Source of the DNA: Mesoplasma florum L1
Lineage (GTDB): Bacteria > Bacillota_I > Bacilli_A > Mycoplasmatales > Mycoplasmataceae
Reading direction: 5' to 3'
NCBI RefSeq assembly: GCF_000008305.1
Contig: NC_006055.1
Coordinates: 330,001 to 362,000 of the forward strand
DNA: 32,000 bases
A program made the position numbers and the translations under genes. The notes under the pieces were generated by a model that did not search any database, had not been told where the DNA came from, and was given only the letters and a program-made list of their open reading frames with translations. Positions 1-32,000 of the stretch are shown here, one piece after another (the first letter of the stretch is position 1; each line of letters begins with the position of its first letter).

Positions 1-26
1 TTTTATAGTTTAAAAAAGGAGCTTAT

Positions 27-3000
27 ATGTCAGACAATAAGGTATTAGAATTATTTCAAAAATTGAAGATCAATTTAAATGAAGGCGAACTTTCATATTT
101 TGAACATTCTGAAATTGAAAAAGCTACAATAAGCTCTTTAAAATCAAAACTTAGATTGTCATTAAAAATTAAAAACTTTTTACCTATAAGAGTATTAAGT
201 GAAATTCATGAAAAATGTGTCGGATCAGAAGAAATAAAAATAAAACTAATTTTAAATGTGCAAAACCAAAGAATAGATAAAGAATTAATTTGTGAGTATA
301 TTGAATTTATTAAAAATTTTAAATCTCAAAATAAAACAATTATCTGAAACTTTATTGAAGCTGAAGGATTTGAATATGATGCAGATGAAAATTTAATTAA
401 ATTTGTTGTTGATTCTAATGAATTGAAAAACCAATTAACAACTGAATTGGAATATTGTTTAGCTAAATTAAAACAATTTGGTTTTAAAGAACTTAGTTAT
501 GATATTCAAGTTGAAGATAAAACAGAAGAATATATAAAACAATCTTTAATAATTGAACAACAAACTAAAGAACAATATAAACAATTTGCCCCTGAATCAA
601 CAGAAAAATCTCAAAATATGATTATTTCAAAACAAAAGTCACAGAAGTGAAATCAATCTTTAGATAATCCAAGTTATGATTCATTTGAAGACATTGAAGA
701 AGATGCACAAAATATTGTCTTACATGGTAAAATGATGAGCATTGATATAAGAGATTCTAAAGCAAATAATCGTAAAATATATTCAATTGGTTTAACAGAT
801 AATAATTCATCAATCAAATGTATATATTTTGGTAAAGAAGATGAAAGAACTATTATGGACCCTTTAACCGAAGAAGAAATATCATCAGATAGAATTGAAG
901 AAATTAAAAATAAGAGAATTGCTAAAGGTGATTGAATAGCTGTTAAAGGTAAAACATCTTATTCACAATTTGATAAAGAACAAAATTTTATTATTGAAAA
1001 GATAGGAAAAATATCTCGATCAGAAGCTATGGTTAAAGACGATTCAGAACAAAAACGTGTTGAATTGCATGTTCATACTAAAATGAGTGCTATGGATGGT
1101 GTTTCATCAATTCAAGAATATTTACAAATGGTTGATAAATGAAATTGAAAAGCAATCGCAATTACTGATCATATAAATGTTCAAACTTTCCCTGATGCAT
1201 ATAATGAATTAAAAAAAATTAATAAAAATAAAGCTGAAGAAGATAAACTAAAATTAATTTATGGTCTTGAAATGAATATGATTGAAAAAGAGGATTATTG
1301 AATTGTTAAAAATCCTAAAGGTCAAAAAATAAGAGAATCAAAAATGGTTGTATTCGACTTAGAAACAACTGGTTTATCACCTGAGTTTAATGAAATCATT
1401 GAATTTGGTGCTGTAGTTTTTGATCCTGTAACTGGGAAAACAACCAAATATGACTATTTATTTAAACCAAAACAACCTTTAAAACAATTTACAATAGATC
1501 TTACAAATATAACTCCTGAGATGTTAGAAGATAAGAAAAATATTGATGATGATTTTGATAAGATTTATGAATTAATTAAAGATAGTATTTTAGTTGCTCA
1601 TAATGCAAACTTTGACTTTAACTTTTTAAATAGCTTATCTAAAAGATTAGGATATGGTGATTTACAAAATACTGTTATTGATACATTAACACTTTCTAGA
1701 TTAGTTAGACCTGCTTTAAAATCTCATAGGTTAGGAGCAGTATGTAAAAAATTCGGTATTTTATACGATGAACATGTTGCTCACCGTGGAGATTATGATG
1801 CAGATGTTTTAAACGATTTATTCTTTAAAATAATAGCTGAATTAAAATTAACAACACCAATCATTTATGATGCTGACTTAATTAAGTTAGAACCTGAAAA
1901 TGATAAAGATAACATTAACTTATTAAGATCTCGTGGAGCTCATGTTAATGTATTAGCTAAAAATCAACAAGGGTTAAAAGACATATTTAAATTGGTTTCA
2001 ATTTCTCATACTGATAACTTTTTTAACTCTCCTAAAATATTTAAGGAAAAATTAAAAGAATTTAAAGAAAAAAATAATATTTTAATTGGAGCTGGTTGTG
2101 TAAACTCAGAAGTTTTTGAAACAGCTAGAATTGGAACAGATGAAAAACTAGAAGAAATCATTCCTTTTTATGACTATATAGAAATTCAACCATTAAGTGT
2201 TTATAAAAACTTAATTAATGATAATCAGTTAGAAGAACATGAACTAATAGATGTAATTAAAAAAATAATTAGGCTAGCTAAAAAATATAATGTAATGCTA
2301 GTAGCAACAAGTGATGCTCACTATACAAGACCTGAATTGAAAAAAATTCGTGATGTTTATATTAATGCAAAAGGACTTGGAGGAAGTAGACACCCATTAT
2401 TTAGTTTTAGAAATAAAAACAAATTAATTGACTACCCTGATCAATATTTAAGAACAACTAATGAAATGCTTAAAGAATTTGCTTGATTAAGTGAACCTGC
2501 TTTAGTGCAAGAAATGGTTATCACAAATACAAATAAAATAGCAGAAATGATTGATTCAAATATCATTGTTATCAAAGATGGTTTATTCACTCCAAACATT
2601 GAAAACGTAGATACTTTATTAAAAGATAAATGTTATGAAACAGCACATGCAATGTATGGTGATGTTTTACCTGAAATAGTTGAGTCACGTTTAGAAAAAG
2701 AATTAACATCAATTATTAAACATGGTTTTGCTGTTGTTTATTGAATTTCACATTTACTAGTTGAAAGATCTAACAATGATGGATATCTTGTTGGTTCAAG
2801 AGGAAGTGTTGGTTCTTCATTTGTAGCAACTGCTTCAAAGATTACTGAGGTTAATCCATTAAAAGCTCATTATAGATGTTTAAACTGTAAATATTCAGAT
2901 TTTAATACTCCAATTGAAATTAAATGTGGATATGATTTACCAGAACAAAATTGTCCAAAATGTAATGAAAAATTAATTGGTGATGGGCATGATATTCCAT

Positions 3001-4508
3001 TTGAAACATTCTTAGGATTTGATGGAGATAAAGTTCCAGATATTGATTTAAACTTTTCTGGAGAATACCAACCAATTGCTCATAACTTTACAAAAGAGAT
3101 GTTTGGTGAAAACAATGTATTTAGAGCCGGAACAATTTCAACAGTTGCTGAAAAAACTGCTTTTGGATACGTAAAAGCATTTTATGAAGAAACTGGTGTA
3201 TTAGAAGAAGATATGCCAAGAAAAATTGAAATTGAAAGACAAGCTAAGTTAGTTGAAGGAGTAAAAAGAACAACAGGACAACACCCTGGAGGAATTATTA
3301 TCTTACCTAAAGAATTTGAAATTGAAGATTTCTCTCCTGTTAACTTCCCAGCTGATGATGCATCAAGTTCTTGAAAAACAACTCACTTTGATTTCCACTC
3401 AATTCATGATAACTTATTAAAAATGGATATTCTAGGACACGTTGACCCAACTGCTTTAAGAATGCTTGGTGATCTAACTGGAGTTAATCCAATCAATATT
3501 CCAACAAATGATCCAAAAGTATATTCATTATTTAGTAATCTATCTGCTTTAAATATAAAACCAGAACAAATTAATGGAGAAACAACTGGAGCTATTGGTT
3601 TACCTGAGTTTGGAACAGGATTTGTTAGATCAATGTTAAGAGAAACAAAACCTAAAACATTTGCTGACTTAGTGCAAATTTCAGGACTATCACATGGTAC
3701 TGATGTTTGATTAGGAAATGCAAGAGATTTAATTAAAAACAATACAGCAAATATTTCAACTGTTATTGGTTGTCGTGATGATATTATGGTTTATTTAATG
3801 GGCCAAGGAATCGATGCTACTACTTCATTTAAAATAATGGAATCAGTACGTAAAGGACAAGGTTTAAGAAAAGAATGAAAAGAAATTATGCTAGCACATA
3901 ATGTTCCTGAATGATACATTGAATCTTGTTTAAAAATTAAGTATATGTTCCCTAAAGCTCATGCTACAGCGTATGTATTAATGGCTTATCGAATTGCTTG
4001 ATATAAAATTTATTATCCTGCAGAATACTATGCAACATTCTTAACTAATAGAGCCGATGCTTTTGATTTAAAAACATTCTTAGGTGGTTATAATGGAGTT
4101 AAAGAAAAACTAGCAGAATTAGAATTAAGAAAAAATAAAAAAGATAAAATGACTACAAAAGAATTAGCTTTAATGCCAGTTCTAGAAATAGGATTAGAAA
4201 TGTTTAGTCGTGGAATTAAAATGGCTAACTTAAACTTTGAAAAATCTTTAGCTGATAAATATATTATTGAAAAAGATGAATCAACTGGTGAAGCTACACT
4301 ATATCCTCCGTTCTTAGTAATTGATTCACTTGGAGATGCTGTGGCTGATTCAATTATTAAAGCTAGAAGTGAAAGACCATTAACTAGTGTTAAAGATCTA
4401 ACATCAAGAACAACAATTACTCAAACACAAATGAAAATATTTGAACAATTAAATGTATTAGATACTTTAGCACAAGATGAACAATTAGAATTTGACTTTT
4501 TTAACTAA
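27..4508 (+). CDS. polC: DNA polymerase III alpha subunit, Gram-positive PolC type (about 1493 aa, code 4)
   Basis: Eight track ORFs (27, 423, 732, 1344, 2505, 3099, 3423, 4149) share one frame and are separated only by TGA. PHP motif [12 protein letters not shown]; exonuclease motifs [32 protein letters not shown]; Zn-finger [26 protein letters not shown] at 16-21. Confidence 0.97.
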
Positions 4509-4530
4509 AAGATAGACTGAGAGAAAGAAT

Positions 4531-5160
4531 ATGAAAAATTTAGCAGAATTAATGACACAAAGAAGAAGTGCTCGTGATTTTGATGTTAATTATGAAATAC
4601 CTGAAGCTGATTTTAATGATATTATTCAAGCAATGAGAATGTCACCATCTTCATATGGTATTTTAGGACAAAGATTATTAGTAGTTAATCGAGGAGAAAT
4701 GCGTCAGAAATTAGTACCATTCTTTTACAATCAGTTAAACTATGTTAATGCATCAAAATTTATTATTGTATTGGGAGTAAATCATAAAGGATTGCAAGAA
4801 GTTACAAATCATTCATTAGATTTAAGATTTAAAGGAAACCCTGAAGGAAGAAGTACTTATGGGGCTAATATCAATAAAAACTTATTTGGTGGTAATTTAA
4901 GTGATCAACAATTGGATAACTATTCAAGTCAACAAACTTATATCACAACTGGAATAGCTACAGCGGTGGCTGCTAGTTTAAATGTTGATACTTGTATGAT
5001 TGGTGGATTTAATGCAAAAGGATTAGCTGAATTTTTAATTCAAGAAGGTTTAATGCATGATTATGAAACTCCATTCATTACAATGGCATTTGGTAAAAGC
5101 ACAAAAATAAGTGGTGAAAAACTTAGATCTGAATTAAAAGATTTTGTAAAAGAAATTTAA
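4531..5160 (+). CDS. nitroreductase-family NAD(P)H flavin oxidoreductase
   Basis: Intact 209-aa ORF. The N-terminal RRSARDFD motif and overall length are typical of the nitroreductase fold. Confidence 0.75.
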   Translation: MKNLAELMTQRRSARDFDVNYEIPEADFNDIIQAMRMSPSSYGILGQRLLVVNRGEMRQKLVPFFYNQLNYVNASKFIIVLGVNHKGLQEVTNHSLDLRFKGNPEGRSTYGANINKNLFGGNLSDQQLDNYSSQQTYITTGIATAVAASLNVDTCMIGGFNAKGLAEFLIQEGLMHDYETPFITMAFGKSTKISGEKLRSELKDFVKEI

Positions 5161-5193
5161 ATTAAAAACTATTTTTAGAAAAGGAAAATAAAA

Positions 5194-6312
5194 ATGCAGC
5201 GTAATTTAAAAAGAGTTTTATTAGTTGGAAATGGATTTGATTTAAGTATTGGTGTAAAGGAATTTGAAGTAAATAATCTAAATGATATTATTTTTTTGAA
5301 AAATAAAAGTACAAAAAATCAAATTCAAAATTTTTTTGAACAATCGATAATTGAAATTATTGATGAAGCTAATGATGAAGATTTAAAAAAACAAGAAACT
5401 GAAATAATTTATAAACTAAACTTATTTTTTTTAAATAATTACGATAAATTCAATTTTAATATGACCAATGGTAATGATAAAATAGGTTTAGAAAATTTTT
5501 CTCGTCCATTTTATGAATACTTATATGTTTACTCAAGATATTGTAAAGATCCTGTAAAAATAGACAAAAAATATGTTAAAAAAATTTGCAAAACTTTTTT
5601 TGAAAAAGTTCTACAAAATATATATCAAAATTACAATTTAAATAATCTTAATAATTTAACAAAACAAAGTATTAAATGAAGATTAGAAAAATATGATAAA
5701 ATTATTTCTTTTAATTATACAGATTTTGTGGATCAAATTTCAAATAGAAATGATATAAAGCATATTCATGGTAGTTTAAAAGAAAATAATATAATTATTG
5801 GCGGATTGGATGAAAAAGAAGATTCTGTTTTTATTGTAAATGAATTAAAAGATATATTAGTAGACAACAAAGAAAATATAATTGAAATAGATATATTTGG
5901 TTTTTCGTTTGATGAAGATCAATCTGTTTTTGAAACTATTTCAAATCTTAAAATGAAATGAAATGAGTTTACTAATGTTAAAATATTGGTTAATTACTTT
6001 TTTTATTCTAATGAAGAAAACAAAAATTTTCAAAAATTTTGAGATGATTTTGAAAGTTTTTTTGAAATGACTTCTGAGAAATATACTTATCAACAAAAAA
6101 TTAAACAAAAAAAGGAAATTTTTCACAATTTTTACAGAAATGAAAACTTCATTTATCATAGATTTAATAAACAAGGTATTTTTGATGGATATTGATTATA
6201 TGATAGTCCAATAAATCAAAATAATTATATTCAACGTTTTTATGATTACATATTTGATAGTGATGGTTTTTCTTTATACGTAATAAAAAGCGAAAAATGA
6301 CTTAATAAATAA
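5194..6312 (+). CDS. AbiH-like abortive-infection family protein (about 372 aa, code 4)
   Basis: ORFs 5194 and 5728 plus the downstream stretch are one frame joined by 5 TGA codons, with stop TAA at 6310-6312. N-terminal LLVGNGFDLSIG, central ISFNYTD...IKHIHGSL..IIIGG and later IDIFGFSFDEDQ match the AbiH (PF14253) motif layout as I recall it. Confidence 0.65.
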
Positions 6313-6321
6313 TTTTTTCTT

Positions 6322-6330
6322 TGCTATAAT
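6322..6330 (+). promoter_or_regulatory. extended -10 promoter element TGCTATAAT upstream of rimP
   Basis: Exact TGnTATAAT match about 70 nt upstream of the rimP GTG start. Confidence 0.45.
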
Positions 6331-6349
6331 ATAATTAACAATACGAAAC

Positions 6350-6380
6350 AGCAAGACTTAGTGGTCTTGCTTTCTTATTG
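6350..6380 (+). terminator. stem-loop plus T-rich tract (AbiH-like gene terminator and/or rimP-nusA leader attenuator)
   Basis: AGCAAGAC-ttagtg-GTCTTGCT, an 8-bp stem followed by TTCTTATTG. It lies between the -10 box and the rimP RBS. Confidence 0.5.
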
Positions 6381-6399
6381 ATTTGAAAGGAGATTTTAA

Positions 6400-6894
6400 G
6401 TGAAAAATTTTGCATCTATTAAAGATGAAATCCAAAAGATTGCTGAATCAATTTTGAAGGAATACAACTTGCAAATATATGAAATAAATAATTTCTTTGA
6501 TTTTGAAAGTGATGTTTTGCAAATCTTAGTTGAAGATATAACTGAACCAAACAAAGCTTTAGACTTTGACTCAATTATTTCAAGTAATGAAAAATTATCT
6601 GATGCTTTAGAAAACTTCCCAGGATTAAGTGAACCTTATATGTTAGAAGTAGCTAGTGCTGGAATTGAAAAACCAATCAGAAGTAAAGATGAATTAGTCA
6701 AAGCTGTTAACAGTTATATTCATGTTGAATTAAATCAAGAAAAAAACACAAGTAGTGAAATAGAAGGTATTTTATTAGATTTTGATGTAAATAAAGATAC
6801 ATTTAGAATCACCTACTTTTTAAAAGGTCAAAAGAAAAAAGTTGACTTTAAATATGAACAAGTAAAGTTTGCAAGATATGCAGTTAAATTTTAA
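6400..6894 (+). CDS. rimP: ribosome maturation factor RimP
   Basis: 164-aa ORF with GTG start and AAAGGAG RBS 7 nt upstream. It sits immediately upstream of nusA in the conserved rimP-nusA-infB order. Confidence 0.85.
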   Translation: MKNFASIKDEIQKIAESILKEYNLQIYEINNFFDFESDVLQILVEDITEPNKALDFDSIISSNEKLSDALENFPGLSEPYMLEVASAGIEKPIRSKDELVKAVNSYIHVELNQEKNTSSEIEGILLDFDVNKDTFRITYFLKGQKKKVDFKYEQVKFARYAVKF

Positions 6895-6903
6895 GGAGAA
6901 AAT

Positions 6904-8319
6904 ATGGTAAACGGAGCACAAATATTAGAAGCATTAGCTTCATTAGAAAGTGAAAAAAGCATTAGCAAAGAAGTTGCTATTGAAGGAATTAAAGAAGGAT
7001 TCCAAAAGGCTTATGAAAGATTTTTTGATACAGAAGCTGTAGTTAAAACTGAAATTAATGAACAAACAGGATCAATCAACTTGTTTCAAGAATTAATGGT
7101 AGTAGCAACAGATGATGAAATCGAAGATGATTGATTAGAAATTGTTTTAGAAGATGCTTTAAAAATCAATAAAGAAGCAAAAGTTGGAGATAAAGTATAC
7201 AAACCAATTGATTTTGATGAAGAATTCTCAAGAGTAGCTGTTGGACAAGTAAGACAAATCTTCCAACAAAAAATTAGAGCTACTGAAAGAGCTATGATTT
7301 ATGAAAAATTTATTCAATTAGAAGGTGAAATTGTTAGAGGTAAAATCGTTGGAATGAACGATCAAGGAACTTCATACATTTTAGATATTGATGGAGTACA
7401 TACTTCATTATGAAACCAAAAAACAATCAACAGAGAAGAATTTGTTGTTAACGAATTAGTTGATGTTTTATTAGAAGAAGTTGCTAGAGAAAATAAATAC
7501 TCACAATTAGTTGTTTCAAGAGTAGCACCTAAATTTTTAGCTAAATTAGTTGAAAAAGAAGTAAGTGAAGTTGCTCAAGGATTAGTTGAAGTAATGTCAG
7601 TTTCAAGAGAACCAGGTAAACGTGCAAAAATTGCTGTTTTATCACATGATGAAGATGTAGAACCAATTGGAGCTATTGTTGGAGTTAAAGGTTCAAGAAT
7701 CAATAACATTTCAAAAGAATTAAGAGGAGAAAAAATTGATGTTGTTAAATGAGATGATGAAATCATTCCATTTATTATTAACGCAATGGCACCTGTTAAG
7801 GTTATTTCTGTAAATGAAGTTGAAGGTGAATTTGATATAGTAGTTCCTAATCAACAATTATCATTAGCTATTGGTAAAGGTGGAATGGCTGCTAAATTAG
7901 TTGCTAACTTATTAAAACGTCGTATTAACATTTACAGCTTAGAAAATGCTATTACTGACAACATGGATGTTTTATGAAATGGAAACATTACAGAAGAAGA
8001 AGTAAACAACCCAGACTTTATTAACGAAGTAAACAAACGTAAAATCAACTCTCAAACAGTTAAACCAGAATACCACAAAAATTCATTTAGAAATGCACAA
8101 GCAAATAATGAAGAAGAATTAATGAGTTTCCAAGCTGAAGTTGAGGAAGAATACAACCAAGTTGAAGAATTAATTGAAGAAACAAATGCAGTTGTTCAAG
8201 AAAATAAAGATTTAGAGTCAATTCAATCTGAACTAGAATCATTTAATGATATTTTAAATGATGAAGATGAAGAAGATTTTGAAGAAGACGAATACGAAGA
8301 TTTATATGATCAAGAATAA
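6904..8319 (+). CDS. nusA: transcription termination/antitermination factor NusA with acidic C-terminal tail (about 471 aa)
   Basis: ORFs 6904, 7786 and 8122 are in the same frame, joined by TGA. Has an S1-like region, the KH motif IGKGGMAAKL, and a tail of EEDFEEDEYEDLYDQE. Confidence 0.95.
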
Positions 8320-8569
8320 TCTAAGAAAAGATGTCGTTAGTAAAGAAATGTTAGATAAATCAGCATTAATTAGAGTTGTTTTAAATAAAAACAATGAAAT
8401 TTTTATTGATTTAACTTATAAAGCAGATGGACGTGGAGTTTATGTTAAAAATGACTTAAACTCAGTTAAAATCGCTAAACAAAAAAACCTTTTAAGCAGA
8501 GGATTAAAAACAAAAGTTGATTTAAGTATTTATGATGAATTAGAAAAGTTATTTAATGAACAAAACTAA
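8306..8569 (+). CDS. ylxR: YlxR/DUF448 RNA-binding protein
   Basis: Sequence RKDVVSKEMLDKSALIRVV...ADGRGVYV is typical of YlxR. The ATG at 8306 overlaps the nusA end; the track ORF start at 8258 would read through the nusA tail and is less likely. Confidence 0.8.
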   Translation: MIKNNLRKDVVSKEMLDKSALIRVVLNKNNEIFIDLTYKADGRGVYVKNDLNSVKIAKQKNLLSRGLKTKVDLSIYDELEKLFNEQN

Positions 8570-8855
8570 ATTATTAAATGCTATTGGATTAGCTTATAAC
8601 TCTGCTAAATTAATTAAAGGTGAAAAATTATTAGATTCAATTAAAAGAAACAAAGTAAAATTTGTTATCTTATCAACAGATATGGGTGCTAGTCAAAAAA
8701 AGAAATTCAGTGATAAATGTAAATTTTATAATATTGAATTTATTGATGATGTATTAACTGTTGATGAAATTTCACAAGCGTGTGGATCTACCACAATTGT
8801 AGCGATTGGTGTTAATGATATTAATATTATTAAATTAATTAAAAACAATTTATAG
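8556..8855 (+). CDS. ylxQ: L7Ae-family ribosome-associated protein YlxQ
   Basis: 99-aa ORF in the conserved position between ylxR and infB. Contains the L7Ae-like segment KLIKGEKLLDSIKRNKVKFVILSTD. Confidence 0.8.
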   Translation: MNKTKLLNAIGLAYNSAKLIKGEKLLDSIKRNKVKFVILSTDMGASQKKKFSDKCKFYNIEFIDDVLTVDEISQACGSTTIVAIGVNDINIIKLIKNNL

Positions 8856-8873
8856 AAGAAAGGGGATTTTTAC

Positions 8874-10763
8874 ATGGCTAAAAATATAAAAACAAATAAA
8901 AAACCACAACAAGTAAACAAAAAAGAAATGTCTAAACAACATGCTAAACAAATTAAACAACAATTAAATGAAACAGTTGCAACTGGAATCATTGATGGGG
9001 TGTTTGTTTATACTGAAGCTTTAAGCATTGCTGATTTTGCTAACCAAATTGGGAAAAGTGTTGCTGAAATACTTAAATATTTCTTTGCACAAGGACTAAT
9101 GTTAAATCAAAATGTTGTGTTATCAGAAGAACAAATGGCTGAACTTGCTTTAGAGTTTGGTTTTGACTTTAGAAAAGAAGAATCTTTAACTAAAGAAAAC
9201 TTCTTTGAAGCATTAGATGCTAGTGAAGAAGATAAACCAGAAGATTTAGAACATAGAGCACCAATTGTAACAATTATGGGTCACGTTGACCATGGTAAAA
9301 CTACTTTATTAGACTCTATCAAAAACACTAATGTTGTTGGTGGAGAAGCTGGGGGAATTACTCAAGCAATTGGAGCTTACCAAGTTAAAAACAAAGATGG
9401 TAAAAAAATAACATTTATTGATACTCCAGGTCACGAGGCATTTTCAGAAATGCGTAGTCGTGGGGCAAATGTAACTGATATTGTTATTTTAATTGTTGCT
9501 GCTGATGATGGGGTTATGCCTCAAACAGAAGAAGCAATTGATCATGCTAAATTAGCAAATGTACCAATTATTGTATTTATTAATAAATGTGATAAACCAG
9601 GAGCAGATCCTGAACGTGTTAAAGCTGAATTAATGAAATATGAAATAGTAGCTGAAGAATATGGTGGAGATATTCCATTTGTTCAAGGTAGTGCTAAACA
9701 AAAGATTGGTTTAGACCAATTAGAAGAAACTATTTTATTAATTGCTGAAATGCAAGATTATAAAGCAAATCCAAATAAATTAGCTAAAGGGGTTGTTATT
9801 GAAGCTCACTTAGATAAAGCAAAAGGACCAGTTGCTTCTATTCTTGTTAAAGAAGGTACTTTAGATATTAGAGATATGATTATCGCTGGAACTACATATG
9901 GAAATATTAAACATATGGAAGACGAAACTAATAAAAAAGTATTAAAAGCAGGACCAAGTAAACCAGTTGTTGTTTATGGATTAAATGAAGTTCCAAGTGC
10001 TGGAGATAAATTCATTGTTATGAATGATGAAAAAATGGCTAGAACTATTGCTGAAGCACAAGCTGAAAAGAAATTAGCAGCTGAACGTCAATCAAACCAA
10101 ATCTTTAGTTTAGATTCAATTAAAAAACATATTGATGATGGTGAGTTAAAAGCAATTAACTTAATTGTTAAAGCTGATACTCAAGGTTCAGTTGAAGCAC
10201 TTAAAGGAAGTTTAACTAAAATTGACATACCTGGTGTTAAATTAAATATTATTAGAGCATCTGTTGGAACTATTACATTAAGTGATGTTACTTTAGCTTC
10301 AACTGTAACTGATGGAATTGTATTAATCTATGGATTTAATGTAAGACCAGATGCAGTTGTACGTAAAAAAGCTGAAGAAGAAGGTATTGAAATTCGTTTA
10401 CATAATATTATTTATAAAGTAATTGAAGAATTAGAAGATGCAGCTAAAGGGATGTTAGATCCAGAATACAAAGAAGTAGTTACTGGATCAGCTGAAATTA
10501 GAGCAACATTCAAACACTCTGACATCGGAACAATTGGTGGGTTCCATATTACTGATGGAAGCATTGAACGTAAATCTAAAGTTCGCATTATTAGAAATGG
10601 TATTGTTATTTATACTGGAGAATTAGCAACTTTAAAACATTTAAAAGATGATATTAAAGAAGCTAAAATCAACTCAGAAGGTGGATTAACAATCAAAAAC
10701 TTTAATGATATCAAAGAAGGCGATATTGTTGAAGGATATAAGGAAGAAGAAGTTAAGAAATAG
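8874..10763 (+). CDS. infB: translation initiation factor IF-2
   Basis: Intact 629-aa ORF with GTPase motifs GHVDHGKTT, DTPGH and NKCD. Confidence 0.97.
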   Translation: MAKNIKTNKKPQQVNKKEMSKQHAKQIKQQLNETVATGIIDGVFVYTEALSIADFANQIGKSVAEILKYFFAQGLMLNQNVVLSEEQMAELALEFGFDFRKEESLTKENFFEALDASEEDKPEDLEHRAPIVTIMGHVDHGKTTLLDSIKNTNVVGGEAGGITQAIGAYQVKNKDGKKITFIDTPGHEAFSEMRSRGANVTDIVILIVAADDGVMPQTEEAIDHAKLANVPIIVFINKCDKPGADPERVKAELMKYEIVAEEYGGDIPFVQGSAKQKIGLDQLEETILLIAEMQDYKANPNKLAKGVVIEAHLDKAKGPVASILVKEGTLDIRDMIIAGTTYGNIKHMEDETNKKVLKAGPSKPVVVYGLNEVPSAGDKFIVMNDEKMARTIAEAQAEKKLAAERQSNQIFSLDSIKKHIDDGELKAINLIVKADTQGSVEALKGSLTKIDIPGVKLNIIRASVGTITLSDVTLASTVTDGIVLIYGFNVRPDAVVRKKAEEEGIEIRLHNIIYKVIEELEDAAKGMLDPEYKEVVTGSAEIRATFKHSDIGTIGGFHITDGSIERKSKVRIIRNGIVIYTGELATLKHLKDDIKEAKINSEGGLTIKNFNDIKEGDIVEGYKEEEVKK

Positions 10764-10776
10764 GGGAATTTAGCAT

Positions 10777-12228
10777 ATGAAAAAAATTGAAATAAATAAT
10801 TTTAGATCAATTGAAAAAGCAATAATGAATTTTGGTGAAATAAATTTTTTTATAGGAGATAATAACACTGGTAAAAGTTCTACTCTAAAATTGATTGAGG
10901 CATTAATGCAAAATAGTCATTTGAATTTTCAAAATACTTTTTTATACAGTGAACAAATTGAAAATTTAAAATACAATATTAAAGAACCATTAGAAGTATT
11001 ATATAAAGTAAACTTTGAAAGTGAAAAACAGAAAGAAAAAAATGAGATAATAGAGAATTTTGAATATTTAAAAATAGATTCGATTAATAATTTTGATTAT
11101 CCTTTAATAAAAACTTTAATAGTGCCTTTTTTTGACGAAGATTTTAACAATAATGAACAAAAAAAATTTGAATTTGTAAAATTTGATATTGATTATGAAT
11201 TTAAAGACTATAGACCTGTAATAAAACAATTAGATATAAGCATAAAATATTTATCTTTAATTGAATATAAAAATATAATAAAAAAATTAAAAATAAAAAA
11301 CTTGCTAAATTTAGATTTTGAAATAAAAAAATCAATAAATTTTGATGTAAATCAAAAAAATACTAAATCAAAAAAGGATTTTTATTTCTATTCTATTAAT
11401 TTTTTAACTAGAATATTAAATAATTCAAATAAAAGTGTTGAATTTCGAATAGATATATTATTTGACATTTATCAGCTAATAAAAAAGGAAAATTCCACAA
11501 AAATTAAAGAAGTTCATGGATTATCAAGAATTTTTGGAACAAAAAAAACTAAATATATAGACCCATTAAGACCTATTTTAAAAGATATCTATTTTAAAAA
11601 TGAAATTGATAAAGAAGAAAAACTTCAATTTGTTAGAAAATTAAATGTAAACAATAGTGATTTAAGAATAATTTCTAAATTTTTGAAAAAGTCAAAAATG
11701 CTAGAAAATTTAGATATAGCAAAAATTAAAGCTAAAGAGTTTTCAAGTGAAGCATATAAATTATCATATAAAAAATACAATAAACAAAATATACCAATTT
11801 CAATTTCTGGGACAGGAATTTCACAAATTATTCCGATACTTTTTGCAATTTTAGAAAAAAGAAATGACAAAATTTTCATAGAACAACCTGAAGTTCATTT
11901 ACATCCAAGAGCACAAGCAGAATTTGGAACTTTTATCTCAGACTACATCAATAATTATAGTCAGAAATCAACTTTTAAAAATAACAAAATTTTATTAAAA
12001 AAACAATTTTTTATTGAAACTCATTCTTTATACATGATAAATAGATTTAGAAATGAAATTAAAAATAATAAACTTTGTGATGATAATTCAAGAATTACAT
12101 TTTTTAAAAATACTTCAAAAAAAACTATTATAGAAAGTATAAAGTTTAATGAATTTGGTGAATTTGACGGTAAAATAGATAATTTTCTTAAATTTTTTGT
12201 TGATGAAAATATAAAGAATCTTAGTTAA
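10777..12228 (+). CDS. ABC/SMC-like AAA ATPase (AAA_15/AAA_21, DUF3696-like), candidate defence ATPase
   Basis: Intact 483-aa ORF with no Trp. Walker A GDNNTGKSS, signature-like SGTGISQ, Walker B region KIFIEQPEVHLHP, H-loop IETHS. Starts 13 nt after the infB stop. Confidence 0.8.
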   Translation: MKKIEINNFRSIEKAIMNFGEINFFIGDNNTGKSSTLKLIEALMQNSHLNFQNTFLYSEQIENLKYNIKEPLEVLYKVNFESEKQKEKNEIIENFEYLKIDSINNFDYPLIKTLIVPFFDEDFNNNEQKKFEFVKFDIDYEFKDYRPVIKQLDISIKYLSLIEYKNIIKKLKIKNLLNLDFEIKKSINFDVNQKNTKSKKDFYFYSINFLTRILNNSNKSVEFRIDILFDIYQLIKKENSTKIKEVHGLSRIFGTKKTKYIDPLRPILKDIYFKNEIDKEEKLQFVRKLNVNNSDLRIISKFLKKSKMLENLDIAKIKAKEFSSEAYKLSYKKYNKQNIPISISGTGISQIIPILFAILEKRNDKIFIEQPEVHLHPRAQAEFGTFISDYINNYSQKSTFKNNKILLKKQFFIETHSLYMINRFRNEIKNNKLCDDNSRITFFKNTSKKTIIESIKFNEFGEFDGKIDNFLKFFVDENIKNLS

Positions 12229-12230
12229 TA

Positions 12231-12785
12231 ATGAAAGAAATAAAAAATATAATAGTCGATACTAATTTGATGATCGATATTTTAACTGTAAGAGAAAAAC
12301 CTGTTATTTCTGACTATTCTAAAAATCAACTTTTGACTTTTTTTAAAAAAGGCAAAAATTTTAAGTTAATTATAGCAGGCAAAAAAATGTTAAACGAATT
12401 AACGGGAGAAGAATATAAAGGCAAAAAACAAAATTTATTAGAGTTATTAATGTTAATATCAGCAACTTCTGAAGCTATAAAAATTGAAATAAGAAATGAC
12501 CAAGCAATTGATGAATTAATTTATAAATTTGTTCTTAGTGATAAATGAGACGGAAGAAAAGATGATCCAAATTCGGTTGCAACAAGAATGCCAGCTGATC
12601 CACACATGATATATGTTAGCTACTATTTTGATGTTAAATATATTATGACAAGGGATAAAGATTTTGCAAAAAAAGTTAATTCAAAATATTTACAATATTT
12701 TCCAGATAAATTTTTTTCTCCCGAAGTTATATGTAAATGTTATTGAGAAGATAAGGAATTTGATATTAATTTACTTATTAAATAA
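12231..12785 (+). CDS. PIN-like domain protein (about 184 aa, code 4), candidate nuclease partner of the ATPase
   Basis: Starts 2 nt after the ATPase stop. ORF 12231 continues in frame through 2 TGA codons to TAA at 12783-12785. N-terminal IVDTNLMIDIL and C-terminal ADPHMIYVSYYFDVKYIMTRDKDF resemble the first and last acidic PIN motifs. Confidence 0.55.
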
Positions 12786-12912
12786 AATATGTTTTATATA
12801 AGAGATTATATTGACAAATAAATTGGTTAAATTAAATTTTAAAAAATTCAAATAGCTTACTTAACTTAATTATTTTTTAAATGTAAATTAATTTAAAAAG
12901 GAGAGCTTTAAA

Positions 12913-14802
12913 ATGATAATTTATAAAAATATTAAATCAGGGTTTATTAAAGATGTAGAACAAGGGCTTATAGTAGAAATATTGCAAGAAAAAGTAGATA
13001 GTCTTTTAAAGAGAAAAACAAACATCGCTGAACTAAATAGTTGAAATAATTCACTTAAAGAAATGGCAATAGTTTTGTATGATCAAAATATACCAAGCGA
13101 CTCAGGTATTGCTTTAGAATATAATATTTCTAGAACATCTAAAAGAATAGATTTTATTATAAGTGGAAAAAATAAAGATTTTAAAAAAATAATAATAGTT
13201 GAGTTGAAACAATGACAAGAATGTAAAAAAGTAGAAAATAGTAATACAGTAGTTGAGACTTTTATAGCAGGGAATATTAGAGAAACTGTTCATCCTTCAT
13301 ATCAAGCTTTTTCTTATTCAACTCTTTTAAAAGATTTTACAAAAATTATTCAAAATGATAAAAAAATCAAAATTGAAAGTTGTGCTTATTTACATAACTA
13401 TAAATTGGATAAGGCACCTGATATATTAGCTGATCAATATAAAATATTTTTTGAAAAAAGCCCAGTTTTTTTAAAAGGTGAAATTGAAAAATTTAGAAAC
13501 TTTATTAAAAAAAATATAACTTCAGGAGACAAATGTGAACTTATTCAAAAAATTGATGAAAGTCCTATATCACCAGGAAAGTCAATTCAAGATTTTTTAA
13601 AGGAAATTATCGATGGAAAAGATGTTTTTACATTGATTGATGAACAAAGAACATCATATGAAAAATGCATTCAGATAATTGATGAATATAGAAAAACAAA
13701 GGACAAAAAGGTAATAATAATCCCTGGAGGACCTGGAACAGGTAAAACTGTTATAGCTTTAAGAATTCTTTCTGCTTGTATTCAAAAAGGTTTAAATTCA
13801 ATATATGTTTCCAAAAATGAAAGTTTAAGAAATGGATATAAAAAAATAATTCTTGAAAATGACGTTGAAAAAACATATTCAAGAGCAAGAATAGACAATA
13901 TCTTCTATGGTAGTGCCAAATTTTCCAATCTAACAAAAGATAATTTTGATTGCACGGTTGTTGATGAAGCACATAGATTAATTGAGAGACATCAGTGAAC
14001 GCCTAAAGGAAAAGGATATAACAATCAAATTCAAGAAATAATTTGTGAGTCTAAAGTTTCTATATTTTTTGTTGATGAAAAACAAATAGTTACAACGCAG
14101 GATATTGGAACAATAAAAGAAATAAAAAGATGTGCTTTAAAAGAAGGCATTTTAAGTGAGAACATATTACTATTGGAACCTTTAAAGTCTCAATTTAGAT
14201 CATCTGGAGCCGATGATTATATTGATTTTGTCGATAACATTCTATATGATGAAAACAAAAACGTATTAAACTTTACAAATAATTTCAATTTTAAAGTCTT
14301 TGATAATATAGAAAAAATGTATCAAGAATTGTTAGAAAAAAATACTAAAAATAATGCAAGATTATTAGCAGGTTATTGCTGAAACTGAGTTTCTAAAAAA
14401 AATACTGAAAAAAATGATATTAAAATAAATAACTTTGAAATAAAATGAAATCTTGCAAATGATAAATATTATATGTTCAATAAAGATTCTATATCTCAAG
14501 CAGGTTGCATACATACATCACAAGGTTTGGAAAAAGAATACATTGGTGTTATTATAGGGCCCGACATGATTTATAGAAATAATAAAGTAACTGTCGATTA
14601 TTCAAAAAAAGCCAAAACTGATACTAGTCTAAAAGGAATCGGAAAATTAAGTCAAATGGAAAAACATGAGATAGCAGATAAAATTATAAAAAATACTTAT
14701 AGAGTTTTATTAACAAGAGCTACAAAAGGTTGTTTTGTTTATTGTTGTGATAAAAAACTTGGAACATATATATCAAATAAACTAAATGAATTAATTAAAT
14801 AA
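12913..14802 (+). CDS. DUF2075-type SF1 helicase/ATPase with N-terminal PD-(D/E)xK-like nuclease domain (about 629 aa, code 4)
   Basis: The ATG at 12913 and ORFs 13405, 14173 and 14473 share one frame, joined by TGA. Nuclease-like RIDFIISG...IIIVELKQW; Walker A GGPGTGKT; Walker B VVDEAHRL; then FFVDEKQIV, GYCWNW and GCIHTSQGLEKEYIGVII...YRVLLTRATKG. Confidence 0.8.
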
Positions 14803-14833
14803 AGTAGTAAAATTAATAATAAGAGGTTTTTAA

Positions 14834-15490
14834 ATGTTAAAAGATAAGACTAATTTTATTAATAAATTAAAAATACAAGAGCAACTTAAAGTAGAGTTGC
14901 TTTTTCTTTATGAACGCTTTTCAAATAAAACTATTAATTTAATTAATAAGTTATCATTTGAAATACAAAATATCAAAAACAATATTAATCAATTCACGGA
15001 TACTGATTTTTCATCAAATTTATATAACGAATTTAAACTAAAAGTTTTAATGAATCAAGATATTATTGAAAACAAAATAGAATTAATTGATGAAAGCTTC
15101 AAAGAAATTGATTTAAAAAAGCTTGAACAGTTAATGAATGAAATCATTTACAAATTAAATGAAAATTACATTTTAACTATTAAAAAATGAAAACAATTTA
15201 TATTAAACAAATATGAAATTGATTTTGAATCAATTGAAATCAATTTTTCTGAAAACAAAAATAAGTTTGAAGACTTTTCACGTAAAAATATATTAGGCTC
15301 TAATTCAAACGTTGACTTCTGACCTTATGAAATACTAGGAATTAGTTTAAATGCTTCAGACATGCAAATAAAACAAGCTTATAAAGCATTAGCTAAGAAG
15401 TATCATCCAGATAATAACAAAGACCCTGAAGCAGAAGAAATGATGAAATTGATAAATAAAGCATATAATATATTAAGAGGAAAAGAATAA
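14834..15490 (+). CDS. coiled-coil protein with C-terminal J-domain (about 218 aa, code 4)
   Basis: ORF 14834 continues through 2 TGA codons to TAA at 15488-15490. The C-terminus [51 protein letters not shown] is a canonical J-domain with an HPD motif. Confidence 0.8.
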
Positions 15491-15499
15491 TGAAAAGTA
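15478..15499 (+). repeat. 22-nt direct repeat, copy 1 (AGGAAAAGAATAATGAAAAGTA) spanning the start of the first membrane-protein gene
   Basis: Exact match to 16411..16432, read directly from the sequence. Confidence 0.7.
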
Positions 15500-16398
15500 C
15501 AATAAAAAAAATATTAAAATTTAGTCTATTATTAATTATTATTTGATCAATCTGAATAGTAATTTTTCTTTTTTCGATTTTAATTGAAATTAAATTTAAT
15601 TTACAATATTTTTCTTTATTATTTAAAGAAGAAAAAGATTTTTTATTAATTTTATTAGTTTCAACTTTGTGCTTATCTTTATTTACATTATTTTTAATTG
15701 AAAGTATTAAAATTGCTTTAGTTACAAAAAGTACTATATTTTATAAAAACTTTAATAAAAAAATAAAAGCTTATTCCTTTTTTAGAAATGGAGAAAAGGA
15801 ATTAATTAATAAGTATAATAGTTGATTAAAATTAAAAAAAGTTAAATCTAATTTTGAAGAAAATAATTTATTTATTATATCATTTTTTGGTTTAGTAATT
15901 TGCTATATTTTTCCAATTTTATTAATTATTTTTACACTAATATTTGCAGATTTAAATACTTTTATTTCAAAATTGTCTATTTCATTTTTAAGTCTTAGTC
16001 AACTTATATTACCTATATTTAAACTTTGAAATAAGTTTGATTTTAGTTCTTGGAATTCTTTAAGATTAAAAATTTCAAAAGCTATAGACGATGATAAGGA
16101 AATTAGAATAATTCACAATAATAAAAAAAACTTATTAATTCTGAATATAGTTACTGTTGATGATTTCAAAAAAACAAGAAATGAAATTCAAGTTTTAGAT
16201 GAATACATTAAAATAAAAGGCAAAGAAACAGCAATTTATAAAAATAAAAAAGAATGACTTGAATTTCAAATAGATATTAATTTGAAATTTATAAAATTCA
16301 CAGATAATTATTTTGATGAAACAATTGAAACTTTTTTAACTTACATAAGAAAAAATAAAATTATATTTAAAAACTTTTTAAAATATGCAAAAATATAA
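15490..16398 (+). CDS. hypothetical membrane protein, about 4 predicted TM segments plus soluble C-terminal domain (about 302 aa, code 4)
   Basis: The ATG overlaps the upstream TAA by 1 nt. The frame is open to TAA at 16396-16398 with 5 TGA codons. Hydrophobic stretches include LLLIIIWSIWIVIFLFSIL, LLILLVSTLCLSLFTLFLI and FIISFFGLVICYIFPILLIIFTLIF. The standard-code track misses it. Confidence 0.6.
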
Positions 16399-16410
16399 AA
16401 TTAAAATAAA

Positions 16411-16432
16411 AGGAAAAGAATAATGAAAAGTA
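16411..16432 (+). repeat. 22-nt direct repeat, copy 2, spanning the start of the second membrane-protein gene
   Basis: Exact match to 15478..15499. Confidence 0.7.
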
Positions 16433-17208
16433 AAATAAGAAAATTAAAATTATCAATAGGTTTTTTATTAGGTTTTGAAGCATTAATCATATTAGCAATG
16501 GTTATACTATCATTTAAATGATCATGATTAATCTTTTTAACAGCTGGAGTTGGATATATATTATTTGTATTACATAATTTAGTATTTGTAATTAGAAGAA
16601 AAGTTATTATAAAGAAATTTAATAATACAATTAAAGAAAATTTAATATTTAAGTCATACATAGAAAAAAGAAATTATATTCATAACTTTTTAATATTTTA
16701 TACATCATTTTTTATATTAGTATTTGTAACTATTGCAACAATAGTATTTTTATTTGTAACTGATACAGATAATAGTATTGCACTAGATTTATTAAGTTTA
16801 ATTTCTGCTGCTTTAGTAATAGTTTCTCCATTTTTAGGAGCATTTTATAAAAAGATAACAAACATAACACAAACTGAAGGTGATATGAAAAATGATGCGC
16901 TTAGAAAAGATATCAAATATGTAATAACAGGTAATACAAGTTTAAATAAGGCAATTAATGATATAAACTTAAATACTAAAACAATTGAACTATTAAAAAA
17001 TGAAAAAGAGATTAATTCACAAAAAATAGTAAAAAGATTAAATAATCGTATTAACAATATTAATGAACAAATTTCATTATTTGAAGTGTATTTATTATTT
17101 GAGGCTTTCTTAAAAGAAATCGATGAAAAGGCTAAAATTAAAGAATTTAAAAACAATATTTTAACTAAAAAGAACTTATCTGAAATAGTAGTTATTTTAA
17201 ATAAATAA
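16423..17208 (+). CDS. hypothetical membrane protein, same architecture as the upstream gene, coiled-coil C-terminus (about 261 aa, code 4)
   Basis: The ATG at 16423 is in frame with track ORF 16885..17208 via 2 TGA codons. N-terminus MKSKIRKLKLSIGFLLGFEALIILAMVILSF. Shares a 22-nt start-region repeat with the upstream gene. Confidence 0.6.
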
Positions 17209-17226
17209 AAGAAGGGAAAAACTATC

Positions 17227-17946
17227 ATGAGCAATAGAGTGAATGACAAAATAAAAATGTCAGAACAAGAAATTAAGTATAGAGATTTAAAAATTCAAAA
17301 ATACGTTATTAAAGATATTTTGCAAAAAGTTGTGAAAACTGGTTTTGACAAAACAAATCTTTATTTTGTTTCTCTTGGCTCTAAAGCAAGACAAGCATAT
17401 AAATTTGTGATGTTTACTAAACAATGAGTAAGTTCTATTATTAAAGATGTTGAGTTACTACCAATAAAAGAAAAATATAAAATTAAAGCTATAAAAAAAC
17501 TAATTAAATTAGAAAACTTTGAAATAGTTAAAGAAAAAAGATTAAAAACATATGAAATAGATCAAAAATATTTAGATTTAGTAATTCAAAAATTGCTATC
17601 AAAGAATAAATTAATAGCAATTAGAAAACTTAAGAAAAAACTTTTTATTTTAACTGATAATCGTAAAAAACAATATACTAATAATTTGAATGTTTTAAAT
17701 ACTATTAATTTTAAAACAGTAGAAGATCAAAAGAAGATGTATCAAAATTTATGAGATAAAGAAGTTAAAGAATATTTAAATGAAAGAGAAATAGCTTTAA
17801 CTAGACTAAAAGACCCTAAAAGATACAATTTCTTAAATGATTATTATAAAAAAGATCCTAAGAATACATTATTAAAAGATTTTAAACCAGATAAAGAAAA
17901 ATATGATATTTTTAAATCAATCATTAAAGGTGAGATAAATGTTTAG
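17227..17946 (+). CDS. hypothetical Lys-rich protein (about 239 aa, code 4)
   Basis: ORF 17227 continues through 2 TGA codons to TAG at 17944-17946 and overlaps the rsmE start by 8 nt. I recognise no domain. Confidence 0.5.
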
Positions 17947-18655
17947 ATATTTTGTTGAAATTAAAAAAGATAATAATTTTTTTATTATTAATAATAACGA
18001 TGTACATCATATAAAAAATGTTGTAAAACTTAAAAATGATGAAATTATTGAGTGTGTTTATGAAAAAGAAGTTTATCAAACTAAAATTATTGATTTAACT
18101 ATTGAAAATAATGTAATTGTTGAAATTATTAATAAAGTAGAAACAACAATAAGCAATGTTAAAAAAGTTTTAATAGCTGGAGTTTTAAGAGAACAAAAAT
18201 GAGATTATTTATTACAAAAATCAACAGAACTTGGAGTTGATGAAATAATACCAGTTATTTTTAAGAGAAATGTAGTTAAAATTGATGAAAAAAAGATTGA
18301 TCAAAAACTGCAAAGATGACAAGCAATTTGTGACACAGCTGCTAAACAAGCAAAAAGGACAACAATCCCTGTTGTTAATAATTTAATAACTAATCTAAAA
18401 GATTTAAAAAACAATTTATGTGATTTAAATCTTGTGGCTTGAGAAAAAGAAAAAAATATTGAACTTAAAACATATTTAACACAAGACTTTAATTCAATTA
18501 GTTTCATTATTGGGTGTGAAGGTGGAATTGAAGTTAGTGAAATTAAAATTCTGCACGAAATAGGTTTTAAGAATGTTAGTCTAGGAACTAATATATTAAG
18601 AGCTGAAACAGCACCAACTTATGTATTAAGTAGTTTAATTTATGAAAATAAATAA
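17939..18655 (+). CDS. rsmE: 16S rRNA (uracil1498-N3)-methyltransferase RsmE (about 238 aa, code 4)
   Basis: ORF 17939 continues in frame through 3 TGA codons. The C-terminal IGCEGGIEVSEI...LGTNILRAETAP is the RsmE SPOUT signature. Confidence 0.85.
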
Positions 18656-18698
18656 TCTTAGTATTTAAATTAAAAGTCAATAAGTATATAATTATAAC

Positions 18699-18748
18699 GT
18701 GTCTGGCACCGCCTTTCCTTAATTATCAATTATATTTTAGCCAGACAC
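18699..18748 (+). other. 9-bp perfect inverted repeat (GTGTCTGGC ... GCCAGACAC) with about 32-nt spacer; candidate structured RNA or protein-binding site
   Basis: Read directly from the sequence. It is preceded by a TATAAT-like box (about 18686-18697) and abuts the terminator at 18749. Confidence 0.4.
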
Positions 18749-18772
18749 ATCACCCTAACCGGTGATTTTTTT
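18749..18772 (+). terminator. Rho-independent terminator
   Basis: ATCACC-ctaacc-GGTGAT followed by T7, downstream of rsmE. Confidence 0.7.
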
Positions 18773-18811
18773 ATGTTTAAAAGAAGGTGCGCTGTTTTTA
18801 AAAAATAAAAC

Positions 18812-18820
18812 TGTTATAAT
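18812..18820 (+). promoter_or_regulatory. extended -10 promoter TGTTATAAT for the methyltransferase / DUF262 operon
   Basis: TGnTATAAT about 29 nt upstream of the ATG at 18849, with an AAAAGGGG RBS in between. Confidence 0.45.
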
Positions 18821-18848
18821 AATTTTATGCAAATAAAAAGGGGTATTC

Positions 18849-20216
18849 ATGGAAAAAATAAAAGTTTTCGAAACGTTTTCAGGTATAGGTGCTCAACATA
18901 AAGCTTTAGATATTTTAAAACAAAATAATTATATAAATTATGAAGTTGTTGGAACGAGCGAATGAGATATATGAGCCAATATAGCGTATAATGCAATTCA
19001 TAATAAAAATATAGATCATACAAAAAATATTAGTGAGAAAGAGATTAATGACTTTTTAATTAAATTTACACATTCAAGAGATTCAAAAACTCCGCTTACA
19101 AATGAACAAGTAATCAAATTACCGATAATAATAAAACAAAATTTATATAACTCTATTAAAAATTCAAACAATTTAGGAAGTATAGTTGGCGTTACTGGCA
19201 ATATGATATCATCTCAAGTAGGTAAGATAGATTTATTAACTTATTCATTTCCATGCCAAGATTTATCTACTGCAGGAAGCTTTCATGGGAAAAATCAAGG
19301 AATGAAAAAAAATAGTGGAACAAGATCAGGTCTTTTATGAGAAATTGAAAGAATATTAAAAGAACTTAAAGCAAAAAAAGAATTACCAAAATATTTGCTT
19401 TTAGAAAATGTTAATAACATGATTTCGGAAAGACATAAAGATGATTACTTAATGTGATTAGATTTTTTAAATTCAATTGGATATAATACTCAAACTTACG
19501 TATTAGAAGCAAACAAATATGGTTGCCCACAAAATCGTAAAAGAGTTTTTGCGTTGAGCGTTAGAAAAGATGTAACTAAAGAATTTAAGGATACTTTTTT
19601 AGAAAGTAAAAGAACAAGCATTAAAGAAGAAAAAACACCATTTGATATTTCTAAAGAAATAGGCATATATAAAAAAACACATGAATTGCTGAGAGAGGAT
19701 TATTCAATAGAAAAATACAAAAATGAAGCAATAAATGCAATTCCTAATAGAACTGATAGTAGAAAAAGAATTTTTTTAAATAATAAAATGCTTTCAACAC
19801 AGGAAAATACAAATATTGAAAAACATTCTAAAAATATATATATCCAAAATGGAAAAACGTATTCAAATTTTTCTTCAACTATAACAACTAAACAAGATAG
19901 AGATCCTAATGGCGGAATCATAAACTTAAAAGGTACAGATTTGCAAAATAGATATAATGAAAAAAAACAAATTAGGAAAGCAAATTTTAGACTTTTAACG
20001 CCTAGAGAGTGTTATATGTTAATGGGTTTTTCAGAGAATGATTTTGATAAAGTTTTATCAAAAGCTGAGCAAATTAATTTTAGTGTAAGTGTAAGAAAAA
20101 AAACTTTTACTGACAGTATACTTTACAGACAAAGCGGGAACAGTATATCTGTCAATGTTTTAACTTCTATTTTTAAAGTAATTGCAGATATAGAAAATAA
20201 AACATTTAAAGGATAA
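18849..20216 (+). CDS. DNA (cytosine-5)-methyltransferase (about 455 aa, code 4)
   Basis: Motif I FETFSGIGAQ, IV SFPCQDLS, VI LLENV, VIII QNRKRVF, IX RLLTPRECYMLMGF, X QSGNSISVNVL. The ATG at 18849 is in frame with track ORF 19554..20216 via TGA codons. Confidence 0.92.
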
Positions 20217-20244
20217 AAAGATATAATTTTAAAAAAGGGGTAAT

Positions 20245-22752
20245 ATGAAAAAAAGAATATTTAATAAATTTCAACCATATTTAAATGAATTTGAAAAAGA
20301 AAAAATAGCATTAGTAGAGGAAAAAATAACAGGTGATAATGAAAGAATAGCTAATGACGTTTCAGTGGATTTAATAATTATATTAGAATCAAAAATGATG
20401 AGCATATTAGAAAAATATGATATTTATTGTCCATTAGATGAAAGAGGAGCTAAAAATCTATTTGATAAAATAAGAAGTTTATATATACGAGAAAAAAAAC
20501 TTGAGTCAGAAAAGTTTACAAATGTTAACATACCTAAAATTATATATTCAACTTTTGAATATATAAGAAATTGAAGAAATAATGATGGTGGTCATGCGTC
20601 TGAATTTGTCATAAACAGAAGTTTTATGGATACAATACATTTACTGAAGTGTTTTGATATAGTTTTATCATTTTTAATTAATTTTTTTGATGATTTAGAC
20701 TTTGAAATAAATGAGTTTGATGAAAAAGGTTTACTTTCTTCATGAAATAAAAGGGGTCATTTTATAGATGAAATTTTAGAGGAAGATAAAAAATTAGATA
20801 CAACATCTATAAAACTAGGGAAAATAAATTTAAGTTCTTTTGTTTTAAATTCAGAAATAAGTTTTTTTATACCATCGTATCAAAGAAAATATAGATGAGA
20901 ATCAGAAACTTGCTTAGAGCTTATAGAAAATATCATTTCTAAAATTGATCAAATTGATGACGAATATTTTGGAACTATAGCAGTTACTATAGAGGAATCT
21001 AAACATAATGAAAAAATAAGAACAATAAGATTAATAGATGGGCAACAAAGAGTAACTACCTCTTTAATTATATTTAGAGCAATATATGATGTTTGAAATG
21101 ATAAAAAAAATAATTCTTATGAAGAAACAGTAATGGATACACCTTTAGAATTAGAAAAAACTTTCAAAGAAATTGGGTGTGCAGAAAAATATAAAAATGT
21201 TACAGGAGTTAAAGAAGAAAATGAAGCTCTTAATTTTATATTAAATTCTAATGTTAGTTACGTCGAAAGATTAAAAACAATAAATTCTTTTGAGCTACAT
21301 AATAAATCATTAGCAGCTAAAAATTACAATGCTATACACGATAGAATTAAAGAATTGAATCAAGATGAATTACTTTCTTTTTATAATAGATATGCATATA
21401 AGTTTCTAATTTCATGTGTTGATTTTAATAAAACTCCAGCAGAAGAAATGGAAATTTTTGAAACACTTAATTCTAAAGGGACTGAATTAGATTCGTTTGA
21501 TATGATAAAAAACTTTTTATTTAATTTAGTAGATAAAGAAATTTATATAAATAATGAATTAGAAATAACTAGAATATTTAATGATTATATTTCTTTTAAT
21601 GATATGAAGTTAGATGAAGCTAAAACGAGAAAGGTACAAGAAAACTTTTTATTTGGTTTTTGTGAATATAAGATGTTAAATTTTAAAGCATCAGATAATA
21701 CTTTGAGCAAAAATAAAAAATCAATTTTAAAGCATTTTAAAAAAATTTATGAAGGTAAACAAAACTTATCTTTAGAAGAGTATAAAAAAATAGTATCAGA
21801 GATAGGTAAATATGTTTTTATAACTAAATCATTTATATCAAAAAGTTATGAAAATGACACAAATGATATTTTATACCCAATAAGATATAATGTTTCAAAT
21901 ATATCGCATAAAGAAGTTTCGATTTTTATTTTGTATTATTTTATTGACTTATATGCTAAAAATAATTGAGATTCTTATAATAAAACATTAAATTATTCAG
22001 AAAAAGTGAATTTAATGAAAGATACTTTATTTGAATTTGAAAGATGATTGATAGCTCTACTTCAAGTTTATGGAACTGGACAATCTTTAACAAAACCAAT
22101 ATTGAGATTATTTAGATTTTTAAATACATTCGACATTGATAATCATTCTGTACAAAGTGAAATACCAAATATGATTAGAAAATGATTAAATTTAGAAGCA
22201 ACTGATGCGTTTGCATTTTTAAATAATGACCAAAGAAGATTATTATTAGAAAACAATGAATTGAAAATGCCTAATAAAGATTTATTTTTTGAAAACTTAA
22301 TAAACAAAAAAGTTCAAGATAAAAATGTGGCAATGGTAATTTTAAAAAGATTGGAAAGTTTTTTAATCAATAATTGAGAAATTAAAAGAGATAAAAACTC
22401 TCTTGAACATATAATGCCTAGAACTATAAAAAAAACAAAATGAATTGAATACTTAAAGGAAAATGAAAGTTTGACTGAAAAAGATATTTTAGAAAAACAT
22501 TCAGTTTATTTAGATAAATTGGGTAATTATATGATATTAGACAAAAGTAAAGAAAATTCAAAGATTTCTAATAATGATTTTGAAGAAAAAAGGAAGCAAT
22601 ATATACTTTGAAGTAATCCATTAGCTGAATTAATATTTGATTATAATGAAAAGAAAAATTTAAATAATATCAATAAGTTTGGTTTTGATGAGATTCAAGA
22701 AAGAACCGTTGCATTAGCTAAAATAATTTCTGAAAATATTTATTATAAATAA
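20245..22752 (+). CDS. DUF262 (ParB-like NTPase) + DUF1524 (HNH-like) GmrSD-family nuclease with about 200-aa N-terminal extension (about 835 aa, code 4)
   Basis: ORFs 20245 and 21133 share a frame that stays open through TGA codons to TAA at 22750-22752. DUF262 motifs IPSYQRKYRW and IRLIDGQQRVTTSLIIF; DUF1524/HNH-like SLEHIMPRT...LDKLGNYMILDKSKENSKISNNDF. The N-terminal IRNWRNNDGGHA resembles DUF4145. Confidence 0.8.
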
Positions 22753-22765
22753 TAGGAGTAGAAAA

Positions 22766-23392
22766 ATGTCAAAAAATGTAACTTTAATACTTATAGCTGG
22801 TGGAACAGCATCAGGAAAAACAACTGTTGCTGATAGAATAGCTAATGAAATTTTAAAAGGTAAATCGGTAACTCATATTTCAATGGATAATTATTATAAA
22901 GATTTTGGTGAATTGACTTTAGAAGAAAGAAGGAAAATAAACTTTGATCATCCAAATAGTGTGGATACTGAACTACTTTTAAATGACTTGCAAGCTTTAA
23001 AAGACTATCAACCAATCAAGGTGCCGGTTTATGATTTTAAAACTTCTTCAAGAACCAAAGAAACAATTACAGTTAAACCTAGTGATGTTGTAATACTTGA
23101 TGGAATTTTTGCACTAGCTATTAAAGAGATTAGAAAACTTGGAGATATCAAAATTTTTATAAAAACAGCTAATGATTTAAGGTTTATTAGACGTTTACAA
23201 AGAGATGTAAATGAAAGAGGGAGAACTTTAGAAAGTGTTGTTGAACAATACTTAAATGAAGTTAAACCAATGCATGATGCATTTATTGGGCCAAGTATTG
23301 AATACGCTGATTTAATAATTCCTTATAAAGAGGGGAATGAAGTTGCAGTTGATTTAGTAGCAACTAAAATATTAACATTGTTAACAGAGTAA
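22766..23392 (+). CDS. udk: uridine kinase
   Basis: Intact 208-aa ORF with P-loop IAGGTASGKTT, NFDHPNS, and RRLQRDVNERGR typical of Udk. Confidence 0.93.
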   Translation: MSKNVTLILIAGGTASGKTTVADRIANEILKGKSVTHISMDNYYKDFGELTLEERRKINFDHPNSVDTELLLNDLQALKDYQPIKVPVYDFKTSSRTKETITVKPSDVVILDGIFALAIKEIRKLGDIKIFIKTANDLRFIRRLQRDVNERGRTLESVVEQYLNEVKPMHDAFIGPSIEYADLIIPYKEGNEVAVDLVATKILTLLTE

Positions 23393-23436
23393 AAAAACAT
23401 AGATGTCTTTTTAAATAAGGCCTCTATGTTTTTTGA
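23391..23436. terminator. bidirectional A/T-flanked hairpin between convergent udk and the restriction gene
   Basis: AAAAAACATAGA ... TCTATGTTTTTT with a 19-nt loop and U-runs on both strands. It overlaps the last codons of the minus-strand CDS. Confidence 0.5.
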
Positions 23437-24769
23437 TTAAAAATGAAATTGTTTTGCGATTTAATCAAAATGCTTGAAATGTTAAATTAGAATTTTCATA
23501 TTTATTTTTGGCATTTGAATTTTTTGCTTTAGGTCTTAAATGAAAATCTTTGTCTTCTTTTTGTTTAGTTAGAATAAAATCTTCTTTTTTACCTTTATTT
23601 ATTGTTTCAAAAGAAAGTTTTGTTTGCTTTCAAATGTTCTCTGCATTTTTATAAATTCTTTCATTAATATCTTTTTTTGAAATAATACCATCAAGCAGAA
23701 CGACATCTTTAATGATTTTTTTACTAAAAATATTTTCATCTATTGTAACTATAATATATGGTTTTGTAAGCTCTTGATAAAATAAAGAATCCTCAAATTT
23801 GTTTTCTTTTAATATTTCATCAATTTTAATGTGATGAGACGAAATTGGCATACTTTCCTGTGTTATTTCACCAGATTTACTTAGTCTCATGGTTCTTACT
23901 TTTATTTGATCTTCACTAATTAGTTCTAAAATTGAATCATCATATTCTTCTAACATCTTTTTTAGAATTATTCCGTTTGCTTGTTTTGCAGAAGTATTGA
24001 TATTATTTTTTTTAGCATAATCAGATAAATCTGCGTTTATAAAATTCTTTAAAAAGTTATAAGCTTTTAAACTAGAAGTATTAAAATAAGCATTTATACT
24101 TTCAAAATCACTTCCTGTTAAAATGTAATTTACATATCACTTTTTTAAAGCAAAAGCTCTACTTTTTGCTTTAAAATCACTATTTGGTTGATTTCTTAAA
24201 TCTTTATTTTTACCTTGCCCCTTTGTTGTCGCTTCTAAAATTTTAGTGTCTGAACAAGAAAGCTCATGAGCAATTCCATTTTGTATTTTTTGATAAATTA
24301 TTGAGTAATCATTTTCAATAATTTTTTTTTCATTTTCAGAAATATTTTCATACTTTCATAGTATAGATTTTATGATTTTTAAATTTTTACGATTTTTGTC
24401 CTTGTTGTATTCGTGACCTATTAAAAGTATATTTTTATTTTTATTAAGAACCTTTGAATCAGTAAAATCTTTTTCTATATTATTAAAATCAATCATTGAA
24501 AGAGAAACTCTTTCTTTTGCAATTCACTGTTTTTTCTTGTTTTGTTTTAAACCAGTAACTTTTAATTCTAAATCTAAACCTAACTCTTTAAAATCGCTTT
24601 CAGATCTGTTATTTATGTCAATATTGAAATAATACTTTTGAATTAAATTTCCTATTCTTCCTTTATCTTTAAGTTTATAATCAATTTCATCAAAATTAAT
24701 TATTTCTCCTAATTGTTTATTTTCCGCTTCTTTTGCTCTACGAAATATATCATCTATTGTCTTATTCAT
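23411..24769 (-). CDS. type II restriction endonuclease, Sau3AI/MutH family (about 452 aa, code 4); GATC specificity predicted by family only
   Basis: Minus-strand ORFs 24524..24769 and 23630..23956 share a frame joined by TGA. N-terminal KGRIGNLIQKYYFNI..SESDFKELGLDLELKVTGLK (MutH-like D..ELK); central EATTKGQG...AKSRAFALKKWYVNYIL; C-terminal FHLRPKAKNSNA...QAFWLNRK (second MutH-like half, as in Sau3AI). Confidence 0.8.
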
Positions 24770-24794
24770 ATTATATTTTCTCTTCCTATTTTAG

Positions 24795-24802
24795 TGTATA
24801 AT
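24795..24802 (+). promoter_or_regulatory. extended -10 TGTATAAT for the methyltransferase gene
   Basis: About 45 nt upstream of the ATG at 24847, in the 77-nt divergent intergenic region. Confidence 0.45.
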
Positions 24803-24813
24803 TTATTAATGTT

Positions 24814-24819
24814 ATTATA
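24814..24819 (-). promoter_or_regulatory. -10 TATAAT (minus strand) for the restriction gene
   Basis: The forward ATTATA reads TATAAT on the minus strand, about 45 nt upstream of the start at 24769. It is 12 nt from the opposing -10 box. Confidence 0.4.
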
Positions 24820-24846
24820 AAATATTTTATGAAAGAGTGTGAAATA

Positions 24847-28015
<3,169 letters not shown>

Positions 28016-28030
28016 AAAGGAGAAATATAC

Positions 28031-30757
28031 ATGGCAAAAAAAATAGATAATTCAAATATTGAATCTGAAAAAGGAATAATTAGTTATGCTTTAGAAGACT
28101 TAATGGGTGAACGATTTGGTAGATATGCTAAATACATTATTCAAGAACGTGCATTACCAGATGCTAGAGATGGTTTAAAACCAGTTCAAAGACGTATTTT
28201 ATATGCAATGAATGAATTAAATCTAACTTATGATAAACCATATAAAAAATCAGCTAGAGTAGTTGGAGAAGTTATTGGTAAGTACCACCCACATGGTGAT
28301 ACATCAATCTATGATGCAATGGTTCGTATGAGTCAATGATGAAAACTAGGAATGCCTTTAATTGACATGCAAGGTAATAATGGTTCTATTGATGGTGATA
28401 ATGCAGCTGCAATGCGTTATACTGAAACTCGTTTAGCTAAAATTAGTGATTTAATGTTAGATGACTTAAATAAAAATACAGTTAAGTTTGCGCCTAACTT
28501 TGATGATAGTGAAAAAGAACCAACTGTTTTACCAAGTTATTTCCCTAACATTTTAGTTAATGGATCAACAGGGATTGCTGCTGGATATGCTACAAATATG
28601 CCTCCACACAACCTTGGTGAAATTATTGATGCAACAATTAAATTAATTAGAACTCCAAACACTAGAATAGACACTATTTTAGAAATTGTTAAAGGACCAG
28701 ATTTTCCAACTGGAGGAACTGTTCAAGGACGTAATGGAATTAAAGATGCATTTACAACTGGTAAAGGTAAAGTTATTGTTAATTCAAAATGACATGAAGA
28801 AGATAATAATATCATTATTGATGAAATCCCATATGAAGTTGTTAAACAAGATTTAGTTAAAAAAATTGGTGATGTTATTGATGCTAATCCCGGTTTAGGG
28901 ATCTTAGAAGTAAGAGATGAAACTGATCGAAATGGATTAAGAATAGCAATTGATTTAAGTGATAAAGCTAATTTAGATACAGTTAGAAAATTCTTATTCA
29001 AATCAACTCCATTAAGTATTTCATATAACTATAACAATGTGGCTATTGTTGATTTACAACCAAAACAATTAGGAATTATTGAATTAATTCATGCATATAT
29101 TGCTCACTATAAAGAAGTATTTACATTTAGAACTCAATTTGATTTAAATAAAGCTGAAAAACGTTTAGAAATCATTTTAGGTTTAATTAAAGCAATGAGT
29201 ATTTTGGATCAAGTTATCTCAGTAATTAGAAGTTCAACAAACAGAAGTGATGCTATTGAAAACTTAATTTCAAAATTTGTATTCTCTCAACCTCAAGCAG
29301 CAGCTATTGTTGATATGAGACTATATCGTTTAACTTCAACTGATGTGGTTAAACTACAAAATGAAAAAGAAGAATTAGATGTAAACATTGCTAAATTAAA
29401 AGCTATTTTAAATAGTGAAGAAGTAATGGATAATGAAATCATTAACCGTTTAAGAGAAGTTAAAAAACAATTCCCAACTCCAAGAAGATCAATTGTTGAA
29501 GATAGTATTGAAAACTTAGATGTTGAGCAAAAAGAAGTATTAGTTGAACATGAATATAACTTATGAATTTCAAAAGATGGATATTTAAAAGCTATTGAAT
29601 CAAAACTAATTAGTAAAAACGATCCTGCTGTATTTGGAAGAAAACCAAATGATATGTGAATTGCAGCTGGTGAAGTAAGTAACTTACAACATTTAATCTT
29701 AGTTACTAACAAAGGAACATATTATTCAATTCCTTTATATAAACTACCAATGAGTAAATGAAGAGACATGGGAGTTCATGTTAACACTATTGCTACAATG
29801 GATCCTAGTGAACATATTGTTAGTGCATTTGTAGTTAAAGATTTTGCTGAAGCTTTACAACAAATCTTAATCACAAGTAAAAATGGAAACATTAAACGTA
29901 TACCAGTTAAAGATTTAGAAACAAAAATCTTTACACGTGCATTTAGAATAATGAAATTAGATGCAGTTGATGAAATTGTTAGTGCTAGTCTAATTACTTC
30001 AAAAACTAGAACTTGTGGAATTATTACAAGAAATGGTTATGGAGTAAGATACCATATTGAAGATATTCCAGTTCAAGGAACTAATTCAAAAGGTGTTAAA
30101 GCAGCTAATCTAAAAGAAGATTACATAGTTGCTGGTTTAGGATTAACAAGTGAAGATACTATTATGTATTTAACTGAAAAAGACGGAGTTAAAAAATTCA
30201 GAAATGAAGATTTACCAATCTATATTAGACCAAAACGTGGAATAAGAGTATTACCAGAACGTAAACGTGGAACAGAATACATTACATTTGCATTTAACTT
30301 TAATGCAAATGAAGAAAACATTATTAAAGCAATTGATACTCAAGATATGTATCAAGAAGTTAACGTTAATAAATATCGTCATATTGAATTAACTAGTGTA
30401 ACTGGTGATTTTGATATTAAAGATGTTGCATTCGCTAGTTTAAGTGAAATTAATAAGGTTAAACCAAACGATATGCCCCCAGGTGCTTTAAATGCTGATG
30501 ATGATGCTGAAGGATATGTGTCTAAAGAAGAAATTAGAGCACGTCAAGAAGCTAACAAAGGTAAAGTGTCAGCTAAAGTAGTGGTAAGCAAAAATATTAA
30601 AGAAGAAAGCGAAAAACGTATTCAATCGTTAACTGGTGGTTTAAGTGATTTACTAGGAGATATTTCTTCAGTTTTAGGAACACCAAGCAAATCAAAACCT
30701 AAAAAAGAAGTTAAAGATGAATTTCAATTAGACTTAAGTGATCTATTAGAGGAATAA
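28031..30757 (+). CDS. parC: DNA topoisomerase IV subunit A (about 908 aa, code 4)
   Basis: [40 protein letters not shown] and [17 protein letters not shown]. Four same-frame track ORFs. I saw no QRRGGKG GyrA box in the C-terminal domain. Confidence 0.9.
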
Positions 30758-30766
30758 GGAGTTACT

Positions 30767-31525
30767 ATGGAGTCTTTAATTCATAAAATTGAAAAATACA
30801 AGAATCATGATGATTCTAAAATTCAATCAATAATTTCTAAAGTTCTTTACCAAAATTTTTTCAGTGGAAATTTTTTAACAATCAAAGAATTAGCTGAAGA
30901 ATGCAATGTTTCAGAATCAACAATAACAGTTTATTCAAAAAATTTAGGTTATTCAGGATATAGAGAATTATTAATCTTACTTAAAATGGAAAATAATTTT
31001 TATAATAAAACTTTTCAAAGCGAAATTGGAGCAAAAAGTGATAAGCAAAAAATAAATAAGTATAGAGAAATTTTAAATGAATTTTTAAATGAACAAAAAA
31101 AAGAAGATGAAAAAATAATTAAATTAGTTGCTAACATGAAAAAGGCAAATAAAATTGTTATAAATTCTAGTTATCAGTTAGATGATATAGCAAATTATTT
31201 TAAAGATCTATTATCATTAAAGTTTGACAATGTTTTAAAAAATGAATTAAAACTTTTTGCTTATAAAAATGCTCAAAATTTAACTGAGAAAGATTTAGCA
31301 ATATTTTTTGTTTCAGGTCAAGACAATGAAATGATGCAATATATTTTTGCTGTAACAAAAAAAATGACTAAAAATATTTTTATTTTTTCTTCAAGAAGTC
31401 AAATAGAAAAATTTGATATGCAAGAAAATGTAATTATTTTAGATGTTCCTAAATTAGGGAGCGATCATACATATAGAAGAATTATTTTAGATAACTATGT
31501 TTCAATAATTTCGTTATTATTGTAA
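30767..31525 (+). CDS. RpiR-family transcriptional regulator (HTH + SIS-like domain)
   Basis: Intact 252-aa ORF with an N-terminal HTH segment TIKELAEECNVSESTITVYSKNLGYSGYRELL. It is adjacent to a PTS gene. Confidence 0.7.
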   Translation: MESLIHKIEKYKNHDDSKIQSIISKVLYQNFFSGNFLTIKELAEECNVSESTITVYSKNLGYSGYRELLILLKMENNFYNKTFQSEIGAKSDKQKINKYREILNEFLNEQKKEDEKIIKLVANMKKANKIVINSSYQLDDIANYFKDLLSLKFDNVLKNELKLFAYKNAQNLTEKDLAIFFVSGQDNEMMQYIFAVTKKMTKNIFIFSSRSQIEKFDMQENVIILDVPKLGSDHTYRRIILDNYVSIISLLL

Positions 31526-31559
31526 AAACCACTTTAAAAAAATAAAAGTGGTTTTTTTG
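31525..31559 (+). terminator. Rho-independent terminator
   Basis: AAAACCACTTT-aaaaaaata-AAAGTGGTTTT followed by a T run. Confidence 0.75.
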
Positions 31560-31621
31560 TTTGCTTTCTTTTAAGTTTTAAAAAGATTAAAAAATAATAT
31601 TTAAGTGAAAGGAAAAAAAGT

Positions 31622-32000
31622 ATGAAAAATAAAAAAATTATCATTTATGCTCCTGTAAATGGAGTTATAGGTAAAATTAAAGACTTAAAAGATGGTGTTT
31701 TTTCAGAAGGAATGCTTGGTGAAGGGGTTTATATAATTCCTGAATCAAAAGAATTTTATTCACCTATTGATAAAGGTGAGTTAAAACTTGTTACAGCTAC
31801 TAAGCACGCTTATTATTTTGAACATGAAAATGGTCCTAATATTCTTATGCATATTAGTTTAGATACTGAAAAACATCAAGGTAAACCCTTTAAAACATTA
31901 TCAAATGTTGGAGATAAGTTGACTTTAGCAACTAAAATTGTTTCAGTTGATTTACAAATGTGTAAAAAACAAGATGTTAATGTTGCAACACCTATATTAA
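31622..32000 (+). CDS. crr: PTS glucose-family EIIA component (3' end truncated by the window edge)
   Basis: VFSEGMLGEGVYIIP, TKHAY and MHISLDT match the EIIA-Glc layout with both conserved His residues. The ORF runs off the window. Confidence 0.8.
   Translation, partial: MKNKKIIIYAPVNGVIGKIKDLKDGVFSEGMLGEGVYIIPESKEFYSPIDKGELKLVTATKHAYYFEHENGPNILMHISLDTEKHQGKPFKTLSNVGDKLTLATKIVSVDLQMCKKQDVNVATPIL

What the first reader, a model, noticed from the sequence alone, without database searches (positions are those of the whole stretch)
14834..17946. Compact four-gene cluster of unknown function: C-terminal J-domain protein, two paralogous 4-TM proteins and a Lys-rich protein, packed between the helicase-nuclease and rsmE
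Gene spacing is 32 nt, then a 1-nt overlap, 25 nt, 19 nt, and an 8-nt overlap with rsmE, which implies a single transcript. The first product has a long coiled-coil N-terminus and a canonical J-domain (KKYHPD) at the C-terminus, the opposite of the DnaJ layout. A J-domain's established role is to recruit Hsp70/DnaK. The next two products share an architecture of two TM hairpins plus a soluble tail. A J-domain adaptor coupled to membrane proteins next to a nuclease-helicase does not match any defence or chaperone operon I know of. It could be a DnaK-dependent membrane effector or sensor module. An alternative reading is a degenerate relic of the Firmicute dnaJ-prmA-rsmE synteny, or lineage-specific surface or housekeeping genes.
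Basis: inference. Interest (0 to 1): 0.7.

Follow-up and report, generated by a model that had tools for sequence, protein, structure and literature searches.

The report
Core J-protein operon in Mesoplasma florum
The four genes are real and are co-transcribed with rsmE in Mesoplasma florum L1, but they are a patchwork (a conserved J-domain co-chaperone paired with an orphan membrane protein, a basic protein tied to rsmE, and one strain-specific inserted gene), not a defence system, and most of the descriptive facts are already published.

Summary
The window is Mesoplasma florum L1, which reads TGA as Trp. Window coordinate + 330,000 gives the genome coordinate. The four ORFs are mfl299-mfl302.

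- **Transcript.** Published 5'-RACE and RNA-seq place them with rsmE in one unit, TU_166.
- **Not one system.** Eleven related loci show J (mfl299) followed by the 4-TM protein mfl301 in every genome, usually with a 1-nt stop/start overlap. mfl302 is coupled to rsmE by an 8-nt overlap.
- **mfl300 ("g2").** It is found only in L1. It sits in the J/g3 junction between a duplicated 45-nt copy of that junction, and it has no detectable similarity to mfl301.
- **Neighbours.** The DUF2075 gene belongs to a variable island between infB and "dnaJ" that was already described in 2018.
- **Selection and homology.** J, g3 and g4 are under purifying selection (dN/dS 0.10-0.35). g3 is an orphan family: only its own family was hit among 1.84 billion representatives. 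No defence-system model matches any of the four.
- **Essentiality.** Published transposon data call mfl299 putatively essential (miss probability 0.098), canonical dnaJ dispensable, and dnaK and grpE essential.

Best reading, inferred: a specialised class C J-protein with a membrane partner that brings DnaK to the membrane. Interest is modest.

The parts
14808..14821 (+). Promoter of the operon: -10 box TAAAAT (14808-13) and mapped transcription start A at 14821, giving a 13-nt 5' UTR
   Evidence: Published 5'-RACE gTSS 344820/1 with -10 box 344807-344813 (Matteau 2020 Dataset EV1). Sequence checked.
14834..15490 (+). mfl299 (g1): class C J-domain protein, 218 aa. It has an N-terminal three-helix bundle (~16-126), a disordered linker with an invariant FEDF motif (145-148), and a C-terminal J-domain (163-216) with HPD at 191-193. 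It has no helix IV and no TM segment.
   Evidence: Pfam DnaJ 6.5e-20. AF2 pLDDT 76.8. Foldseek hits to J-domains only. Alignment A3. Core gene with no transposon insertion. dN/dS 0.16-0.35.
15469..15513 (+). Left copy of the duplicated J-stop/g3-start junction that brackets the g2 insertion
   Evidence: 45-nt direct repeat, 87% identical, spacing 933 nt. A single-copy junction in M. tabanidae aligns to both L1 copies.
15490..16398 (+). mfl300 (g2): strain-specific ORFan, 302 aa, 3-4 TM helices plus a ~120-aa cytoplasmic tail, GC 16%. It is inserted between J and g3, and its first ~7 codons derive from the duplicated g3 start.
   Evidence: Non-core and non-essential. Singleton cluster found only in L1. 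Absent from 10 related loci. No match in phages, plasmids, viral contigs or metagenomes. No Pfam, NCBIfam, PADLOC or PHROG hit.
16402..16446 (+). Right copy of the duplicated junction. It contains a relic of the last J codons (..AAAGGAAAAGAATAA) immediately before the g3 start codon.
16423..17208 (+). mfl301 (g3): orphan 4-TM protein, 261 aa. TM helices at ~10-30, 36-57, 90-112 and 120-141, with N and C termini inside and a 120-aa helical cytoplasmic tail. It is the conserved partner of the J gene.
   Evidence: Hydropathy and positive-inside rule. Alignment A1 with an invariant juxtamembrane motif. Exhaustive HMMER search found only its own family. dN/dS 0.10-0.17, similar to rsmE. Detected by proteomics at ~110 copies per cell.
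17227..17946 (+). mfl302 (g4): basic (pI 9.85, 20.5% Lys) protein of 239 aa, predicted all-helical, with an 8-nt overlap with rsmE
   Evidence: AF2 model has low confidence (pLDDT 45). No Pfam or PDB match. Core and non-essential. Stays attached to rsmE when 6 kb is inserted between g3 and g4.
17939..18655 (+). mfl303 rsmE (16S rRNA m3U1498 methyltransferase), last gene of the transcription unit
   Evidence: Pfam Methyltrans_RNA 2.3e-47 and PUA_4. Member of TU_166.
18749..18778 (+). Intrinsic terminator that ends TU_166: stem-loop 18749-18765 followed by a U run
   Evidence: Matteau 2020 Datasets EV2 and EV3. Fold.
10777..14802 (+). Not part of the unit. This is the variable accessory island between infB and the J gene: mfl296 OLD/AriA/GajA-like ATPase, mfl297 (184 aa), and mfl298 DUF2075/SLFN-type helicase.
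   Evidence: Pfam. PADLOC AriA 3.5e-27 and PDC-S41 9.5e-20. All three are non-core and non-essential. The locus was described as highly variable in Baby 2018.

Best explanation
The cluster is a composite, lineage-restricted core operon (published TU_166) of Mesoplasma florum and its sister species. It is not a single four-gene system.

(1) mfl299 encodes a specialised class C J-domain co-chaperone. Its stop codon overlaps the start codon of its conserved partner, the orphan 4-TM protein mfl301. I infer that the two form a two-polypeptide, membrane-associated J-protein. The helical cytoplasmic tail of mfl301 would dock the N-terminal three-helix bundle or the conserved FEDF linker of mfl299, and the HPD J-domain would then trigger ATP hydrolysis in DnaK at the membrane. 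That would direct DnaK to membrane-proximal clients. This follows the logic of DjlA (a single chain) and of the AtcJ operon (a J-protein with operon-encoded partners).

(2) mfl302 is a basic helical protein translationally coupled to rsmE. It is most simply a nucleic-acid- or ribosome-associated accessory protein.

(3) mfl300 is an L1-specific ORFan cassette that landed in the J/g3 junction and duplicated it.

Shown here or in the literature: gene structure, the transcript, the conservation pattern, purifying selection, the J-domain fold, TM topology by hydropathy, and the insertion scar. Inferred: the physical J-g3 interaction, DnaK recruitment to the membrane, and any role of mfl302.
For: - J and g3 are adjacent in all 11 loci examined. 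They overlap by 1 nt (TAATG) in 8 of them, and the slot is interrupted by an inserted cassette in 2.
- In the most distant locus (L008) the pair persists next to rsmE although g4 is missing. There g3 is 48% identical, and J is homologous over residues 68-208 (hhalign 98.7%).
- dN/dS is 0.10-0.35 for J, g3 and g4, against 0.10-0.13 for rsmE.
- The J-domain is canonical, with HPD invariant.
- g3 topology puts both termini and a 120-aa tail in the cytoplasm.
- The operon has one promoter and one terminator.
- mfl299 is core and received no transposon insertion. Canonical dnaJ (mfl414) tolerated insertions, and dnaK and grpE did not. This is compatible with mfl299 serving an important DnaK function.
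- The g3 protein is detected. The J protein is not, which matches the sub-detection abundance of class C J-proteins in E. coli.
Against: - No direct evidence for a J-g3 interaction was obtained. A complex prediction could not be run.
- In M. melaleucae, g3 is N-terminally truncated and carries internal deletions, and g4 is truncated, while J stays intact. J can therefore persist without an intact g3.
- g3 is non-essential while J is scored essential, so J's key function cannot depend wholly on g3.
- The essentiality call is weak: a 657-bp gene, a miss probability of 0.098, and one insertion per ~280 bp on average.
- Co-transcription with rsmE and the position downstream of infB would fit a ribosome-related role equally well.
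- TM topology rests on hydropathy alone.
Confidence: 0.45

Rival explanations
1. A soluble, g3-independent specialised J-protein. mfl299 would target DnaK to a cytosolic client or process, such as ribosome or translation-factor biogenesis, given its operon with rsmE and the basic protein mfl302 downstream of infB. The adjacency to g3 would then be operon packing only.
For: J survives intact where g3 and g4 are degraded in M. melaleucae. J is scored essential but g3 is not. J has no TM segment. It is co-transcribed with rsmE and by read-through from the rimP-nusA-infB promoter.
Against: The 1-nt stop/start overlap of J and g3 is preserved across species and is even regenerated as a duplicated junction after insertions. 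g3 is as constrained as rsmE. In M. chauliocola the J-g3-g4 trio is not followed by rsmE, so the tie to rsmE is looser than the tie to g3.
Confidence: 0.25
2. A defence or abortive-infection module. The J-protein and the membrane proteins would act with the neighbouring DUF2075 helicase or AriA-like ATPase as a DnaK-dependent membrane effector or sensor.
For: The operon lies between two variable islands rich in defence genes: an AriA/GajA-like ATPase and a DUF2075/PDC-S41-like protein upstream, and restriction-modification genes downstream. Read-through transcription from upstream exists. The strain-specific g2 is a small membrane protein of the general kind used as an effector.
Against: J, g3 and g4 are core genes, while DUF2075 and its neighbours are non-core. 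The upstream neighbour is type I R-M, PTS or sugar genes, or other genes in 9 of 11 loci. There are no PADLOC hits for g1-g4. The operon has its own promoter. J is scored essential in rich medium without phage.
Confidence: 0.04
3. A degenerate relic of the Firmicute dnaJ-prmA-rsmE arrangement. mfl299 would be a decayed dnaJ and mfl302 a decayed prmA.
For: A J-domain gene lies upstream of rsmE, as in the Bacillus order dnaJ-prmA-rsmE (that order is from my own knowledge). The J-domain is 59% identical to a bacterial DnaJ J-domain.
Against: The J-domain is C-terminal, whereas a truncated DnaJ would keep it N-terminal. No G/F, zinc-finger or C-terminal domain remnants are present (DnaJ_bact 66.5 bits against a cutoff of 377, with only the J-domain matched). 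An intact hrcA-grpE-dnaK-dnaJ cluster exists at 484-489 kb. g4 has no PrmA or methyltransferase signal in Pfam, in any of 11 orthologues. All three genes are under purifying selection and are not decaying. g4 is absent from the most distant locus.
Confidence: 0.05
4. g2 and g3 are true paralogues produced by a tandem duplication of g3 that included the junction, after which the upstream copy diverged beyond recognition.
For: They share an overall architecture and similar size. Both start MKS.I+K. The arrangement [J 3' end][g2][relic of J 3' end][g3] is what a tandem duplication would leave.
Against: The flanking 45-nt repeats are still 87% identical, whereas the interiors show no similarity at DNA or protein level. 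g2 exists only in L1, while g3 is 94-95% identical to its M. tabanidae and M. grammopterae orthologues, so there has been no time for such divergence. Strain W37 carries an unrelated 141-aa soluble ORF in the same slot with the same kind of duplicated junction, which points to recurrent insertion rather than duplication.
Confidence: 0.08

Closest known systems
DjlA (E. coli class C membrane J-protein)
   Same: Both have a C-terminal J-domain preceded by a helical region. Both are associated with the cytoplasmic face of the membrane and are low-abundance DnaK co-chaperones. NCBIfam gives a weak DjlA hit spanning residues 64-207. DjlA works with DnaK, and class C J-proteins fall below proteomic detection.
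   Different: DjlA carries its own N-terminal TM anchor (from my own knowledge). mfl299 has none, and any anchoring would be through a separate 4-TM protein. The score of 26 bits is far below the family cutoff of 162. There is no sequence relation outside the J-domain.
AtcJ-AtcABC operon of Shewanella oneidensis
   Same: [quoted passage not shown] In the AtcJ case these include its direct binding partner.
   Different: AtcJ has an N-terminal J-domain with a 21-aa C-terminal extension, and its partners are unrelated to g3 and g4. NCBIfam ActJ scores 33.6 bits against a cutoff of 150. The cold-adaptation phenotype has not been tested here.
Canonical DnaJ (class A) of the same genome, mfl414
   Same: Both have an HPD J-domain, and the mfl299 domain is 59% identical to a bacterial DnaJ J-domain. 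RAST annotated both as 'Chaperone protein DnaJ'.
   Different: mfl299 has no G/F region, zinc finger or client-binding C-terminal domains, and its J-domain is at the C-terminus. mfl414 is scored non-essential and mfl299 putatively essential.
Pam18/Tim14-Pam16 and Sec63-type membrane J-proteins of eukaryotes
   Same: The logic is the same: a J-domain held at a membrane by TM segments or a partner subunit, activating Hsp70 locally (from my own knowledge).
   Different: There is no homology beyond the J-domain, no translocon link is shown here, and the system is bacterial.

Membership tests
J-domain proteins (Pfam PF00226) | Helix II - HPD loop - helix III fold matching the family model above its gathering score | tested here: met
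   71.4 bits against a cutoff of 27.8, residues 164-216. HPD is invariant in 13 orthologues. The model superposes on solved J-domains at 0.6-1.0 A rmsd. Helix IV is missing.
J-domain proteins (Pfam PF00226) | Stimulates Hsp70/DnaK ATPase in an HPD-dependent way | not testable with these tools
   This needs a biochemical assay with M. florum DnaK (mfl415) and an HPD-to-QPD control.
Class A/B DnaJ (TIGR02349 DnaJ_bact) | N-terminal J-domain followed by a G/F region, with or without a zinc finger, and C-terminal client-binding domains | tested here: not met
   66.5 bits against a cutoff of 377.2. Only model positions 3-55 matched, and at the protein's C-terminus.
DjlA (NF006948) | Family-level sequence match | tested here: not met
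   26.2 bits against a cutoff of 162.
DjlA (NF006948) | N-terminal TM anchor in the same polypeptide as the C-terminal J-domain | tested here: not met
   No hydrophobic segment in mfl299. The C-terminal position of the J-domain is shared.
AtcJ/ActJ cold-adaptation J-protein (NF050028) | Family-level sequence match | tested here: not met
   33.6 bits against a cutoff of 150, J-domain only.
Known anti-phage defence systems (PADLOC-DB 2.0) | Any of the four proteins matches a defence-system component model | tested here: not met
   No hits for mfl299-302 at E<=0.01, whereas the neighbours mfl296 and mfl298 do hit.
Major facilitator superfamily (label given to mfl301 in earlier annotation) | Match above the Pfam MFS_1 gathering score and a 12-TM architecture | tested here: not met
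   22.7 bits against a cutoff of 33.4, and only four TM helices.
PrmA (for mfl302, under the dnaJ-prmA-rsmE relic idea) | Match to the PrmA or SAM-methyltransferase fold | tested here: not met
   No methyltransferase family at E<=0.1 in any of 11 orthologues. No PDB sequence-profile hit. The structure model was too poor for a fold test.
RsmE (for the downstream gene) | Methyltrans_RNA and PUA_4 domains | tested here: met
   161.1 and 30.5 bits, both above cutoff.

The most novel reading that the evidence does not exclude
In M. florum the essential work of DnaK may be routed through the orphan J-protein Mfl299 rather than through canonical DnaJ. Published transposon data score dnaJ as dispensable and dnaK, grpE and mfl299 as not interrupted. 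Mfl299 would act as a split, two-polypeptide membrane J-protein with the orphan 4-TM protein Mfl301. Separately, the J-stop/g3-start junction may act as a reusable landing site where unrelated gene cassettes integrate by duplicating ~45-55 nt of the junction, which keeps them translationally coupled to the J gene.
Probability: 0.2. Interest if true: 0.55.

Novelty: new member of a known kind. Interest (0 to 1): 0.3.

Why it matters
M. florum is a chassis organism for minimal-genome design. mfl299 is one of the 57 putatively essential genes with no homologue in JCVI-syn3.0. Knowing that it is a specialised DnaK co-chaperone with a dedicated membrane partner would explain one of those differences. 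It would also inform which genes can be removed: mfl300 clearly can, whereas the mfl299/mfl301 pair should be treated as a unit. The comparison also shows that the apparent four-gene system next to a helicase is an accident of island insertion, which is a useful caution when reading gene neighbourhoods in hot-spot regions. Beyond this lineage the impact is limited, because specialised J-proteins with operon-encoded partners are already known.

Tried and rejected
- A genome-contig scan with RsmE returned nothing usable. The second scan, with the g3 alignment, returned only M. grammopterae. A systematic survey of rsmE neighbourhoods across Entomoplasmatales, the M. mycoides cluster and Spiroplasma was therefore not possible.
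- The exhaustive HMMER search with the g3 profile found only the family itself.
- The AF2 model of g4 was too poor (pLDDT 45) for a fold search.
- Foldseek against PDB matched only the J-domain of mfl299. The three-helix bundle gave nothing specific.
- PDB profile searches for g3 and g4 found nothing meaningful.
- Pfam scans of all g4 orthologues gave only sub-threshold noise.
- PHROGs hit only the J-domain.
- g2 had no relatives in phages, plasmids, viral contigs or JGI metagenomes.
- The W37 141-aa insert looked MazF/PemK-like by eye, but it has no Pfam or PADLOC support, so I dropped that idea.
- Rfam found nothing in the window.
- No paper mentions mfl299 by name.
- I first mis-assigned locus tags by one row and corrected this (notes).
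Full report
**Identity of the window.** Under table 11 the region breaks into short ORFs. Reading TGA as Trp gives a clean set of long + strand genes. The J protein is 100% identical to a protein named 'heat shock protein chaperone [Mesoplasma florum L1]'. Published gene tables place the window at genome coordinate = window coordinate + 330,000. In-frame TGA codons fall at conserved Trp positions, such as J W163 and g4 W176. The genes are:
- mfl299: J protein, 14834-15490
- mfl300: g2, 15490-16398
- mfl301: g3, 16423-17208
- mfl302: g4, 17227-17946
- mfl303: rsmE, 17939-18655

**Check of the observation.**
- Gene spacings are 31 nt, a 1-nt overlap, 24 nt, 18 nt and an 8-nt overlap.
- The J-domain is real and C-terminal: Pfam DnaJ E=6.5e-20 at residues 164-216. 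HPD is invariant in 13 orthologues. It is 59% identical to the Thermus DnaJ J-domain and superposes at 0.6 A in the model. It ends after helix III.
- The N-terminal part is predicted with high confidence as three long helices (16-50, 57-83, 91-126), followed by a disordered linker at 130-160. That linker carries an invariant FEDF motif, which is kept as HEDF in the most distant orthologue.
- Hydropathy gives four TM helices in g3, with both termini and a 120-aa tail inside by the positive-inside rule. g2 has three strong TM helices and one weaker one, in a similar layout.
- g4 has 20.5% Lys and a pI of 9.85.
- The one element of the title that fails is 'paralogous'. g2 versus g3 gives BLASTP E=0.75 and hhalign probability 0.4% against the g3 family.

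**What is already published.** Matteau et al. 2020 (PMC7745072) report the following:
- A 5'-RACE transcription start maps at 344821, with a TAAAAT -10 box, 13 nt upstream of the J gene.
- TU_166 (344820-348780) contains exactly these four genes plus rsmE and ends at a predicted terminator.
- A longer read-through unit starts at the rimP promoter.
- Mean FPKM values are 236, 61, 84, 121 and 201 for J, g2, g3, g4 and rsmE. dnaA is at 193.
- Only g3 (~110 molecules per cell) and RsmE (~41) were detected by proteomics.

Baby et al. 2018 (PMC5893858) report the following:
- mfl299 is classed as core and putatively essential, with no syn3.0 homologue and a transposon miss probability of 0.098.
- mfl300 is non-core and non-essential.
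- mfl301, mfl302 and rsmE are core and non-essential.
- mfl296-298, including DUF2075, are non-core and non-essential.
[quoted passage not shown] The 'dnaJ' in that sentence is mfl299.
- Insertion density was about one per 280 bp, and every gene without an insertion was called putatively essential.

**Comparative anatomy.** I retrieved the locus from five further M. florum strains, from M. tabanidae, M. grammopterae, M. chauliocola and M. melaleucae, and from one more distant unnamed assembly, L008. I re-called ORFs in code 4 for most of them.
- *J and g3.* They are adjacent in every genome. They overlap by 1 nt (TAATG) in 8 of the 11. L1 and W37 carry an insert in the slot. L008 has a 33-nt spacer.
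- *g4.* It is always joined to rsmE when both are present. M. grammopterae and one M. florum strain have about 6 kb (genes of 424, 533 and 836-837 aa) inserted between g3 and g4, which leaves J-g3 and g4-rsmE as separate blocks.
- *L008.* It has J, g3 and rsmE but no g4.
- *M. chauliocola.* It has J, g3 and g4, but no rsmE was found after them.
- *M. melaleucae.* J is intact, but g3 is N-terminally truncated with internal deletions and g4 is truncated.
- *Upstream of J.* Only one other strain has the AAA_15/DUF2075 island. Elsewhere the neighbours are type I R-M systems, PTS or sugar genes, or other genes.

The cluster is therefore two tight pairs plus accessory inserts, flanked by variable islands.

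**g2 is an insertion.** The single-copy J/g3 junction of M. tabanidae aligns to two places in L1. L1 carries a 45-nt direct repeat, 87% identical with a 22-nt exact core, at 15469-15513 and 16402-16446. The two copies are 933 nt apart and bracket g2. As a result, g2 begins with the duplicated g3 start (MKS.I+K), and the g2-g3 spacer contains a relic of the last J codons. The interior of g2 has no similarity to anything:
- It forms a singleton cluster.
- It has no family hits.
- It has no match in phages, plasmids, viral contigs or metagenomes.

Strain W37 has an unrelated 141-aa soluble ORF in the same slot, again bracketed by a duplicated junction, here 55 nt with the last ~24 nt identical. 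These are two independent insertions at one junction.

**Are the genes functional?** dN/dS against M. tabanidae, M. grammopterae and M. chauliocola is as follows:

| Gene | dN/dS range |
|---|---|
| J | 0.16-0.35 |
| g3 | 0.10-0.17 |
| g4 | 0.22-0.46 |
| rsmE | 0.10-0.13 |

g3 has long invariant stretches in and after TM4. An exhaustive profile search of 1.84 billion representative proteins found only its own family, so it is a true orphan family. g4 has no Pfam, PDB or PADLOC match, and its model has low confidence.

**Mechanism.** Two things are established. mfl299 is a class C J-domain protein, and J-domains act by stimulating Hsp70 ATPase (established knowledge, reviewed in PMC8215388). 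The conserved stop/start overlap with g3, and the equal constraint on g3, make g3 the best candidate for its partner or anchor. I therefore favour a two-polypeptide membrane-associated J-protein that brings DnaK to the membrane. It would be analogous to single-chain DjlA and to the AtcJ operon, where the J-protein binds an operon-encoded partner. The published pattern of dnaK and grpE uninterrupted, canonical dnaJ interrupted and mfl299 uninterrupted fits an important DnaK-linked role. However, the statistical support for mfl299 essentiality is weak. Three facts count against an obligate complex: g3 is non-essential, g3 is degraded in M. melaleucae, and no interaction was tested. The main rival is a soluble J-protein with a cytosolic client, possibly ribosome-related. 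For g4, the basic helical composition and the coupling to rsmE suggest nucleic-acid or ribosome association. This is inference only.

**Rejected readings.**
- *Defence.* There are no PADLOC hits. The genes are core, they have their own promoter, and their neighbours vary.
- *dnaJ-prmA-rsmE relic.* The domain order is wrong. An intact dnaK operon lies elsewhere. g4 shows no PrmA signal. The genes are under purifying selection, not decaying.
- *DjlA or AtcJ membership.* Scores are far below the family cutoffs.
- *MFS label on g3.* The hit is below Pfam's threshold, and the protein has only four TM helices.

**Verdict.** The 'four-gene system next to a helicase-nuclease' is a by-product of island and cassette insertion around a small, lineage-restricted core operon. 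The transcript, conservation and essentiality data for that operon are already public. What is new here:
- The operon resolves into a J-g3 pair and a g4-rsmE pair.
- g3 is an orphan family.
- g2 carries an insertion scar.
- The J/g3 junction has been used repeatedly as an insertion site.

Interest is modest (0.3).

Noticed in passing
window 18699-18778 (+): A GC-rich ~80-nt element lies just after rsmE. It has its own TATAAT box (18687-18692), a strong mapped TSS (2918 reads), and a terminator. It folds as a 9-bp stem closing a 32-nt loop plus the terminator hairpin (MFE -22.1, z = -6.2). It is 94-98% identical in 8 other Mesoplasma loci, which is more conserved than the flanking genes. In one strain it sits 1.7 kb from rsmE, behind an inserted methylase pair. 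It has no Rfam match. It is already listed as non-coding TU_NC_012 in Matteau 2020, with no known function.
   Followed up: partly
window 15469-15513 and 16402-16446; L012 8606-8660 and 9059-9113: The J-stop/g3-start junction has been hit independently in two strains by unrelated inserts: the 302-aa 4-TM ORFan in L1 and a 141-aa soluble ORF in W37. Each insert is bracketed by a 45-55-nt direct duplication of the junction. The repeat spacings are 933 and 453 nt, both multiples of three. This looks like Campbell-type integration of a circle carrying a junction copy, or a cassette-like mechanism.
   Followed up: partly
L009 5917-6900 (M. grammopterae): Inside the restriction-modification island upstream of the intact J gene there is a decayed second copy of the J gene, with frameshifts and stops, followed by a decayed fragment of the infB 3' end. 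This suggests islands are exchanged or added by recombination that uses infB and the J gene as homologous flanks.
   Followed up: partly
L009 11048-16537; L014 9701-15193: A three-gene insert (424, 533 and 836-837 aa) sits between g3 and g4 in M. grammopterae and in one M. florum strain. The last two genes have lipoprotein-like N-termini. This is a second insertion slot inside the operon.
   Followed up: no
window 10777-14802: The accessory island after infB holds an OLD-family ATPase (PADLOC AriA 3.5e-27, also NsnB and GajA models), a 184-aa protein with a faint PIN-like signal, and a DUF2075/SLFN-type helicase (PDC-S41 9.5e-20, AbiO 2.9e-10). The same three-gene set occurs in diverged form in M. 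florum CP022508 (L010). It may be one three-gene defence system.
   Followed up: partly
M. florum L1 genome 484-489 kb (outside the window) versus window 14834-15490: In the published transposon data, dnaK (mfl415) and grpE (mfl416) are uninterrupted, canonical dnaJ (mfl414) is interrupted, and the J-only gene mfl299 is uninterrupted. This hints that mfl299 can supply the J-function DnaK needs.
   Followed up: partly
L005 10657-11906 (M. melaleucae): g3 is split into 52-aa and 223-aa ORFs and carries internal deletions, and g4 is cut to 155 aa with ~1.1 kb of non-coding sequence before rsmE. The J gene remains intact. The same state is seen in an independent read-set assembly, L006.
   Followed up: partly
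window 18849-26061: Downstream of rsmE is a second variable region. It holds a C5 DNA methylase, an 835-aa protein ('RloF'), udk, a 452-aa minus-strand restriction enzyme ('LlaKR2I'), and another C5 methylase. In other strains different R-M genes occupy this position on both sides of udk.
   Followed up: no
L001 (Logan SRR9399843 contig end): An independent short-read assembly of this strain breaks ~28 nt after the DUF2075 stop, at the start of the 16-21% GC operon. This is probably a coverage or assembly effect of the extreme AT content.
   Followed up: no

What the first reader, a model, noticed from the sequence alone, without database searches (positions are those of the whole stretch)
18849..22752. 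C5 methyltransferase co-transcribed with a DUF4145?-DUF262-DUF1524 (GmrSD-like) nuclease: an unusual pairing
The two genes are 28 nt apart, behind a single extended -10 promoter, and bracketed by the rsmE terminator and udk. Characterised DUF262+DUF1524 enzymes (GmrSD, BrxU, SspE-like) are typically modification-dependent or accessory nucleases, not classical methylation-blocked restriction partners. There are two possible readings. Either this is a non-canonical R-M pair with a ParB-NTPase/HNH enzyme as the restriction component, or a type IV enzyme is coexisting with two m5C methyltransferases in the same genome and must tolerate their marks. The extra 200-aa N-terminal domain (IRNWRNNDGGHA) may be a sensor or regulatory module.
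Basis: partly seen in the sequence, partly recalled or inferred. Interest (0 to 1): 0.65.

Follow-up and report, generated by a model that had tools for sequence, protein, structure and literature searches.

The report
MTase–GmrSD cassette missing third gene
The cytosine methyltransferase and GmrSD-type nuclease in Mesoplasma florum L1 are a real, conserved gene partnership, but this copy lacks the small third gene found in every related copy examined, and published transposon data show the methyltransferase can be disrupted here.

Summary
The window is Mesoplasma florum L1, and the genes are mfl304 (C5 MTase, 455 aa) and mfl305 (DUF4145/HEPN-like + DUF262 + DUF1524, 835 aa), 28 nt apart.

The pairing is not chance. 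I found 13 distinct loci with this nuclease type. All have a methyltransferase or MTase-like gene just upstream. Twelve also carry a small unannotated gene (S, about 175–223 aa), often with overlapping start and stop codons. The window is the only locus without S. About 660 bp in a sister strain is replaced here by about 55 bp.

S has no nuclease motifs, but in three representatives it is fused to a PD-(D/E)XK (NOV_C) nuclease domain. The MTase family elsewhere partners with NgoFVII-type restriction enzymes and AIPR/MzaD-like defence genes.

Best reading (inferred): M marks self DNA, and S plus the nuclease attack unmarked DNA. The L1 copy, lacking S, is probably attenuated. Published Tn-seq scores mfl304 and mfl305 as non-essential, while the neighbouring Sau3AI-like pair is scored essential.

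HEPN–ParB–HNH fusions are already described. The three-gene module was not in the literature I searched. I rate it a new variant of a known kind, of moderate interest.

The parts
18699..18766 (+). Double hairpin after rsmE: a 9-bp stem (18699-18707 / 18740-18748, 32-nt loop), then a terminator hairpin (18749-18766) and a T-run. It marks the conserved left border of the variable cassette.
   Evidence: Terminator scan. RNA fold -21.9 kcal/mol, z = -5.1. The same inverted repeat follows rsmE in L083, L084, L086 and L087. No Rfam match.
18812..18820 (+). Extended -10 promoter-like box TGTTATAAT upstream of M. The AAGGGG ribosome-binding site is at 18838-18843.
   Evidence: Read from the sequence. 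The two-hexamer scan did not list it because there is no good -35. Function not tested.
18849..20216 (+). M = mfl304, a C5 cytosine DNA methyltransferase, 455 aa. Motifs present: FSGIG (I), PC136Q (IV; Cys codon at 19254-19256), ENV (VI), QNRKR (VIII), GNS (X). TRD motif: TITTKQDRDPNGG.
   Evidence: PF00145 1.3e-50. TIGR00675 dcm 2.4e-42. The catalytic half is like M.MpeI 4dkj (155 bits), but the TRD barely aligns (15 bits, i-E 0.09). Orthologous to the MTases next to N in 8 other genomes, TRD included. Annotated 'CPG DNA methylase', non-core and non-essential.
20217..20244 (+). 28-nt M-N spacer containing TATAAT (20222-20227) and the ribosome-binding site AAGGGG (20235-20240). In relatives, the ~640-bp S gene sits at this position.
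   Evidence: Sequence. blastn against the sister strain aligns window 17165-20197 and 20253-23375 to L087 4325-7340 and 8009-11107, so about 660 bp is missing. tblastn of nine S proteins (including the M. coleopterae fusion) against the window under code 4 finds nothing.
20245..20829 (+). N (mfl305) N-terminal domain, aa 1-195: an all-helical, DUF4145/HEPN-like domain. The motif R111-NNDGG-H117 is at 20575-20595.
   Evidence: AF2 model pLDDT 78.9, pTM 0.75, helical bundle. Foldseek top hits are HEPN proteins, but none is significant (best E 0.6). Pfam on homologues: DUF4145 5.6e-8 (L175), 4.3e-4 (P0011), 6.5e-4 (L003); HEPN_Apea 7.3e-5 (P0007). H117 is invariant and R111 is present in 11 of 12. 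The window's own NTD gets no Pfam hit.
20845..21522 (+). N DUF262/GmrSD_N (ParB-like NTPase) domain, aa 201-426. DGQQR is at aa 265-269 (21037-21051).
   Evidence: PF03235 3.5e-29. DGQQR is invariant in 12 homologues. PADLOC HEC-06 2.9e-36, SspE 1.2e-14. PDB SspE 6jiv E 2.3e-4, over aa 193-282 only.
22285..22725 (+). N DUF1524/GmrSD_C His-Me finger nuclease domain, aa 681-827. E721-H-I-M-P725 is at 22405-22419. G760-N761, N771 and N776 follow.
   Evidence: PF07510 7.8e-20. These residues are invariant in 12 homologues.
22766..23392 (+). udk (mfl306), a conserved core gene forming the right border of the cassette. It is probably read through from N: 13-nt gap, AGGAG ribosome-binding site, no terminator.
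   Evidence: Sequence. PRK-family (uridine kinase-type) genes follow N in L001, L083 and L087. The udk protein is 95% identical between strains, against 56-64% for N.

Best explanation
mfl304-mfl305 is a copy, lacking S, of a three-gene cassette found in Mesoplasma, Entomoplasma, Spiroplasma and related uncultured low-GC bacteria. It occupies a hypervariable slot between the core genes rsmE and udk.

The full cassette has three parts:
- M, a C5 cytosine methyltransferase.
- S, a small protein of about 175-223 aa with no catalytic motifs.
- N, a DUF4145(HEPN)-DUF262-DUF1524 enzyme.

Proposed mechanism (inferred, not shown):
- M methylates a specific motif and so marks host DNA as self.
- S is a DNA-recognition or adaptor partner.
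- N supplies NTP-driven His-Me finger DNA cleavage against unmarked incoming DNA.
- The HEPN-like N-terminal domain acts as an added RNase or a regulatory module.

In strain L1, S has been lost. The L1 pair is therefore most likely attenuated: M behaves like an orphan methyltransferase, and N is either idle or acts as a solitary nuclease that does not depend on M for host safety.

Shown here: gene structure, domains, intact motifs, conserved linkage, absence of S, and co-divergence. Shown in a published data set: M and N are non-essential. Inferred: the direction of methylation sensitivity, the role of S, and any RNase activity.
For: - Linkage. All 13 distinct loci with a DUF4145-type GmrSD nuclease (window, L001, L002, L003, L083, L086, L087, L088, L089, L090, L091, L092-94, L175) have an MTase or MTase-like gene within two genes upstream. 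Twelve of the 13 have S or S2. Start and stop codons often overlap.
- Gene order varies (M-S-N or M-N-S) while the gene content is kept.
- The NTD profile hits only the MTase-linked nucleases, not the other GmrSD paralogues in the same genomes.
- Co-divergence: S vs N r = 0.84, M vs N r = 0.59. The flanks rsmE and udk are 91-95% identical between strains, but M and N only 56-65%.
- S has only W, T, S and Q invariant, with no nuclease motif. Three of 17 representatives are S fused to a NOV_C/DUF3883 domain with a PD-(D/E)XK-type YDF...EVK motif.
- The M family (TRD TTKQDR[HD]P) elsewhere sits next to NgoFVII-type REases (18 loci), AIPR (33), MzaD-like DUF4420 (15) and Vsr (16). It is therefore a self-marking partner of effectors that act on unmodified DNA.
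- The L1 genome also carries a Sau3AI-like pair whose MTase is scored essential, so N must tolerate at least that m5C.
- mfl304 is non-essential in L1, the one strain without S.
- The L1 nuclease keeps every residue that is invariant across the 12 homologues.
Against: - There is no biochemical or methylome data for any member.
- Characterised GmrSD relatives are mostly modification-dependent (GmrSD, BrxU) or modification-sensing (SspE). Some act regardless of methylation (EF_B0059).
- Viable Tn insertions in mfl304 could reflect polarity on mfl305 rather than loss of restriction.
- S could not be modelled (pLDDT 41), so its DNA-binding role is a guess.
- Homology between the S and S2 groups is weak (hhalign E 0.005, probability 7%).
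- In L091-L094 the upstream gene is only weakly MTase-like.
- The HEPN arginine is absent in the L175 homologue, so RNase activity may not be general.
- N remains intact in L1 without S, which argues for some S-independent role or a very recent loss.
- Only the 32-kb window of L1 was searched for S.
Confidence: 0.5

Rival explanations
1. N is an autonomous GmrSD-type defence nuclease, either type IV (aimed at phage hypermodified bases) or modification-independent. It is simply embedded in, or carried along with, a small R-M-like unit (M + S or M + S-nuclease). The linkage reflects co-mobilisation of complementary defences, as with BrxU inside BREX, rather than a shared mechanism. Loss of S in L1 would then leave N fully functional.
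For: - GmrSD-like genes are often embedded in other defence systems and act independently.
- In M. coleopterae and CP043026, M + S-NOV_C looks like a self-contained MTase/nuclease pair. There the GmrSD gene is separated by udk, or lacks the NTD.
- N is intact in L1 without S, and M is dispensable.
- Most M-family MTases in metagenomes have no GmrSD neighbour (about 73 of 80).
Against: - The NTD-bearing nuclease type was never found without an MTase or MTase-like gene beside it (13 of 13 loci). Other GmrSD paralogues in the same genomes lack the NTD.
- Stand-alone S has no nuclease motif, so M + S alone is not a complete R-M system.
- S co-diverges most tightly with N (r = 0.84).
- Overlapping coding regions and the alternative M-N-S order keep N inside the unit.
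Confidence: 0.3
2. An SspE-like logic: N reads the m5C mark laid down by M on host DNA as a positive signal. The mark positions or stimulates its NTPase and nickase activity, and N then damages invading DNA that lacks the pattern. M is needed for activity rather than for protection.
For: - SspE is a DUF262-DUF1524 enzyme that works with an adjacent modification module and senses that modification.
- PADLOC SspE models hit the N-terminal part of the DUF262 domain (1.2e-14), and PDB SspE hits at 2.3e-4.
- M being non-essential in L1 is compatible with this logic.
Against: - Similarity to SspE is limited to about 100 residues of the shared domain.
- It gives no role for S or for the S-nuclease fusions.
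- The M family's other partners are classical effectors aimed at unmodified DNA.
Confidence: 0.1
3. There is no functional link. An orphan 'CpG-type' methyltransferase and a decaying GmrSD gene happen to sit together in a defence island of strain L1.
For: - Both genes are non-core and non-essential.
- The region is rich in other defence genes: AbiH, an AAA_15 ATPase, a SLFN-like helicase, and a Sau3AI-like pair.
- S is missing.
Against: - Conserved synteny across genera and in metagenomic contigs.
- Co-divergence of the genes.
- Both ORFs are intact with all catalytic residues, in a 25% GC genome where stop codons arise easily.
Confidence: 0.05

Closest known systems
GmrSD family (GmrSD, BrxU, HEC-06, EF_B0059): DUF262 NTPase + DUF1524 His-Me nuclease
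   Same: Same two catalytic domains, with DGQQR and EHxxP intact. The best PADLOC model is HEC-06 at 2.9e-36. Located in a defence-rich region.
   Different: It carries an extra DUF4145/HEPN-like N-terminal domain. It is always next to a C5 MTase and, except here, a small S gene. Characterised members are solitary genes that target modified DNA or act regardless of modification.
SspABCD-SspE (and Dnd-type) modification-plus-GmrSD-like systems
   Same: A DUF262-DUF1524 enzyme genetically coupled to a host DNA-modification module. There is weak sequence similarity in the DUF262 N-terminus.
   Different: The modification here is m5C made by a single MTase, not phosphorothioate made by a multi-gene pathway. 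The S partner and HEPN domain are extra. Whether the mark is sensed is unknown.
HEPN (DUF4145 and other families) fused to R-M nucleases, including HEPN-ParB(DUF262)-HNH fusions (Anantharaman et al. 2013, PMC3710099)
   Same: DUF4145 is a HEPN family reported as fused to REase and helicase modules and found in R-M operons. [quoted passage not shown]
   Different: That survey assigns the ParB+HNH fusion to a different HEPN family. It does not describe this M-S-N module or the S protein.
M.MpeI / M.SssI (Mollicute CpG-specific C5 MTases)
   Same: The catalytic half of M is closest to M.MpeI (4dkj: 155 bits over aa 3-255). RAST labels mfl304 'CPG DNA methylase'.
   Different: The target-recognition region aligns only marginally (15 bits, i-E 0.09). 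M's TRD motif TTKQDR[HD]P is shared with MTases that sit beside NgoFVII-type REases and AIPR/MzaD-like genes. CpG specificity should therefore not be assumed.
MTase-linked multi-gene defence loci with AIPR, MzaD-like DUF4420, HATPase_c_3 and Z1 genes (MZA-type), and NgoFVII-type Type II R-M
   Same: They use the same MTase family as the modification partner. A Z1 gene and a HATPase_c_3 gene lie in the CP043026 locus.
   Different: The effector genes are entirely different. None of them is present in the window.

Membership tests
GmrSD family (DUF262 + DUF1524) | N-terminal DUF262/ParB-like NTPase domain with the (I/V)DGQQR motif | tested here: met
   PF03235 3.5e-29 over aa 201-426. LIDGQQR at aa 263-269 is invariant in 12 homologues.
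GmrSD family (DUF262 + DUF1524) | C-terminal DUF1524 His-Me finger domain with the EHxxP motif | tested here: met
   PF07510 7.8e-20 over aa 681-827. E721, H722, P725, G760, N761, N771 and N776 are invariant.
GmrSD family as Type IV restriction enzymes | Cleavage depends on modified DNA (5hmC, glc-5hmC, 5mC) | not testable with these tools
   Needs in vitro cleavage or phage assays. Indirect point: the host carries two C5 MTases, one of them scored essential, so general m5C-dependent cutting is unlikely.
GmrSD family as Type IV restriction enzymes | Solitary gene with no cognate methyltransferase | tested here: not met
   An MTase or MTase-like gene lies immediately upstream, or within two genes, in all 13 loci.
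HEPN superfamily / DUF4145 (PF13643) | Significant match to the family profile | tested here: inconclusive
   The window's own NTD gets no hit at E <= 10. Homologues do: L175 at 33.2 bits (above the 23.1 cutoff), P0011 20.7 bits, L003 20.2 bits, and HEPN_Apea 23.7 bits for P0007. The assignment therefore rests on homology between the NTDs (profile hits 1e-44 to 1e-64).
HEPN superfamily / DUF4145 (PF13643) | Rx4-6H motif | tested here: met
   R111-x5-H117 in the window. H is invariant and R111 is present in 11 of 12. P0006 and L003 instead have an R three positions earlier. The L175 homologue has no R. The literature reports about 80% conservation of the motif in DUF4145.
HEPN superfamily / DUF4145 (PF13643) | Helical-bundle HEPN fold | tested here: inconclusive
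   The AF2 model is all-helical, pLDDT 78.9. Foldseek top hits are HEPN proteins (2hsb prob 0.82, 1wol 0.77, HepT, 1o3u, 4nqf, RnlA), but the best E is 0.6.
C5 cytosine DNA methyltransferases (PF00145) | Conserved motifs I, IV (PCQ), VI (ENV), VIII (QxRxR) and X (GNS) | tested here: met
   PF00145 1.3e-50. The motifs are invariant in the alignment of 7 N-linked MTases.
CpG-specific M.MpeI/M.SssI group | Target-recognition domain similar to M.MpeI | tested here: not met
   The second stretch (aa 288-451) scores 15 bits, i-E 0.09, against 155 bits for the catalytic half. CpG o/e of 0.44 in the window is not specific.
Classical Type II R-M pair | MTase cannot be lost while the cognate nuclease is active | tested here: not met
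   mfl304 is scored non-essential in the L1 Tn5 library, whereas mfl308, next to the Sau3AI-like REase, is scored essential. Caveat: insertions in mfl304 may be polar on mfl305.
M-S-N three-gene module (defined here) | Presence of the S gene between or after M and N | tested here: not met
   tblastn of nine S proteins against the window (code 4) gives only chance hits (E >= 0.085). About 660 bp is missing relative to L087. Only the 32-kb window of L1 could be searched.

The most novel reading that the evidence does not exclude
M-S-N is a previously undescribed three-component, methylation-guarded restriction system. In it a GmrSD-family enzyme, a family known for attacking modified DNA, works in the opposite sense: it cuts DNA that lacks the m5C mark of its own methyltransferase. 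Targeting comes from a new non-catalytic specificity/adaptor protein (S), which in some genomes is fused directly to a PD-(D/E)XK nuclease. A HEPN RNase domain provides a second, abortive-infection layer. Strain L1 would be a natural S-deletion that disarms the system.
Probability: 0.3. Interest if true: 0.7.

Novelty: new variant of a known kind. Interest (0 to 1): 0.5.

Why it matters
GmrSD-type nucleases are usually treated as solitary type IV enzymes. A clade that is always wired to its own m5C methyltransferase and a small partner protein would extend the known range of the family. It would add a compact m5C-based counterpart to the phosphorothioate-linked SspE systems. It would also give a candidate new DNA-recognition/adaptor protein (S) that exists both free and fused to a nuclease.

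There is a practical side. M. florum L1 is used as a near-minimal chassis. It is useful to know that mfl304/mfl305 is probably a disarmed cassette while the neighbouring Sau3AI-like pair appears active. That bears on transformation barriers and on genome-reduction designs. It also warns against using the 'CpG methylase' annotation of mfl304 without a methylome.

Tried and rejected
- The genome-contig scan with the nuclease alignment was swamped by generic GmrSD relatives. Apart from L003 and L004, I had to use single-protein look-ups instead.
- Word-index searches for S returned only 1 and then 3 proteins. The exhaustive representative search was needed.
- The AF2 model of S from a 3-sequence alignment failed (pLDDT 41), so no fold search was run on it.
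- Foldseek on the NTD gave no significant hit. I use it only as supporting evidence.
- The hhalign comparison of the S and S2 groups was inconclusive.
- Pfam and NCBIfam found nothing for stand-alone S, or for the N-terminal extension of the L103 nuclease.
- Rfam found nothing in the window.
- The plasmid search found only generic DUF262 proteins without the NTD.
- Literature searches for M. florum methylation or restriction, M.MpeI + Mesoplasma, and DUF262 + MTase operons found no description of this module.
- CpG depletion and 4-mer palindrome statistics on 32 kb are too weak to infer M's target.
- I rejected 'chance adjacency' because of the synteny, and 'S is a small REase' because S has no conserved acidic or lysine catalytic residues.
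- I did not attempt dN/dS, because at 56-65% amino-acid identity synonymous sites are saturated.
Full report
**1. What is there**

The window has about 25% GC, and its ORFs are fragmented under table 11.
- M, 18849-20216, 455 aa.
- N, 20245-22752, 835 aa, 28 nt downstream of M.

The coordinates and annotations match Mesoplasma florum L1 mfl304 ('CPG DNA methylase') and mfl305 ('RloF; DUF1524; DUF262') at window + 330000. The nuclease protein also occurs on a 793,224-bp contig.

M is a complete C5 methyltransferase (PF00145 1.3e-50, all motifs present). N has three parts:
- a ~195-aa N-terminal domain;
- DUF262/GmrSD_N (3.5e-29) with DGQQR;
- DUF1524/GmrSD_C (7.8e-20) with EHIMP.

Upstream lie a hairpin terminator after rsmE and an extended -10 box, TGTTATAAT, at 18812. 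Downstream, udk follows after 13 nt with no terminator. A TATAAT also lies inside the 28-nt spacer, so a single promoter is plausible but unproven.

**2. The pairing is conserved, and it is normally a trio**

Close homologues of N (31-64% identity) occur only in Mesoplasma, Entomoplasma and Spiroplasma. More distant ones (24-27% identity) occur in uncultured low-GC bacteria. I examined their contexts.

| Layout | Loci |
|---|---|
| M → S → N | M. florum CG006, a second Mesoplasma, E. ellychniae, a Spiroplasma endosymbiont of Crioceris |
| M → S-type small ORF → N | Mycoplasmatales MAG L003; metagenomic contigs L091, L092-94, L175 |
| M → N → S | Three Spiroplasma genomes |
| M → S-fusion → udk → N | M. 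coleopterae |

S is an unannotated ORF of about 175-223 aa, and its start and stop codons often overlap those of its neighbours. L163 shows M followed by an S2-type ORF before the contig ends.

The window is the only one of 13 distinct loci without S:
- tblastn of nine S proteins (including the M. coleopterae fusion) against the window under code 4 finds only chance hits.
- Alignment with strain CG006 shows about 660 bp replaced by about 55 bp.

The N-terminal-domain profile matches only these MTase-linked nucleases. It does not match the other GmrSD paralogues in the same genomes. The MTases next to N are orthologous, including the target-recognition region.

The three genes also co-diverge: S vs N r = 0.84, and M vs N r = 0.59. 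rsmE and udk are 91-95% identical between Mesoplasma strains, whereas M and N are only 56-65% identical. The L1 cassette is closer to those of another Mesoplasma and of E. ellychniae than to that of the conspecific strain CG006. This is therefore a fast-evolving or exchanged cassette in a fixed chromosomal slot. Its left border is a double hairpin conserved after rsmE.

**3. The parts**

*N-terminal domain of N.*
- A homologue (L175) matches Pfam DUF4145 above threshold (33.2 bits). Others match DUF4145 or HEPN_Apea weakly. The window's own sequence gets no direct hit.
- The AF2 model is a confident helical bundle. Its best Foldseek matches are HEPN proteins, but none is significant.
- The motif R-N-x3-4-H is conserved: H117 is invariant and R111 is present in 11 of 12. 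One homologue lacks the Arg.
- DUF4145 is an established HEPN family, reported fused to restriction nucleases and found in R-M operons. HEPN fusions to ParB(DUF262)+HNH proteins have been catalogued (PMC3710099).

*S.*
- It is a tiny family: 17 representatives among 1.84 billion cluster representatives.
- The members I looked up are confined to Mesoplasma, Entomoplasma and Spiroplasma, and all are annotated 'hypothetical'.
- Its invariant residues are W, T, S and Q, with no nuclease signature.
- Three representatives are S fused to a C-terminal NOV_C/DUF3883 domain carrying YDF...EVK, a PD-(D/E)XK-type motif.
- A second group of small ORFs (S2: L003, L091, L092, L163, L175) occupies the same position and shares two motifs in register. 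Profile-profile support is weak.
- Structure prediction of S failed.

*M.*
- The catalytic half resembles the CpG MTase M.MpeI, but the TRD does not.
- In those loci the neighbours are AIPR (33 loci), NgoFVII-type PLD REases (18), Vsr (16), MzaD-like DUF4420 (15) and HATPase_c_3. GmrSD genes are neighbours in only about 5-7 of the 80.
- M therefore belongs to a methyltransferase family that is repeatedly recruited as the self-marking partner of different effectors.

**4. Experimental context from the literature**

In the L1 Tn5 library, mfl304 and mfl305 are non-core and non-essential. The adjacent Sau3AI/LlaKR2I-like REase (mfl307) and its MTase (mfl308) received no insertions, with miss probabilities of 0.008 and 0.014.

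An essential MTase is what an active R-M pair predicts. A dispensable mfl304 is what a disarmed pair predicts, or a nuclease that does not need M for host safety. Polarity of insertions on mfl305 is a caveat.

Characterised GmrSD relatives vary in how they relate to modification:
- GmrSD and BrxU target modified DNA.
- SspE senses a modification.
- EF_B0059 remains toxic even in a methylation-free host.

The family therefore does not dictate the direction of methylation sensitivity.

**5. Interpretation**

The evidence best fits a three-component, R-M-like cassette. M marks self DNA. S plus N form the effector: S does recognition or acts as an adaptor, and N does NTP-driven DNA cleavage, with the HEPN domain as an RNase or regulator. 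L1 carries a copy lacking S that is probably attenuated. I put this at about 0.5.

The main rival, at about 0.3, is that N is an autonomous GmrSD-type defence gene travelling with an M + S(-nuclease) unit. The M + S-NOV_C arrangements support this: in those loci the GmrSD gene is detached or lacks the NTD. N's survival in L1 without S also supports it.

An SspE-like 'mark-sensing' model (about 0.1) and pure chance adjacency (about 0.05) are less likely.

It is right in one respect: N cannot be a general m5C-dependent nuclease, given an apparently active m5C system next door.

**6. Novelty and score**

The genes are annotated and their dispensability is published. The individual domains, and HEPN-nuclease fusions in general, are known. 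I found no description of the following in the papers searched:
- the strict M-S-N module;
- the S family and its nuclease fusions;
- the fact that L1 lacks S.

I rate this a new variant of a known kind, with interest 0.5. It offers a coherent, testable system, but the instance in this window is the incomplete one and the mechanism is inferred.

Noticed in passing
window 23411-24769 (-) and 24829-26061 (+): A divergent Sau3AI/LlaKR2I-like REase (MutH domain, 1.6e-25) and a second C5 MTase (mfl307/mfl308). Both are scored 'essential' in the published Tn5 library. That is expected for the MTase of an active R-M pair but odd for the REase. The same kind of pair sits next to the M-N-S cassette in S. 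tabanidicola and S. corruscae.
   Followed up: partly
window 10777-14802: Between infB and a DnaJ-domain gene lie three genes: an AAA_15 ATPase (PADLOC AriA 3.5e-27, GajA-like), a 184-aa partner with no Pfam hit, and a DUF2075/Schlafen-type helicase (PF09848 2.6e-100; PADLOC PDC-S41, AbiO). Baby et al. 2018 describe this infB-dnaJ slot as highly variable among M. florum strains.
   Followed up: partly
window 5194-6312: An AbiH-like abortive-infection gene (PF14253 1.8e-8) sits between a 209-aa gene that follows polC and a rimP/nusA-like gene block. Together with the other items, the 32-kb window holds at least four defence-type loci.
   Followed up: no
window 18699-18766; also L083 2790-2839, L086 4685-4734, L087 5854-5903: A 9-bp stem with a 32-nt loop is followed directly by a terminator hairpin after rsmE (fold z = -5.1). 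It is conserved at the same position in other Mesoplasma genomes and has no Rfam match. It may be a compound terminator or a small structured element marking the cassette border.
   Followed up: partly
L083 2926-5919 and L001 2926-5916: In two relatives a ~997-aa protein with an NgoFVII-type PLD nuclease domain plus DEAD/ResIII/Helicase_C domains sits between rsmE and M. The MTase is therefore flanked by nucleases on both sides. This gene is absent from the window and from strain CG006.
   Followed up: no
L083 14171-16105 and L087 14065-16023: A 644-652-aa protein with only a GmrSD_N (DUF262) domain is inserted between the topoisomerase IV genes parE and parC in two Mesoplasma genomes. In the window, parE and parC are adjacent.
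   Followed up: no
L103 109-3346: On a 30% GC metagenomic contig, an M-family MTase is followed directly (overlapping ORFs) by a 698-aa GmrSD protein. That protein has a different ~180-aa N-terminal extension with no Pfam match, and there is no S gene. It appears to be an independent MTase-GmrSD pairing.
   Followed up: partly
L095 915-10288 (CP043026): One 1.37-Mb genome stacks several defence genes: a HATPase_c_3 gene, a Z1/ResIII gene, a C5 MTase plus a 374-aa ORF, then M + S-NOV_C fusion + a 686-aa GmrSD lacking the HEPN-like domain.
   Followed up: partly
window, whole 32 kb: CpG is strongly depleted (observed/expected 0.44) and TpG/CpA mildly enriched (1.13). GATC, CATG and GTAC are also somewhat under-represented. 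The sample is too small, and the signal too unspecific, to assign to either MTase.
   Followed up: partly
L091 1915-2745 and L092 about 1900-2707: In the most distant cassettes the gene upstream of S2 is a ~270-aa protein with PPCESWS and ENP motifs. These resemble C5-MTase motifs IV and VI, but it does not match the M-family profile and hits PF00145 only at E = 0.0045. It may be a minimal or divergent modification enzyme.
   Followed up: partly
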